From Microcoleus sp. (GTDB lineage Bacteria; Cyanobacteriota; Cyanobacteriia; Cyanobacteriales; Microcoleaceae): a stretch of 64,000 nt of DNA. The notes below the pieces were generated by a model. That model worked only from the letters and a program-made list of their open reading frames with translations, was not told the origin of the DNA and did not search any database. The DNA lies in contig JAYFMW010000027.1 in the NCBI GenBank assembly GCA_042408215.1, forward strand, positions 1 to 64,000, read 5' to 3'. The first letter of the stretch is position 1; each line of letters begins with the position of its first letter. A program made the translations under genes and the position numbers. This document shows positions 1 through 64,000 of this stretch, piece after piece.

Positions 1-1
1 C

Positions 2-251
2 GACGCAAAGGATCTCGCCCCCCTCTGGCAAGCATTCGCTGCTGAACGCGAAGCTATCGACCCCTCAATGCTAGTCAAACCTAACTTTGAATTTGAAAAA
101 TACGTCATCAATTAAATCAAAAAACCCCTTTCTTTCTGCTGGTTATTAGAACACAGCGACAGCATCATCGGTTGTCTATTTATCTACTATTACGACGAAG
201 CCCCGCCTGCAAATCTCCCCGAATATTTGATTCAGCAACACCATGAGGCAC
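2..251 (+). pseudogene. GNAT-like N-acetyltransferase fragment, 5' end outside the window, internal stop
   Basis: Frame from nt 2 reads DAKDLAPLWQAFAAERE...KYVIN*IKKPLSFCWLLEHSDSIIGCLFIYYYDEAPP with TAA at 113-115, then runs into the convergent gene. Family call is by resemblance only. Confidence 0.45.
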
Positions 252-1335
252 TCAATCAAGCTTGTGTCTATCCTCAATTTGTTCTAAATACTGCAATTCA
301 GTGGGAGTAAGAGCGGTTGCTCTTTCTAACAAGTTCAGGATTTCTACTTCAAAGGGATCTAGATTGCCTAATTTGTGAAGTCGGTCAATGCGATCGCAAA
401 TTTCTTGAAGTCCCGGTTGATTTTCGAGCGGCACGACGGTGAGAGCTGAGTGTTTGAAGGTATGCAAATTCATCGCAAGAGTAGGGATGTGCCGCATCCA
501 CACGGTAGCCGTTTTCTCGCCCACTGACTGAATGCGCCCCAACCGACCGTTAACGTCCTGGCGATCGGGCGCGTACACTTCCACCAAGGAACCAATTTTG
601 AGCGTCAGGTGGTGGGCGATGGTAGGTTCACCTTCAGTTTTTACTTTTTTGTCGCGCCCCTGTAAAGTTTTGGCAACTTTAGTTGGGCGGCTCTTAACCT
701 CAGCGGCTAAGGCAATAACTTCTTTTTTGGTCAGTCCAGCAGAGCGATTCAGTATTTTCCACTTCATATCCTCTCCTCCAATAGAACTCAGGGTGTCTAC
801 TGCTTTAGCAAACTGAGCGTCTCTGCGAATCGTTTTTGGGGATGCCAAGAAAAGCGCCCCCAACTTTTCCTCTGTTTTCAAGTGGTCAAAATGACCACTT
901 GATTTTCTGTCCCCGCCACGGGGCTGCTTTGTCAGCTCGTACCAAGTGCCGCGCAAATAGCTAACCGATTCAGACGTGAGATTGCGGCGGCCCAGTTGAT
1001 TGAGGAGCATCCAAACTTTGACGGCGTTAGGGCTGTCGAAAGACAGCAGTTTGGTAGGGGATGCCGTGCGCGCTACAAATAGCATAGCGGTTGTGACCGT
1101 CAATCAGAATTTTCTCCTCAGTCCAGACCACCAACGGGTCCCGACATCCTTCCTCAAGAATACTGGATTTTAAGGCAGCGAACTCGATCGCACTCAAAGG
1201 AGGGATGAGCGTTTGGAAATCTGGGTCAATCCGCAGGGAGTCTGCAACAGTGTGGTGGCGCTTTCGGGTTGAGCCTCGCAAAACTACTAAAGGTTGACGC
1301 TGCTCGCTGCCCGGTGTCTCCTGAGTTGGGTGCAT
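252..1335 (-). pseudogene. ParB/Srx N-terminal-domain protein, frameshifted near 1045
   Basis: ORF 1027-1335 has LIPPLS..EF..LK.SI..EGCRDPLVVW...LIDGHNRY; its natural continuation FDS..AVKVWML.NQLGRRNLT...RGGDRKS is in the other frame (252-1103). Confidence 0.7.
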
Positions 1336-1503
1336 TTCCTCGTGCCTCCTGAAATAAGTTAACCCTTAACTTGCCAGCCCCTTGCCCGACACCAGTTTGA
1401 AAAAATTGACTGGTATAGGCTTATTCCATATTTATATAGTAACATGGAAACGAATTAACAATGTGGGATAATAAAGAAAATAGAGAAAGGATAATGTTGT
1501 CAA

Positions 1504-1779
1504 ATGCCTCCAAGAAAAGGAACGCAGCTCCACCCCAACTCTCTAGCTAATTTAAAGTTAGGCGGAGGCGAACCTCGATATGAGGAGCCAAAGAAGCAAA
1601 GGAACATTCAAGTAACATCTGCGGGGTGGGAAGGTTTTCGCGCTATTGCCAGAGAGCGCGGATTGAGTTTGAGCGAGTTGATCGAGCAGATTGGTAGGCG
1701 AAAGATTACTTTGACTGACGCCGAGGAACAGAGCCGCAAACAATCCACAGCCAACCTTTCAGGTATGGCTGGGCTTTGA
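1504..1779 (+). CDS. small ribbon-helix-helix/CopG-like DNA-binding protein
   Basis: 91 aa; KKQRNIQVT (beta strand), GWEGFRAIARERGLSLSELIEQIGR (two helices). Confidence 0.6.
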   Translation: MPPRKGTQLHPNSLANLKLGGGEPRYEEPKKQRNIQVTSAGWEGFRAIARERGLSLSELIEQIGRRKITLTDAEEQSRKQSTANLSGMAGL

Positions 1780-1818
1780 ATAAAAATGTACATTGCCGTC
1801 GGATGAGGAACAAACACA

Positions 1819-2439
1819 ATGGTTCAATCACCTCCAAAACTTATAACTGTTGATGAATTTATTACTAACTACGGCGACAGCGATTGTTACGAACTCATTG
1901 ATGGTGAATTAACCGAAATGGAACCAACAGGGCCGCACGAACAAGTATCCGGGTTTCTGGGACGAAAACTGAATGTAGAAATTGACCGCCTGGATATACC
2001 CTACCTTATCCCCCCTCGCTGTCTCATCAAACTATTAGGAACAGCAACAGCCTTTCGCCCCGACGTGCTGGTATTAGATGAAACTAAATTGATCGATCAA
2101 CCTTTGTGGCAACAAGAACCAGTAATTACATCAGGTTCTTCAATTAAACTGATTGCTGAAGTCGTCAGCACCAACTGGCAAAATGATTATGCCCGTAAAG
2201 TTGAAGATTACGCTTTGCTGGGAGTGCCTGAGTATTGGATTGTTGACTATCTGGGTGTTGGTGGCAGAGAATATATTGGCAAACCAAAACAGCCGACAGT
2301 TACGATTTGTACGCTGCGAGGAGATGAGTATCAAAAACAGTTGTTTCAAAAGAGCGATCGGCTTATTTCATCAATCTTTCCTGACTTGCAATTAACCGCA
2401 CAAAAAATCTTCGCTGCAGGCAGATATGCTGCTATGTAG
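1819..2439 (+). CDS. Uma2 family endonuclease-like protein (DUF820)
   Basis: YELIDGEL.EM.P..PHE, PDV.V, LIAEVVS, DY..K..DY..LGVPEYWIVD motifs. Confidence 0.93.
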   Translation: MVQSPPKLITVDEFITNYGDSDCYELIDGELTEMEPTGPHEQVSGFLGRKLNVEIDRLDIPYLIPPRCLIKLLGTATAFRPDVLVLDETKLIDQPLWQQEPVITSGSSIKLIAEVVSTNWQNDYARKVEDYALLGVPEYWIVDYLGVGGREYIGKPKQPTVTICTLRGDEYQKQLFQKSDRLISSIFPDLQLTAQKIFAAGRYAAM

Positions 2440-2449
2440 CTTATATCTA

Positions 2450-2577
2450 GGTAACGTCGGTAGGATGGAGGAAATTCGTGCGGTGTGATCGCCATTGAAC
2501 TGGGATTGAGTCTCAACGAGTTGATAGAACAGATTGGCAGGGGTCTGATTCCCTTTGGCAATGGTGAAAAAAGTAAC
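2450..2577 (+). pseudogene. degenerate partial copy of the 1504-1779 RHH gene
   Basis: ggattgagtctcaacgagttgatagaacagattggcagg aligns with ggattgagtttgagcgagttgatcgagcagattggtagg at about 1660-1698. Confidence 0.6.
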
Positions 2578-2689
2578 TAATCGCCAGATATGGAAAGGGA
2601 GGGTTCACTCAAAAAAACTTTCTATCAACTCGTTACCAGAAGTTTTTTTGAAAAAGAACACTAATTTAGTCGTTGATTCTCCGAGCATT

Positions 2690-3235
2690 CTAACTAGCTC
2701 TCAAAATTTGCTTAATTAGGGAGACAACTTGCTGCGGTCGATGCTCAAAGTGCTTCTTGATTTGAAATTTTAACGAATCTACGGGCACATCTTTTTTGTT
2801 GATTTTAAGGCGAATATGCTCACTTCGTGGCAGAGTGGAATTGAGCGATAGAATAACGGTACGGCATTGTCGGAGAGTGAGGCTATCGACTTGAATGAAG
2901 GGTAAATTTAATGGGCCGGTATCGAGTTGAATATTAGAAGCAAATTCGGCTTTAACTTGTAGCGAAGAGGTGAGGCGCTGTTCTTCTGTGGGTTCTGGAG
3001 TTGCTGCACATTCGGCAACAGCAGGAAAGGAAGCAATTTCATTGAGAAGAGGCACAAAATCTGGGGCAAGTTCTGCTGAGAGTTTTTCAGAAGGATTCAT
3101 CCGCTTCGATGCTAACAGCGTAGCGAGATAGTGAACAATTAAGCCACCGTAACCAAAAATTACCACAGTTTCAATTGTGAGGGTGAGAAAATGCTGAATA
3201 CGTTCGTACATGATTATAATTTGCAAGTGGAACAT
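2690..3235 (-). CDS. hypothetical protein with an N-terminal hydrophobic segment
   Basis: 181-aa ORF (likely start near MYERIQ); no recognisable family. Confidence 0.55.
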   Translation of the reverse strand: MFHLQIIIMYERIQHFLTLTIETVVIFGYGGLIVHYLATLLASKRMNPSEKLSAELAPDFVPLLNEIASFPAVAECAATPEPTEEQRLTSSLQVKAEFASNIQLDTGPLNLPFIQVDSLTLRQCRTVILSLNSTLPRSEHIRLKINKKDVPVDSLKFQIKKHFEHRPQQVVSLIKQILRAS

Positions 3236-3563
3236 CTCTCAAACGCGATCGCGTTTAATATCAAAGCCTTTTAACAAAAACAGTCATTTAATTTATTGCC
3301 AAACGGTTTTACGCTGACTTATTGAGCAACCTACATTCTCGGATAAAACCAATTAACCATAACTTACGCTTTGTAACTGTGTTGCAAAGCTTTGAGATTA
3401 TTCGCCTTACTTGCGGAACCTTTGCTACGCTCGATGGTAAACTCCGTCAAGGGTTCAGAATGACATAATCAAGTTATTACTCCATAAGTGCTATTAACTA
3501 AATCCTTGTGAGAATGCGATCGCAAATATCGCAAAGGGAACTGGTGCGGTGGGTGGGCGGGCA

Positions 3564-3596
3564 AATAAAATCCTGCTCCAAGCAGGATTTTATTCC
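3564..3596 (-). terminator. intrinsic terminator-like hairpin
   Basis: aataaaatcctgct-cca-agcaggattttatt inverted repeat just downstream of ORF 3619-3978. Confidence 0.55.
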
Positions 3597-3618
3597 CTTT
3601 ATCGGGGGTCGTCATCGA

Positions 3619-3978
3619 TCACTTGACAAAATCATCAATCTCTTCATTATCGTCAGTTGCCTTTTTCTTATGAGAAGCTTTGACTGCCGATTCGATATAA
3701 CGGAAGTGCAAGTCAATCACTGCTTGCTCAGATGAAAGCCAGTAAACGTTGCTCAAGATTTCTTCAAGCATCTCGTCAGCCGAGTAGCCTTCATATTGCT
3801 TGTTAAACCAAGTATTGAACGCTTCCCAGTCAAGAGCTTTACCTTTCTGCAACTGTCGTTGTTTGGCACGTCCCGTTAACTCGCGGGCAACGTGCAAAAA
3901 CATCTCGAAGCGCTGTTCTTCAAGAGTTTCGGCAAATTGCTTTTGCATCGGAGTTGGAGCGGATTTGCGATTAGCCAT
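3619..3978 (-). CDS. hypothetical protein
   Basis: 119-aa ATG-started ORF with natural composition, followed by a hairpin. Confidence 0.7.
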   Translation of the reverse strand: MANRKSAPTPMQKQFAETLEEQRFEMFLHVARELTGRAKQRQLQKGKALDWEAFNTWFNKQYEGYSADEMLEEILSNVYWLSSEQAVIDLHFRYIESAVKASHKKKATDDNEEIDDFVK

Positions 3979-4261
3979 GATTAACCCTCAAGCGTGTTTT
4001 TTTTCACAACTAAAGCGACGGCAGTCTGCTAATTACAATTAATTCAAAAAAATTAGTGGGTGGGTGAGTGGGTAAAATTAAATTCACAACCAAGGTCAAA
4101 ATTTCCTTGATTGTGAATTTGTTGGGTCTGCTTCCCAGAGCGTCCTGATTCGGACGGTGGCGACAATCATTACCCTGAATCGCAATTCGTGGAAAAGGCC
4201 TCGATAGAGGCAAAAAAATGCTCTGCTTTTTCAGCAGAGCTTTCTAATCAAACTTTAGCAA

Positions 4262-4996
4262 TTATTCGTCGTCTTCCTCAAATTCTTCGTCTTCGTCTAA
4301 ACTAAAATCATCCTCCTCATCGTCATCATCCTCATCCTCATCGCCTTCCTCGTCTTCGTCATCTTCATCAATTTCATCGAGTATGTCATCAATTTCATCA
4401 TCTTCATCATCGAGTTCGTCGTCCTCATCGAGTTCTTCAGTATCTTCTTCAGAGGATTTAGCTAACTCGTTGCGACGCTTTAAGCTTTGAGCATTGAACT
4501 CCATTAAATCGGCAATGGCAGCTTGCGGGTTGTCAGCAATTGTATCGTAAAGTTGGATCATCGCTAAGGCAACAACTTGGACATCATACTTGAGTTCATC
4601 GGGTCGGCAAACTAGCTTGGGAAACACAGTATTGTTCCACTCTTGCCAGTCGAACTTTTTACCATTGCCATTACCGTTGCGCTTATTCAACTGAGCTTGA
4701 ATATCCAATCCCAGTTTTTCGCGAATTGCGTGGCCAACCTTTGTCGAAATACGGCTATCGCGACGCTGAATTGTCACGCCGTACTTCTTATGAATTGTAT
4801 TGCGAATCTGTTTGACTAGCTCGCCAGCAAGTTGCTCGGAGCTGAGGTTAGGTTGAGGTTTTGATTTGGCTCCATTGTTACTGCCGACAGTTTGACTGTT
4901 CTGTTTTTCAGGTGGCTTAGATTTAGCAGGCACTGGTGAATGAGAGCGAATGGGAGTGGCGGCGGTTTGCTTTTTACTTGTGACCATGATTGACAA
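4262..4996 (-). CDS. hypothetical protein, basic N-terminal region and long Asp/Glu tail
   Basis: 244 aa; the last ~60 residues are almost all D/E; downstream hairpin gctctgct...agcagagc at about 4220-4240. Confidence 0.7.
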   Translation of the reverse strand: MSIMVTSKKQTAATPIRSHSPVPAKSKPPEKQNSQTVGSNNGAKSKPQPNLSSEQLAGELVKQIRNTIHKKYGVTIQRRDSRISTKVGHAIREKLGLDIQAQLNKRNGNGNGKKFDWQEWNNTVFPKLVCRPDELKYDVQVVALAMIQLYDTIADNPQAAIADLMEFNAQSLKRRNELAKSSEEDTEELDEDDELDDEDDEIDDILDEIDEDDEDEEGDEDEDDDDEEDDFSLDEDEEFEEDDE

Positions 4997-5137
4997 TTTA
5001 ACTTGCTTAACATCAATTTATGAGTGCCGTTAGGCACAATTACCCCCTCCAGTTGAGGGGGCGTATTTCGCTCATTAGCAGGAAGTTAAGTTTTAATTAC
5101 CTTAGTTAAATTATTATGTTCAACGTCGTCTCTTTAG

Positions 5138-5989
5138 TTGTATCAACTCATGAAACTTTTCAATACTTGGTCTAAGTTAAGAGTCATTCAAACTCCCATA
5201 GTTGCCCTTGAATATTACAGTGCCGATCGCCAAAAAATCTTGTCATCATTTCATCAGTACGCCAGTGAGTGTTGTTTACCTGTTTATTATTGGAATCCCG
5301 GCTATGCAACTCTTCAACAGGTGCGGTGTTTGGATAAAAATCTCCCGAAATTAGGTTGTCATTCAGACTTGACAAGCGTTTCAGATATTTCGGAAACGTA
5401 TAACAGTGAATGCGTCCTATGCAAAACTGAGCTATCTGTCGAGAGTGATGTCCTGCAATTTCTGCTGGAAAATGACTGCCCCGGTATCTTTTTGTTAGAA
5501 GATATTTTGGAATCAGAGAGTAGCGAACAGCCTCTTATCCGCCGTTATTCTCAATTAGCTAACGCATTCTTTGACTTGAAAGGGCGTTGGGCCAACCAAT
5601 ATTGGGTACTGCTGGGCGAGTACATCCAATTGCCATCAAAGCTAAGTCCATTAATTCCTCTACTCAAATGTCCGTTACCCGATCGCTTTGAAGTCGAAGT
5701 TCTTGTAGATAAGTTTTGCGATCGCAATTGTTCCCTTGATTTTGGTTTAGATGCGGTAGCTGCTAAAAAGCGGCTGGCTGTTTCTAGTCTAGGGCTGCCA
5801 ACTGCTGAAATTGAATTGGTGTTAGATCGATCGCTCTCTGTGACCGCTTCAGTTGTCCAAATCGCACAGTTGGTATTGGAGCATAAAATATCGCAACTTC
5901 GAGACCAGGGGTTGGAGTTCATTGCTTCTCCCGACGTGCCTCATGCTGGCGGTTTAGATTTATTAGACGCTTATTTGAGCGAAGTATAG
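5138..5989 (+). pseudogene. Ycf46-like AAA ATPase, N-terminal half, truncated by IS630
   Basis: Ends ...K...LRDQGLEFIASPDVPHAGGLDLL, the segment that precedes the P-loop in this family; no Walker A; the stop codon comes from the IS end. Confidence 0.7.
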
Positions 5990-6959
5990 CAACCGCCTTG
6001 GCGGTTAGGATGCAAGCTCTAGAAGATCTTCGATCGCATCACGTAAACAATCAAACCGATCTAATTGTTTGCGGATGCGACTTTTGAGCCACGACCAGCA
6101 TTTTTCAATTCTGTTCAAATCTGGGGAGTACGGCGGTAAATACAACAATTTACACCCTACACTTTGAATTAATTCCTCAATTCTGCCACCTTTATGAAAC
6201 GTGGCATTATCCATCACTACCACCTGTCCTGTCACAAGTGTTGGCAGTAAACAAGTTTCTAGCCAAATTTCAAAAACTGTTCGATTACACGCTCCAACAA
6301 CGGTAAAAGGGGCGAGGATTTTTTGGTTACATAGAGCAGCAATCATATTTACCCTATCCTCACGTCGCCCTGATTTGAGTGCATGAAACCGTTGGCATGA
6401 CGGGGTTCCAACCATAATCATACTGGTCTCTATTATCCATGCCAGATTCATCAACATAGACAATCTGAGCCGAGGGAATGGTGGACAATTCGGTTACAAA
6501 AGCCTGCCTTTTGACTTCAGCCCGCGCCCGGTAGCCCTAGGTCTTTTTTTTCGAGTAAAACCAATTTTTTTCAAAGCCCGCGAGATTGTGCGATCGCTAA
6601 TTTCTCCATCCCAAAGTGAGGCCATTTCAACTTGAGTTTTATCCCCATGAGTCTTGACAAACTCACGAAACTTCTCCCAATCAGTAATTTTATGACCGTT
6701 ACCGCGAGGCTGATTCGGTAATGCTAAAAAGTCTCCTGTTTCCGTTTGTCGCTTCAACCATAAGCTGATTGTGTTGCAACTGATACTGAATAGTATACTC
6801 GCTTCACTAATCTTTAAGCCATCTAGTTTGATAGCTTGAATGACTTTCTGACGTAGGTCATAACTGTACGGTTTTGGCATGAGTCGTGCCATCGGGTAAA
6901 CAGCATAATGGATAAGAGACTACTTCCACTTTACACCATAACCGCCTTGGCGGTTGCTA
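5987..6959 (-). mobile_element. IS630-family insertion sequence, inactivated transposase
   Basis: Terminal IRs TAGCAACCGCC(TT/AA)GGCGGTTA, TA at 5985-86 and 6960-61. ORF1 6494-6892 is HTH; A8 slippery run at about 6544-6551; DDE half has VYVDESG, VMDNATFH, LPPYSPDLNRIE. Extra TAG in KKT*GY and a second frameshift near 6400. Confidence 0.92.
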
Positions 6960-7088
6960 TATAACTGGCACGGCCGCATCGTTGAAATTCACACAAGCAT
7001 CAGTTGCAGGGTTGACTGGCAAGAGCGCGAAAAACACAAGGGCGGTCGGATAATCTCAATGCTCTTCTGTGACCTGCGGAAAATTTAG
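6960..7088 (+). pseudogene. C-terminal remnant of an unidentified gene
   Basis: Reads YNWHGRIVEIHTSISCRVDWQEREKHKGGRIISMLFCDLRKI* directly after the IS; followed by hairpin atccccctcaattgggggat + T run at about 7119-7142. Confidence 0.45.
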
Positions 7089-7395
7089 CCACTACCCGAC
7101 AACTGACGACTCAATTCCATCCCCCTCAATTGGGGGATTTTTGTGTCTACAGGTTTTGTAGACAATCTGATAGCAGTGTAGGGAGCCTATTGAGTCCTTA
7201 AAAAGTGTCTCAGTTTTGAGACATTTTTTACAGACGTTGCTAACAACGCAGTCCTCGAAAGTCTCAAGCCAATTGCTAGCAACGGTTGCAGGCGTTGACA
7301 CTAAAGGTGTACAGTGACCTAGATTTATTAGTTCTGCTTATAATGCTATTGATACAAAAGTATTATATTTTATTATGTTTTGCACTGTCTACGTG

Positions 7396-7435
7396 CGTCT
7401 ACTTATGTCTACCTGTATGTAGACATAAGTAGACG
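7396..7435. repeat. perfect inverted repeat, 17-bp arms of TAGAC units
   Basis: cgtctacttatgtctac-ctgtat-gtagacataagtagacg. Confidence 0.9.
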
Positions 7436-7540
7436 GTACTTTAATGGCTCGTGTTAGTCGATTTAGATAAGATTTAGTTATATTTTTTGTAACTATAATT
7501 GATTATTATTACTTATGAATTGCGCCCACTAGATAACCAC

Positions 7541-7716
7541 TAGACAGATGCTAGACATAATGCTAGTATCTAACTAGACAGACGCTAGACACAATGCTAG
7601 TATCTAACTAGACAGACGTTAGACACAATCCTAGTATCTAACTAGACAGACGCTAGACACAATGCTAGTATCTAACTAGACAGATGCTAGACATGATGTT
7701 GGTATCTAACTAGACA
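7541..7716 (+). repeat. iteron-like tandem array, 5 x 34 bp plus a partial copy
   Basis: Units start at 7541, 7575, 7609, 7643, 7677 (7711 partial); consensus TAGACAGAYGCTAGACACAATGCTAGTATCTAAC with CTAG about every 11-12 bp. Confidence 0.95.
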
Positions 7717-7737
7717 ATCACTAAACAGGTATTAGAC

Positions 7738-8031
7738 ATGACAGACAGATGCCAGCTTAACTTGAGATTGGACGGCCGCCGAGACTTGCTCGAAACCATT
7801 AAAGATGTCGCAGCAGCAGAGGGTTTGAGCGTCAATGCTTGGGTAGTGCGAACTTTAGAGCAAGCTGCCAACCAGGCAATAGCAGCGCCGCCAATTCAAC
7901 CTCAGACACAAGTGTCCGAAATTTCGGACATTGAATCAGTGCTAGACAAGTTGCTAGATACTAAGCTAGACACACTGCTAGCGGTTAAATTAGCAGGGAT
8001 TGAAGAACGCTTGGGAAAATTGAAAGCCTGA
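7738..8031 (+). CDS. ribbon-helix-helix (Arc/HicB-like) DNA-binding protein; candidate -1 frameshift extension to 8204 or 8357
   Basis: QLNLRL (beta strand), LLETIKDVAAAEGLSVNAWVVRTLEQAA (helices); ends at G GGA AAA followed by a hairpin. Confidence 0.75.
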   Translation: MTDRCQLNLRLDGRRDLLETIKDVAAAEGLSVNAWVVRTLEQAANQAIAAPPIQPQTQVSEISDIESVLDKLLDTKLDTLLAVKLAGIEERLGKLKA

Positions 8032-8370
8032 GCGATGGCAACAATGAATCGCTCAGGCAAGAATTGAAGGCCGCCAATAAGCAGCTTGCAGAATGGGACA
8101 AGGAGCTTGACCAATTGCACGCCCGCAACGGTGACTTAGGGTTGCAGGTGCAGATGTTGCAATCAGAGCTTGAGGCGGTCAGGACCGATCGCCCTGAAAT
8201 TTAAGAATCCGTCCCGGCCGTCGCAGATTTTCCTGAACCAAGTGACCTACTTAACCAGTTGAGGACGCGGCGCAAAAAGTCGAGGGCGGACTTGGCGGAT
8301 ATTGAGGCAATCTTAGAAATACTTTTGTCCTGGACCGATCGCCCTGAGAAGGGGTAGAGGGAAAACAAAA

Positions 8371-8414
8371 AGTGGTATATATGAGTGGTTTATATACCAC
8401 TCATATATACCACT
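8371..8414. repeat. perfect inverted repeat, 19-bp arms, next to the tRNA 3' end
   Basis: agtggtatatatgagtggt-ttatat-accactcatatataccact. Confidence 0.9.
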
Positions 8415-8481
8415 GCCTATAAAACTGCACGTATGGCTAAAAAAGCGGATAGCCTCAAAGCCTTGTGGAGTAAGGGATGTA

Positions 8482-8568
8482 CGGAGAGGGTGGGATTTGA
8501 ACCCACGTTAAAGTTGCCTTTAAAGTAGATTTCGAGTCTACCGCATTCAACCGCTCTGCCACCTCTCC
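8482..8568 (-). tRNA. tRNA-Ser(CGA)
   Basis: GGAGAGG acceptor stem, GTAGA-CT CGA AA-TCTAC anticodon arm, long variable arm, GGTTCAAATCC T-loop; CCA not encoded. Confidence 0.96.
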
Positions 8569-8745
8569 AATTGATTGACCATTTGATCATAATCGCACGA
8601 CTGAAGCTAAAAATCAACCATAAATTTCAGGTTGCTGTTGCTTCGCGACTCCTGGAATCGCATAATGGTGCGATCGAGCCACAAGTCTGGTTGAGATGTT
8701 CGCTGTTTCGTATCTTACCGCACAGCGCGCCACATTTGCCAATCT

Positions 8746-11367
8746 TCACAAAAAAGAAGTCTGATTTTCTTGAGATTCCAGGGTAGTCTTAAATCCCGCA
8801 GCGGGAGTCCATTGGATGGCTCCGTCGCGCCCAGTCCAAAAGAGCTGGGTTTTGCTTTGGTGCAGTTGGGCTGCGGTTGAGGAGTCAATTTCGTCAGCAG
8901 ATGCGATCGCCAATTTTGGCCCAACTGCCGCCAATAACTCCGCCGTCAACGTTTTTCCAGACCACCACAGCACTTGAGCTGGCTTCAAAGTTCCCGTTGC
9001 TACCAATTTTTTTTGGGCTTCGGGTGCGATCTCACCAAGCATCAACCAACTTCGTGAAGCGAAGCTATCCCGAAGGGAATCGCCCATCAGCAATTCTACC
9101 ACCGGGATTTCCGCATTCACCAACTGCAACCGCACAGAGCCCAGATTAATTGTGCTGTTAGTTTCTAAAGGAAAGTAAACCCCTTGGCGAGATTGCACCG
9201 CAGTCATCAATTCCTGACGGCTGGCATAGTGAATTTGTTTGGGAGCGCTGTTATCATAAAATGTTTGAATTGGCAAGCGTTCTAATAATTTTCCCCAACC
9301 TGCACTCAAACCTAAATGAGGATGGGTGGCGATCGCAAAATTCACAGAATTAACTGCTTGTTTCTGCAAAAAAGGTAGCACTGTAAACCTAACTGTATTT
9401 TCATCACCGGTATTAATTAGCGCCACTTTTCCTCGGTCTTGAATCACCAAAACAGGCTCGCCTGATGTCGCCAGTAAAGTAACTTGAAATAAAGATGCCT
9501 GACTGTGCCAAGCTGGCAAAACTATGATAGCAATTCCCGCCACAATCGCCAGCGGTAAAATTGAGGCAGATGAAAAAATCGGCAGGGAAATAAATCTGCT
9601 TTTTTCCATCTTCTCTCTCCCATCTTCCTTCTCCCATCTTCCTTCTTCCTTCCCGGCGTTAAATCCGTTAAATCCGTTACATAATCCGTTGCCGAACTTC
9701 CCTCTACCCAGCCAAACCCAGCCAATTAAACTATAAAGTACGATTAGTTGTAACTCCGATACTTGACCGACAGCTACCGAATTACCGGGTAACTGCGAGA
9801 AATATTGAGCGATCGCAATTAACCCATGTGCCGGATAGTCTAGCAGTTGCGCTAACCCACTGCCAGCCAGCGGAAAAATCAATCCAGCTAAAGCACTAAT
9901 CATCCCCCCAATACTCAAAATCCACAGTAAAGGAGCGGCAATAATATTGACTAAAATGCAATAAGGAGATACCACACTAAAAACGTAAAGTAGCAGCGGT
10001 AGCACCCAAACTGAAGCAGCGATAGGAACCACAAAAATAGAAGCGATCGCCGGTGGCATCCACTCCAATTTTGCCATCATCGGGGGTGTGGTCACTATCA
10101 ACCCCAAAGTCGCCAAAAAACTCAGTTGAAAACCTAAATCCCAAATCCATAAAGGATTAACCAATAGTAAAACTATCCCAGCGATTAACAGCAATCCCAG
10201 GGGCTTAACTTCTCGCTTCAGCAGCAAAGCAAATAGCGTTCCAAATCCCATCAAAGCCGCGCGGCATACTGAAGCTTCAAAGCCAGTTAATCCCACTAGC
10301 AAAAATAAAGCACCGCAGCCAAAGCTAAATTGTAACTGTTTGGAAAAACCTCTGGTTAAAGCTAGAACTAAAGCCAAAACCATAGAAACTTGAGTGCCCG
10401 AAGCTGCGATCGCGTGGGCTAATCCAACCTGCACAAAGTAGTCGCGGATGTTGTAAGGTAAATCTACGGCTTGCTTACCCAGGGCGATCGCACTAATCAG
10501 CGGGCCTTCGGGAACATTTAAGTGCAGTAGTTGCGATCGGACAATCCGCTGTCGCATTCTATAAATTGTTGGTGCCGACATCTCGCTTGACTCAGAGAAA
10601 GCAGCCGTAGCTTGCTTGTCACGTCGATTGACAGCGGCGATCGCATTTTCTCTCGTCCAGTCAATTTGGCGGCCTTTGAGCCCTACAAAAGCCCCTTCTC
10701 TGGCTAAATATCTTTGAAAATCAAAAGCCCCCGGATTCGATGGCGGCTGCGGTTTGTAGAGAGAACCTGTAACTGCGATCGTATTTTCTGGGTACAAACC
10801 TGTTGCTTGCAACAAAGGTACTGTGACGTAGAGTTTCCCGGATACTTCGCGATTTACTACTACTCCTCCCTCGCCACCGTTAATTTCGCTAACTAGATCG
10901 GTTTCCAGCCAAAATTGCGATCGCCCCGATCGAGTTATGCGTGGGCTACTCACAACTCTACCGCGAACAGTCACCGCGACTTCTTCAGTATTACCAACCG
11001 CAGGAATCAATTTGCTGATATCATTAATTGCTGGTTGGGGCGATCGGATTTGAAAATAAACGCTAGCGAGAAATCCCGTCAAACCTGCGAGTAACCACAC
11101 CCATTTCGACCTCGGCAGCATTTGATAAAAACTCAATTCTTCGGTTTTTTCTAAGGAAGAATCAGCAGGATTTTTGGTGGTTCGGCTGCGTCTTTTTTTA
11201 GTCTTTTTGACCGAAGTTCGAGTATATTTTCGCAAGAATTTCGGCATGGCGATCGCCGCGACAACTCCCAAAGCAAGTATACCGAAACCACCCCAATGCA
11301 CCGCTGTAGAAATCAATCCCAAAAGGTAGGCAAGACAGAAAATGACACCCGTTACTTGATTCATCAA
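8746..11367 (-). CDS. comEC: ComEC/Rec2 competence protein
   Basis: DUF4131-like region (NPGAFDFQRYL), GLAHAIAASG.QV, RAALM, NPLWIWDLGFQLSFLAT; degenerate beta-lactamase-like C-terminus. Confidence 0.95.
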   Translation of the reverse strand: MMNQVTGVIFCLAYLLGLISTAVHWGGFGILALGVVAAIAMPKFLRKYTRTSVKKTKKRRSRTTKNPADSSLEKTEELSFYQMLPRSKWVWLLAGLTGFLASVYFQIRSPQPAINDISKLIPAVGNTEEVAVTVRGRVVSSPRITRSGRSQFWLETDLVSEINGGEGGVVVNREVSGKLYVTVPLLQATGLYPENTIAVTGSLYKPQPPSNPGAFDFQRYLAREGAFVGLKGRQIDWTRENAIAAVNRRDKQATAAFSESSEMSAPTIYRMRQRIVRSQLLHLNVPEGPLISAIALGKQAVDLPYNIRDYFVQVGLAHAIAASGTQVSMVLALVLALTRGFSKQLQFSFGCGALFLLVGLTGFEASVCRAALMGFGTLFALLLKREVKPLGLLLIAGIVLLLVNPLWIWDLGFQLSFLATLGLIVTTPPMMAKLEWMPPAIASIFVVPIAASVWVLPLLLYVFSVVSPYCILVNIIAAPLLWILSIGGMISALAGLIFPLAGSGLAQLLDYPAHGLIAIAQYFSQLPGNSVAVGQVSELQLIVLYSLIGWVWLGRGKFGNGLCNGFNGFNAGKEEGRWEKEDGREKMEKSRFISLPIFSSASILPLAIVAGIAIIVLPAWHSQASLFQVTLLATSGEPVLVIQDRGKVALINTGDENTVRFTVLPFLQKQAVNSVNFAIATHPHLGLSAGWGKLLERLPIQTFYDNSAPKQIHYASRQELMTAVQSRQGVYFPLETNSTINLGSVRLQLVNAEIPVVELLMGDSLRDSFASRSWLMLGEIAPEAQKKLVATGTLKPAQVLWWSGKTLTAELLAAVGPKLAIASADEIDSSTAAQLHQSKTQLFWTGRDGAIQWTPAAGFKTTLESQENQTSFL

Positions 11368-11434
11368 AACGTAAAATACTATAGCTATTATATCCCGACT
11401 TCTGTAAGAAGTCGGGGATCTGAGTATTCTCTCT

Positions 11435-11470
11435 TGTCCCCCCCTTAAGAAGGGGGGTTAGGGGGGATCG
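11435..11470. repeat. CCCCCTTAAGAAGGGGG palindromic dispersed repeat
   Basis: Same core recurs at about 47784-47885 and in each unit of the 129-bp array. Confidence 0.85.
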
Positions 11471-11488
11471 AAGAGTTAGTTAACTCAC

Positions 11489-11968
11489 CTAAATAGACAA
11501 CCCCAATTTTAAACCGAAAGCCGCGTGCACCACCATAAGTGCCAGGGCTGTCGTGCCCAAATAAGCATGAACCGCCCGCAGTGCCAGTTTGTCGCCCCCA
11601 AAACCAGTTAGCGAAATCAAGCTGTTAACAGCCAGCAAAACCAGCACTGTCGAACCAGTCCAAAAATGTGGACTTTCCATGACTGGCTGGTGCTGCATCA
11701 CCAGCGACAGCAAGCCGCCAGTATAACCCAAAGCTATGAACAAAAACATCCACGGTGCAAGTTTGCGGTGCTCCGATCGACTTTTGAGTGCCACATCTTT
11801 ATCGGTGGCTAAACGTCCCTGCCATCCGGTATAACCGACAAAACTGCCCATCGCCACAACCACGATCCCCATCATTACCGGATGTCCCCAATGAGTGATG
11901 GGTTCGGGAATGCCCAGACTGCGAAATTGACTGGCAATTGGCTCTAACAGTTCACTTAGATTGATCAT
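11489..11968 (-). CDS. DUF4079 family membrane protein
   Basis: Four hydrophobic helices with conserved His (WGHP, EHRKL, SPHFWTG, HAYLG). Confidence 0.85.
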   Translation of the reverse strand: MINLSELLEPIASQFRSLGIPEPITHWGHPVMMGIVVVAMGSFVGYTGWQGRLATDKDVALKSRSEHRKLAPWMFLFIALGYTGGLLSLVMQHQPVMESPHFWTGSTVLVLLAVNSLISLTGFGGDKLALRAVHAYLGTTALALMVVHAAFGLKLGLSI

Positions 11969-12202
11969 TTGCTTGAGATTCCCAACTTGGCGATCGCTAA
12001 TTTTGATTTAATTAATAATTTACTCTAAAATAGTAATAGTGCGATCGCGATCGCCCCAATCAAATAGCCCTTTGAGCGCCCAAAAAAATACTTTGACTTG
12101 TTGGTATGTTATCAAAGAGAGTCATCTATCCAAAAGCATAGATTTACACAAAACTTAGCCGGCTAAGGCCGACTGCGAGATTTTGACCAAAAAATTGGGA
12201 TA

Positions 12203-12370
12203 CAAGCCCCGTCCTTTGAGGACGGCTTTTTGCTAGAATAAATTAAGTCAACCTAGGGCATTGGGAGACTCTAAACGGACGTGGAGCGATGGTAAGACTA
12301 CCGCTTGCGGAGCGCGTTGCTATGAAGCGTCAAGGAATCCTCGGACTTGATAGACGGGGAGGTATGTCAA
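12203..12370 (+). mobile_element. miniature non-autonomous IS200/IS605 derivative (left end + right end/omegaRNA-like region, no ORF)
   Basis: Left hairpin caagccccgtcctttgaggacggcttt; right part ...gaagcgtcaaggaatcctcggac...cggggaggtatgTCAA resembles the right ends at 13613-13646 and 62768-62800. Confidence 0.7.
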
Positions 12371-12557
12371 AACACTACGAATACAGTTTTCAATCACTGT
12401 TTCCAGCCAGAAGTCTGTATAAAATAAAAGAGCGGGACACAGGAGAAGTGTATTGCCTAGCCTCAGCAGGGGAGCTGCCATTTCAGTTAATTTGAGCTGA
12501 GCAGTATCCAATCTTTTGTCCCCACACCAGTAAGAGGAAGCCATTGCAGACGGCGCT

Positions 12558-13604
12558 ATGATTAAGCCTTACCGAATTTTGCAGCGCATTGCTCAACTGC
12601 TCGCCTACGCCTACTCAGCACTGATTGCCGGCTATCTGATTCTGAGACTGAGCTTTTGGGACAGACTGTGGCCGATTTCCTTGGCCGGGGATTTTGTTCC
12701 TTGGATTTTCTTGCCAATCTTCCTCCTGCCAATTCTCGGGTTTTTGATCGTCAAGAAACGCCGGTTCGCCATTGTTTCATCTGTGGCTTGCATCTGTCTG
12801 CTGGGTTGGCTGCACGTCACCTACTTTTCTCCCCAGCCGGCGAACATCAGTAACTCCCAGCCAACCCTCAAGGTTTTTTCTCTCAACATCGGCTGGCATC
12901 ACAAATCCCCACAAGCTTTGGTTAGCCTAATTCAGTCAGAAAAACCAGACCTCATTTGTTTACAAGAAATTAAGGAGGATTACGCCAAAGAAGTATTCTC
13001 TAAGTTGGCCGCATTATACCCGTACCACCAGGGGCGCGGATACCATGTGATTCTCAGCAGATATCCCATTCGCTCTTTCCAAACGTTACACCTAGCCGGT
13101 GGGAACGAACCACAGGAACGAGCCATGATCGAAATGAACCAGCAAGACGTAGTTCTTTATAACATTTCAACAACCCCACCCTGGTTTCGCCGGCATAAAA
13201 TTTTGCCTTTCCTCAAAATCCCAGTTTACGAGTACGGCGACCGACCGGCACAAATTCAAGATTTAGTGTGGCGACTCCAGAAAGAAACGCTGCCGGTTAT
13301 TGCCGCCGGGGACTTTAATTTTACAGAACAGTCTCAAGACTACTATTATTTGAGAGCGGTTATGCAAGATGCTTTCCGAACAGCAGGACTGGGTTTTGGC
13401 TTTACTTTTCCTCACGGGTGGGAGCTGAATTTACTGGTTAAACAGATCAACTGGAAAATAACTTTTCCCCTGGTGAGGCTTGACTATGTTTGGTATTCTC
13501 GGCACTGGGGGGCGAAATCAGCGCAGGTTTTACCGGCAATCGATTCAGAGCATCTGCCGGTGGGGGCAGAACTGCGGTTGCAACCGGAATCTGGACGAGT
13601 GTAG
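12558..13604 (+). CDS. endonuclease/exonuclease/phosphatase family membrane protein
   Basis: N-terminal TM helices; SLNI, PDLICLQE, AGDFN, LDYVW, SEHLPV motifs. Confidence 0.9.
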   Translation: MIKPYRILQRIAQLLAYAYSALIAGYLILRLSFWDRLWPISLAGDFVPWIFLPIFLLPILGFLIVKKRRFAIVSSVACICLLGWLHVTYFSPQPANISNSQPTLKVFSLNIGWHHKSPQALVSLIQSEKPDLICLQEIKEDYAKEVFSKLAALYPYHQGRGYHVILSRYPIRSFQTLHLAGGNEPQERAMIEMNQQDVVLYNISTTPPWFRRHKILPFLKIPVYEYGDRPAQIQDLVWRLQKETLPVIAAGDFNFTEQSQDYYYLRAVMQDAFRTAGLGFGFTFPHGWELNLLVKQINWKITFPLVRLDYVWYSRHWGAKSAQVLPAIDSEHLPVGAELRLQPESGRV

Positions 13605-13612
13605 GGGGGTGC

Positions 13613-15258
13613 TTGACCTCTCCCCGGCTTAAAAGCACGGGGATTCTAAACTGTTGCTACGTGGCAGGCTGAAGCCGTGCCACTTCGCTTTTTAGTTTTG
13701 GTTTCCCAGATCCGAAATCTGGTAGCAAGGGTCAAAACTTGCCTACAGACCTTGACTAGGCTTAATCCTAGTTGTGTCTCTACTTTGCGAAGTATATTCG
13801 CTGCACCATTCAAATCAGCATTGATTAATTGTCCTTTCCCAGTGCGGTACATTCCGCGCTTAACTCTTTTCCCACTTGGTTTCCACCCTTCAGGTTTGGC
13901 GCCGAAAGTAGGCAGAAAATCACCATCTAGAAAAGACGATTTGCTGGTATAGGACTCTTCTGTTTCAACAAACTTGATGCAGTATTCTTCGCACAGTTGT
14001 TTGATCCGTTCTTTGAGTTTGGCAGTAGGTATCTGCACGAAGGATTGAGTCGTTTTACCCAATGCTGCTTCTTGTCGTTGTCCCTGGTTCCATCCAAAAA
14101 CGACTGTACCAATTTGATATTTGATGCAATGGTCAATAACTAACCTCGCGGCTTTGTTGACGGCATCTCGCATTTGTCGATTGCGTTTTTCGGTTAGATG
14201 AGCTAATCGATCATCCCAATAGCCTTGCGGTTTACCTTCCTGGAGTGTGCTAACCCGTTTGTTGTACCACTGGTTGAGTGATTTAACTTTACGCCCATCA
14301 ATGATGAAACTAGTTCCAACATTGGAAACACAGCTTAACCAGTTGTTGATACCTGGGTCAATTGTCAGCGCATTGCTTGAGTCGATATCGTGTTTAGCAA
14401 CTTGCTGTTTCTCGTAGACAAACTCAGCATAAAAACACTGGTTTCTAGGCAGTATCCGCAATTCCTTGATATCTTCAAAACGCAAATTGGCAGACATTGG
14501 AATCATGAAACTATCAAGCTTAAACCATTTTTTTACAGTTGTTCCGAGAGGTATTTTGATTTGATCCCCAACAAGTCTTAATGCTTGATGAGGGTATGTC
14601 ACCATTGCAAATCCGTCCTTCTTACGGTAGTCAGGAGCTTTCGGGCGGAAATGTAGTTCACCCTTGCGGTATTTTTTATCCAACTCCTGAAACGATTTAA
14701 AAGATTCTGCGACCGTCCTCAATATTTGTTGTGCTGCCTGAGAATGCAAAACCTGATAATGCCTATTGGTTTTGTATTCTTTCTCTAGGTCGTACTTACC
14801 AATTATTTTTCTGGTTTTAAAAAACAACTGACGAGCATAATAAATACCGCAGTTGGTTAATTTATGCGACTCGGAACAAATAAACTCAAGAATTGCTTTC
14901 AAATTGACATCAGGATTGATGAGATTTTGCTGACATCCATACACCTTGCGACCACCTACTTTTATGTGTTATTCATACAAGTATACATGAATCTACAACA
15001 AATAACCATGCCATTCCAGAAGAAACACAAAGATAGATATACAACAAGTAGAGAAAAACCTCTAACAAGTAGTCCAGTCTGTTTGCGGATGGATGAAGAG
15101 TTAGCCAAAAACTTAAAATCCGTCCCTGATTGGCAAGAACGGTTAAGGTTCGCATTGCCTGAGTTGATAGAATCGAAAGAAGGCAGGTTAAAACCTGCCG
15201 TGTCGTGTTTCATCCCCTCCTTAAAAGGCTGGGGCTTTCACACTCCCATCAAGTTTTT
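13613..15258 (-). mobile_element. IS200/IS605-family element, tnpB plus small divergent ORF, no tnpA
   Basis: Right end gaatccccgtgcttttaagccggggagaggTCAA ending at 13613; left-end hairpin aaagccccagccttttaaggaggggatgaaac, preceded by TTAC (15262-15259 on minus). Confidence 0.85.
13646..14944 (-). CDS. tnpB: RNA-guided endonuclease TnpB
   Basis: SQAAQQIL, IDPGINNW (RuvC-I), FGWNQGQ, EESYTSK, INADLNGAANI (RuvC-III); no CxxC zinc finger. Confidence 0.93.
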   Translation of the reverse strand: MYGCQQNLINPDVNLKAILEFICSESHKLTNCGIYYARQLFFKTRKIIGKYDLEKEYKTNRHYQVLHSQAAQQILRTVAESFKSFQELDKKYRKGELHFRPKAPDYRKKDGFAMVTYPHQALRLVGDQIKIPLGTTVKKWFKLDSFMIPMSANLRFEDIKELRILPRNQCFYAEFVYEKQQVAKHDIDSSNALTIDPGINNWLSCVSNVGTSFIIDGRKVKSLNQWYNKRVSTLQEGKPQGYWDDRLAHLTEKRNRQMRDAVNKAARLVIDHCIKYQIGTVVFGWNQGQRQEAALGKTTQSFVQIPTAKLKERIKQLCEEYCIKFVETEESYTSKSSFLDGDFLPTFGAKPEGWKPSGKRVKRGMYRTGKGQLINADLNGAANILRKVETQLGLSLVKVCRQVLTLATRFRIWETKTKKRSGTASACHVATV

Positions 15259-15262
15259 GTAA
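15008..15262 (+). CDS. small putative DNA-binding accessory protein inside the IS605 element
   Basis: MPFQKKH...PVCLRMDEELAKNLKSVPDWQERLR; RHH-like pattern, divergent from tnpB. Confidence 0.55.
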   Translation: MPFQKKHKDRYTTSREKPLTSSPVCLRMDEELAKNLKSVPDWQERLRFALPELIESKEGRLKPAVSCFIPSLKGWGFHTPIKFL

Positions 15263-15409
15263 CACTTTGGTGGGGCGACCACAAGGGCATTGGTGTCAAT
15301 GTAGCGGCTGTGCCCCCGTGCCGGCCGGGGGAAGGTCGTGATCCTGTTGGCGAATCGGTGAAGGGTGACACCCCAGATGGGATCCCGTCGCACCCCTCTT
15401 AGATCAAGT

Positions 15410-15525
15410 CCGGCTCTTTGATAACATACTGAAACTTCACGAGAACTTGACGAGTTGTAAGCTGATGTTCTCTAGAACTGCGCACTCTGGGGAGTCGGCT
15501 CCTACCAGCCCACAGGCTTAACTTC
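15410..15525 (-). ncRNA. orphan, degenerate IS607-type right end / omegaRNA-like segment
   Basis: Minus strand gcctgtgggctggtaggagccgactccccagagtgcgcag...aagtttcagtatgttatcaaagagccGG parallels the adjacent end (gcctgtggatggg...ccgac...gaagcag...gtaagtttttcagagcGG). Confidence 0.5.
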
Positions 15526-15542
15526 ACACTGATATTACGTTA

Positions 15543-15690
15543 CCGCTCTGAAAAACTTACCCAAAACCAGACAAACCCCGACAAACCGGAGATTAAATAG
15601 TTTTAGTGTTTTCTTCCTGCTTCTCACGGTCGGTAATCCGAGCCCATCCACAGGCAGAGCACCCGTAAGCTACGGGCTCCACAAGGAAAG
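15543..15690 (-). ncRNA. IS607-type right end / omegaRNA scaffold of the tnpB pseudogene
   Basis: gcctgtgga...gaagcaggaag...gggtaagtttttcagagcGG, overlapping the tnpB 3' end. Confidence 0.65.
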
Positions 15691-16789
15691 TCTTAAAACT
15701 CTTAAACCTTCATGTTTTAAATTAACGGCGGCATTTTCATCTCTATCTTGGACCTGACCACAGTTTTCACACTTATATACTCTATCAGCAAGAGTCAAAT
15801 CTTGTTTATGTCCACAATTAGAACATGATTTAGAAGACGGATACCAGCGATCAACTATTACTAAATGTGAACCATACAACTGGCATTTATATTCCAACTG
15901 TCTTCGGAATTCAAACAAACCTAAATCGGCTATAGCACGAAGCTCATTTAGGGTTTTTTAGCATCCCTTTAACGTTTAAATCTTCAAGGCAGATTACATC
16001 AAAAGTTTTTGCCAGCCATGTAGTTAATTTGTGCAGATAGTCTTTTCTGATATTCGCAACGTGCGAATGAAACCGTCCTAATTTAATCTTTGCTTCCTGA
16101 TAAGAGCCTGTTCCTTTTTGCTTGCGACTCAGTGACCTAGACAACTGCCTAAGCCTTCCTAAAGCCGCTTTCAGCGGTTTTATATTGGGGATAACTTGAC
16201 CATTGCTCAACGTAGCCAGTGATTTAATTCCCAGATCAACACCTACAACTTCGATTGGTTCTCTCATTGGCTGTGACGGTGTTTCTCTCTTGAAACTTAC
16301 AAACCACTTATCGGCTTTTTTACTGATGGTGAAACTTTTAACTTTTCCCAAAGCTGGTAATTTCTCAAAAGTTTTGACCTTACCAATATTAGGAATCTGT
16401 ACCCAAGTAGAACCCACAATTGTGGAACCATCACAAGTAAAACTATCGTTAAATCCTTTCTTTTTGAAGTTGGGAAATCCCTTTTCTGGTTGTTTAAAGA
16501 AATTGTTTAAAGCATCTCTAACATGGCGGGTAGCATAATTATGACATCCTTTCGACACTTCATAAGTCCAAGGGTTTTCTGATTTTACCTCAGCCGTAAA
16601 TCGCTTATTCAGATCTATGGCAGTTGGTAATTTAATTTGGTTTTCTGGTTGAGTTTTATGATGTTCTAAGCTGGTAATTAAAACTTGAAGTCCCCAATTA
16701 TAAGCATATCTAGCTACCCCTGCTGATTTAGCCAGCAAAGTACGTTGTTTATTGTTGGGGTTAAGTTCGGTTTTAAAACCTAGCAGCAT
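15670..16789 (-). pseudogene. tnpB: TnpB (IS607-associated type) with stop and 1-nt insertion near 15940-15946
   Basis: MLLGFKTEL.PNNKQRT, VGVDLGIK, CLEDLNV then TGA; RAIADLGLFEFRRQLEYK, CSNC..CENC, DRDENAA continue in another frame; no serine recombinase upstream. Confidence 0.9.
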
Positions 16790-17199
16790 TTTACGAACTG
16801 TCAAAGCGAATGCTAATTTCAGTTTAATGCTTGTATTATGGTTTGTCAATCAACTATAAATGTGTTCTCGTAGCTGGGTCGGAAACAGTCCAGAATGTCT
16901 GGGTAATTTACGTCCTGGACAATACCCTCTTTGATAACTTTATAGATCCTTGGCAATGCTCAGGAGACTTTAGCTAACTCTTCGATAACACTCTTCGATA
17001 ACATCTAGCGGAATTTGCTCCTGTAGCGTCAGATGATCCAACGCATAGCTCAGGAGCTGAACGCACTGAAAGCACTCTTGTCTGTTGAGTTGCGATCGCT
17101 CCGCAACTGCCAACCCTCTGTGCTAAGTCGCTCTTTGATTCGCTCTTTAGCACGCAAGGGCCGACTTTCGCTGTCGCTTTTCTCCGAACCATGCAATCG

Positions 17200-17544
17200 C
17201 TAGACACGTTGCACCTTCGCCACCGTAGCTTCCGAAGGTTGGATTTGGTACTTGACGAGATTTGCCAGTTCCTGTAACTGATTAATCGCTTCTGCACCTT
17301 CGAGTTTCATCAGTTCGCGATCGTCCCGCATCTCCGTCCAAGTGATACCGTAATCTGACACTAAAAATCGAATCAGATGGTTGTCCGTCAAACTGACCAT
17401 AAATGAGGCACTGTTCATCTGACCCCCGCAAGTGTAGCAGGAAGCCAAATAACCCCGATGCTCTAGCACGATCGCCAAAGCTTGGAGGTTCATTACCAAA
17501 TCTTGGACGAATTTACGGTGTTGTTCTGCAAGTCTCAGAAACAC
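17200..17544 (-). CDS. DUF1815 family protein
   Basis: MF.RLAEQHR.FVQDLVMNLQALA...ASCYTCG...FLVSDYGITWTE signature. Confidence 0.85.
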   Translation of the reverse strand: MFLRLAEQHRKFVQDLVMNLQALAIVLEHRGYLASCYTCGGQMNSASFMVSLTDNHLIRFLVSDYGITWTEMRDDRELMKLEGAEAINQLQELANLVKYQIQPSEATVAKVQRV

Positions 17545-17861
17545 AGTTCTCCTCCTATCACCACGCCGTTTATTTTACACCCCATTTAATAATTTCTTAA
17601 GAATTGGGGATTTAGGTAGTGGTACGTTACACGTTTAGTATGCTCCAAAAAAATCGGATTAGCGACTTCTTCAGCCTACTTATACTACAGTAACCGAGTG
17701 GCGATCGAAACTAAGTATCAGTAGCGACATTCAATGTAAACAGGCAGCCATCAGGGAGTCCAGCCCCAAAATACCCCTGCTATGACAGGGGATTCAGCCC
17801 TCAGACAGCCCAAAGATACAAATAACTAATCAGAAGTATCCAATTAGTTAAGTATAAAAGT

Positions 17862-18593
17862 TCAATCGCCCTGGGGATACTCATCCCAAAGCGTCGTAGT
17901 CTGTCGCAAACTCCGGTAATCCCCATTCCCCAAAATCAAGTGATCCAGCAGCGGAATCGACAAAAACTGCGCCCCAGCCAGCAACTGCCGCGTCAAAGCA
18001 ATATCCTCCGGGCTGGGATCCAGATTTCCCGACGGGTGATTGTGGGAAACGATCGCCCGCGTCGCCCCCTGGCGGATCACCTCGCGAAAAATATCCCGTG
18101 GGTGAGCCAAAGTTTCCGTCGCCGTCCCGATCGTAATCACCTGAGTTCCCAGCAGCCGATTTTTCACATCCAGCAGCACCACAGCAAAACGTTCCTGAGA
18201 CTGCCACATCAAATCCTGACTCAGGGCATCCGCCGCCGATTGGGGAGAGTCAACCACGGCCATTTCCGGCGGCCGCGACTGAAACACCCGCTTACCCAAC
18301 TCCACAGCAGCCAAAATCCCAGTCGCCTTAGCAGGCCCAATCCCGTGAATCTGCGTCAACTCCTGGACGCTAATATTCCGCAGCACAGCCAGAGGATCGC
18401 GCTGGTGCTGGCTCAACTGATTGAGAATATATTGTCCCAACCCCACAGCCGAAAGTTTGCCCTTTCCCTGCCCGGTACCGAGCAAAATCGCAATCAATTC
18501 CGCAGTCGCCAAACTTGAAGGGCCGCCGGCCATCAACCGCTCCCGCGGCCGTTCACTCGTCGGCAAATCGACAATTCTCAGACTGTAAGTCAT
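17862..18593 (-). CDS. radC: RadC-like JAB domain protein
   Basis: [17 protein letters not shown], Hh[14 protein letters not shown]...S..D, LLDHLI. Confidence 0.95.
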
Positions 18594-18917
18594 GGATGCA
18601 CCAACATTGCAAGCTCAACTATTCCCCCATATTAGCCGATCGATTTGCCTGTTCAAATCAGTACAATCACCCAAAAAACCGCAAGGCATTGAAGGCGGCT
18701 GTTCGGAGTTTACCGGCGTTTTTGATAAATACTCACATCAGGAATCATTGTCATCATCGATTTGGGATTTGGGATTTGGGATTTGGGATTGGAGAATTAC
18801 TCCCCCGGAGCAATCCAGGAACCATGACAGGAACGATGGGGATATTAAATAATAAATAGCTTTTGAAATAACCAAAAATTTCAGCTTAAAATAGACAAAA
18901 AATTATTAGCTTAAAAT

Positions 18918-19934
18918 ATGCAAGTCCGTTTTAACGTAATTCGCCAAAATCAAAACGAGGCTCCCCGCATTCACACTTACACCCTAGAGGTGGAAGAGAG
19001 CAATACCATCCTCGACTGCCTCAACAGCATTAAGTGGGAACAGGACGGCACCTTAGCCTACCGCAAAAATTGCCGTAACACCATTTGTGGCAGTTGTTCC
19101 ATGCGGATTAACGGTCGATCGGCATTAGCTTGCAAAGAAAATATTGGCAGCGAACTCGCAAGACTTGACAAAATAGCTAATTTCAGTTATCCAGAAAAGC
19201 CAGCGGATTTAATCCCAGAAATTACGATCGCCCCAATGGGAAATATGCCCGTAATCAAAGATTTGGTTGTTGACATGACCAGTTTTTGGGACAATCTGGA
19301 AGCAGTGGACCCCTATGTGAGCACTGAGGCGCGAGCAGTTCCCGAACGGGAATTTCTGCAAACACCAGAAGAGCGATCGAAACTCGACCAAACAGGCAAT
19401 TGCATCCTTTGCGGTGCGTGCTATTCTGAGTGCAATGCCCGTGAAGTCAACCCCGAATTTGTCGGCCCCCACGCCCTCGCCAAAGCTTACCGGACGATCG
19501 CCGATTCCCGCGACGGGGATACAGAAAATCGGCTAGAAAAATACAACCAAGGTACTGAAGGCGTTTGGGGATGTACCCGCTGTTACTACTGCAACTCGGT
19601 TTGTCCGATGGAAGTTGCGCCGATGGATCAAATTGGTAAGATTAAACAAGAGATTCTCGATCGCAAAGACGAACAAGCCAGTCGATCGATTCGCCACCGC
19701 AAAGTCTTAATTAAGCTCGTCAAAGAAGGCGGCTGGATAGACGAGCGCAAATTTGGCATCGAAGTAGTAGGAAACTACTTCCGAGATATTCAAGGCTTGC
19801 TGAGTCTCGGGCCATTAGGTTTGAGAATGATCGCCCGCGGCAAATTCCCGCTGTCCTTTGAGAGTTCAGAAGGTACTAAAACCGTCCGAGCTCTGATCGA
19901 ATCGGTTCAAAATTTAGAAAAGTCAACAGATTAA
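18918..19934 (+). CDS. sdhB: succinate dehydrogenase/fumarate reductase iron-sulfur subunit
   Basis: CRNTICGSC, CILCGACYSEC, CTRCYYCNSVCP cluster motifs. Confidence 0.95.
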   Translation: MQVRFNVIRQNQNEAPRIHTYTLEVEESNTILDCLNSIKWEQDGTLAYRKNCRNTICGSCSMRINGRSALACKENIGSELARLDKIANFSYPEKPADLIPEITIAPMGNMPVIKDLVVDMTSFWDNLEAVDPYVSTEARAVPEREFLQTPEERSKLDQTGNCILCGACYSECNAREVNPEFVGPHALAKAYRTIADSRDGDTENRLEKYNQGTEGVWGCTRCYYCNSVCPMEVAPMDQIGKIKQEILDRKDEQASRSIRHRKVLIKLVKEGGWIDERKFGIEVVGNYFRDIQGLLSLGPLGLRMIARGKFPLSFESSEGTKTVRALIESVQNLEKSTD

Positions 19935-20020
19935 CTCTGTGCGGTCATTTTCCGGTAAATTAAAGACGGGATTTTCATTCCCAAACTCCCAACTCCCAAC
20001 TCCCAACTCCCAACTTTTCA

Positions 20021-20212
20021 ATGACTTCTAAAACTCCTCCATCCTCAACCGCATCAACCCCAGAGTCCGCGAAAAAACCAGAACCAGCCTTTGGCTGGAA
20101 TGCCTACGCTGAACAAATCAATGGCAGATTTGCAATGGTGGGATTCGTGGGACTTCTGTTGCTAGAATTCTTCACCCGCCAGGATTTTTTTACTTGGATC
20201 GGTCTGCGTTAA
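20021..20212 (+). CDS. high-light-inducible protein (HLIP, CAB/ELIP family)
   Basis: FGWNAYAEQINGRFAMVGF single-helix motif. Confidence 0.93.
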   Translation: MTSKTPPSSTASTPESAKKPEPAFGWNAYAEQINGRFAMVGFVGLLLLEFFTRQDFFTWIGLR

Positions 20213-20414
20213 GCTAATCAAAAATGGCTGGTAAGTAGGTCGCTCTAATTAAACGTAAAATCCGCTCGCGCTCTCAGATACCAGACTTCTTTAGGAAGTC
20301 TGGTATCTGGGTATATAGAGTTAAGCTGTTGCGAATTTAACTGGTACTTGTGGGGTGGGAATAAGCTCCCGCCCCTCCAGGAATAATTGAGATGGGTGCT
20401 CGGTTTCGTTCAAA

Positions 20415-21023
20415 CTAATTTTTAGTTTTTTCGCGGACTGTCAGATTGTACTTTCCTTTACCTTTGGGAGGTGGGTCATAAGCATTGACAATTACGCGGT
20501 AGCGACCAGTTTCAGACAAAGTAAGTGTCAGCTCTGAATTGGAATTTTGCTGGGTGAGATCATCATTTTCTGCAAGCAACTCTCCTTTGGAGTTGAAGAT
20601 AGCGAGATAAGTATCAAAATCAGAACTTTGGACAGCAACAACCACCGTCTGACCCTGATTACCTTCAAAGGTGTATTCGTCGTACAAACTGCTGTCCGAG
20701 GGAAGTACAGAAGACTTCGCAGGAGTGAGTTCTCCAAGTTGTTCCAAGATCACCTTAAATGACTGGGGATCAGGAATCGGCGAATCTATGGTGGGCGTTT
20801 GAGTTGGCGACTGCTGTGGGGATGGCGGCTTTGGACTTGCTTGAGCTAAAACAGCATTACCAGCAGAAGTAACAGCAGGTGATTTCACAAGGTCGGTGGA
20901 ACTTCTACTCTTCGAGACTCCAACTGCATCGGAAACAGGCGAGGAGACAGTCGGCTTGGCCCAAAAAGTAGCTAACAAAGCAATTGGCGCGATCGCCCAA
21001 AATCTCAATCTAACTTGACGCAT
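20415..21023 (-). CDS. secreted PPC (pre-peptidase C-terminal) domain protein
   Basis: Signal peptide, Pro/Ser linker, YTFEG..GQ...S.DFDTYL...AENDD...G.YRVIVNAY; similar to the PPC domains of the neighbouring protease. Confidence 0.85.
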   Translation of the reverse strand: MRQVRLRFWAIAPIALLATFWAKPTVSSPVSDAVGVSKSRSSTDLVKSPAVTSAGNAVLAQASPKPPSPQQSPTQTPTIDSPIPDPQSFKVILEQLGELTPAKSSVLPSDSSLYDEYTFEGNQGQTVVVAVQSSDFDTYLAIFNSKGELLAENDDLTQQNSNSELTLTLSETGRYRVIVNAYDPPPKGKGKYNLTVREKTKN

Positions 21024-21282
21024 GAATTACCTCGATTTGCAACGAAGGAAGAAGTTCGGCAACGGATTCTGTAACGGATTTAACGGATGTAACGGATTTA
21101 AAGGATTTAACGGATTTAACGCCGGGAAGGAAGAGGATCGATGGGTCGAAGGAAGAGGGAAGAGGGAAGAAAAATAATTCAACTTTTTGAATTTCCCAAG
21201 GCCCTATGCTTTTCGGCCCCATGCTTTTCGGCCCCATGCTTTTCGGCCCCATGCCCAATTACCAATTACCAATTCCCAACTT

Positions 21283-22743
21283 TTAGCGGATAGTTAGAGT
21301 GTAACGACCCCGGCCCGAAGCATCGTAAGCATTGACAATCACGCGGTAGCGACCCGTAGCGGGCAAAGTAACGCTCAGAAACGCATTTTTAGTCGAATCA
21401 CTCCCATCGTCATTTTCTGCCACTAATCGGCCGTTAGGGCCAAACAGAGCCACATAGGGATCGAAATCTCTACTTTCGAGCGAAATCGCCACAGACTGAC
21501 CCGCTCGACCTTCAAAAGTATACTCGCGATACAGACTCTTGTCAGACGGCAGTACCGCACCGCCTGCGACTAAAGCGCCTTCTTCTTGCAAAATCGCCCT
21601 GGTCGGCTCAGTAGGAGTAGTTGCTTTGAGCTCTAATGTATAAGCCCCAGACTGCCTCGCCTCGTTGGAATTTGCCAGTAAGGTGTAAGTGCCATCTGCT
21701 GGCAACCTGACTGTAATTCGGGCATTGTTATTGCCTGCCCCGTCATCGTCTTGAGCGATTTGCCGCTGATTGGGGCCGAGCAATATTAAATAAGAGTCAA
21801 TCTCTTGACTTTTCATTTCAATTGTGATAGTAGATCCTGCTTTTCCCTCAAAGGAGTAGAGGTCGAAAAAGCTGTTGTCTGCGGGCAGAACGCTAGATTG
21901 GTTGGTGAGTTGACGGCTGACAGCGGGCCCGTTTAAGGCTAGTTTTTCAGGTGATTTGCTACCAAAGGGCGATCGCCTCTGAGTCACGCGGGGAGCTCGT
22001 CCTTCTCGCACCGCAGTCAGGAAAGCGGGCACTTTGTCTACAGAAATTGCAAAACTGATACCGATATTGCCTCCGCCCTGACCGCGAGTAAAAATAGAAG
22101 TATTGACACCAATTAATTCTCCAGAACTGTTGAGCAGCGGGCCTCCTGAATTGCCGGGATTGATGGCTGCGTCTGTTTGAATCAAGCTTCGTTGTTGGTC
22201 GATGCGGCTGACAATTCCGACGGTAAAAGTACCTTGAAATTGACCGAAAGGATTGCCGATCGCAAATGCTTGTTGCCCAACTTTTACCGAACCGGGACGG
22301 GCTAAAGGAATAGTGGGCAAATTGTTTTGACCGCGAATCTTGACTACAGCTAAATCTAGACCTTCTTCCCCGAATCCGATGACATCGGCTGGGAGTTTTC
22401 TGCCGTCTGACAAAATTATAGTTACAGTACCGCCTGCGGAAACAACGTGGGCGTTAGTTAAAACCATGCCGTCCGGGCTGATAATTGTGCCGCTACCGTT
22501 AGATTTATCTGTATCGACGGTAACAACCGCTGGACTGGCTCGTTCGTAGACCCGAATATTGGTTTGTTCTTCGACATTTTGGGCGATCGCACCCTGGGAA
22601 TGCACCGACTTAAATACCGAGTTAAATTCAGTTAAATCTGTTGATGGTCGCACTGGGGATGTGGTAACAACCCCAGTGGCGCTGGCTGTTACCCCAATTG
22701 TTAAAATTCCCGATACTGCTAAACTTAGAAGTTTGAGATTCAT
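21283..22743 (-). CDS. trypsin-like (HtrA/Deg-type) serine protease with two PPC domains
   Basis: TNAHVV, DLAVV, IQTDAAINPGNSGGPL; two PPC repeats instead of PDZ. Confidence 0.92.
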   Translation of the reverse strand: MNLKLLSLAVSGILTIGVTASATGVVTTSPVRPSTDLTEFNSVFKSVHSQGAIAQNVEEQTNIRVYERASPAVVTVDTDKSNGSGTIISPDGMVLTNAHVVSAGGTVTIILSDGRKLPADVIGFGEEGLDLAVVKIRGQNNLPTIPLARPGSVKVGQQAFAIGNPFGQFQGTFTVGIVSRIDQQRSLIQTDAAINPGNSGGPLLNSSGELIGVNTSIFTRGQGGGNIGISFAISVDKVPAFLTAVREGRAPRVTQRRSPFGSKSPEKLALNGPAVSRQLTNQSSVLPADNSFFDLYSFEGKAGSTITIEMKSQEIDSYLILLGPNQRQIAQDDDGAGNNNARITVRLPADGTYTLLANSNEARQSGAYTLELKATTPTEPTRAILQEEGALVAGGAVLPSDKSLYREYTFEGRAGQSVAISLESRDFDPYVALFGPNGRLVAENDDGSDSTKNAFLSVTLPATGRYRVIVNAYDASGRGRYTLTIR

Positions 22744-23192
22744 GGCGATCGATTAGTATGGAGCGCTCCGTAGCTAGTAATTAGGTTTTGTTGCTAACTG
22801 CTAACTACCCTCTGTAATTATTTTAGGACTTGTACAGCGGTAGTGAAAAATCAAGGGTGAGTTTTGACGGAATTGGGCGTTCTAAATCATCGTTTTTTCA
22901 ATCCCAAAAATTAGCTGTATTTATCTGTATTTATCTGCGTTGATATGCGGTTTCACACTTCCAATTTACAGTCTTTTTAATAAGTCTAATATCTGATCAT
23001 ATAGCCCTTCTCTGTTCAATGAGGTACCCTTGGGGATTGGGCCTAGGGCCTAGGGGATCGATCGGCTTGTAGCTCATGGGGTTGAAAACCGCTATAAGTA
23101 GATGGGTATCAATAAACGCAACTTAGAGTTATGCGTCCCAAGCTGTCGCTGCGGGATCAATGTTTAATTTCGCCCATCTACTTACTGAATGC

Positions 23193-23999
23193 CTATTTGT
23201 CGAAATTGGTCGAATCCGGTTGGTCTTCCGGGTATTCTACTGGTCGATACTCCACATAATCTGAGGTTGGTGCTTCCACCTCACGGCTGCTAGCGCGTGA
23301 CCTCGATGTTTCTGTCGGACGGGTTTTTTTGGTTCTCGGTGGTGTCTCGGAGTTGCGGTTTTCCGAAGCAGGAGGACGGCTGCTGCGGTTGCGAGTCGGT
23401 CTTTCTTCGGGGTTGTGTGAAACGTCCCAATTGTCAGAGGGATCGGCGGGCGGGGCTTCGGGGCGAGAGGAACGCTTGCGCGCGCGATCGGGCGATTCCG
23501 GTGGCTTGGAGTTGTTAATGCTGCTGTTGCGAGATCCGGGACGGCGACGGGGTTCGTCGTCGTAGCCTTCGCGGGAGGAACGGTAGTCTTGGCTACCTCT
23601 AATCCGGGGGCGCTGGGGGTAGTCTTCCTCTGGTTCTAGCTGCTCGATTTCGGTATCATAGCCGTCGTAACCGTAGGCGTTGCTGACGGGTCGCTCTTCA
23701 TCGACGTATTGGGCGCGACTTTTGGCTTGGGCTGTGGTCGCTCCCCGTAGTTTGATGCTTTCGGCTGCAAAAAATATGGCGGAACCGGTGAGGAGGAATT
23801 GACCGAATGCCAGAATTGGGTCGAGTCGCCAGCCTTGAAATAACAGAATACCGCCACACAGCAGGCCTACTGCTGCAAAAAAAATATCGTGGTCTCGTGC
23901 TAGTTTGGGACGCCACGATCGCAGAAAGTAAAGTCCCGCCCCGGCTACTGCTAGGATAATGCCTAGCAGGCTGCTCCAGTTCAATCCTAAATTAACCAT
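23193..23999 (-). CDS. ycf66: Ycf66 family protein
   Basis: LYFLRS.RP.LARDHDIFFAAVGLLCG.IL.FQGWRLDPIL plus disordered tail. Confidence 0.92.
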   Translation of the reverse strand: MVNLGLNWSSLLGIILAVAGAGLYFLRSWRPKLARDHDIFFAAVGLLCGGILLFQGWRLDPILAFGQFLLTGSAIFFAAESIKLRGATTAQAKSRAQYVDEERPVSNAYGYDGYDTEIEQLEPEEDYPQRPRIRGSQDYRSSREGYDDEPRRRPGSRNSSINNSKPPESPDRARKRSSRPEAPPADPSDNWDVSHNPEERPTRNRSSRPPASENRNSETPPRTKKTRPTETSRSRASSREVEAPTSDYVEYRPVEYPEDQPDSTNFDK

Positions 24000-24344
24000 T
24001 AGCCTATCTCCTATTTCTGTCCTATATTAACGAGTTAGATTTTACATTTTTACTTAAGTCTGGTCTTCCTCCAAAAGAAGTTGCAGCTTGGGAAGTGACA
24101 TATTACTGAGTTTAACGGGAAAAAACCTCAGCTTGGCAGTCCTAGAAGGTTTTACCTTCTGATTTGCTCTTAGCCGAGGTTTCTTTGATCGGGGAAATGC
24201 CCTAGGAGGCGATCGCATAAGTGCCGAAAGCAACTTTCTGGATGACTGCTATACAAAACTTGGCTAAACTTATTCAAGCTTCACCATTCAACTAGAAGTG
24301 GTTTCTTTCTTGGTCTGCTTCCTGCTTCTGCCAAGGGAGTCGGC

Positions 24345-24436
24345 TCCGTACGGACACGGCACTGCCGTGTCCCTACAGTCCACAGGCGTAAATTCGGGTG
24401 TAGCCGTACGGACACGGCACTGCCGTGTCCCTACAG
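24345..24436. repeat. two REP-like palindromes GGACACGGCACTGCCGTGTCCCTACA
   Basis: Two direct copies; related copies at about 54500-54553. Confidence 0.8.
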
Positions 24437-24726
24437 CCTCACGTTGTATAACTGTTGAAGCTTTTAGCCATTGTTCAACCTGTATTTTCCACCTATTTAA
24501 CGAATCGTGGTCTCCCGTTCGACCTTTTTACAGGCTGGTCAGTTTTGAATCGACGCTCGGTTTACAAACCAGATATTTTGCCTCATCGTTTCGGCATGAG
24601 CGTCAAATTAGCAGAAAATTACAACGCTGTCAATATCATCACGCCAGAAGAACTCTGAGCAACTTTAGACAAGTATTTGGCTATTTAGTCTAGCTCTCAC
24701 GCTGGACTTAAAGCCCCGCACACCTG

Positions 24727-24846
24727 TTATGTGCGCTTGATTTTGTCTTTTTGGCTAATGAAGATGAGGGCGATCGTTCCTGGAATCAGGATCAGCCCAG
24801 CGCCCCACAGCAGACTGTACAAAAAACTTGCGAGTGAAGGAGTCAT
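24727..24846 (-). CDS. psbX: photosystem II protein PsbX (not in the supplied ORF track)
   Basis: Hand translation MTPSLASFLYSLLWGAGLILIPGTIALIFISQKDKIKRT*, 39 aa; next to ycf66. Confidence 0.95.
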   Translation of the reverse strand: MTPSLASFLYSLLWGAGLILIPGTIALIFISQKDKIKRT

Positions 24847-24897
24847 AGATCTAAAGCCCTCTGTTACAACTGTTTGATTTTGATTAATTTTATCAGC

Positions 24898-24991
24898 AGT
24901 CAGTTGTCAGTGGGCAGTTGTCTGTTGACTGTTGGCTGTTGACTGTTGGCTGTTGGCTGTTGACTGTTGGCTGTTGGCTGTTGGCTGTTGA
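24898..24991. repeat. heptamer tandem repeat (CTGTTGG/CTGTTGA)n
   Basis: Visible directly. Other heptamer tracts at about 18761-18791, 19978-20012, 25366-25495, 44868-44902, 45127-45200, 56271-56355. Confidence 0.9.
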
Positions 24992-25079
24992 ACGTAGCGG
25001 AAAAATTCTGGTGCGCGATCGCAGTTAAAATTATGAAGACTTGACTTAACAAAACTTAAGATTTTTACAGAATAACCCT

Positions 25080-25364
25080 ATGAGTGGTATTACCGTTGCG
25101 AGTTGGATTCTGGGCTCTATCCTAGTGCTGATGACTTTGCTATTTATTTTTCGGATCGTCCTGAGTTGGTATCCGCAGGTCAACCTCAGCAGACTGCCGT
25201 TGAGTCTGATTGCTTGGCCGACGGAACCTTTTTTAGTGGTAACAAGAAAAATTGTACCGCCGATCGGCGGGGTGGACATTACGCCGATTATTTGGGTGGG
25301 TATCTGTAGTTTGCTGCGAGAAATGATTCTCGGTCAGCAAGGGCTACTGACGATGATGATGTAG
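25080..25364 (+). CDS. YggT/Ycf19 family membrane protein
   Basis: RIVLSWYP, TEPFL, PPIGGVDITPI. Confidence 0.9.
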   Translation: MSGITVASWILGSILVLMTLLFIFRIVLSWYPQVNLSRLPLSLIAWPTEPFLVVTRKIVPPIGGVDITPIIWVGICSLLREMILGQQGLLTMMM

Positions 25365-25625
25365 AAGTCATGAGTCATTAGTCATTAGTCATTAGTCAGC
25401 AGTCATTAGTCATTGGTCAGCAGTCATTAGTCATTGGTCAGCAGTCATTAGTCAGCAGTGATTAGTCATTCGTCATTAGTCATTCGTTATTAGTGGGATT
25501 AAGGTGGGCAATGCCAGCCCAGCCCTCGTCAATCTGGCGAAGAAACTCCTTAGACGCTGGAAATTTCCGATCTTGCGATAGTCAAGACTGCTGACTAATG
25601 ACTGCTGACTAATGACTAATGACTA

Positions 25626-26978
25626 CTAACTGTTTTGGCCCATGAATTGTTCGACGAAATTGGTGTAAACTTCGCCCCTGAGAAATTCGGGGCTATCGAG
25701 GATTTTTTGGTGAAAGCTGAGGGTGGTGGGGACGCCGGTAATCGCGCATTCCCGCAGGGCGCGTTTCATGCGCCGGATGGCTGAGGGTCGATCGCGCCCC
25801 CAGACTATCAATTTACCAATTAAAGAATCGTAGTAAGCCGGTATTTCGTAATCGGTGTAAACGTGGGAGTCCATCCGCACCCCAGGGCCACCGGGAGGCA
25901 AAAAGCCTGTGATTCTGCCCGGATGGGGTCGGAAGTTGCGATCGGGATCTTCAGCATTGATGCGACACTCAATGGCGTGCCCGCTGAGAATTACTTGGTT
26001 TTGCTTGATTTGGAGTTTTTCTCCTTGGGCGATGCGAATTTGTTCGGCAATCAAGTCGAGGCCTGTAATCATTTCCGTGACAGTATGTTCTACTTGAATC
26101 CGGGTGTTCATTTCCATGAAGTAGAACTTGCCCGATTTGTCAAGCAAAAATTCGACTGTTCCTGCACCGGTGTAGTTGATGGATTTGGCGGCGGCAATGG
26201 CGGCGTTACCCATTTGATCTCGCAGTTTCTGGCTGAGGGCGGGGCTGGGGGCTTCTTCGAGGAGTTTCTGATGCCGCCGTTGAATCGAACAATCTCTCTC
26301 GCCGAGGTGGATGACGTTACCGTAGTTGTCGGCGAGGATTTGGATTTCGATGTGCCGCGGTCTTTCGATGAATTTTTCGAGGTAAAGTCCGGGGTTGCCG
26401 AAAGCTGCATCTGCTTCGCCTTGGGCTGCACAGAATAGTTTGGGGAGTTCGGATGCTTCTCTAACTAGCCTCATCCCGCGGCCTCCACCGCCGGCGGTGG
26501 CTTTGATCATCACAGGATAGCCGATGTCGCGGGCGATCGACAAAGCTTCGCGATCGTCGGCCAGCAATCCTTCACTACCGGGGACTGTGGGGACTTTCAC
26601 CCGCTGCATGGTTTCTTTGGCCGTGGATTTATCACCCATCGCCCGCATCGCAGCCGGAGTTGGGCCGATGAAGGTAATTTGATGATCCGCGCAGATTTCG
26701 GCAAATCGGGCATTTTCAGCGAGGAAGCCATAGCCAGGGTGAATGGCTGCGGCGTTGCGCGTCAGGGCGGCCGAGATGATGTTGGGGATGTTTAAATAGC
26801 TTTTGCTGCTGGTGGGGGGGCCGATGCAAACGGCTTCGTCTGCCAACTGAACGTGCAGGGCGTGCTTGTCTACGGTGGAGTGAACGGCGACCGTGGCAAT
26901 CCCCATTTCCTCGCAGGTGCGCAGGATGCGGAGGGCGATTTCCCCCCGATTAGCGATTAAAATTTTCGAGAACCCCAT
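25626..26978 (-). CDS. accC: acetyl-CoA carboxylase, biotin carboxylase subunit
   Basis: [51 protein letters not shown]. Confidence 0.98.
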
Positions 26979-27206
26979 CTTCGCTGCTTATTCACTCAAT
27001 ATTCTGTAGAATAATCCCTTTCGGTATGTTGTGGATGATGGTTTCCCAGAAAATCTTCACAAAAATTTATTTTACATTTTGCTGGTAGTGGTGCTATGAT
27101 TTAAAATCGGTGGTCTCAAAGGGCAAGTCACAAGTTAAAAGTCAGGAACCTCAACCTGTGCATCTTTAACTCGTAACGCAAAAAATCCCTGAGAGTGCCA
27201 GAAAGA

Positions 27207-27290
27207 GCGGATGTGGCGGAATTGGTATACGCGCACGCTTGAGGTGCGTGTGGCATTATGTCCTTGCGAGTTCGAGTCTCGCCATCCGCA
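27207..27290 (+). tRNA. tRNA-Leu(GAG)
   Basis: GCGGATG acceptor stem, CACGC-TT GAG GT-GCGTG anticodon arm, variable arm, GTTCGAGTC T-loop. Confidence 0.96.
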
Positions 27291-27364
27291 TTGAATGTGT
27301 AAAACAACTGTTGACAGTTTTGGCTGTTGGCAGTTGTTTTGGTTTTGATTGTGGGAGGGGGGCG

Positions 27365-27427
27365 AGAAACCGGGTTTTTGCGAGATACTTTGTTACAGGC
27401 GAAGAGATGGGAAAAAACCCGGTTTCT
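27365..27427. repeat. AGAAACCGGGTTTTT...AAAAACCCGGTTTCT dispersed hairpin element (about 63-66 bp)
   Basis: Further copies start near 35131, 35215, 36966, 38067, 43172, 54441 (interrupted), 56369, 61172. Confidence 0.92.
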
Positions 27428-27521
27428 AAAGATTGTGCGGGAGTATCGTCGGGTGCGTCGCTATGAGATATCTTTAAGTGCGATCGAACTTCTGACAGTG
27501 ACGCACCATACAAAATACTCT

Positions 27522-27761
27522 TTAAATGTCGATCGACAATTGTGTTTGAATTGGAACGCTGGTTTCATTGACGCACAGCGCATTTACAAAAACAATTGTA
27601 TGTGGGACTGCCGGCATTAAGCGACGCAGTGCATTCAAGTAAGCTTCGGCATCAGGGCGGCGAGTAAAACGGGCGACTGTTAAGCGCTGACAGTTTGGGA
27701 GTTGGCGAATTATACACCAAGGTTTAAGTCGATCGCGATAAGTCAGTTCTTTTGGTATCAT
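27522..27761 (-). CDS. small basic hypothetical protein
   Basis: TYRDRLKPWCIIRQLPNCQRLTVARF.RR.DAEAYL; divergent from an XRE gene. Confidence 0.6.
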   Translation of the reverse strand: MIPKELTYRDRLKPWCIIRQLPNCQRLTVARFTRRPDAEAYLNALRRLMPAVPHTIVFVNALCVNETSVPIQTQLSIDI

Positions 27762-27887
27762 AGGAAAATCCTTTCCACGAAAGTGGATGGTGAGAGAGGC
27801 GATTGCCCTTGATTTATCAGGTCTGAGGGCGATCGTCTTTGTTATTAAAAATAATAAACGATAGATACTTATCGTTTGTCAAGTAGA

Positions 27888-28095
27888 ATGGGGTTAGTTA
27901 GGTTCCGAATCCGAGAGTTGGCTGATGAAAAGGGATGGACGCTAAAGGATGTTGCCGATCGATCCGAAGTTCCGTACAGCACAGTCAGGCACTATGCTCG
28001 ATCGGAAGGACTAGCAACGGTTGATATCCATTCAAAAGATAGCTCGCACCCTCGATGTTTTGATTGAGGAGTTGATGGAAGTTGTCAAAGAGTAA
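27888..28095 (+). pseudogene. XRE-family HTH regulator, frameshifted near 28030
   Basis: MGLVRFRIRELADEKGWTLKDVADRSEVPYSTV...; the expected tail IQKIARTLDVLIEELMEVVKE* is in another frame; upstream palindrome aaacgata-N6-tatcgttt. Confidence 0.75.
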
Positions 28096-28107
28096 ACCGA
28101 TTTTGCG

Positions 28108-28587
28108 TCATGTTAAGTTGCCTTCTGTGTCAACTTTAGTTTCTGTCTGAGATCCCTCATCATTATCTTGCAAAAAACCGTGATACCAAGGTGTCACAAT
28201 TCCATTTTCTCGTCCTAACCTCACAATTTCCCACAAAAGTGGGTCTTTACTTATTTGATGTTCCAGAATCAGTTCCCAATAGGTATTAGCTCCTATATCG
28301 GTGCGTTCAATTAATCGGTTTTCTCCACCATTCCAGAATCTCTCAACAATCAAACGCTTGGATTGTACTGTTTGGTCAATTAATATAAGTTTGGTTGCGA
28401 CTACTCGATCGGGTTGAAAATTGAGATATTCAATTGCATGATTGTATTTGGGAATGCAATCTAATTCAATTTTTTCATCAGGTTCGAGGTCAAAATACTC
28501 TGAGGGTGTTAACTCTACTGATTGCCAATGAATACTGTTATTGAGCTTGTATTCGATCGCTATTTGGATGTTGGCATCAGTTTTCAT
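28108..28587 (-). CDS. hypothetical protein
   Basis: 159-aa acidic ORF with a GAGG RBS. Confidence 0.65.
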   Translation of the reverse strand: MKTDANIQIAIEYKLNNSIHWQSVELTPSEYFDLEPDEKIELDCIPKYNHAIEYLNFQPDRVVATKLILIDQTVQSKRLIVERFWNGGENRLIERTDIGANTYWELILEHQISKDPLLWEIVRLGRENGIVTPWYHGFLQDNDEGSQTETKVDTEGNLT

Positions 28588-28652
28588 CTGTTTTTACCTC
28601 TTTTTCCTAAATCTCTACCTTCAAATGTAATTAACCCGAAAGCAGAGGGCGA

Positions 28653-30107
28653 TTACATATCAATAGAGCGAGGTTGATTTTCGGAACTAGGTAAACTTCT
28701 CACGGCGGATGATGATTTTAGCACTTTACGAGCAATCAGCCAAGCAACCCCTCCCAAGATTCCACCGCCTAAGCAACTAACTATAATCGCAATAAAGAAA
28801 GGATGAGGCGGCAGCAGAGGATGCTGGAAAGATGGGAAATCCCAAGGTTTGTCTACAGCCAAGGTGTAGCTGCTGGAAACAACCCCCGCAACGCCTATAC
28901 CCACACCGACAACGGCTATAGTGATTTGTAAATTGCGATCGCGATCTTTTTCTCTAAGCTCAGAAGCGCGATCGTTTTCTGCCTGTTCAATTTCTACAAT
29001 CCCTCGCACTAAAGCCACCGCAATCTTAATCAAATCAGTGCCATGTTTAAAATAGCCTAAATCGCCCTTAATTTGTTCTTGATAGTACGGACAACTTCTA
29101 TCAATAAAAAACTTGAACGTTGTCAAGTCATCAGGTAGTAGCTGCGATTTATTACCAACTTGAAATAACTTTTATTGATAGTTATAAACATGAATATTAA
29201 TCGTGTTATTAAAATCTTCTAAACATTCCAAGGCTCTTTCATAATTCAAACTTTCTCGAAGTAACTCTTTGAGTTTGATTTTCAGATATTTTAACGATTC
29301 ATCTATATCAACACTTTGTGGCGAATCAACTCCATTTGGCAATTCAATCCGACTTACTTCGGTGATTTTTGCTTCTAGGTTTTCGATTGTTTGCTCAATC
29401 TCCAAATATCGTTCCTTAAGTAGATCGTAATTTTTGCGACTATCGATAAAAGCTTTAGTGATTTTATGGCGGTGATAAAACAGTTCAAACAAAGGTTGAA
29501 TAATCTTCCCTAATTTTCCCTCAATCTCATCATCAACCAGATAAACCAACACCTGTAATTGACTTTTGGGAGAACTATACTCAAACATCGGAGAATCGAA
29601 TAACTCAGTAGCCCGGTAAAAAGGTGGACGCACAGATGCTTCTGGAAAGAGATGTGTTAAACATTCATCTGCAACTTCGCGGAAGTCATTTTTACTTGGC
29701 TGTCGATCTGTTTTTAATTTATAAGTAATCAAAAGAGTTTGTCCTAGCCAATTTTCATGACTATCAGCAACCAGAAGATTATTAACATTGAATTGTGTTA
29801 ATGCTGTTGCGATTTCTAAGTCTTTATTTCCCTCAGTTTCTGGGCTACAAATTCTAGCTAAAATGCCTTCGATATCATCGATAAAGCAAAACTTCAACGA
29901 ACCATTTATTTGATTTAAATGCGTGAATTGTTTGGCTTTATTGAGGGGATAACTAAGGTTTTTATTTGATAAAATTATGTCTTTTTCGGGGCTAAAATAT
30001 TGCCATAAATTATTTGCCCAAGTCCAGATTGAGTCAACATCGGTTTTGCTGTCGCTGCTGAGTTGGTAGCTGTAAATATAGACTTGGGGATGGTCAATTT
30101 TTAGCAT
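28653..30107 (-). pseudogene. CHAT-associated protein with coiled coil and two C-terminal TM helices, one internal stop
   Basis: ORFs 29172-30107 and 28653-29126 are in the same frame, joined by *KLFQVGNKSQLLPDD. Confidence 0.7.
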
Positions 30108-30447
30108 CTGGTGCGGGGGGATTTGAGGGTGGTTGAATGCGTTTTTTCAAGTTTGCTTCTAGCTTTTTGAGACCGGGATAGGTATTAGTGACTGTTTCAT
30201 AGCCCGGTGTGACTTCGGATTCTGCGTCATCTAGATTTTTGCGAGTCAGATTGGCAATTTGCTCTGATACTTCAGGAAAATTTTGATAGACTTTATTAAT
30301 AGCTTCTTTAACTGCTTTATCAGTAGCATCAGACTCAGCTATCGGCAAAACAGTCTTGAGTAATTCTTCAATAAATGGCGGAGTCAGAATCTCTGGGGCT
30401 TTGGTAATCGCGTTACAGATTTCTAACAAAATCAGGGTTTTCATCAT
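30094..30447 (-). CDS. small hypothetical protein between the CHAT gene and the membrane-anchored partner
   Basis: 117 aa, RBS GAGG, overlaps the next gene's start. Confidence 0.7.
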   Translation of the reverse strand: MMKTLILLEICNAITKAPEILTPPFIEELLKTVLPIAESDATDKAVKEAINKVYQNFPEVSEQIANLTRKNLDDAESEVTPGYETVTNTYPGLKKLEANLKKRIQPPSNPPAPDAKN

Positions 30448-31064
30448 AAGTTTACCTCAGAAATGGATATTGTTTGAATTGGAAACCGATGCTATCGATA
30501 CCGTAGGGTGCGTCGCTATCGACTATCTATCCATAAACTCGAAAATCTCGCAGCGACGCACCCTACAAGATTATAAACCGATCGCACAAAACGCTCCCCA
30601 ATGATCGACATCGCCGTAGGGTTTTACGGTCAGTTTGTAACGTCCTAGATATTCTGTAATATCTTCTTTTTGCTCTCCATCGAAACTCTCCGAACCTTCC
30701 ACCCATTCTAGCAAATCTGAAGTAGTAGCAGACTTAAACCAGCGCTGGGTATCATGGAGCGCTTGACCAATGCTAACTCCAGGTTTTAGTACCTCATAGA
30801 ATTTTACCATCATCAAGGCAGTCGAGAGGTCATTCACAGCCCAAAGACTGGCCAAAGTTCCCATTGCTCCCGCGTAGAGAAATCCCGTCGGTAATCCAAT
30901 ATAATCGGAGCGATTCTGCGTATCAATTAGCGCGGTTTCGCAGGCGGAAAGCACGACTAGGCGGCACTGTTTGAATCGCAGTCCGAAAATTTCAGCCAAA
31001 GTCAGGCATTTGTCAATATCCGCTGTTTTGCCTTCGCGCCATTCCACATAACGCTGTGATGCGC

Positions 31065-32700
31065 CTAAATCTGATCCCCCTAAATCCCCCTTAAGAAGGG
31101 GGACTTTGATAACTTCTTGCTCCTCCCTTACCAAGGGGGGCTGGGGGGGTTCTCCGGGTTCGACAAGAGGTACTTTGATCTCTTCTTGCTCCCCTAAATC
31201 TGATCCCCCTAAATCCCCCTTAAGAAGGGGGACTTTGATAACTTCTTGCTCCTCCCTTACCAAGGGGGGCTGGGGGGGTTCTCCGGGTTCGACAAGAGGT
31301 ACTTTGATCTCTTCTTGCTCCCCTAAATCTGATCCCCCTAAATCCCCCTTAAGAAGGGGGACTTTGATAACTTCTTGCTCCTCCCTTACCAAGGGGGGCT
31401 GGGGGGGTTCTCCGGGTTCGACAAGAGGTACTTTGATCTCTTCTTGCTCCCCTAAATCTGATCCCCCTAAATCCCCCTTAAGAAGGGGGACTTTGATAAC
31501 TTCTTGCTCCTCCCTTACCAAGGGGGGCTGGGGGGGTTCTCCGGGTTCGACAAGAGGTACTTTGATCTCTTCTTGCTCCCCTAAATCTGATCCCCCTAAA
31601 TCCCCCTTAAGAAGGGGGACTTTGATAACTTCTTGCTCCTCCCTTACCAAGGGGGGCTGGGGGGGTTCTCCGGGTTCGACAAGAGGTGCTTTGATCTCTT
31701 CTTGCTCCCCTAAATTCGATCCCCCTAAATCCCCCTTAAGAAGGGGGACTTTGATAACTTCTTGCTCCTCCCTTACCAAGGGGGGCTGGGGGGGTTCTCC
31801 GGGTTCGACAAGAGGTGCTTTGATCTCTTCTTGCTCCCCTAAATTCGATCCCCCTAAATCCCCCTTAAGAAGGGGGACTTTGATAACTTCTTGCTCCTCC
31901 CTTACCAAGGGGGGCTGGGGGGGTTCTCCGGGTTCGACAAGAGGTGCTTTGATCTCTTCTTGCTCCCCTAAATTCGATCCCCCTAAATCCCCCTTAAGAA
32001 GGGGGACTTTGATAACTTCTTGCTCCTCCCTTACCAAGGGGGGCTGGGGGGGTTCTCCGGGTTCGACAAGAGGTGCTTTGATCTCTTCTTGCTCCCCTAA
32101 ATTCGATCCCCCTAAATCCCCCTTAAGAAGGGGGACTTTGATAACTTCTTGCTCCTCCCTTACCAAGGGGGGCTGGGGGGGTTCTCCGGGTTCGACAAGA
32201 GGTGCTTTGATCTCTTCTTGCTCCCCTAAATTCGATCCCCCTAAATCCCCCTTAAGAAGGGGGACTTTGATAACTTCTTGCTCCTCCCTTACCAAGGGGG
32301 GCTGGGGGGGTTCTCCGGGTTCGACAAGAGGTGCTTTGATCTCTTCTTGCTCCCCTAAATTCGATCCCCCTAAATCCCCCTTAAGAAGGGGGACTTTGAT
32401 AACTTCTTGCTCCTCCCTTACCAAGGGGGGCTGGGGGGGTTCTCCGGGTTCGACAAGAGGTGCTTTGATCTCTTCTTGCTCCCCTAAATTCGATCCCCCT
32501 AAATCCCCCTTAAGAAGGGGGACTTTGATAACTTCTTGCTCCTCCCTTACCAAGGGGGGCTGGGGGGGTTCTCCGGGTTCGACAAGAGGTGCTTTGATCT
32601 CTTCTTGCTCCCCTAAATTCGATCCCCCTAAATCCCCCTTAAGAAGGGGGACTTTGATAACTTCTTGCTCCCCCCTTAGCAAGGGGGGCTGGGGGGGTTC
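31065..32700. repeat. 129-bp tandem array, 12 full units plus one partial, in frame in the CHAT domain
   Basis: taaatcccccttaagaagg recurs at 31081+129n up to 32629; 43-aa protein repeat. Confidence 0.97.
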
Positions 32701-33921
32701 TTCGATGATACCCCCAGACAAAATCAAAAACGACTTCAACGGATCATCAGCATTAAACGAGCCGTGACAGGAAAAGTGCGCGCAATGAGCATTTTCTAAC
32801 TGCTCTAAATACTGTTCCAAAAGATTAGTTTTACTCGCTTCCGAGCCCGGAAGAACTTCCCTCATCGCGAATTAGGGGGCGATGCTGGCCACTTCTAAAT
32901 CGGTGTAGGGAAGATCCGAGGTGGGGTTTTGCAGGGCGAGGAGTTGGTCAAAATTTGGGTGGATTGTAATCTGTTGCAGGAGTTGGCAACTGGGGCTGTA
33001 TTGAATCCCTTGGGTGAATCTATCTAACAAGAATTCGTCGTCGGTTAGGGGTAGGGCGTGGAGGGGGAACAGGTGCAGCAACCAGTGGGGAATTAGGATT
33101 AAGCGCGTACTTTTTGTGGGCAGAATTGTGGTGATTTGGAGGATTTCGGCAAGACGCTGGAGATAGTCGGAGAGTTGGGTTTTCCAGTGGGTTTTGCTTT
33201 GTTTGTAGTCGGCCCGGTAGTCGTTAACTAAATCGATTAATTCATCGCATTGACGGTTGCGATGCACTGTCAGCACGTCGGGATATGTGACGACAAAGGT
33301 GCTGATTTCTTTGTCGGTGATGTACCACTCTATTAAGGCGGTGTCTGGGGTGAGGAGTTGGGTAATTTCGGTGAAAGTAATGGGTTTTAGGACTTCGGGG
33401 GTTTCCTGTTTTTGGGCGATGACTTCGGCAAGGTTGCGGGCTTTGTTGGCTTCGGCATATAAGAGTGCTTCTTGGTTGCTTTTGCGATCGAGGCATACTT
33501 GCACCATACCCATGTAGAGCCTATCCCACTCCAAATCGTGTTTTTGCTTGGTTTCATCCTCCGATTTTAACTCTCGTAATTTGGAGGCTCCGGTTATGGC
33601 ATTTTTAAAGGTATTGTAGGCACTTTGGAGAGTTGCTGCTTTTTGGTTTGTGTCTTCTGGTTGTTCTTGGTTGATGTAGTCTAGTTTTGCCAGATAATTC
33701 CAGCCCAGGTTATTTAAGGTTTCTATGTTTCCTAATGGGAAATCTTCAAAGGTACGAACTGTTAAAGCAGCGTCATAAAAGCCGATCGAGTTTTTTGGGG
33801 GGATTTTCGGTTGACTCGGCGAGGTAGCCGGCGATCGCCCTGGTGCTAGTTAAGTAGGGTTGCTAAACTAGGAGGCTAGATACTATCATATTGAATAGAT
33901 AATGTTTGGTGGACATTCAAA

Positions 33922-34245
33922 ATGACTATTTTTTTACCTTTGTTACAATTTAATAACTTGACAGGACTAGGTTTATTCGCGACACTATGCCACAGCCCTA
34001 ATCTAATGGAGTCTATGCTGATTGTCGCCGCAGTAACAGGAATGGTGGGAGGGCTGGTAGTTTTGGTTCCAGCTAGTGCAGTTACAATGGTATTTATGGC
34101 AACCACAATCGTACAGATGATTATGACTGGTGCAACACTTGAATCCATAGCGGGTGCAATAGCAGCACAGTTAGGGGCTGTTGCTATGTCTTTGGGATTG
34201 GTGTCACAGCTTGTAGAGCAGATTAAGGGGATTATGGGATGCTAG
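33922..34245 (+). CDS. small, very hydrophobic hypothetical protein inserted antisense in the CHAT gene
   Basis: 107 aa, Ala/Gly/Val/Met-rich, very few charged residues. Confidence 0.6.
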   Translation: MTIFLPLLQFNNLTGLGLFATLCHSPNLMESMLIVAAVTGMVGGLVVLVPASAVTMVFMATTIVQMIMTGATLESIAGAIAAQLGAVAMSLGLVSQLVEQIKGIMGC

Positions 34246-35321
34246 ACAATTTTGTAAGGAGTGTAATATGCGATCGCCCGTTCGATATTCTCAGCTTTCT
34301 TTCCCCTGATTCTGTTACTATAGGCAACTGCCAGATTATTTTGCGTCGTTGGCCATTGTTCGGGAAAGGCATCGCGGCTGCCGACTTCTAAGGCCACCGT
34401 GTAAAATGCGATCGTCCGTTACAGATTTTCCGCCAGCGAACCGTTGATTCTGTTATTGTAGGCAATAGCCAGATTATTTTGAGTTTGCGTCCATTTTTCG
34501 CTCCCCGATTCCCGATTATTTAAAACTATTTGATAACCAGTAATGGCAATTTCAATATTATTCGCTCTATTCCCACGGGGAAAGTTATTAATACGAATAC
34601 TCAAATTTTCAATGAGTGCAACAATTGAGCTAATTGTTTCTGCATTTTCGCCATCAAGTAACCTCTGGGCTACTTGCTGTAAAGTCTCAGCAAAACGGGC
34701 ATTGAGGAGATGTTGCCGTTGAGCGAGCATAGTGTAAATTACTTTAACATCGCCCTTACTAGCTTGTTCTGCTTGCAATAATTATAGGAAAAACTTGGCA
34801 TACTCTTGGGGATTTTCACCTTGAGAGTTATTGCTATCTCCGCCATCATTCATATCGATGAATTGCCCTAGCTGACTGACCAGATTTCGGAGGAAATTAG
34901 CGCCATTCTCGCCTCCTTGTGCTGCCAACTTTGCCACTACTGACTCGCAAGTTTCCAGAAATCCGCGATCCAATAATTCTGAGTTATCCTGTAATATCTG
35001 CGGTTCGTCTCCGTTGGGGCAATTCAGCAGGGTGTGAATTAATTGGAGATAGGCTTCGGCGCGGTTTTCTTCCATTGTGGGGAGTTGTGAATAACACCGG
35101 GATTTATTTTACCATGATTGGTGGGTGGCCAGAAACCGGGTTTTTGCGAGAATATTTTGTGACAGGCGAAGAGATTGGGAAAAACCCGGTTTCTTTGATC
35201 CTGCGCGAGTGCCCAGAAACCGGGTTTTTGCGAGAATATTTCGTGACAGGCGAAGAGATGGGAAAAAACCCGGTTTCTAAAGATTGTGCGCGGGTGCCCA
35301 GAAACCTCGTTAGCCCGATAG

Positions 35322-35457
35322 TCCGCCAGGGGTTGAAACCCCTGTCTCATAGCAAAAGTCCTCGGTCGAGGACTAAAGAGTTTTTTATTTTTATCTCGGA
35401 TTTTCAGTCGGTTGAAACCGACTTTCGCTATTAGCCAGGGGTTTCAACCCTTGGCGG
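35322..35457. repeat. REPIN-like long inverted repeat
   Basis: ccgccaggggttgaaacccctg...ccaggggtttcaacccttggcgg; related gttgaaacc elements at about 58706-58770 and 60494-60632. Confidence 0.7.
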
Positions 35458-35975
35458 ATGTGTGCGACACCACCGACAGACATCGATGAGCAAATCTCAT
35501 TTTCCGGTACAGATATTACGATAAACCCCTCTCTATTATTGTCCCATTTCAAGTTATTTTTGATATGAGAAATGCACTCAAAAACATTCTTTTGGTATAG
35601 ACTATCTATGCGATCGCAGTGCCCTTTAAATATCACCACCCATTGAGATTGCTCAGTCAGAATCAACTTGAGAAATTCATCAAAACTTTTGCCGTCCCAA
35701 TCTATCTCGGAACCATTTACCTCGGATTCTAATAAGTCTAATCCTTGACCTTGCACCGAAAAATTTAGCCATTGCATACTTCCATAAGCGGGGGGTAAGC
35801 GCTTGATTATATGGGGCGGAATTTCCCGCTCTACTAATTTTATATATTTGCCCCAAAGGTAATATTTTTCACCTTGGGGATATTCTACATCACCCCAAGT
35901 AAAGGTTTCCTGATGAGCTTCTAAATACTCAAGAGTCTGTCTTGTCGAAAGCAATATTTCAAAACAGGCATCCAT
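35391..35975 (-). CDS. hypothetical protein, possible immunity protein
   Basis: 194 aa, acidic/aromatic, RBS AGGAG, directly after a toxin-like pseudogene; tail read from the repeat. Confidence 0.6.
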   Translation of the reverse strand: MDACFEILLSTRQTLEYLEAHQETFTWGDVEYPQGEKYYLWGKYIKLVEREIPPHIIKRLPPAYGSMQWLNFSVQGQGLDLLESEVNGSEIDWDGKSFDEFLKLILTEQSQWVVIFKGHCDRIDSLYQKNVFECISHIKNNLKWDNNREGFIVISVPENEICSSMSVGGVAHIRQGLKPLANSESRFQPTENPR

Positions 35976-35989
35976 AATTTCTCCTTTAC

Positions 35990-36343
35990 TTAATCAACAT
36001 CTCTGCGATACCACCAAAATTTTTGTAATCCACATTCCCATCTTTTCTGTTCCCAATTGTAGCGGAATTCGTGGATATGGGGGTTAGGATGATCGGATGG
36101 GCGATCGCGATCTGTCCAATCTACTCTACCCCAAGGTACATCATAGCCATTAGCTTTCGGCCAAGTTAATGAAGGAAAGGTTGCTGACTGCCGGTAACAA
36201 ATATTATCACTGACCTATCTTCTTCCAAGTGTTGTATGGGGTTGTCCTTCTGCGAGTGGATCTGGTAAGGGAATATCCTCTCCCTTTATTGTTTGCTGTG
36301 TCCGAGAAAATTCTGGTATATAATACTCGCTGTTTGTTGACAG
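35990..36343 (-). pseudogene. polymorphic-toxin-like small protein with internal TAG
   Basis: Hand translation ...PLPDPLAEGQPHTTLGRR*VSDNICYRQSATF...GRVDWTDRDRPSDHPNPHIHEF...; AGGAG upstream of a CTG; stop at 36215-36217. Confidence 0.55.
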
Positions 36344-36429
36344 AAAATTCTCCTTTTAATTATTGATTGTAACCTAATAAAATAGAGTTTCCAGATTATT
36401 AGGCTCATTATTTACTATAGCCATCACAA

Positions 36430-36888
36430 TTAATCCATCCTATTGTCGATCGCATTCTCAGATTGCAGAGGACGCTCAATTTCATCAGGATCGAGGATCG
36501 CTTCATCATCCTCATCCAAGTCGAAATTCTCTGGAACTAATCGATCGAAGCTATTGCGGGTAGGAAGCTCGGGGAAGTCTCCCAGCATAGCAACCGCTTC
36601 AGCAAGTAGATTAAGATTCTCAGGATCGGGGTGTTTTTGTGCCGCACGCACAGCCAAGATGACGACACGCAATCCTCCCCTTAGCCGATCGACATCACGG
36701 GCTAGTCCATACATTCCTTGAAAGTCACGTTCCTCAATAATGCGGTACTGTCCTGTTTTTGTCTGGAGAGTCGCGATCTCACCATTGGCGATCGAACTGA
36801 GTGCTTCTGCGCCCTGCAAACGAAACTTCTCAAACGATGTCCAGTTTGCACCGCTTCGCAACCTAAATTTTTTATTTGTAATCTGCAT
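36430..36888 (-). CDS. hypothetical protein
   Basis: 152 aa, RBS GAGG, acidic tail. Confidence 0.65.
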   Translation of the reverse strand: MQITNKKFRLRSGANWTSFEKFRLQGAEALSSIANGEIATLQTKTGQYRIIEERDFQGMYGLARDVDRLRGGLRVVILAVRAAQKHPDPENLNLLAEAVAMLGDFPELPTRNSFDRLVPENFDLDEDDEAILDPDEIERPLQSENAIDNRMD

Positions 36889-37122
36889 AGTTTCACCTCT
36901 TTACCATATCCTAACGTAAACCCAACGAAAAAACAACGGCTATTGATTTTGATGGGTGGGTGGTCAGAAACCGGGTTTTTTCGAGATACTTCTTTACTGT
37001 CGGCAAAAATCGTAAAAACCCGGTTTCTTTGGTATTAGTTGCTATAATGTAGACACTCTGTATATACATCCTTAAAAAAGGTGAATTCCTCAGAGTAATA
37101 TCACTACCTAGAGGTTCGGGTT

Positions 37123-37365
37123 ATGGTTGGGACGATCGCAAAGTGGGGAAACAGTCTTGCTGTTCGGATTCCACAGCATTTAGCTAAAGAGATTAACTTA
37201 GCCGAAGGTTCCCAAGTGCAGCTTGTGTTGATAGATGGTAAGCTAACAATCGAGCCGATAACTCGTCGGCGATATTCCCTTGAGGAGTTAGTTGAAGCGA
37301 TTACCCCAGAAAATCTTCATACTGAGATTGATAGTGGAGTTGCTGTGGGGAATGAAGTTTGGTGA
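37123..37365 (+). CDS. mazE: AbrB/MazE-family antitoxin
   Basis: KWGNSLAVRIP...YSLEELV..ITPENLH.EID.G..VGNEVW. Confidence 0.9.
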   Translation: MVGTIAKWGNSLAVRIPQHLAKEINLAEGSQVQLVLIDGKLTIEPITRRRYSLEELVEAITPENLHTEIDSGVAVGNEVW

Positions 37366-37395
37366 CACAATCAAATCCCTATTAGATACACCACT

Positions 37396-37674
37396 TTATA
37401 CTTCTTGTAAAATCCGACTATTCAAACGCTCATATTCATCCTCTAGCAGCCACATCTTAGCAGCTTCGTAATTGTCACTGGTGAAAATAACTTGATAATT
37501 TTGTGCCGGGTTATGGATACAAAATCTCCCGGAAATCTCCTTAACTAACATCAGGATATAAGGAGGAGATATCAGAGTATCCGCCCAGATTTCCGCAAAC
37601 TCCCACTCAGTCTCTTGCTCTGATTCTTGACTGATTTTAGTAGCTTGTGCGGGGTTTTGTGCGAGGTATGACAT
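37396..37674 (-). CDS. small acidic hypothetical protein, possible immunity protein
   Basis: Overlaps the upstream toxin-like gene; YEAAKMWLLEDEYE. Confidence 0.6.
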   Translation of the reverse strand: MSYLAQNPAQATKISQESEQETEWEFAEIWADTLISPPYILMLVKEISGRFCIHNPAQNYQVIFTSDNYEAAKMWLLEDEYERLNSRILQEV

Positions 37675-37996
37675 GGTATTTACCTGTAGTTTTTTTAATC
37701 TTTATTTCACCGTAATTTAGTGGTATCTGAGTACCGTCTGCTTTCAGTATATAACCAATTGGTTCTGAAAAGTACAATCCATAGCGTTCATAATTGTCCT
37801 CTACATCGTCCTCTCCTGTGCGTTCCCCTCTTAGCTTAATTTCTGCGGCTACTCTTTCCATTGTTTCTCTATCATTAAAGAGATGGACGATTCCTTCGCT
37901 TTCAAATTCGCTTTGGGCTTTTTGGCTTCCGGGAAGATGTTTATCAATGAGACTGGTTCTAGTTTCTAAAGTAAGTTCACGGTCAACTCCACTCAT
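37637..37996 (-). CDS. small hypothetical protein, RNase-toxin-like
   Basis: N-terminal KH, EPIGY, C-terminal YHVIP; pattern reminiscent of Ntox50-like toxin tips. Confidence 0.55.
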   Translation of the reverse strand: MSGVDRELTLETRTSLIDKHLPGSQKAQSEFESEGIVHLFNDRETMERVAAEIKLRGERTGEDDVEDNYERYGLYFSEPIGYILKADGTQIPLNYGEIKIKKTTGKYHVIPRTKPRTSY

Positions 37997-38150
37997 AGCT
38001 CTATTCTATCTTAATGATATACCATTCATCGATGAATTTAGTTTAGTCTTGGAAGCACGGGTGGCCAGAAACCGGGTTTTTGCGACAGATTTGGTGAAAG
38101 TGCAAAGATTTGGGAAAAAACCCGGTTTCTTTGATAGTGGGTGTACAAAC

Positions 38151-39422
38151 CTAATTTTGTGCTAATTCCGGTGGCCGCCCCATCAAACCGGTCATCAGCC
38201 GCAAAGCCAAAAACCTAACTGGCGGAATTGTTCGCAAACACCACAATCCGAAGCGGCGAAATGCTACAATTGGTAGCCAAGTATTAGAAAATAATCTGTC
38301 TAGAAAATCGGTAAATCCTAACACGATTAAATTCTCTTTTTTCCGCCAGTTTTGATACCGTTTTAATACTCGCAAATCGCCGATATCTTCGCCTTTGTGG
38401 TGGGCTTGTTGCAAGATTTGGGCGATCGCCCCAGCGTCTCGAATGCCCATATTTAATCCCTGGCCGCCCACGGGATGGCAGCAGTGGGCCGCATCGCCAA
38501 TTAGTGCTAATCTCGGTAAGGCGTAGCGATCGCTCTGCATTAACTGTACCGGAAATAAAAAGCGATCGCTCTCCAATTCCAAATTCCCCAAAAGCCCACC
38601 CGTGCGCTGTTTCAACAAAGCTAAAAATTCTTTTTCGTCCAACTCCTGCAAAGCTTTTGCTTCCGCGTGGGGTGCTGTCCAAACTACTTGACAACGGTTC
38701 CCTGGTAATGGTAATACTCCCATCGGGCCGCTGGGCCAAAATCGCTCAAAGGCGATATTTTTGTGCGGTTTTTCTGCTTTAATGGTGATAGCAAGGCAGG
38801 ATTGCCAGTATTTCCAGCCGCGAGTGCTGATGTTGGCGGATGTCCGAATGCGCGATCGCGAACCGTCGGCGGCAACTAATAATTTAGTACGAATTGTCCG
38901 AGTTTCGCCGTTTTGTTTGATGGAAATTTCGGCGCAATTAGTTAAATATTTGACCTCGACTACTTCCGCCGGACAAACCCAAGTAAAATTCGGGTTTTTT
39001 GCCAAACATTCGTGCAAAGCTGACAGCATGACTCGGTGTTCGCCGACATAACCTAAAGCGGCTTTTGGTACGGGTAATTTGCCAGTATTTCCCAAGTCTG
39101 GGCGGTGGAATTCGACGACACCGGGATAGTCGCCGTCGCAGAGGCTAATTTGCTCGAAGGTGGTAATTTGGGGTAAGATTTGCTCCCACACGCCGATACC
39201 TTCTAAGATCATTCCTGACAGCAAGGTGATTGCGTAAGCTTGTTTTTTGGCTGCTGCTATTGCGGGGAGTTGGGTTTCAACGATCGCTATTTTTAAGCCT
39301 GAATCTTTTAAGGCGCTGGCTAAGGTGGCCCCGACTATGCCGCCGCCGACTATGGCGATGTCAAAATCGAATTCCGCTGTTTGGAGGGGGGCTGTTGTTG
39401 GAGAAAGTTGGTTTACAGGCAT
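38151..39422 (-). CDS. FAD-dependent hydroxylase, UbiH/COQ6 family
   Basis: GGGIVG, LVAADG.RS.IR, IGDAAH..HPVGGQGLNMGIRD. Confidence 0.92.
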   Translation of the reverse strand: MPVNQLSPTTAPLQTAEFDFDIAIVGGGIVGATLASALKDSGLKIAIVETQLPAIAAAKKQAYAITLLSGMILEGIGVWEQILPQITTFEQISLCDGDYPGVVEFHRPDLGNTGKLPVPKAALGYVGEHRVMLSALHECLAKNPNFTWVCPAEVVEVKYLTNCAEISIKQNGETRTIRTKLLVAADGSRSRIRTSANISTRGWKYWQSCLAITIKAEKPHKNIAFERFWPSGPMGVLPLPGNRCQVVWTAPHAEAKALQELDEKEFLALLKQRTGGLLGNLELESDRFLFPVQLMQSDRYALPRLALIGDAAHCCHPVGGQGLNMGIRDAGAIAQILQQAHHKGEDIGDLRVLKRYQNWRKKENLIVLGFTDFLDRLFSNTWLPIVAFRRFGLWCLRTIPPVRFLALRLMTGLMGRPPELAQN

Positions 39423-39519
39423 TTTTAAGGAAGGTTGTTTAAGTCAATAGGTACTGTTACTCTCTTATTGTAAAGAATTATTGCGGTTTGGGGCGATCGA
39501 GAAACAGAGCCTCTGGATA

Positions 39520-39683
39520 TGGGTTCCTAGGTAACCCGCTACCTGTGGTGCTGCCATAGATGTGCCACTTATGGTTTCATAGGTGTAGTGGCTTTAGTTT
39601 TGAATGCCAATCTGACTTTGACTCGGGCTCAAGTAGAGTACATTTTGACGACAACAGCTAATCGAAATGGGGTGACAATATAG
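39520..39683. pseudogene. subtilisin (S8) C-terminal remnant with an internal micro-inversion
   Basis: YETISGTSMAAPQVAG on the minus strand (about 39533-39581); VVALVLNANLTLTRAQVEYILTTTAN on the plus strand directly after. Confidence 0.7.
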
Positions 39684-39899
39684 CATTTATCGGGTAAATT
39701 GAGAACCGCTAGAGTCGGGGCAATTTACCTGTGATATTGGTGTCAACAAAAACGAATCATTTGTTAAAGACGAAAGTTTGTGTAGTAGGGGCAATCCCCC
39801 GTGGCGGTAGGCGCCCTTCGACTACGCTCAGGAACCGCGAAGCGTCGAACGCTCGCGTAGTCGAAGGGTCGAACCATTGCCCCAATTTCAACCGCCGAT

Positions 39900-40565
39900 T
39901 TAATTCTTAATCTTATTCACATAGCCCCACAAACTATAATCTCGACTCAACCATCCCCGGAAAAATGCCATCTGACTCGGATCTTCTTGCACCCGTTTGT
40001 AACGATAAATAATCCGTTCGTTAATCATTTGCAACGCTGTATTTCTGTTATTTGCCGCTTTCAGCGCTTCCTTGGTTGGGGCATCAAAAACTCCCGTTTG
40101 TGGCAATCCTAATGCTTGCTGAAGAAACGTAATCGAGTTATTAATTCCAAAATTAACTGCTGTATCAAACATGACGATCGCCAAAGCTGGCTGCATTGTA
40201 CCGGAAAGGCTCGAATCCCAGTAATATTGATAAATTTCTAGGAGCTCTGATTCCGACATCTGCGTCACGTCGAGGGGTGGTAGCCCGCGACTGTATCGGT
40301 AAGCATTGTATTCGGTTTGCAGAATCCCTCGATAAGTTCTGCCGCCCTTGTCTGCGGGGTGATCGCTGAATCCGCCCTCAAAATATAGGGTAAAATAAAG
40401 GGCAGTTTGAAATAATTTCTGCCGAAAGTTGGCTGTCTGCTGCTGTGCGAGAGTCTTTTGGGCAAAGGGTAAGGGGATTGCCAAGCTTAACAAGAGTATC
40501 CCCAGCAGGAGGTTTGGTTTCCACTTGATTTTAAGTTGGCGCTGTGTCGGTTGCTTGTCGCTCAT
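39900..40565 (-). CDS. glycoside hydrolase family 108 (lysozyme-like) secreted protein
   Basis: EGGFSDHPADKGG.T..GI, FDTAVNFG, LQQALG, F.RGWLSR; signal peptide. Confidence 0.9.
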   Translation of the reverse strand: MSDKQPTQRQLKIKWKPNLLLGILLLSLAIPLPFAQKTLAQQQTANFRQKLFQTALYFTLYFEGGFSDHPADKGGRTYRGILQTEYNAYRYSRGLPPLDVTQMSESELLEIYQYYWDSSLSGTMQPALAIVMFDTAVNFGINNSITFLQQALGLPQTGVFDAPTKEALKAANNRNTALQMINERIIYRYKRVQEDPSQMAFFRGWLSRDYSLWGYVNKIKN

Positions 40566-40838
40566 ATGGCAGAAGGAAGATGGAAGTTCGGCAACGGATT
40601 CTGTAACGGATGTAACGGATGTAACGGATGTAACGGATGTAACGGATGTCAGGAATCAGGAATCAGGAAGAAGAAAAATGTAATACAATCAATGGTTTCA
40701 GCAATTGAAAATGTCCTAATTGCCGAGACGGTTGCTATAAATTCCCGATCGACGATCGCCCGTAGTTCCGCTAAAACTGTTACTGTGCAAAATAATATAG
40801 ATTCAACCCTTAACTTGATAGCACAAATAGGCCGCCCA

Positions 40839-43025
40839 ATGAATCCCGATTTTCACAACCAGTCTGAAACACCCAAATTTGAAGATGCCACATCCCTGAC
40901 AATTGTTGCAGAAAAGTATTACTCTGTTGGCAATTTAGTAGAAGCGATCGCCGCTTGTCGCCGTGCCCTGGAATTACAACCGGATTGGGCCCCCGCTTAC
41001 GTGACAATGGGTAACGTGCAGCAAGCCAGCGGGCAAATTGAGGAGGCGATGCGGCTGTATTCTGAGGCGATCGCCCTGAATCCCGACTTTGCTGAGGCTT
41101 ATGCTAATTTGGGCAGTATGCTCTACAAACAAGGGCGTTTGGTGGAGGCGATCGTCAATTACGAAAAGGCGATTGTGCTCAAACCGGATTTAGCCGCGGC
41201 TTACTGGAATTTGGCTGGAGCACTGAAGCAGCAGGGACAATTTGATGCAGCGGTAGCATACGAACAAAAAGCTCTCGAACTCAATCCCTATCTGGCTGAG
41301 GTGGATTTTCATTTAAATTTGGGAGATCAATTAGCGCGGCTGGGTAAGCTAGATGAGGCTGTGGCTGCATGGCAACGGGCGATCGCTTTTAAGCCCGATT
41401 TACCCGAAGCACACTGTCAAATAGGCATAGTTTTGCGGTATCAAGGCAAATTTAAAGAAGCAATTCCCCACCTTCAGAAAGCCCTGGAAATTAAACCAGA
41501 TTTTATTCCCGCTCACCAACATTTGTGCGGCATTCTCAGAGATACTAGCGATTTAGCTGCGGCGCGGCAAGCTGTTCATAAATACAGCCAAATGTGCGAA
41601 GAAACCGATCCAATTATGACCGCAATTTACTTCATCAGCACCTATCAAGTGTCGGGCTTGAATCAAATTGCTGGGGAGAGATTTTTAGAATTAGAATCTT
41701 ACTTGCAGAAAAACTTAGACACAGTTAAATCGGTTGAAATTAAATCGCTTTATGCAAACTTTTTATTTAGCACGCCATATCTGCGAGATGACGTGGCGGC
41801 AAACTCTCAGCTTTACCGATTAATTGCCCAAAAGTATATCGACAAATGTATCAAACCTAATTTTTCGCAAGTCGCTCATTACAGTTTAAAACCAACTCCC
41901 ACAGCAAGTAAGTTGAAAATCGGCTTTTTGTCCAATCACTTCAGCCGCCATTCTGTAGGTTGGTGCAGTGCTGACATCATTCGCGAATTGTCGGCGATCG
42001 CACCGAATTTGTATTTGTACGCTTCCGAAAGAATTGTGACTGATGACAAAACTCAGGAGTTTGAAAGTTTTGGCAAACTGAATTTGCCTAAAACTTTCCC
42101 GAATGGACTTCCTAACTCAGCCGAAATTATCGAGCAAATTCAGCAAGACTCCTTGGATGTTTTAGTAGACTTAGATTCTCTAAGCGTGCCAATTCATGCT
42201 GATATTCTCTATCGGAAACCCGCGCGAGTTTGTGTTTCTTGGTTGGGATTTGACGCAGCTTACATATCACCAAATAATTACTTTTTGTGCGACGATCGCA
42301 CGCACCCAGCAGGCCGGGAAAAATATTACGAAGAGCAACTAATTAGAATGCCGGATTCATTTGTTGCGGTGTCAGATTTCCCAAGGTATGCTGTCGATCC
42401 GGTGGCTTTGAGACAGTCGAATCGGATTGGTTTAGATCAGATAGTTTACCTGTGTGTCGCTCCCGGTAGAAAATTTAATTACGATTTGGTAAAAGCACAG
42501 GTGGCTATTCTCAAGCAAGTGCCAAATAGTGTTTTGATTCACAAAGCTTTAGGGGATGGTGCAGTGTTTCAGGCTGCTTATCACCAAGCTTGCGAAGCGG
42601 AGGGAGTCGGCCGGCACCGGATTAAGTTTTTGCCGAGAGTTGCTACCGAGGAAGAACACAGAATTATCTATTTGCTGGCCGATGTTTTGTTGGATTCTTA
42701 TCCTTACAATGGCGGTACTCATACTTTAGAGGCTTTGTGGTTTAATTTACCTGTGGTGACTCGCACTGGAGAGCAATTTTTGTCAAGAATGGGTTATTCG
42801 TTTTTGCAGACTTTGGGGATTGAGACTGGTGTGGCTTGGTCTTGGCCGGAATATGTGGAATTGGGTGTAAAATTGGGTAAAGATGGTGAATTGCGAAAGG
42901 CGATTAAAGCACAGTTGGTGCAATCTAAAAATGCGGGAAATTTGTCGCCGCTGTGGAATCCGAAAAAGTTTGCTGGAGATATGTACGCGGTGTTTGAAAA
43001 ACTGTGTAAAATAGGCAACAGTTAG
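40839..43025 (+). CDS. TPR-containing O-GlcNAc transferase-like protein (GT41/SPINDLY type)
   Basis: TPR array, then KIGFLS.HF..HSVGW, DVLVDLD, SWLGF, DVLLDSYPYNGGTHTLEALW, SRMG.S; start uncertain (40692 or 40839). Confidence 0.9.
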   Translation: MNPDFHNQSETPKFEDATSLTIVAEKYYSVGNLVEAIAACRRALELQPDWAPAYVTMGNVQQASGQIEEAMRLYSEAIALNPDFAEAYANLGSMLYKQGRLVEAIVNYEKAIVLKPDLAAAYWNLAGALKQQGQFDAAVAYEQKALELNPYLAEVDFHLNLGDQLARLGKLDEAVAAWQRAIAFKPDLPEAHCQIGIVLRYQGKFKEAIPHLQKALEIKPDFIPAHQHLCGILRDTSDLAAARQAVHKYSQMCEETDPIMTAIYFISTYQVSGLNQIAGERFLELESYLQKNLDTVKSVEIKSLYANFLFSTPYLRDDVAANSQLYRLIAQKYIDKCIKPNFSQVAHYSLKPTPTASKLKIGFLSNHFSRHSVGWCSADIIRELSAIAPNLYLYASERIVTDDKTQEFESFGKLNLPKTFPNGLPNSAEIIEQIQQDSLDVLVDLDSLSVPIHADILYRKPARVCVSWLGFDAAYISPNNYFLCDDRTHPAGREKYYEEQLIRMPDSFVAVSDFPRYAVDPVALRQSNRIGLDQIVYLCVAPGRKFNYDLVKAQVAILKQVPNSVLIHKALGDGAVFQAAYHQACEAEGVGRHRIKFLPRVATEEEHRIIYLLADVLLDSYPYNGGTHTLEALWFNLPVVTRTGEQFLSRMGYSFLQTLGIETGVAWSWPEYVELGVKLGKDGELRKAIKAQLVQSKNAGNLSPLWNPKKFAGDMYAVFEKLCKIGNS

Positions 43026-43028
43026 TAA

Positions 43029-43120
43029 TAGCATTCGCCAAGGTGCTTAGGTCATTGAGCGGAGCGTGGTTCGACTACGCTCAATGACGAGAAATGTCCT
43101 AACCGTCTTGGCGGTTGCTA
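43029..43120. mobile_element. MITE with IS630-type ends
   Basis: TAGCATTCGCCAAGGTGCTTAGG...CCTAACCGTCTTGGCGGTTGCTA-TA resembles the IRs of the IS630 at 5987-6959; internal hairpin gtcattgagcg...cgctcaatgac. Confidence 0.7.
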
Positions 43121-43278
43121 TAATAGCCAGAACCCCGACTTCTTGAATATTCCTGGACGCATAAATACCAAAGAAACCGGGTTTTTTACGCCAGTTAAAG
43201 GCTGGTGCAGTATTTTAGTTAAAAAACCCGGTTTCTGCGTCCAGGACTAAAAATCTCAAATCTCAAATCTCAAATTGC

Positions 43279-43875
43279 ATGACTTCAACTCTACCAACTA
43301 TTAAGTTTCTGAAACAGCCGACTTCTGAAGATTGGGTGGAACAGGCGATCGCCAATTTAGATACAATCTTATTAGATCATTCTCACTGCGAGCGAAAAGC
43401 GGCGGGAGTAGCGTTAAATTTAATGTTTCGCTACCCGGCTCATGCTAAATTGGTGAGGATGCTAACTGCGATCGCCCGCGAAGAATTAGAGCATTTCGAG
43501 CAAGTCAATCAGCGGTTAGAACAGCGGAATATTGCTTTGGGCCATTTAGCGGCTCCTCCCTACGGTGCCGGTTTGTCCAGCCAAATTCGGAAGCAAGAAC
43601 CGGATAGATTGTTGGATTCTTTGCTAGTTTGTGCTATAATAGAAGCGCGCAGTCACGAACGGCTGGGACTGCTGGCTGCTCGCTGTCTAGATACAGAATT
43701 AGCTAAATTTTACCGCAGTTTGATGGCTTCTGAAGCCCGTCATTACGGTGTATATTGGATTTTGGCAACAACTTATTTCGATCGCTCTCTTGTCGATATG
43801 CGACTGGATCAATTATCATTAGTTGAGAGCGAGTTGCTGGCAACTCTTCATCCAGAACCGAGAATTCATAGTTAA
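43279..43875 (+). CDS. miaE: tRNA-(ms2io6A) hydroxylase
   Basis: DHSHCERKAA, EELEHF, IEARSHER, SEARH, EPRIHS. Confidence 0.93.
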   Translation: MTSTLPTIKFLKQPTSEDWVEQAIANLDTILLDHSHCERKAAGVALNLMFRYPAHAKLVRMLTAIAREELEHFEQVNQRLEQRNIALGHLAAPPYGAGLSSQIRKQEPDRLLDSLLVCAIIEARSHERLGLLAARCLDTELAKFYRSLMASEARHYGVYWILATTYFDRSLVDMRLDQLSLVESELLATLHPEPRIHS

Positions 43876-43964
43876 AATTAGGGTGTGTTGAGGCACTGTG
43901 CAACATGAAATCAGTGCTAATTGAAAGTTATTAATGTTACCCCAAAAATGAGTTGCGAAAACCA

Positions 43965-44465
43965 ATGAACACCAAATATCGAGATTTTTTAATTCGTTCC
44001 TGGGAAACGCGCGATCGGGCTGATGCCTTTCATGTAATTCGGGATGTTTTAGCGGAGTACGGTTTAAATTGTGAGCCTTTCGATGCCGATCGAGATGTCT
44101 ACGATGTAGAACTATATTATCAGACAAAAGGCGGAGAATTTTGGGTGGTTGAATGGCTGGGTGAAATAGTCGGTACGGCGGCTTACTATCCCATCGAACG
44201 CGGGAATAATGCTGTGGAAATTCGCAAAATGTATATTTTGCCAAAGGCAAGGGGACAAGGTTTGGGTAAATTTTTACTGCAAGAATTGGAAAGTAAAATT
44301 GCCACTCGCGGCTTTGATGAAATCTGGATCGAAACTGCTAGCGTGCTCAATGAAGCTGTTAAGATGTACGAAAATAGTGGATATCAACCGACAACTGGTG
44401 TTGAGACGCAAAGGTGCGATCGGGTTTACATGAAAGTTATAAAAAGGTCAAAAAGTTTGTCCTAG
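43965..44465 (+). CDS. GNAT family N-acetyltransferase
   Basis: EIRKMYILPKARGQGLGK, AVKMYE..GY. Confidence 0.9.
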   Translation: MNTKYRDFLIRSWETRDRADAFHVIRDVLAEYGLNCEPFDADRDVYDVELYYQTKGGEFWVVEWLGEIVGTAAYYPIERGNNAVEIRKMYILPKARGQGLGKFLLQELESKIATRGFDEIWIETASVLNEAVKMYENSGYQPTTGVETQRCDRVYMKVIKRSKSLS

Positions 44466-44557
44466 GGTGCGTCAGTGTGCGTGTTCGGTTCCGTTAGAAC
44501 AGCTATACAATCGACAGCGAAATTGCTAAACCTAAACCTGTTCCCTTACCAACAGGT

Positions 44558-45125
44558 TTAGTAGTGAAAAACGGGTTCGCTGATACCGGGACCGCTATCG
44601 GCAATCCGAATTGCAACGCAGTTGTCTGTGACTTCGGTGCGAATCCTAATTTCTAGATTTTTGGCTGTGTAGAGGTGATTTTCAGTGGTAGAATTAGAGC
44701 GAGCGATCTCTGTTTCTAATGCGTCGATCGCAGGACTCAGAAAATTCATAAATACTTGATTTAACTGACCAATAATTTCAAAGGTGGTACAAGCCCCCGG
44801 ATTTATCCGTGGAATCAATCCAAAATCCCAAATCTAAAATCCTCAAGCCCCCGCATTTATACGTGGGGTAAATCTAAAATCTAAAATCTAAAATCTAAAA
44901 TCGATTGACCGGGATAACACTCAAATTTGGGCAAATCGCCGGACTGTTTAATCACATTAATATTCGGTCGATCGGGTTGATTTTCAGGCGGTTTTGCAAA
45001 ATCATCAGCGTACTTTCAATGCCTTCGTGAATGTCAACTTTTTTCATTTCTGCTTCGTCAAGCCTGGAGAAAGTACGCAAACTCAAAACTAGAGTCCGAA
45101 TGCGATCGGCTCCTACCTTCCTAAC
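44558..45125 (-). pseudogene. sensor histidine kinase HATPase fragment interrupted by repeats
   Basis: LRTFSRLDEAEMKKVDIHEGIESTLMIL and GQLNQVFMN...[10 protein letters not shown], separated by a palindrome + TCTAAAA insertion at about 44780-44905. Confidence 0.8.
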
Positions 45126-45210
45126 TCTGTCAACAGTCAACAGTCAACAGTCAACTGTCAACTGTTAACTGTTAACTGTTAACTGTTAACAGTTAACTGA
45201 CTAAATTAAA

Positions 45211-46605
45211 TTAATCGCGGGCGATGCCTTCGGCTCGCGCTGCCAACTGTACTGCACTGGCGACAGCAGTAGCAACTCGATCGTCAAATACAGAGGGTAT
45301 AATGTATTCTTTGCCAAGCTGGTCAGGCTCGACTAAAGAGGCGATCGCGTAAGCTGCTTCCAAATACATATTTGTCGTAATCGTGGTAGCCTTGCAGTCC
45401 AAAGCACCTCGGAATATGCCAGGAAATGCCAAAACATTGTTAATTTGATTTGGGTAATCGCTGCGCCCAGTGGCGATGATTGCCACATCATCCATGATTA
45501 ATTCTGGCTGAATTTCGGGAATGGGATTTGCCATTGCAAAAACAATCCGATTCTCTGCCATCGAACGCACCATCGATCGGGTGAGAACGCCAGGGGCGCT
45601 AACTCCTAAAAATACATCGGCACCGGCGATCGCATCTTCCAAAGTACCGCCTGACGCCACGGCAAATTCGAGTTTTTCTGGGTTCATGTCCGTGCGGTCT
45701 TTGGAGAGGACACCTTTGGAGTCGCACATGATGATGTTTTCGGCACCTGCTTTGCGTAACAAACGGGCGATCGCAACTCCAGCGGCACCGGCTCCGTTAA
45801 TCACGATGCACACTTCTGAAATAGATTTCTGCACGAATTTTAGGGAATTAATTAATGCTGCTAAACTGACAATGGCAGTGCCATGTTGGTCATCGTGAAA
45901 AATGGGAATATCTAGAGTTTCCCGCAATCTTGCTTCGATTTCAAAGCAGCGGGGCGCGGAAATATCTTCGAGGTTGATGCCGCCAAAAACTGGGGCGATA
46001 TTCTGCACAGTCCGAATAATTTCCTCCGTATCTTGGGTATTCAAACAGATAGGAAAGGCATCTATTCCGGCAAATTCTTTAAATAGCATGGCTTTGCCTT
46101 CCATGACTGGCAGTGCAGCAAGAGGGCCGAGGTTTCCGAGTCCCAAAACTGCGCTACCGTCGGTAACAATGGCAACAGTATTTTGTTTGATTGTCAGGTT
46201 ATAAACTTGTTCGGGGTCCTGGGCGATCGCCGTGCAGATGCGGCCGACTCCTGGGGTGTATGCCATTGCCAAATCGGACGGGCGTTTGAGGGGAATTTTG
46301 CTTTCAACTCTGATTTTACCGCCGCGGTGCAAGTTGAAGGTGCGATCGTACACATCGATCACTTCGATATCCGGCAGAGCTTTCACTGCTTGCACTATTT
46401 CTTCGCTGTGCTCGGTGCTCGAAGCATCGACGGTGATATCGCGAATGGTAGTGGCGCGGTTTTGCTCGATCAATTCGATTTGGTCGAAGTTGCCGCCAAC
46501 AGATGCGATCGCGCTGGTGACGCTGGCCAGCATTCCCGGCTGGTTTGGCAGGGAAACGCGAATCATTAAACTAAAGCTGGGGTTCGGTGTCAGTTTTACC
46601 GTCAT
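45211..46605 (-). CDS. NAD(P)-dependent malic enzyme with N-terminal ACT domain
   Basis: AYTPGV, TDGSAVLGLGN, MEGKA, NLEDI, HDDQHGTA, GAGAAG, NNVLAFPG. Confidence 0.95.
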   Translation of the reverse strand: MTVKLTPNPSFSLMIRVSLPNQPGMLASVTSAIASVGGNFDQIELIEQNRATTIRDITVDASSTEHSEEIVQAVKALPDIEVIDVYDRTFNLHRGGKIRVESKIPLKRPSDLAMAYTPGVGRICTAIAQDPEQVYNLTIKQNTVAIVTDGSAVLGLGNLGPLAALPVMEGKAMLFKEFAGIDAFPICLNTQDTEEIIRTVQNIAPVFGGINLEDISAPRCFEIEARLRETLDIPIFHDDQHGTAIVSLAALINSLKFVQKSISEVCIVINGAGAAGVAIARLLRKAGAENIIMCDSKGVLSKDRTDMNPEKLEFAVASGGTLEDAIAGADVFLGVSAPGVLTRSMVRSMAENRIVFAMANPIPEIQPELIMDDVAIIATGRSDYPNQINNVLAFPGIFRGALDCKATTITTNMYLEAAYAIASLVEPDQLGKEYIIPSVFDDRVATAVASAVQLAARAEGIARD

Positions 46606-47039
46606 GGCTTGATTTCAGATTTGAGATTTCAGAATTTCAATCTTAGATTGAATAGCCAACTTTATCTCAAAAATTTAATAATTAAAATTTTAAACTGAAA
46701 TTTTTAACAAACTCTGTTTGCTGGTGATGCTCCGATTTTTGACTGATACTGTGTAATTCCTGTGGCTGTCTTTTGATGCGAGACACTTCGGGAATTTATG
46801 CGGCTTGTTGGCGGCAAAAGTAGCGCTGCTAAAGTAGATGCACGGCTGTTTTAGCCGGCAGGTAAAAATCCGATCGACTGACAAGCGGTCATTTTGTTGG
46901 TAAATTGTGCCTGTTTGCTTAACAGTTGTTTTTCTGCGATCCCTGTCTCTGAGAACGATCGAATTACCTGCCGATTTGGCTTTTTGGTCTTTTAAAAGCA
47001 ATGCAATACAGCTTAATTGCTGGTTGCTAATTGTAGATT

Positions 47040-47435
47040 TTAACGTTCGGCTGTTTCACAGTCACAAAAAATAGAAAAGAATTTACAAGCCAGACAATCG
47101 GTGGGAACTTTTTCTAAGCTTGGGCGATCGACAGTTTCGAGTGCTTCAGTGCCGGCGGGCATGACACACAGAGCAACTTGTCCGACTCCAGCCATCAGTT
47201 CGGCAACTCGCTCCAAAATACTTTCCATTTTGTCAATTAGTTGCTCTGCTGCTTCCAGCGTCGGCGCGACAATGAAAAAGGTTTTGACTCCTTCGGGACT
47301 GGGTGCAAAGCCGAGGGTGCACTCTCGTAATAGTGCTTGAGTCGAGAGACTGAAACCGTTATCGAAGCGATCGATTACAGCTTGATAAAAGGCTTGAGTC
47401 AGAGAACGATCGCCAAAAATAGGTTGAGATAACAT
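47040..47435 (-). CDS. hypothetical protein
   Basis: 131 aa with AGGA RBS. Confidence 0.6.
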   Translation of the reverse strand: MLSQPIFGDRSLTQAFYQAVIDRFDNGFSLSTQALLRECTLGFAPSPEGVKTFFIVAPTLEAAEQLIDKMESILERVAELMAGVGQVALCVMPAGTEALETVDRPSLEKVPTDCLACKFFSIFCDCETAER

Positions 47436-48037
47436 GGCAACTTCCTTTGGTAGGATCTTTTAGGAGGATTGAAAAAATTTTAACATATCTTAATTTAAGC
47501 GATGTAATTAATTTTTCTAGCGATCGAGATCATCGACTGAATGTGATTTTTTTTTGATTTGTGTAGCGGTTGCAACTGTGATAAAATGTGTCATGTGTTA
47601 GCACTGCGAGTGATGGCCATCCCAGGACTCACGCCCAAACTACAGCGTATTCCAGGTTTATTAAGTGTAGGGACAAAGGCTTTCGCCGTGTCCTTACGGC
47701 GGCGGCAGGGACAAAGGCTTTCGCCCATTGGTGTCAACAACCAGCCTGAAAGCCATGAGAAATCTCGCTTTCACCCCAGTCTAGATCCCCCTAAATCCCC
47801 CTTAAGAAGGGAGTAGGGTGTGAGTAGGGGGTGACGAAAGAGAAGATTCCTGTCCCCCCCTTCTTAAGGGGGGCTAGGGGGGATCTAAGTTTAATAGTCA
47901 AACAGCAGTCTCTGACTGAGTTTAACGTTAAGTTGACACTCCTTGGGCTCTTGGAGTGTCCCTACTGGGGTGTACTTGATAAACGTGGAATCTGCTGTAA
48001 GTAAAAATATTCCTAATTTTCGCCCTACTTATACAGT

Positions 48038-49795
48038 ATGTTCTCAACTACAGAAAACCTAAAAGCAAGATTTGACAAAGCATTCACCGATGCATTTGGC
48101 GAAAGTCTAGCAGGTACCGATCCGATGCTGACAGCGGCAAGCAATCCCAACTTTGGGGATTTTCAGTGCAATGCGGCGATGACTTTAGCGAAAAAATTAG
48201 GAAAGCCGCCACGGGCGATCGCCCAAACAATCATCGAAAACCTCGACATCGCCGACATCTGCGAAACTCCAGAAATCGCCGGCCCCGGTTTTATCAATTT
48301 GAAACTCAAATCGGCTTATTTGGAAGCGCAAGTTAGTGCGATCGCGATCGACTCTCGTTTGGGAATCGCACCCACAGAAACACCTCAAAAAGTGGCGATC
48401 GACTTTTCCAGCCCGAATATCGCCAAAGAAATGCACGTCGGGCACCTGCGATCGACAATCATCGGCGATGCGATCGCCCGCATCCTCGAATTTCTCGGCC
48501 ACGACGTCATCAGAATCAACCACATCGGCGACTGGGGCACCCAATTCGGAATGCTAATCGCCTATTTACGCGAAGTTCACCCCGAAGCATTAACAACAGC
48601 AAACGCCCTAGACTTAGGCGATTTAGTTGCATTTTACCGCCAAGCAAAACAGCGATTTGATGCAGACGAAACCTTCAAAGAAACCGCCAGACAAGAAGTA
48701 GTAAAACTGCAAGCCGGCGCCGAAGACACCAACCGCGCTTGGAAATTGCTATGCGATCAATCGCGCCGCGAATTTCAAGTAATCTACAATTTGCTCGACA
48801 TCAAATTAACCGAACGTGGCGAATCATTTTACAATCCGTTATTACCCGCAGTAGTCGAAGATTTAACTAATCTCGGTTTGCTGGTAGAAAGTGAAGGTGC
48901 AAAATGCGTTTTTGTAGACGGTTTCACCAACAAAGAAGGCGAACCATTGCCGCTAATTGTCCAGAAAACCGACGGCGGTTACAACTACGCCACCACCGAT
49001 TTAGCCGCCATACGCTACCGGATCGAAAAAGACCAAGCAAATCGCATAATTTACGTCACCGATTCAGGACAAGCAAACCATTTTGCTCAAGTATTCAAAG
49101 TCGCGCAAAAAGCCGGTTGGATTCCCGAAAATGTCGAAATAGTGCACGTTCCCTTCGGTTTGGTATGCGGAGAAGATGGCAAAAAGCTCAAAACTCGTTC
49201 CGGTGACACTGTGCGGTTGCAAGATTTGTTAGATCAGGCGATCGTGCGAACCCGTGCAGATTTGGAAAAAAGATTAGCAGCAGAAGAAAGACAGGAAACA
49301 GAAGAGTTTATTACTAACGTCTCTCAAGTAGTTGGTTTGAGTGCAGTTAAGTACGCAGATTTAAGTCAAAACCGCGCCAGCAACTATGTCTTTAGTTACG
49401 ACAAAATGCTCGCTTTGCAAGGAAACACCGCACCTTATATGCTGTATGCTTACGTGCGCGTGCAGGGAATTCGTCGCAAAGGCGGGATTGATTTCGATAA
49501 TTTAGATGCTGGTGCAAAGGTGATTTTGCAGTCTGATGCGGAGTTGGTATTGGCGAAGCATTTATTGCAATTGAATGAAGTTGTCAGTGCAGTTAATGGT
49601 GATTTATTGCCGAATCGAATTTGTCAGTATTTGTTTGAATTGAGTCAAAAGTTCAACCAATTCTTTGAGCAATGTCCGGTTTTGAAAGCGGAGGAACCAT
49701 TGAGGAGTTCGCGATTAGTTTTGTGCGATTTGACAGCGCGGACTTTGCAGTTGGGGTTAGGATTATTGGGAATTCAAGTGTTAGAAAGAATGTAA
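48038..49795 (+). CDS. argS: arginine--tRNA ligase
   Basis: [42 protein letters not shown]-terminal ERM. Confidence 0.98.
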
Positions 49796-49797
49796 TA

Positions 49798-50010
49798 TCA
49801 AATCCTCTCTTCATCGGAATAATTCATCTCTCTCTTCTCTGACTCTGTGTTCTCTGCGTTCTCTGTGGTTAAATCATTCCGATACAACAAAGGAGGATTA
49901 TGCGGTGCCTCAGCAAGAACAATAACGCGAAATTGGCGATCGGCAAATTTGGCTGATTGCGCTAGAATTTCTGACCACGTTCCCTCTAGTTCTAGTAGTT
50001 GTGATGTCAT
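49798..50010 (-). CDS. small hypothetical protein
   Basis: LELEGTWSEIL motif, RBS AGGAG; tail runs through a repeat. Confidence 0.4.
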   Translation of the reverse strand: MTSQLLELEGTWSEILAQSAKFADRQFRVIVLAEAPHNPPLLYRNDLTTENAENTESEKREMNYSDEERI

Positions 50011-50155
50011 TGCTTTTACTCCTTAATTTTTTTTTGTTGAATTTATTATAGCGCGTGAATGATGGCTCTTTTGGAAATGAACCGCTTTCGTCGCAGAGGA
50101 CGCAGAGAAAGAGAGGAGAGGTACGATCGCACTTAGCAACATAATTTTATAAATT

Positions 50156-53155
50156 CTACAGTTCCCAGAAATTATTTCGCTTTTTAGAAGATTTTCCTTT
50201 CTTACCTTTATGTTTAAAATTTGGCAAGTCTCTCTCTGCATAGTTGAGATTTTGGCGAAGCATTGCAAGGCTTTCCTGACAATAAATAGTTTCAGGATGT
50301 TTCGAGCCTAACTTTCGCTGAAGAATTTTAAAAAGTCGTAGCATTAGGGGTTCTGCTTCAGTATAGCGCTCCTGTTTTAAATAAAAAACAACTAGATTAT
50401 TTAGGCTGTTTTTGACCTGGATATGGTCTTTTCCCAAACAGCTTTCTCTGATTTTCAATGCTTTTATAAATAAAGGCTCCGCTTGGCTGTAGTGACCTTG
50501 ACAGTAATGTAAATAGGCTAGATCGTTCAGGCTACTTGCCACATCAGGATGCTCTTCTCCTAGCCAGCAAATTCTTGTTTTTAAAGCTTGTAAATGCAGA
50601 GGCTCTGCTTCACTATAGCGATCTTGAATATCATATAATGCTGCTAAATGATGTTGAACTGTTGCCACATCAAGATGTTCTTCTCCACAGAAACTTTTTG
50701 TCAGTTCCAAAGCTTGAATAAATAAGGATTCTGCTTCACTGTGACGACTTCTGTCCAGGTAAAACAGCGCTAGATTATTCAGGTGTGTTGCTATATCGGG
50801 GTGATTTTCTCCCACCAACTGCTTTGTTATTTCCAAGGCTAGCTTATAAAACTTTTCCGCTTCAGCGTCGCGTTGCTGATGCTTGTAAATACGTGCTAGA
50901 TAGTTCAGTAAATTAGGCAAGTGGTTAACATCGCTACAGTCTTTGCTCTCCTCTATAGCTCGCATTAATACAAATTTAGCTTTTTCGTATTCATATCGTT
51001 CAAAATATAGTGCTACCAGATGGTTCAAGCAGGTTATTAGAAGAGTTTTGTCTTCTTCACGCCAGTATTTGCTGAGTTCTAAGGCTTGCCAAAACATAGT
51101 TTCAGCCTCATCATAACGACCTTGAAGGTTGTACAGGCTAGCGAGATTGATTAAACTGATTGATACGCAAACATTTTGTTCTCCGAGTAAGCGTTTGTCT
51201 AATTCCAAAGCTTCTACTAATAGGGGCTCAACTTCCCTATAGCGACCTAGAGCTTTGTAGACGCAAGCCAAATTGCTGAGGCTTGTTGCCACTTGGGAAT
51301 GCTCTGACCCAAAATGCGATCGAGTTACGGATAGACATTGCTCTAACCAAGGTAATGCTTGAGCATATAATCCTTGACCTTGATAAAATCGACCCAAGCC
51401 TACAAAAGGCACTGTTAAATACTTGTCATTCAGTAAATCCCTTAACTCTTTGTCTTTGGCTATCTCTGCCACATGGGGAATAGCAGGGGCAGCTATTTGA
51501 ATCTGCTGATAAGTGGGTGAATCAGGGATTTGATCCGCTACTGCCCATGTGGCGTTTACAAATGCTTCTTTAAGTTCATTCACTTCTATTGACTCTTCTC
51601 GCTTCCCCCTCAAAAATTCTCGAATTAGGGGATGCAAACGACAGGCTGTATCACTCGTAGACTTTAGCAGATGGCAATTCAATAAATCAGCTCTAGCTTC
51701 TTCCAAAAGTTCTAAATCAATCTCCTCATCTTCTGAGGTGAGCAGATAATTGTATGCTCCTTTCACTAGCCACCAAGGAATGTCAGCTAAGGCAAATAAA
51801 CTCAGCATACAGCCCAATTTTTGGGCGTTTTCATATAATCGCTCCCAACTCAACTCAAAGGCAGCAGCTACCCCCAATTGGGCAGTCATTGTCGGGTCAG
51901 ATTTTTGGACAGCTATGTGTCTGAGTCGCTTTTCCTCCAGTAAAGACAGCATTGCCTCCAACGACAAATCCCGGCGATTATAAAGATAACACCCCACTAA
52001 TTCCAACCCCAAGGGCAAATAGCCAAGCCACTCACATATTTGTTCGGCAACATCTAATTCCTGTTGAAAGCGATCGCCATCTTCAATCAGCACTTCCAAC
52101 AGTCTCAGTGCCGCCTCTGCTTTCAGTTCATCCAATGGCAAATACGCCAAACCTCGCCCCAACTGTTCCCGCGATGTAATCAGCACCTTAAACCCAGATG
52201 ATTTTGGTGGCAAATAAGGCTTTACCTCCTGCTTGTAGTCTGTGACATCATCGAACGCAATCAGCACATCTCCCGATGGCCAATTTTGCCAGCAGTACCT
52301 CAACTGATTTGGTAAATCAAAATCCTCTGGCGGCTTCAGGTTTAAGAGACTCCGCGCAAAACTAACAATTTGAAGCCCTACATCTCCATTTCTGACATCA
52401 ATCCAACAAACACCGCCGGCACCGTCACCTAACCCCTCTAAATGTCGCTGCCCATAGCGATCGGCAAGTGCTGTTTTGCCAACCCCGCCCATGCCAATAA
52501 TCGCGACAGCAGGAAGATTATTCTGTTGCTGAAACAACTCATCCAGCTTTTCAATATTCTGTTCTCGCCCTACAAACTCCACCACACTGCTGCGAGTAAG
52601 ATTATCGTATTTCTCACGCCTCGGTTTGGCAAAGACTCGCTCCTTTTCCCTCAGAATAACATCGCACTCTTCTGGAGTTGCCGGAAATATTTCCTCATTT
52701 CGCCTGATAAAAACAGTGCCAATAGGATAGCTTTTACTCGGTGTTGTTAAATCTCTGATCGTCCGGTGTAAATGGGGACTCGGCGGGATAGAAACCACGA
52801 AAATATTTTTGCCATCTATCTCAACTTTTTCACAGTGAACATCTGGAATAGGAGGATCGCAGGCAAAGTTCACCCTTTGCAGAATTTGTTTGGGGATTAG
52901 CGGGTTGCTAACATCAAATAAATCTCTCGTACCATCAGACCTTAACTCATCTCCAACCCCTATAATCAGATAGCCTGTTTGATCGGCGGTGTTAAAATTG
53001 CCATTAGTTAGTGATAAAATATCTCTGATGAACTCATCGCGTTGCTGCTTGGCATAATCTTTATTGGGGTGTTTTAGTTTGTGGAGTTCCCGTTTGAAGT
53101 CTAATTTCAAACCTTCTGGCTGGCTGATGAGTTGTCTAAGCTGCTGACTGTCCAT
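50156..53155 (-). CDS. AlbA_2/Schlafen-like domain + NB-ARC (STAND) ATPase + TPR protein
   Basis: EGLKLDFKRE..RDILSLTN..GYLIIGVGD..VFIR; FVGRE, GMGGVGKT, LIAFDDV, LITSR, LGYLPLGL; repeated H..VATSL.NLA TPR units. Confidence 0.88.
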   Translation of the reverse strand: MDSQQLRQLISQPEGLKLDFKRELHKLKHPNKDYAKQQRDEFIRDILSLTNGNFNTADQTGYLIIGVGDELRSDGTRDLFDVSNPLIPKQILQRVNFACDPPIPDVHCEKVEIDGKNIFVVSIPPSPHLHRTIRDLTTPSKSYPIGTVFIRRNEEIFPATPEECDVILREKERVFAKPRREKYDNLTRSSVVEFVGREQNIEKLDELFQQQNNLPAVAIIGMGGVGKTALADRYGQRHLEGLGDGAGGVCWIDVRNGDVGLQIVSFARSLLNLKPPEDFDLPNQLRYCWQNWPSGDVLIAFDDVTDYKQEVKPYLPPKSSGFKVLITSREQLGRGLAYLPLDELKAEAALRLLEVLIEDGDRFQQELDVAEQICEWLGYLPLGLELVGCYLYNRRDLSLEAMLSLLEEKRLRHIAVQKSDPTMTAQLGVAAAFELSWERLYENAQKLGCMLSLFALADIPWWLVKGAYNYLLTSEDEEIDLELLEEARADLLNCHLLKSTSDTACRLHPLIREFLRGKREESIEVNELKEAFVNATWAVADQIPDSPTYQQIQIAAPAIPHVAEIAKDKELRDLLNDKYLTVPFVGLGRFYQGQGLYAQALPWLEQCLSVTRSHFGSEHSQVATSLSNLACVYKALGRYREVEPLLVEALELDKRLLGEQNVCVSISLINLASLYNLQGRYDEAETMFWQALELSKYWREEDKTLLITCLNHLVALYFERYEYEKAKFVLMRAIEESKDCSDVNHLPNLLNYLARIYKHQQRDAEAEKFYKLALEITKQLVGENHPDIATHLNNLALFYLDRSRHSEAESLFIQALELTKSFCGEEHLDVATVQHHLAALYDIQDRYSEAEPLHLQALKTRICWLGEEHPDVASSLNDLAYLHYCQGHYSQAEPLFIKALKIRESCLGKDHIQVKNSLNNLVVFYLKQERYTEAEPLMLRLFKILQRKLGSKHPETIYCQESLAMLRQNLNYAERDLPNFKHKGKKGKSSKKRNNFWEL

Positions 53156-53548
53156 AGTCTATGTCCTCTTTTTTCCAAAAAGCGATCGCCCTCTCTAATT
53201 ATATTCACGCCGTAGACATTCCTCTGGCAAAACACTGGTGGCAGTGGTGGGGTGAAGGTGGCAACATCTAGGCTAACCTGTTCACCTTCAGGTGTGGGTG
53301 TGAATTTTAAGTTATTGGCTGAAACCTATTTAGCTTAAATCCTTTCAGCTACTCTACACCTTACAGCACATTCCATCTAAATGCGATCAAGTAAATTCAT
53401 TCAGCTATCAAAAACCTGTAGGGGCGGGTTCACCAACAGCTTTAAAGAGTGCAGACAGGTTAAATAAACCCGCCCCCACCCCGCGCGAAAGTCCTTGATT
53501 GATATTGGTGCAAGATCTCAGTTATAGCGCATTTCTCAAATCGAGCAT

Positions 53549-54391
53549 TTACGGCGTTTTGTTAACAACCAAACTCTCTAGGATGTCTTTAAACATGGTT
53601 ACGACAATTTGGCGATCGTTATCTCTGACAAAAATATCGTAGTTGGGACTTGAGTTAATTTCAATCAACCAATATTGTCCATTTTTATCTATTCCTACGT
53701 CAAACCCAGCATAATTAATCGTAATTTCTGCAAAAACAGGCTTAACAAAATCTTCAATCTCAGACATGAGATTTGGGTTAATTATATGTTTGGCTTTTGC
53801 ACCTTCCCAGTGCAGCGGGCTTAAATTGCCCGCAAATTCAGCCTGAGATTTGTCTTTTTCGTACAGCAAAACTAGCTTTTCTTTGCAGAATACAGCCCGA
53901 TATTCGTGTTCGATTTCGATATATTCTTGAGCTAGCGCCACATAGTCATAATCTTTGCTGTTGATGTTAAATATAATTTCTAGAGATTCTTTAATTTGCT
54001 CTCTAGTTTCACACAGAAAAACATTGTTGCCGCCAGAACCGCGATTTCTTTTGAGAATCACCGGAAAAGCAAAATTTTTATTTACTTCTAAAACCATTGA
54101 TTCAATATCTGGGAAACTCAAATATTTTTGATACTTTTCTTCACAGTGAGGCGAGACAAAGCCTAGAGTTCTGGGAGTATTGATCTTGCCTTTTAATAGT
54201 TGATAAGTATATTCTTTGTCTTTGAAAATCTGTGCAATTGACGCGCTGTTAAATGGCATCATGTAATTGACAAAGTAATAGTCTTGGCCACCATCTTTGA
54301 TTCTAATCAAGTTTTGGGAATGATGCAGGATTTCGTAAGGGATATTTAATTCCCGACAAGCTTCAAGCAAGATTTGAATGTTCGTTAGCAT
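53549..54391 (-). CDS. RimK-like ATP-grasp protein
   Basis: KDKEYTY, FPVILK..RGSGG, QEYI..EYR, GFD, IEINSSP. Confidence 0.85.
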   Translation of the reverse strand: MLTNIQILLEACRELNIPYEILHHSQNLIRIKDGGQDYYFVNYMMPFNSASIAQIFKDKEYTYQLLKGKINTPRTLGFVSPHCEEKYQKYLSFPDIESMVLEVNKNFAFPVILKRNRGSGGNNVFLCETREQIKESLEIIFNINSKDYDYVALAQEYIEIEHEYRAVFCKEKLVLLYEKDKSQAEFAGNLSPLHWEGAKAKHIINPNLMSEIEDFVKPVFAEITINYAGFDVGIDKNGQYWLIEINSSPNYDIFVRDNDRQIVVTMFKDILESLVVNKTP

Positions 54392-54418
54392 AAAATGTAA
54401 TTTAATTTGAAAGTAGTT

Positions 54419-54658
54419 TAGGACTTACGCACGGGTGGTCAGAAACCGGGTTTTTTAGATCATATCGTTTCCGGTTGCATTGGAATGATACCGAGTGACA
54501 AGACAGTCGTGTCCCTACCCCATTAATTGTAGGGACACGGCACTGCCGTGTCCTCCGTTTATATCATTCCGATGAAGAGAGGATTTTAGATCATATTTCC
54601 TTACCAATCGCAAAAACGGCAAAAAACCCGGTTTCTTTGGTTTTATGCGTAACTCCTA
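54419..54658. mobile_element. nested MITE-like element with TAGGACTTACGCA-type terminal IRs
   Basis: taggacttacgca...tgcgtaactccta encloses an AGAAACCGGG hairpin element, itself interrupted by a REP pair between two tttagatcatat copies. Confidence 0.6.
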
Positions 54659-54723
54659 TAATTTTAAATATTTGAGATTCGAGAATCGATCGCAATTCTC
54701 AAATCTCAAATTCCATCAAATCT

Positions 54724-55413
54724 CTACCCAAACAACCGCTGCTGTCCATTGGCCGCATCTTTCCCCGCATAAATCTCGCGGGTTCCCTTGGGAATATAAA
54801 TCCAGCCGAATTCTTGCAAGCGATTGGTTAAATTGGAAATACTCACTCCCAATTCGTCTCTAATTTTGTATAAATGCGACCACTTGGTTAAATCCTTTCC
54901 TTGTCTTTTATCCTCCAAAATACATCGAGGCATCAACAAACAGCTTGCAAAATATTGCGCTTGCCATTCGATCGATGCAATTTTTGTATCCGCACTCGCA
55001 CCCCGACAAACAAACGGTTCTTCGACATCCGGCGCCGTTTTTTCTCCCTTGCCTAAGTTGAGTTCCAATTGTTCGATCTTACCGTCTGCTTCGTCTTGAT
55101 TGATGTGCAGCACCCAGTGTCCGATTTCGTGGGCGATCGTCGATTCGATGAAGCCTGGGGGTTTTTCTAATATCAATTCGTTGATTTCAATTAACCGCTG
55201 CTGCGGCAAAATTCTCGCCGCGATCGCACCTTCTTCATCCGGCTCAATCCACTCCCAAACTACTCCCAAATCCAGAAAGTCAGCCACCGTTGTCGCATCA
55301 ATTGGCCATCTCGGAGCAAAATTTTGCGTTTTTTGCATCTGCATCAAAATGTCATTTGCCAAACGTTCGATCGATTCTTTGGGGTAGAAGCAATACGGCT
55401 TAAAAATACTCAC
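54724..55413 (-). CDS. ImmA/IrrE family metallo-endopeptidase
   Basis: TIAHEIGHW.LH, EWQAQYFASCLLMP, C-terminal HTH-like LGVS...RL. Confidence 0.92.
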   Translation of the reverse strand: MSIFKPYCFYPKESIERLANDILMQMQKTQNFAPRWPIDATTVADFLDLGVVWEWIEPDEEGAIAARILPQQRLIEINELILEKPPGFIESTIAHEIGHWVLHINQDEADGKIEQLELNLGKGEKTAPDVEEPFVCRGASADTKIASIEWQAQYFASCLLMPRCILEDKRQGKDLTKWSHLYKIRDELGVSISNLTNRLQEFGWIYIPKGTREIYAGKDAANGQQRLFG

Positions 55414-55428
55414 TTTGAGGGCCCTCTC

Positions 55429-55752
55429 TTAGGATTGGAACGACTTTTTGAGCCAATCTGGATTTTCTTGCATCCGGCGGAAAAGAGCCTGCATTTCCTT
55501 CGGATTCTGCTTCAGCAGCGCTTCGTACTGCTGTGGCAGTCTGCCGGCCAGAAAAATTAACTCCTCCTCATTTATATCTAGATTCCGCGCTAGCGATCGG
55601 ATTACCTCCTCTTTTGGCGCATAATCAGCGCGATCGTTCTCCAACTTAGACAAATAAGTAAAGTCCACACTTAGCATACCAGCTAACTCACGTTGTGAGT
55701 AAGCCTTGTCTTTGCGAGCTTGACGGATGAGTCTTCCAAATGTTTGTTCCAC
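55429..55752 (-). CDS. XRE-family HTH repressor
   Basis: GTG start after AGGAGG; FGRLIRQARK...SQRELA..LSVDFTYLSKLEND...LAGRLP. Confidence 0.92.
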   Translation of the reverse strand: MEQTFGRLIRQARKDKAYSQRELAGMLSVDFTYLSKLENDRADYAPKEEVIRSLARNLDINEEELIFLAGRLPQQYEALLKQNPKEMQALFRRMQENPDWLKKSFQS

Positions 55753-55787
55753 GGTTTTTCGCCTCCTGACAAGCATTCTAGCCTGTT

Positions 55788-55867
55788 TTGATGAAAAGTT
55801 CAACAAACTACTTGACGAGAAAATCAACTCAGGCTACTATGAGTTTAGTTGACGGTTTCGTCAACTA
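55788..55867 (+). promoter_or_regulatory. sigma70-type promoter overlapped by three TTGA-N8-TCAA boxes
   Basis: -35 TTGACG 55812-17, 17-bp spacer, -10 TACTAT 55835-40; boxes at 55788-803, 55812-827, 55849-864. Confidence 0.8.
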
Positions 55868-56006
55868 TTTTGACCGCACTGGTAGGGTTAACAGTGGAGA
55901 TCAGCCGAGCCAACACGCTATATATAGCGCGATCAACCGTTCGAGGAGTGAGAACCGCGAGCAGTCAAAACCCTTGTAAACAGCAAATAAGGAGGAATGG
56001 TCGCAA

Positions 56007-56273
56007 ATGCTCAGAACCTGGACAGACACGCATTACCAGCTCGAAGACGATGACTGGCTATACATTGCCACTCACGAAGAACAAAGCTCGGCCTCACTTG
56101 TTTGTCCCGGCTACGCGCGGGATGGCGAAGGCTTTAGCATCCACTTCACGCCAGCGCACTTAGAAATGTTGGAGCATTTGCTCGCCGCGCTGCGGATTAT
56201 GAAAGCTCAACAGGAGGCGATGCTTGAGTACACATATCCAGAACCAAAAACAGCAAAACATCTCATGAGGTAA
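56007..56273 (+). CDS. hypothetical protein
   Basis: 88 aa, AAGGAGG RBS upstream. Confidence 0.7.
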
Positions 56274-56532
56274 TTGGGAATTGGGAATTGGTAATTGGGA
56301 ATTGGGAATTGGGAATTGGGAATTGGGAATTGCTAATTGGGAATTGCTAATTGGTAAAGAAACTTGATAGAAACCGGGTTTTTTGCCGTTTCTGCGGTCT
56401 GTAACGAGTATTCTCGCAAAAAAACCCGGTTTCTGACTACCCGTGCGTAAGTCCTAAAAAAGGAAGAAAAATAATTTTATAATTCCCAATTCCCGAGCCG
56501 CCGTAAATCAATAATTCAAGGAAAAATCAACC

Positions 56533-57234
56533 ATGACTAAAATACAAGAAAGACCAGCATTTTCAGTATTTGGTGCTAAACCGAGTAATGCTTTGCTAGT
56601 ACCAGAAATCCCGATCGCCGTCCGAAACAACTGTCAAATTGGCCAATGGGCGATCGGCGATACCGATTATGGTAGCAAATGCTCAATGACGATTCTCAAA
56701 TTCTCCAAATTCTTCGGCTCCCTCGGCCAAACTTCCCACACATTATGGGGACAACTCTGGTTTGTCGCAGAAAGCGGCGAATTGCCGCAAGGAGTTGTCA
56801 TGGTGACATACATCAAAAACCGCAGTTTGAACGATTTTAACGGCTTAGTTGTTTCTGTGCAATCTCGCGGAGTAGAGCCAGCTACGGGTATTTTCATTCC
56901 CGAATTTACCCAGCATTCCGGCGAAAAACCAGATGACAGCGGATTCGTTAAACCAATCAATTATTACAGCTTAAAATGGTCGTGGGCGGAGCGTAATGAC
57001 TGGGCAATTATCGACCAAGCAGCAGCAGTTTTGTCCGATATGAGCAATCAATCTCGGATGATTGATTTGGAAGGAACGCGGCAAATGGTGTGTTTGGATA
57101 ATCTCCCTCCCCAGGAAGTTGCCTGTTTGATGGCGGCTCAAGCTAACGGTGAAACTGATGCTATTAGTTTGAATTCTAACGGCGCTATGTCGTTGTCGCC
57201 AGCCGCAGACAAATCAACTGCTGACTTGTTCTAA
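56533..57234 (+). CDS. hypothetical beta-rich protein
   Basis: 233 aa, AAGGA RBS, acidic tail ending DLF; followed by perfect hairpin ttgtcaaggcgcgat-caa-atcgcgccttgacaa. Confidence 0.75.
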   Translation: MTKIQERPAFSVFGAKPSNALLVPEIPIAVRNNCQIGQWAIGDTDYGSKCSMTILKFSKFFGSLGQTSHTLWGQLWFVAESGELPQGVVMVTYIKNRSLNDFNGLVVSVQSRGVEPATGIFIPEFTQHSGEKPDDSGFVKPINYYSLKWSWAERNDWAIIDQAAAVLSDMSNQSRMIDLEGTRQMVCLDNLPPQEVACLMAAQANGETDAISLNSNGAMSLSPAADKSTADLF

Positions 57235-57429
57235 TTCTGTTGTCAAGGCGCGATCAAATCGCGCCTTGACAATAATTATTACTGCTTGGATAAAATGCAG
57301 AAAATAACGAACATACACCAACCACATAACTTGCTCTCAAACCGTTTGATAGCTAATTGATAGCCGATCGCTCAAATCCGATCCGATGCTGTGAATGCTC
57401 TCGCAAGTCTCACATAAACTTGCCTACAC

Positions 57430-57663
57430 ATGGCTTTAGTTACCGAAGCATTTAAGCAAAATTACCAAATTGTTTTCTCGCAAAATCACTTGCCAAAAAC
57501 TACAATTTTGTGTATAATTGATGAGTGCAACTGCGAAGGAAATAATCGGTGCGATCGCTGTCAGCGAATTCTCCAAATTCTAGCAGGTAACAATCCAGAA
57601 CAAAAACTAGATCCAGTCCTGAAATACCAAGCCATCCTTACCCAAATCCGCAAGTTAGGATAA
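57430..57663 (+). CDS. small Cys-rich hypothetical protein
   Basis: 77 aa, C.C...C..C cluster, possible metal site. Confidence 0.55.
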   Translation: MALVTEAFKQNYQIVFSQNHLPKTTILCIIDECNCEGNNRCDRCQRILQILAGNNPEQKLDPVLKYQAILTQIRKLG

Positions 57664-57719
57664 CTACAACCGTTCCCCAAAAAAGTCTAAACAAGTTACA
57701 ACAATCAGGAGAAACCATT

Positions 57720-58697
57720 ATGACACTAGGAACTACGAAGGACAGCAAAGCCAAGATTTTGCGAACTTTTCAGCAAATTTTAGCTGACAATAAAAACATC
57801 GAATCCAAAGTAGAAACCAAAGAACAGGAAGCTGATAAAGCCAAAAATAAACAACTCCTGGAAGTCGCTTCTACCTACACAATTGATAGTATTGTCAAAG
57901 GTTTAGCCGACTTGCAATTAGATTTTGGCAGCATCATCAGCGGACTTTCGGAAAAACTGAGCGCTGAATCATCAAAATTAGACGAATTAAAGCGTGCCAT
58001 TGAAATAGAAACAGCACAATTGCAAGAATTGCAGCAAATTCGAGTTGTAGCAGACGCGCTCTACATTTTAACGCAAGAACATCAAGAGAAAATAACAGCC
58101 TTAGAGCAAAGTGCAGCTACGCAGCGCGAAGTCATCGAAAAAGATACGACCCAAAAACGCAAAGTTTGGCAAAAAGAACAGCAAGAGTTTGACACAGCAA
58201 TTCAAGAAGAAATTGCACTAACAACGAAAGAACGTCAGCGGGAAACAGCAGATTATCGCTACGAATTAGAACGCACCCGCAAAGTCGAAACTGACGAATA
58301 CGAAGAAACAAAACGCAAACTAGAACGGGACTTGCAGCAATCTACTCGTGAAAAAGAGAAAAATTGGGTAGAACGTGAAAAATTACTGAGTGACAATCAA
58401 GCTGAGTTTGAAGCGAATCAAAAGAAAGCGGCTGGATTTGAAGAAGAACTGAAACAGGCTTATGTTAAAGCCAAGGAAGAAGCTATTCAGGAAGTTTCTC
58501 GCGAGGCTAAAGTCAAGGCTGATTTGGTGGAGAAAGAATGGGAAGGAACTAAGCAGGGATATGAATTGAAAGTGCAATCTTTGCAGCAGACTATTGAGCG
58601 ACAAACTGCACAAATTGCGGAAATATCTGCACAATTGCAAGGGACGATGAAGCAATCGCAAGATTTGGCGATGAAAGCTTTTGCTACTAAAGCTTAA
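57720..58697 (+). CDS. coiled-coil-rich protein (paralog 1)
   Basis: E/K/Q-rich; LQL.FG....LSEKL..E.SKL.EL and QDLA.KA shared with the next gene. Confidence 0.85.
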   Translation: MTLGTTKDSKAKILRTFQQILADNKNIESKVETKEQEADKAKNKQLLEVASTYTIDSIVKGLADLQLDFGSIISGLSEKLSAESSKLDELKRAIEIETAQLQELQQIRVVADALYILTQEHQEKITALEQSAATQREVIEKDTTQKRKVWQKEQQEFDTAIQEEIALTTKERQRETADYRYELERTRKVETDEYEETKRKLERDLQQSTREKEKNWVEREKLLSDNQAEFEANQKKAAGFEEELKQAYVKAKEEAIQEVSREAKVKADLVEKEWEGTKQGYELKVQSLQQTIERQTAQIAEISAQLQGTMKQSQDLAMKAFATKA

Positions 58698-58823
58698 AGA
58701 TTACTCGGCGGTTGAAACTCGGCGGTTGAAACCGCTCCTTGTCAAACGAAGTCCGCCGACGCGGACTAAGGATTTTAATTGAAACCAGACCAAATTTTCC
58801 GAACTATTAGGAGATGAAGAGTT

Positions 58824-59921
58824 GTGAATAAAAAAGTAAGTGATAAGAACACCAAGGCTGAAATCTTGGAAGCGTACAAGGAAGTAACAGAAGCAAAGGC
58901 TGCTTTAGAATCGCAACTGAAGCAGCTTAATCACGGCAAATCTGCCAATGTTTCCGAACAGCCAACAGCAGTCCCAGAAAAATCAATTGTTGAGGTAAAT
59001 AAATCAATGACTTTAGTGGAAAATAAAGAAAGAATGCAGTCTACGATCGACAATTTAATCTTACTGCAATTTGGCTTTGGTGGCGCTGTCAGCGAACTGT
59101 CTGAAAAACTGACATCGGAAGCGTCTAAACTGGAGGAATTGCGGCGAACTGTAGGGGAAGAAATTCAACATCTTCAAGAGTTGCATAATTTAGAAGATGT
59201 TGCAGAAGATACGCTGGATAATTTAATCCAACAATACGAAGAAAGCGCGAAAACATTTGCTGACGAAATCAGCCAGCAGCGCGAAACTGTTGAACAGGAT
59301 TTGCTGTCACGGCGGCAAGCTTGGGAAAAAGAGCAAGAAGTGCAAAAATTAGCTGTCAAAGAACGTAACGATAACCAGAATAAATCTCGTCAGCGAGATG
59401 AAGAATCCTATTGTTATGATTTGCATCTCCAGCGAAATCTGGATAGTGAAGAATATGAACAGCGCCAGCAAACGCTGTACAAAGAAATCGAAGAGTTTCA
59501 ACAAGAACAAGAGAAACAATGGACTGAACGGGAGAAATCTATTTCGGAACGCGAAAAACTCTATGCTGAGGTGAAAGCTAAGGTGGAAGCTTTTCCGAAA
59601 GAACTGGAAGCTAATATCAAGAATGGCAAAGATAATGGTCGCAATATCGGCAATTATCAAGCTAAAATTAAGTCGGATTTGTTGATGAAAGAAATGGAAG
59701 GACAAAAGCAAAATTACGAGTTGCAAATTCAAGGTATGTTGCAGACTATTCAAAATCAAGAGTCTCGGATTGCTAGCTTGTCGAAACAACTGGATTCTGC
59801 GTTGAAACAGGTGCAAGATTTGGCGGTGAAGGCTATTGAAGGTGCGTCGAATTTGAAATCTTTTGAAGCGGTTAAGGAAATTGCGATCGAACAAGCTAAG
59901 ACTCAGCAGAAAAATAAGTAA
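58824..59921 (+). CDS. coiled-coil-rich protein (paralog 2)
   Basis: KNTKAEILEAY, LQFGFG....LSEKLTSEASKLEEL, QVQDLAVKAIEGAS. Confidence 0.85.
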   Translation: MNKKVSDKNTKAEILEAYKEVTEAKAALESQLKQLNHGKSANVSEQPTAVPEKSIVEVNKSMTLVENKERMQSTIDNLILLQFGFGGAVSELSEKLTSEASKLEELRRTVGEEIQHLQELHNLEDVAEDTLDNLIQQYEESAKTFADEISQQRETVEQDLLSRRQAWEKEQEVQKLAVKERNDNQNKSRQRDEESYCYDLHLQRNLDSEEYEQRQQTLYKEIEEFQQEQEKQWTEREKSISEREKLYAEVKAKVEAFPKELEANIKNGKDNGRNIGNYQAKIKSDLLMKEMEGQKQNYELQIQGMLQTIQNQESRIASLSKQLDSALKQVQDLAVKAIEGASNLKSFEAVKEIAIEQAKTQQKNK

Positions 59922-60209
59922 TCAGTTAGCCTGAAACGGATACGGATACACGGATCGCATAAATTATCCGTGTATCTGTGTTAAGATCTGTGTGGCGAAC
60001 TCTTTCCCTTAGTCCAGTTGCCAAACTGTCTACTCCCACCGTAGTCCTCCGAGAGCTTCAAACCCTATCTACAGCGTTCTATTTTTTAGTCAAAAGCCCG
60101 ATCGCCCTGTGCACTTATCCAAACTGTCCCTATCTCTCCCGATCGCTTAATTTATACTCTCTATTCTTGAAGTTAATCAACCAAAAGATTTATTTGAAAC
60201 CGAGGGATT

Positions 60210-60491
60210 ATGACACAACAAATTGGACGTCAAAGAGATACTAATGCTTGGATTTTACAGTGTTGGGTTTCCTTTATTTTAGCCACTTCTACCACGGCGA
60301 TCGGTATCATTTATCTGCCCGTAGATATCTGGGTAAAAAGCTTTGTGGGTATGGGTTTAACTTTCTCGGTTGGTTCCTCTTTTACTTTAGCAAAAACCAT
60401 TCGGGATAACAATGAGGCAACTAGATTGACTGCCAGAATTGATGAGGCTAGAGTTGAGAAAATTCTCGCGGAACACCATCCTTTGAAATAA
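60210..60491 (+). CDS. YiaA/YiaB two-helix membrane protein
   Basis: W.SF....T..IGIIYLPVD.WVK.F..MG..F.VGSSFTLAKTIRD. Confidence 0.85.
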   Translation: MTQQIGRQRDTNAWILQCWVSFILATSTTAIGIIYLPVDIWVKSFVGMGLTFSVGSSFTLAKTIRDNNEATRLTARIDEARVEKILAEHHPLK

Positions 60492-60663
60492 TTGGCGGTT
60501 GAAACCGCTTCTACACAAACGAAGTCCACTCCAAGCGGACTAAGAGATTGAGAACGTGAAAGTTATATTTTGTATAAAAATAGCCCGCGCAGGCGGGCTT
60601 TGTTTTTGTAGCCACAGGTTGCAACCTGTGGATTTTGATTGTGGATTTCAATGGCTACGTTAA

Positions 60664-61128
60664 TCAACCTTTAAAGGTACGATCGCCCAATCTAGATTTT
60701 TGGCGCCCGCGAGCACGGGTCCGAATCGTCGCATACTCCGGGGGAAAGCCAACTACAGGAATCACCTGATCCTTGCGTTCTTCTTCCAGATTTTTGAGTT
60801 CGGTGTAATCAACCCAGTGAATGCAATTCACCGGACAAGTGTCGATCGCCTCAGCAATCAACTCTTCTGAATCACCATCTTGTCGAACTACGCGCGATCG
60901 CCCGTAATCCGGTTCAATGTAAAATGTATTGCGAGCAACATGAGCGCAGTGCTTGCAGCCAATGCAGGTAATCTCGTCAACGTAGACACCTTTTTGCCGC
61001 AACAAGCCGCCCAACTCCGGTTCTAAACCAGTGCGATCGGGCGCATCCCGCAAAAAACCACCCAACTCAGGCTCTAAACCAGAACGATCGCCCGCAGTCT
61101 CTATTTCAACTCCAGAAATCTCCGACAT
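60664..61128 (-). CDS. ferredoxin (single-cluster, Fer4_13-like)
   Basis: VYVDEITCIGCKHCAHVA...AIDTCPVNCIHW. Confidence 0.9.
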   Translation of the reverse strand: MSEISGVEIETAGDRSGLEPELGGFLRDAPDRTGLEPELGGLLRQKGVYVDEITCIGCKHCAHVARNTFYIEPDYGRSRVVRQDGDSEELIAEAIDTCPVNCIHWVDYTELKNLEEERKDQVIPVVGFPPEYATIRTRARGRQKSRLGDRTFKG

Positions 61129-61252
61129 TTAGACCTCTTTCAATAGAACAGTCTTGGACGCACTCCGACAAAGAAACCGGGTTTTTACCGAATTTTCGGT
61201 GTAACGAAGTCTTCTCGTAAAAAAACCCGGTTTCTAGGCCCCATGCGTTTAT

Positions 61253-62800
61253 AATAAATACCCTGAAAACCCTGTGACTTTAGTCCAGGGATGAAAGGGC
61301 GTGGCAGGATTTATCCTGCCTGTTCGTAAGTTTCAATATAACATAATGTTTAACCGTCCCCGGACAAATACTTCTAGCAATTGAGACCAAGGTAAAGATT
61401 TGTTTAGGATTAATTAACTTATTAATTCACGATATACACTAAACCTAGTGTCACAATAGCCAGTCAGTTAAATGTACGCAGTACAAAAAGATGTTTGGCA
61501 TTTAAAAGAACTCGACAAAACCATTGTCGAACAACTCTTGAGATGGTCAAATAATCTGTTTAATGTCGGCACTTACGAAAGTCGGCAACAATACTTTAAG
61601 AACCAAAGCGTAGTTAAATATCCAGATTTGTATAAAATCACCAAAACCAACGAAAATTACAGGTTGCTATACTCTCAAGTCGCCCAGCAATCTCTTAAAT
61701 CTGTCGCGGAATCTTTTACTTCTTTCCGAGCCTTAGAGAAGTTGGCAAATCAAGGAGAAATCCATCAAAAACCCAGACTACAAAGGTACAGAACCAAAGG
61801 GGGAATGTACCCTGTTTCGTATCCCGGTCAAGCCTTAAAGGTAATTGGAAATAAAGTCAGATTACCCCTAGGGAAAAAAGGAAAAGAATACTTTGGGAAA
61901 GATGCTATATGGGTAAATTTACCGGAAAGACTGAAGAATTGCCAGATTAAAGAGCTTCGACTAATCCCTAGAAATGGTGAGGTCTGGGTCGAATATGTCC
62001 ACGAATCCCTGACTGAACAAGCCCCTAGTTGCAGCTTGGAAGTGACAGGGGTTCTGGGAATAGATCATGGCATCAATAACTGGTTAACTTGTGTCTCTAG
62101 CAATGGTAAACCTTTCATCATTGATGGACTTAGACTCAAGTCTTGGAACCAATGGTTTAACAAAGAAAAAGCGAGAATTCAATCAGAACACGCAATACAT
62201 AAATTACCCAAAGGTTTCTCGTCAAAAAGATTACAACAGTTGTCGGAAATTCGCACTAGAAGGATGAGAGATGCTGTCAACAAAGCAGTTAGAACCATCG
62301 TAGATTATTGCGAAAATAACCAAATTAACGTCTTAGTCTTTGGTTGGAATAAAGGACAGAAGCAAGAAGTTAATATGGGGGGAGTGACTAATCAGAACTT
62401 TGTCCAAATACCCACCGCTAAAGTCAAAGAAAGGCTCCAACAAGAATGTGACTTAAAGGGGTGGCGATTTGTCGAACAAGACGAATCTTACACCTCAAAA
62501 GCAAGTTTTTTAGACCGAGATATTTTGCCAGTAAAAGTCGGTGAAAAACCTGACAATTGGCAACCATCGGGTAAAAGAATCAAAAGAGGATTGTACTGTT
62601 CGGCTCAGGGATTAATATTGAATGCAGATATTAATGGTGCAGCCAACATCATCAGAAAGTCAAAAGTAGCCATAGACTCAATTATCGAGCGAGTGGGTAG
62701 CGGGTTGCTGACTAATCCTTTGAGAATTAAACTTTGGGCGGATTCATCCCCCAAAGTTTGTCCTTAAGAATCCCCGTGTCGACCGACCGGGGAGTGTCAA
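61253..62800 (+). mobile_element. IS200/IS605-family tnpB-only element
   Basis: Left hairpin ccctgtgactttagtccaggg; right end gaatccccgtgtcgaccgaccggggagtgTCAA; left boundary approximate. Confidence 0.8.
61472..62767 (+). CDS. tnpB: RNA-guided endonuclease TnpB
   Basis: SQVAQQ.L, GIDHGINNW, FGWNKGQK, DESYTSKASFLD, LNADINGAANI. Confidence 0.93.
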   Translation: MYAVQKDVWHLKELDKTIVEQLLRWSNNLFNVGTYESRQQYFKNQSVVKYPDLYKITKTNENYRLLYSQVAQQSLKSVAESFTSFRALEKLANQGEIHQKPRLQRYRTKGGMYPVSYPGQALKVIGNKVRLPLGKKGKEYFGKDAIWVNLPERLKNCQIKELRLIPRNGEVWVEYVHESLTEQAPSCSLEVTGVLGIDHGINNWLTCVSSNGKPFIIDGLRLKSWNQWFNKEKARIQSEHAIHKLPKGFSSKRLQQLSEIRTRRMRDAVNKAVRTIVDYCENNQINVLVFGWNKGQKQEVNMGGVTNQNFVQIPTAKVKERLQQECDLKGWRFVEQDESYTSKASFLDRDILPVKVGEKPDNWQPSGKRIKRGLYCSAQGLILNADINGAANIIRKSKVAIDSIIERVGSGLLTNPLRIKLWADSSPKVCP

Positions 62801-62835
62801 TTGATTGTTAAACCAATGTTTCAAGCTAGACGCAT

Positions 62836-63222
62836 CTAAGCGCACCAGCGCTGTACCACCAAGCGAATCGAACCATCTTGATTTTGCTTTTGCTCAGAAA
62901 CTTGGAAACCCTGTTTGGCGCTCTCATTCACCACCGTATGGTATGCGTAGCGCTGAGTCACCTTATTGAGAAAACGGTCTACAGACCAAGCTTGCTGCCA
63001 AAATTGCAAATCAGCCACCAATTCATACTCAGTCCCGTTCCAGCTAAAACCTAAGTCATAGCCGTTTTCTTGCTGAATAACCACCTCAGCGGTACTGGTT
63101 AGGCCGCGATAGCCCCGCACCTCAGTCGGGCCCGACTTCCAGTCGATACCCAAGTCAGTTAAAGCAGCTTCCAAAGAAGTCAAATTGCGGATCTGGGTCT
63201 TAATTTGGCTAAAATGTGACAT
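62836..63222 (-). CDS. DUF1257 / Ycf35 family protein
   Basis: MSHFS.IKTQIR...YELVADLQFW...FL.KVTQRYAY. Confidence 0.9.
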   Translation of the reverse strand: MSHFSQIKTQIRNLTSLEAALTDLGIDWKSGPTEVRGYRGLTSTAEVVIQQENGYDLGFSWNGTEYELVADLQFWQQAWSVDRFLNKVTQRYAYHTVVNESAKQGFQVSEQKQNQDGSIRLVVQRWCA

Positions 63223-63262
63223 GGTGATTCCCCAAAAATTTAAGTGAACTCTACAAAAAAAG

Positions 63263-63472
63263 TTACCAATCGCTAAAAGCGACTTGGGCTGTCGCTTCGG
63301 CTGACTGATGCAGCACCTGGGCGAAATATTCAGATGTTGACTCTTGATGAAGCACCACGCCTAGCTGAGCTTCGATCGCAGCCGTTACCTCAGCGCAGGA
63401 AGCTCCGACAATGCCGGTGACTGTTTCCTGGACGCGGCCATCTGGATAAATCACAAACTCTAGTGTTTCCAT
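63263..63472 (-). CDS. DUF2997 family protein
   Basis: LEF.IYPDGRV.E.VTGIVG.SC.EVT..IE..LG.V. Confidence 0.88.
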   Translation of the reverse strand: METLEFVIYPDGRVQETVTGIVGASCAEVTAAIEAQLGVVLHQESTSEYFAQVLHQSAEATAQVAFSDW

Positions 63473-64000
63473 GTTTGTTATCAAAGAGTGGCTGACTGAA
63501 TAGGAATAGTGGGACTAGACATCGGTAGCAGTAAGCTAGCGACGATGCCTGCTGAATTCGCTTCTTGAGGTTGGCGTTGCTCGCGAACCTCTAAATCAAT
63601 TTTGACGAATTGATAGGTTGCGAGTCACAACTTAACAAAACTTATTAATATCTAGAAGCATAACGTCAGTTATCTGTAAAGTTTCGCGTACTTTGTGACA
63701 TCAGTCAATGGATTTTAGATTTTAGATTTTAGAGGGGAGTCGGCCGCCTGTCACGTTCTACGGTCGATCGGACGCAGGGCTTTTTTCTCGATCCCCGCCT
63801 GTACCGGGGCTTTGTAGCCCGGATGCTAGATCCTCACTAGGGATCTCGCCTGTGTTGGTTGTCGCACTTGGCGATCGTGTGCTGCGGGGATCTGGATATT
63901 CTGTTGTTTATGCGGGGTTACTTATCAATTGCTGCCAATTCAATAATCAGGGATTATCAAAAGTTTGAGTTTAAGATCGATCGAATGACGCAGGATGATG

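Follow-up and report, generated by a model that had tools for sequence, protein, structure and literature searches.

In the insertion sequences of the IS3/IS911 (OrfA-OrfAB) and IS1 (InsA-InsAB') types, a short upstream ORF has near its end an X XXY YYZ heptamer on which ribosomes slip by -1, with a structure downstream of the heptamer. Both products of these elements, short and long, share their N-terminal DNA-binding and oligomerisation part, so the short product can modulate the long one. The lambda G/GT genes and the dnaX gene of E. coli (tau/gamma) are classic cases of bacterial -1 programmed ribosomal frameshifting (PRF), in which two N-terminally coincident products are made in a fixed ratio. 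The heptamer of lambda G/GT is G GGA AAG. In a different group of systems, the ParR/ParG RHH centromere binders, pSK1 Par and KfrA, a small DNA-binding domain is encoded beside direct repeats and carries a helical or coiled-coil extension. To our knowledge, no frameshift has been described in the ParR/ParG, pSK1 Par or KfrA systems.

Frameshifting in the IS1, IS3, IS5 and IS630 families is covered in the available portion of a review on recoding, where cyanobacteria are named only for IS elements and a carboxysome case (PMC5009743). The accessible text on FseA (msi172-msi171) of ICEMlSymR7A describes a regulator joined from two ORFs by PRF, with both single-ORF and two-ORF homologs (PMC4755241). 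According to the same text, FseA depends on a +1 shift at UUUC with an efficiency of 4-13% and no hairpin and, as a DUF2283 protein of proteobacterial ICEs, activates excisionase (PMC4755241). Tycheposons have been described in marine picocyanobacteria as elements with a tyrosine recombinase and a primase-helicase, tRNA-adjacent insertion, adjacent tandem copies and decay into islands; the words "frameshift" and "ribbon" each occur 0 times in the part of that text available (bioRxiv 10.1101/2020.12.28.424599).

The present analysis concerns a putative ribbon-helix-helix (RHH) gene in a stretch of DNA of 64,000 nt, referred to as the window; coordinates are positions in the window and features lie on its plus strand unless stated otherwise. 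Judged from comparative sequence data, the gene in all likelihood carries a genuine -1 PRF site that is conserved in a mobile-element gene family of filamentous cyanobacteria, and two proteins, one short and one long, very probably arise from it through a programmed slip of the ribosome. Protein matches for the family carry the names Microcoleus and Tychonema. The original prediction, made from the window alone, had proposed both a -1 PRF cassette and a single gene with two DNA-binding isoforms, one short and one long. The cassette is backed by heptamer conservation, stem covariation and selection in the -1 frame, and the pair of isoforms by comparative tests that include natural fusions.

The Probable Recoding Site and Its Conservation

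The slippery heptamer G GGA AAA (8013..8019) covers Gly93-Lys94 in X XXY YYZ phase, and the 0-frame codons TTG (8011), GGA (8014) and AAA (8017) place it in phase 0. A spacer of 6 nt (8020..8025) leads to a predicted frameshift-stimulating RNA hairpin of 11 bp with an 11-nt loop (8026..8058), identified by folding and covariation. Its arms, GCCTGAGCGAT (8026-8036) and ATCGCTCAGGC (8048-8058), are perfectly complementary, and the 0-frame TGA (8029-8031) lies inside the 5' arm. The layout of in-phase heptamer, spacer and perfect stem holding the 0-frame stop was therefore read correctly in the original prediction. The hairpin alone folded at -21.1 kcal/mol with a z of -6.19, which was equalled by 0 of 200 shuffles. 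The wider 96-nt stretch was weaker (z -2.09), and 9 of 200 shuffles equalled it. A role of the hairpin as a terminator was considered and ruled out, because there is no U-tract 3' of it. The evidence that decisively takes the case beyond chance is comparative.

In total, 110 loci were examined, of which 78 had the RHH N-motif and the 0-frame stop inside the locus. Metagenome loci were fetched by two peptide patterns, one being the C-terminus itself; this pattern is degenerate at the DNA level, so that codon choice is unbiased, and loci with the N-terminal pattern were retrievable without the C-terminal one. In-phase GGGAAAA was present in 69 of the 78 loci, in-frame fusions accounted for 3 and other arrangements for 6, counts that overstate independence because the sequences are kin (one main genus and metagenomes). 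One locus (L014) has the heptamer variant A GGA AAA. Of 78 unique sequences, 76 have the stop 16 nt from the start of the heptamer. Among the unique 33-mers, Gly was written GGA in 30 of 30 (background 0.28) and Lys AAA in 30 of 30 (background 0.77). The stop was TGA in 30 of 30 unique sequences, and the Leu codon before the heptamer Gly ended in G in 29 of 30. The flanking codons vary synonymously, with Glu as GAG in 20 and GAA in 10 and Arg in four codons.

Covariation in the hairpin was scored over 61 distinct sequences, where 94.1% of 732 cells were paired and both sides changed in 5 of 12 pairs. The score was reached by 0 of 500 shuffles, and sliding the partner lowered pairing to 19-41%. 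Examples are the hairpin pairs 19-53 (CG 41, UA 20), 24-48 (UA 26, CG 24, UG 10) and 16-56 (GC 23, UA 15, AU 13). G-U pairs are common in the alignment, which fits a sense-strand RNA and not a DNA-level site. The loops are wholly different between subtypes, and four divergent hairpins each fold at -20 to -24 kcal/mol. In most of the complete cases, the -1 ORF stays open over 100-262 codons. Its median dN/dS was 0.21 (217 pairs from 23 unique sequences, dS about 0.76), and for same-length pairs the ratio was 0.22 in the -1 frame versus 0.90 and 1.53 in the other two frames. On these substitution ratios, the -1 frame is under purifying selection. The examination of homologs that had been proposed as a check thus came out in favour of the cassette for the heptamer, the stem and the -1 frame.

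The Predicted Proteins

The 0-frame ORF (7738..8031), recognized by ORF reading and profile matches, encodes a probable Arc-like RHH protein of 97 aa. The product consists of an Arc-like N-terminus (residues ~4-45), a variable Pro/Gln linker and LD-repeat helices, and ends in an invariant EERLGKL(K/R/S)A, which in the window copy is EERLGKLKA directly before the stop. The search for relatives gave 356 homologs of the RHH protein, mostly of 97 aa, and an ERLGKLxA C-terminus was found in 116 of 120 among the homologous proteins listed. Pfam matches of the window protein were sub-threshold, with Arc at 16.9 bits (cutoff 20.4) and TacA1 and HicB likewise under their cutoffs. The family profile A1 matched PDB chains of Arc repressor with E values between 8e-4 and 0.02, in an alignment that pairs QLNLRL...LSVNAWV with QFNLRW...RSVNSEI of Arc. 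AF2 modelling of the fused homolog P0121, as a monomer only, predicted residues 2-29 as helix with no strand (pLDDT 62-84) and the whole protein as essentially one 149-residue helix with short helices. An ESM Atlas search with P0121 returned no informative family, and its NikA-like/RHH rows (0.78-0.81) serve as leads only.

From 8019, the -1 frame reads IESLSDGNNESLRQELKAANKQ...EAVRTDRPEI for 61 coiled-coil-like codons (8019..8201; frame reading and dN/dS) and meets a TAA at 8202-8204. Beyond the TAA, it continues as ESVPAVADFPEPSDLLNQLRTRRKKSRADLADIEAILEILLSWTDRPEKG up to a TAG at 8355-8357, so that the rest of the -1 ORF comprises 50 codons and the TAG (8205..8357; frame reading and homolog alignment). 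This part holds a conserved C-terminal motif, FPEPxDLLNQLxxRRKKSxADLADxEAILEIL, which also ends the natural fused proteins. Pfam searches of the extension gave weak, generic, sub-threshold coiled-coil matches only, and no match to the C-terminal motif. The premature TAA (8202..8204) is private to the window copy in the homolog alignment: the 18 homologs aligned there read K in 13, T in 3 and Q in 2 cases, and the contigs of relatives have C at 8202, giving CAA. The suggestion that the TAA is a lesion of this copy is upheld by these residues. The long product of the window would end at the TAA with 155 aa and without the C-terminal module.

Natural in-frame fusions were found in three loci (L022, L023 and L086) and among the homologous proteins (P0121-P0125, P0157 and P0228). 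Neither heptamer nor 5' arm is present in L022 and L023, which nevertheless retain ESLRLEL and the C-terminal motif. The fused protein P0228 reads AIEERLGKIEGLSE (...ERLGK-IEGLSE...), which is exactly the predicted junction. The original prediction had counted in-frame fusion of homologs against frameshifting. Such fusions do exist, but they support the predicted product, as P0228 reproduces the junction and the 69 heptamer loci keep heptamer and stem. Fused forms with another N-domain read GKSEGL(G/S)DSPELLKP. The same cassette and extension were found behind at least four other N-terminal domains, and a second cyanobacterial family also has the cassette, with a 32-aa extension. A control search with the pattern reversed had 0 matches across 401 genomes.

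Genomic Context

Directly 5' of the RHH start are about five direct repeats of 34 bp with two CTAGACA each (7505..7727), which may serve as a binding site or origin. The window contains 18 copies of CTAGACA versus 4.75 expected, and 12 of the 18 lie within 7540-7972. In most relatives, TAGAC clusters 5' of the gene and reaches as many as 15 copies on the forward strand in 700 nt, and the direct-repeat array, a candidate binding array, is conserved beside the RHH gene in the window and relatives. The iteron motif also recurs in linker codons of the genes, where CTAGAC encodes Leu-Asp and GTCTAC/GTAGAC encode Val-Ser-Thr and Val-Asp. Further upstream is a perfect 17-nt inverted repeat with GTCTAC/GTAGAC motifs (7396..7435, no strand assigned), followed by an AT-rich part at about 7460-7520.

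A primase-helicase is represented by its C-terminal tail of about 42-47 aa (6945..7085), the remainder of the gene being missing. When two replicases of relatives (904 aa and 1004 aa), which carry DUF3854, D5_N and DUF5906, were compared with the window by tblastn, only their last 42-47 residues matched. The replicase gene is truncated by an IS630-family IS on the minus strand (6005..6892), identified by Pfam from HTH_Tnp_IS630 and DDE_3 ORFs. A tRNA-Ser(CGA) on the minus strand (8481..8569) has its 3' end toward the RHH gene and is therefore a probable integration site, and the tRNA-comEC junction adjoins the RHH gene also in L034 and L035. Neighbouring genes in the window, L033 and L034 comprise primase-helicase, integrase and small ORFs without an assigned role. 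L033 has Phage_integrase and Arm-DNA-bind_2 together with DUF3854, D5_N and DUF5906, and L034 has DUF3987. No integrase was found in the window, and no ParA/ParM-type NTPase gene among the Pfam-scanned neighbours in the window, L033 and L034. No repeat of the tRNA-Ser segment (any 12-mer) was found in window positions 1-8440, the contig starting at window base 1. Overall, the window copy has an intact cassette, and its element is a relic.

Alternative Explanations

The two frames could encode two proteins, an RHH protein and a separately translated coiled-coil protein started either by reinitiation at the overlapping (C/T)TGA or from the TTG that lies 15 codons further on, with the heptamer as mere Gly-Lys codons. 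One subtype, GCTTGA, has a TTG that overlaps the stop (TTGA) and could permit termination-reinitiation instead of or beside slippage. Gene callers give the downstream ORF its own TTG start, and three loci (L024, L093 and L094) that need a -1 shift keep that ORF without a canonical heptamer; these loci are either decayed or express it by another route. However, the overlapping codon in the window subtype is CTG, a poor initiator that is buried in the 11-bp hairpin. The upstream stop of the -1 frame in this subtype lies 4 codons before the slip site, and no ATG, GTG or TTG occurs between it and the TTG 15 codons past the slip. The residues from the slip to the TTG are conserved and present also within natural single-ORF proteins, P0228 joins both frames exactly at GK-IE, and mere Gly-Lys codons are at odds with the invariance of GGA, AAA and the preceding G at synonymous sites. 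Separate translation is thus an improbable account of the locus, and programmed slippage is preferred.

Transcriptional slippage at GGGAAAA might instead change the frame, which does fall on a short homopolymer run. A run of four A is far below the known bacterial slippage tracts, and such slippage needs no covarying downstream hairpin at PRF spacing. An RNA-library contig of 287 nt from a relative covers 7889-8175 without an indel, which is weak evidence, as a consensus would miss minority species. The RNA-library runs contain at most 0.21 of the sampled words; their contigs come from relatives and are uninformative on transcription level, strand and minority slippage, and absent cover of upstream parts carries no meaning. 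Slippage of the polymerase is accordingly rated very improbable. Equally improbable is a dead split gene, left by an inherited frameshift mutation with junction and extension unused, or a hairpin acting as a terminator or DNA-level site. The window copy is clearly decaying, with its TAA, the IS630 insertion and the lost replicase, but the low dN/dS of the extension across diverged sequences and the retention of the cassette behind five different N-domains in two families speak against a dead gene, and the missing U-tract and the G-U pairs against the roles proposed for the hairpin.

Proposed Mechanism and Significance

Under programmed frameshifting, ribosomes would translate the Arc-like RHH frame to Gly93-Lys94 on G GGA AAA and meet there the stimulus of a hairpin of 11-12 bp, 5-6 nt downstream. 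The majority would stop three codons on, at the TGA within the hairpin, and release the 97-aa RHH protein. A fraction would slip back by one base (GGA to GGG, AAA to AAA) and continue in the -1 frame. In intact relatives, the slipped product would reach about 200-350 aa, made up of the RHH part, the coiled coil and a conserved basic module at the C-terminus. Of the possible functions of the RHH protein, iteron binding ranks as the most likely, and both isoforms may bind the TAGACA iterons beside the gene. The long form may add oligomerisation or partner contacts, in which case the slip rate would set the ratio of DNA-binding-only to effector forms. In this way, the gene would govern how an integrase/primase-helicase element inserted at tRNA-Ser is replicated, maintained or expressed. 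The iterons, the upstream primase-helicase and the integrase of relatives fit a possible role in segregation, copy or excision control.

A broader proposal is more doubtful and is offered tentatively. The cassette and the coiled-coil/basic module may form a portable recoding unit that recombination has placed behind five or more unrelated DNA-binding N-domains on integrative-replicative elements of cyanobacteria. As a one-gene, two-isoform device, it might use the short form as iteron binder and the long form to bridge iterons or recruit a host or replicase partner, setting copy number or inheritance of the excised element without a partition NTPase.

A frameshift in a cyanobacterial RHH gene has apparently not been described previously; full-text literature searches found no report of an RHH-gene frameshift cassette. 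The G GGA AAA heptamer is absent from the available text of Sharma et al. 2014 (PMC4066793), figures and supplements aside. Apart from insertion sequences, phage tail genes and dnaX, bacteria offer few well-supported cases of -1 PRF. The comparative proof is unusually clean here, with covariation, synonymous-site constraint and natural fusions with the exact junction. The natural variants in loops, stems, extension lengths and N-domains make the family suited to the study of frameshift efficiency and evolution. The finding also corrects annotation, as the locus is split into two "hypothetical" genes in hundreds of database entries, where the downstream one often bears the wrong label "chromosome segregation ATPase". 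Beyond this, the finding draws attention to an uncharacterised, probable control protein in a family of replicative elements of mat-forming cyanobacteria that probably integrate at tRNA genes.

Comparison with Known Systems

As in IS3/IS911 and IS1, the family combines a probable -1 slip, a heptamer with a downstream structure, a shared N-terminal part and mobile DNA. It differs in the heptamer (G GGA AAA versus A AAA AAG), in the N-domain (RHH versus HTH) and in the extension, which is a coiled coil with a short basic module versus a DDE transposase. No sequence relationship to IS3/IS911 or IS1 products was found in the Pfam and ESM Atlas searches. The heptamer of lambda G/GT is near-identical to the one found here, but gene families and functions differ; the shifted product would be the longer one here, as it is in G/GT, and is the shorter one in dnaX. 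Like FseA as described in the text available, the RHH protein belongs to integrative elements and has both single-ORF and PRF two-ORF variants; unlike FseA in that description, it has a -1 shift with a hairpin, RHH and coiled-coil parts, and a cyanobacterial host. The repeat-adjacent gene and coiled-coil tail resemble the layout of ParR/ParG, pSK1 Par and KfrA, an analogy of arrangement, whereas no ParA/ParM-type NTPase gene is present in the neighbourhoods examined here. With tycheposons and PICI-like elements, as far as the available text describes them, L033, L034 and the window between them share module content, tRNA neighbourhood, adjacent tandem copies and decay, the window with only the replicase tail.

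The Probable Frameshift Cassette in the Window

The window covers the opening 64 kb of contig C27, from an assembly of 7.36 Mb. Names carried by the protein matches point to a Microcoleus-like filamentous cyanobacterium. The putative ribbon-helix-helix (RHH) gene at 7738–8031 (+) encodes a protein of 97 aa with the C-terminus ...AGIEERLGKLKA*. Near its end lies the slippery heptamer G GGA AAA (8013–8019, +), whose X XXY YYZ phase on the codons TTG-GGA-AAA is exact. A spacer of six bases leads to the 5' arm of a hairpin, GCCTGAGCGAT (8026–8036, +), which holds the 0-frame stop TGA (8029–8031, +) and is perfectly complementary to the 3' arm, ATCGCTCAGGC (8048–8058, +). The -1 frame is open from just four codons upstream of the heptamer. 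Its extension begins IESLSDGNNESLRQELK... and runs for 61 codons to a TAA at 8202–8204 (+), with 50 further codons past it to a TAG at 8355–8357 (+). On inspection of the sequence, the original prediction of a phased heptamer, 6-nt spacer, perfect 11-bp stem with the 0-frame stop and -1 frame to 8357 was accurate. Folded alone, the hairpin has an energy of -21.1 kcal/mol (z -6.19; equalled by 0 of 200 shuffles), and the 96-nt stretch around it is less remarkable (z -2.09). The -1 frame ORF also contains an exact 16-nt direct repeat, GGACCGATCGCCCTGA, at 8182–8197 and 8332–8347, 150 nt apart. Both copies encode TDRPE and have a HIP1-like CGATCG core; the second takes the place of the homologs' usual C-terminal tail.

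Conservation of the Heptamer and the Hairpin

Relatives were surveyed at 110 loci, 30 from genomes and 80 from metagenomes. The metagenome scan used two peptide patterns, both degenerate at the DNA level; one was the C-terminus itself, and loci with the N-terminal pattern were retrievable independently of it. The analysed set comprised the 78 loci that have both the RHH N-motif and, inside the locus, a stop in the 0-frame; among the 32 left out, 6 ran off the contig and 26 were without the RHH N-domain. GGGAAAA is kept in phase in 69 of the 78, and three (L022, L023, and L086) are in-frame fusions. The other six include L014, with A GGA AAA, L079 and L080, with an early stop, and L024, L093, and L094, which end in LLGE(S/F)xAA* and have no heptamer. 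In this last subtype ...AELLGE(S/F)xAA* ends at GCC TGA, CTG GGG GAG replaces the heptamer, the stem is imperfect, and a -1 shift is needed for the conserved ESLR... frame. Many database proteins begin at its downstream TTG (LQADVGWVEQ...). The subtype may have decayed, may slip on G GGG in the P site only, or may rely on separate expression.

Codon choice was assessed in 97 instances found by peptide motif alone, which gave 30 unique 33-mers. All 30 have GGA for the heptamer Gly (window background 0.28), AAA for the Lys (0.77), and TGA as the 0-frame stop, and 29 of the 30 have a G-ending codon for the preceding Leu (0.44). Neighbouring codons are free to vary (Glu is GAG in 20 and GAA in 10; Arg has four codons). 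GAG-GAA Glu codons also create a Shine-Dalgarno (SD)-like GAGGA about 7 nt before the heptamer in 20 of the 30 (e.g. at L003 and L009), where the window has GAAGA. An upstream SD-like stimulator is known from dnaX frameshifting.

The hairpin alignment, A2, contained 61 distinct sequences and 12 pairs (732 cells), with standard pairs in 94.1% of the cells and two-sided changes in 5 of the 12 pairs. Pair 19-53 is CG in 41 sequences and UA in 20; pair 24-48 is UA in 26, CG in 24, and UG in 10; pair 25-47 is GC in 44, GU in 14, and AU in 3; pair 16-56 is GC in 23, UA in 15, and AU in 13; and pair 23-49 has one AU. None of 500 shuffles matched the covariation score or the percent paired, a result that is not a probability because the shuffle control ignores relatedness. 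The stronger argument is the multiple pair types together with the slid control, in which moving the 3' partner by 1–3 columns lowers pairing to 19–41%. Subtype loops are unrelated (GGCAACGATGA, TTCCCCTGAGT, GTCGATCGCAGAGC, and others), and the folding energies of four divergent hairpins lie between -20 and -24 kcal/mol. The numerous G-U pairs fit a sense-strand RNA. This covariation marks the hairpin as an RNA structure that has been conserved.

The -1 Frame as a Coding Frame

In seven of the 69 loci of the programmed ribosomal frameshift (PRF) type the -1 frame continues beyond the end of the locus. It is open for 20–262 codons in the 62 assessed, and conspicuously short only in the window (61) and L011 (20). 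The C-terminal motif LLNQLKxRRKKS...ILEIL is matched by a strict pattern in 46 of the 62, and several others carry variants (e.g. L006, L010, and L013). For 23 unique genome extensions with the first 15 codons (hairpin) dropped, 217 pairs give a median dN/dS of 0.21 at a median dS of 0.76. Restricted to same-length pairs, the value is 0.22 in the -1 frame, and the other two frames give 0.90 and 1.53. The original prediction had proposed looking in homologs for a conserved heptamer, compensatory stem changes, and purifying selection in the -1 frame, and all three were found among them.

Natural single-ORF relatives are L022 and L023, with proteins of 280 aa that carry the name Tychonema in the database, the homologous proteins P0124, P0125, P0157, and P0228, and L086. 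L022 and L023 are without the heptamer and the 5' arm, and ...ESLRLEL... and the C-terminal motif are still in frame. P0228 (...AIEERLGKIEGLSETPAPEPLKP) follows the 0-frame through Gly-Lys and then directly the -1 frame, the exact product predicted from a slip on G GGA AAA; it is based on two metagenome contigs, in which an A-run assembly error is possible. The same junction, ...GKSEGL(G/S)DSPELLKP, occurs in several independent clusters with another N-domain. Selection and junctions alike indicate that the -1 frame is genuinely coding and continuous with the frame upstream.

The cassette and extension also lie downstream of other N-domains. These are the MSQSQVVSFRASGHFLNWIEAQ... family (about 15 metagenome loci), an RHH-like KKHIAVYLDKAVEDAL with SNTPYNIP repeats (L112), and a domain of ~140 aa (MAIPSV.../...SFRFE...) that also occurs in 350–450-aa single-ORF proteins. 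A second cyanobacterial family has a fourth type, a different RHH, with an extension of only 32 aa and a further stem pair type, GCCTGAGAGA/TCTCTCAGGC. In a phylum-wide sample of 401 genomes the cassette pattern matched 17, among them 13 of the 19 from the window's genus (the window itself not counted) and 3 of 45 from the second family; a reversed control pattern matched 0 of the 401.

The RHH Family and Its Element

Homologs of the RHH protein number 356 at E <= 0.01. Among the 120 matches listed, sizes are 72–115 aa, mostly 97 aa, and 116 end in ERLGKL(R/S/K/G/N)A. Pfam gave only sub-threshold matches to the N-terminus (Arc, 16.9 bits vs. a cutoff of 20.4). Among structures, the family profile matched Arc repressor at E 8e-4 to 0.02; the alignment across the strand and first helices is convincing, and by it the N-terminus appears Arc-like. 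Of 144 genomes in the window's taxonomic family, 24 have the gene, in up to four copies each. They all belong to a single genus: leaving aside the window's genome, 23 of 78 in that genus have it, against 0 of 65 across 14 other genera. A separate small RHH_4-like ORF at 1504–1779 (E 0.0011, sub-threshold), unrelated to the frameshift finding, is directly followed by a Uma2-family putative endonuclease gene (1819–2439).

In relatives the RHH gene stands last in a small element with a tyrosine integrase (Phage_integrase and Arm-DNA-bind_2), two small genes of no assigned identity, a primase-helicase of 900–1000 aa (DUF3854, D5_N, and DUF5906, or DUF3987), in some a paralogous small DNA-binding gene, and then TAGAC-rich repeats. 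At L034 and L035 the gene adjoins the same tRNA-Ser/comEC junction as in the window. At L033 (7600–18700) a block of primase-helicase, small RHH-like gene, and frameshift gene occurs twice in tandem, 7.1 kb apart, with an integrase and two small ORFs between, an arrangement suggesting that a ~7-kb element integrated repeatedly or was amplified in tandem.

Upstream of the window's RHH gene are a perfect 17-nt inverted repeat (7396–7435), an AT-rich stretch, and about five 34-bp repeats (7505–7727). The window contains 18 copies of CTAGACA where 4.75 would be expected, 12 of the 18 being within 7540–7972, and TAGAC clusters lie upstream of the gene in most relatives. The layout resembles a candidate iteron origin or operator. 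The candidate iteron motif lies inside genes too (window 7940–7990; L100–L118 coding regions). CTAGAC(A) specifies the Leu-Asp repeats in the linker of the RHH protein, and the number of these repeats differs among homologs. Paralogous MSQSQVV... genes carry TGTCTAC 5–9 times and GTAGACA 3–4 times within the coding sequence. Putative binding sites may constrain the protein, or the protein the sites. Between the extension end and the tRNA-Ser lies a near-perfect palindrome (8371–8414), whose 22-nt arms are 95% complementary and adjoin without a spacer; it could be a site related to att or resembling a terminator.

By these comparisons the copy in the window is a relic. Of its primase-helicase just the final ~42–47 residues are left (6945–7085), adjoining an IS630-family element (6005–6892, -), and no integrase was found among the scanned ORFs of window 1–13,600. 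The IS630 transposase, split into an HTH ORF (6494–6892) and a DDE_3 ORF (6005–6463) with a short ORF in between, is either broken or itself frameshift-dependent; frameshifting occurs in this family according to a recoding review (PMC5009743). The TAA at 8202, suspected in the original prediction of being a lesion in this copy, faces K (13), T (3), or Q (2) in 18 aligned homologs, and relatives' contigs have C there, giving CAA. The cassette is intact, but the predicted long product would end at this TAA, at 155 aa and without the C-terminal module.

Mechanism and Comparison With Known Systems

The best reading, and a very probable one, is ribosomal -1 slippage yielding the 97-aa RHH protein and a longer RHH-coiled-coil fusion. 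Its main rival is that the second ORF is translated on its own, through termination-reinitiation where the frames overlap at (C/T)TGA. This rival draws on the TTGA of one subtype and the three loci without a heptamer, but is improbable given a heptamer invariant at synonymous sites, an overlap codon buried in the hairpin, and natural fused forms. Transcriptional slippage would be more improbable still. Equally slight is the chance of a dead gene or terminator, and no U-run follows the window hairpin, which is therefore not an intrinsic terminator.

The -1 PRF mechanism itself is textbook. The gene family, host group, and modular use appear new to the literature. Full-text searches returned no report of this family's frameshift, and the portions consulted of the recoding review (PMC5009743) and of a tycheposon preprint (bioRxiv 10.1101/2020.12.28.424599) contain nothing on it. 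In public annotation the locus is entered as two hypothetical genes. The finding is of solid interest for the recoding and mobile-element fields. In the proposed slippage, ribosomes moving to -1 at G GGA AAA would make the long form and the others the 97-aa RHH protein. The slip rate may then determine how much of a form that only binds DNA is made relative to an effector form, by analogy with FseA and with OrfA/OrfAB of IS3/IS911. The RHH family is like FseA of ICEMlSymR7A, which exists in both single-ORF and two-ORF PRF variants (PMC4755241).
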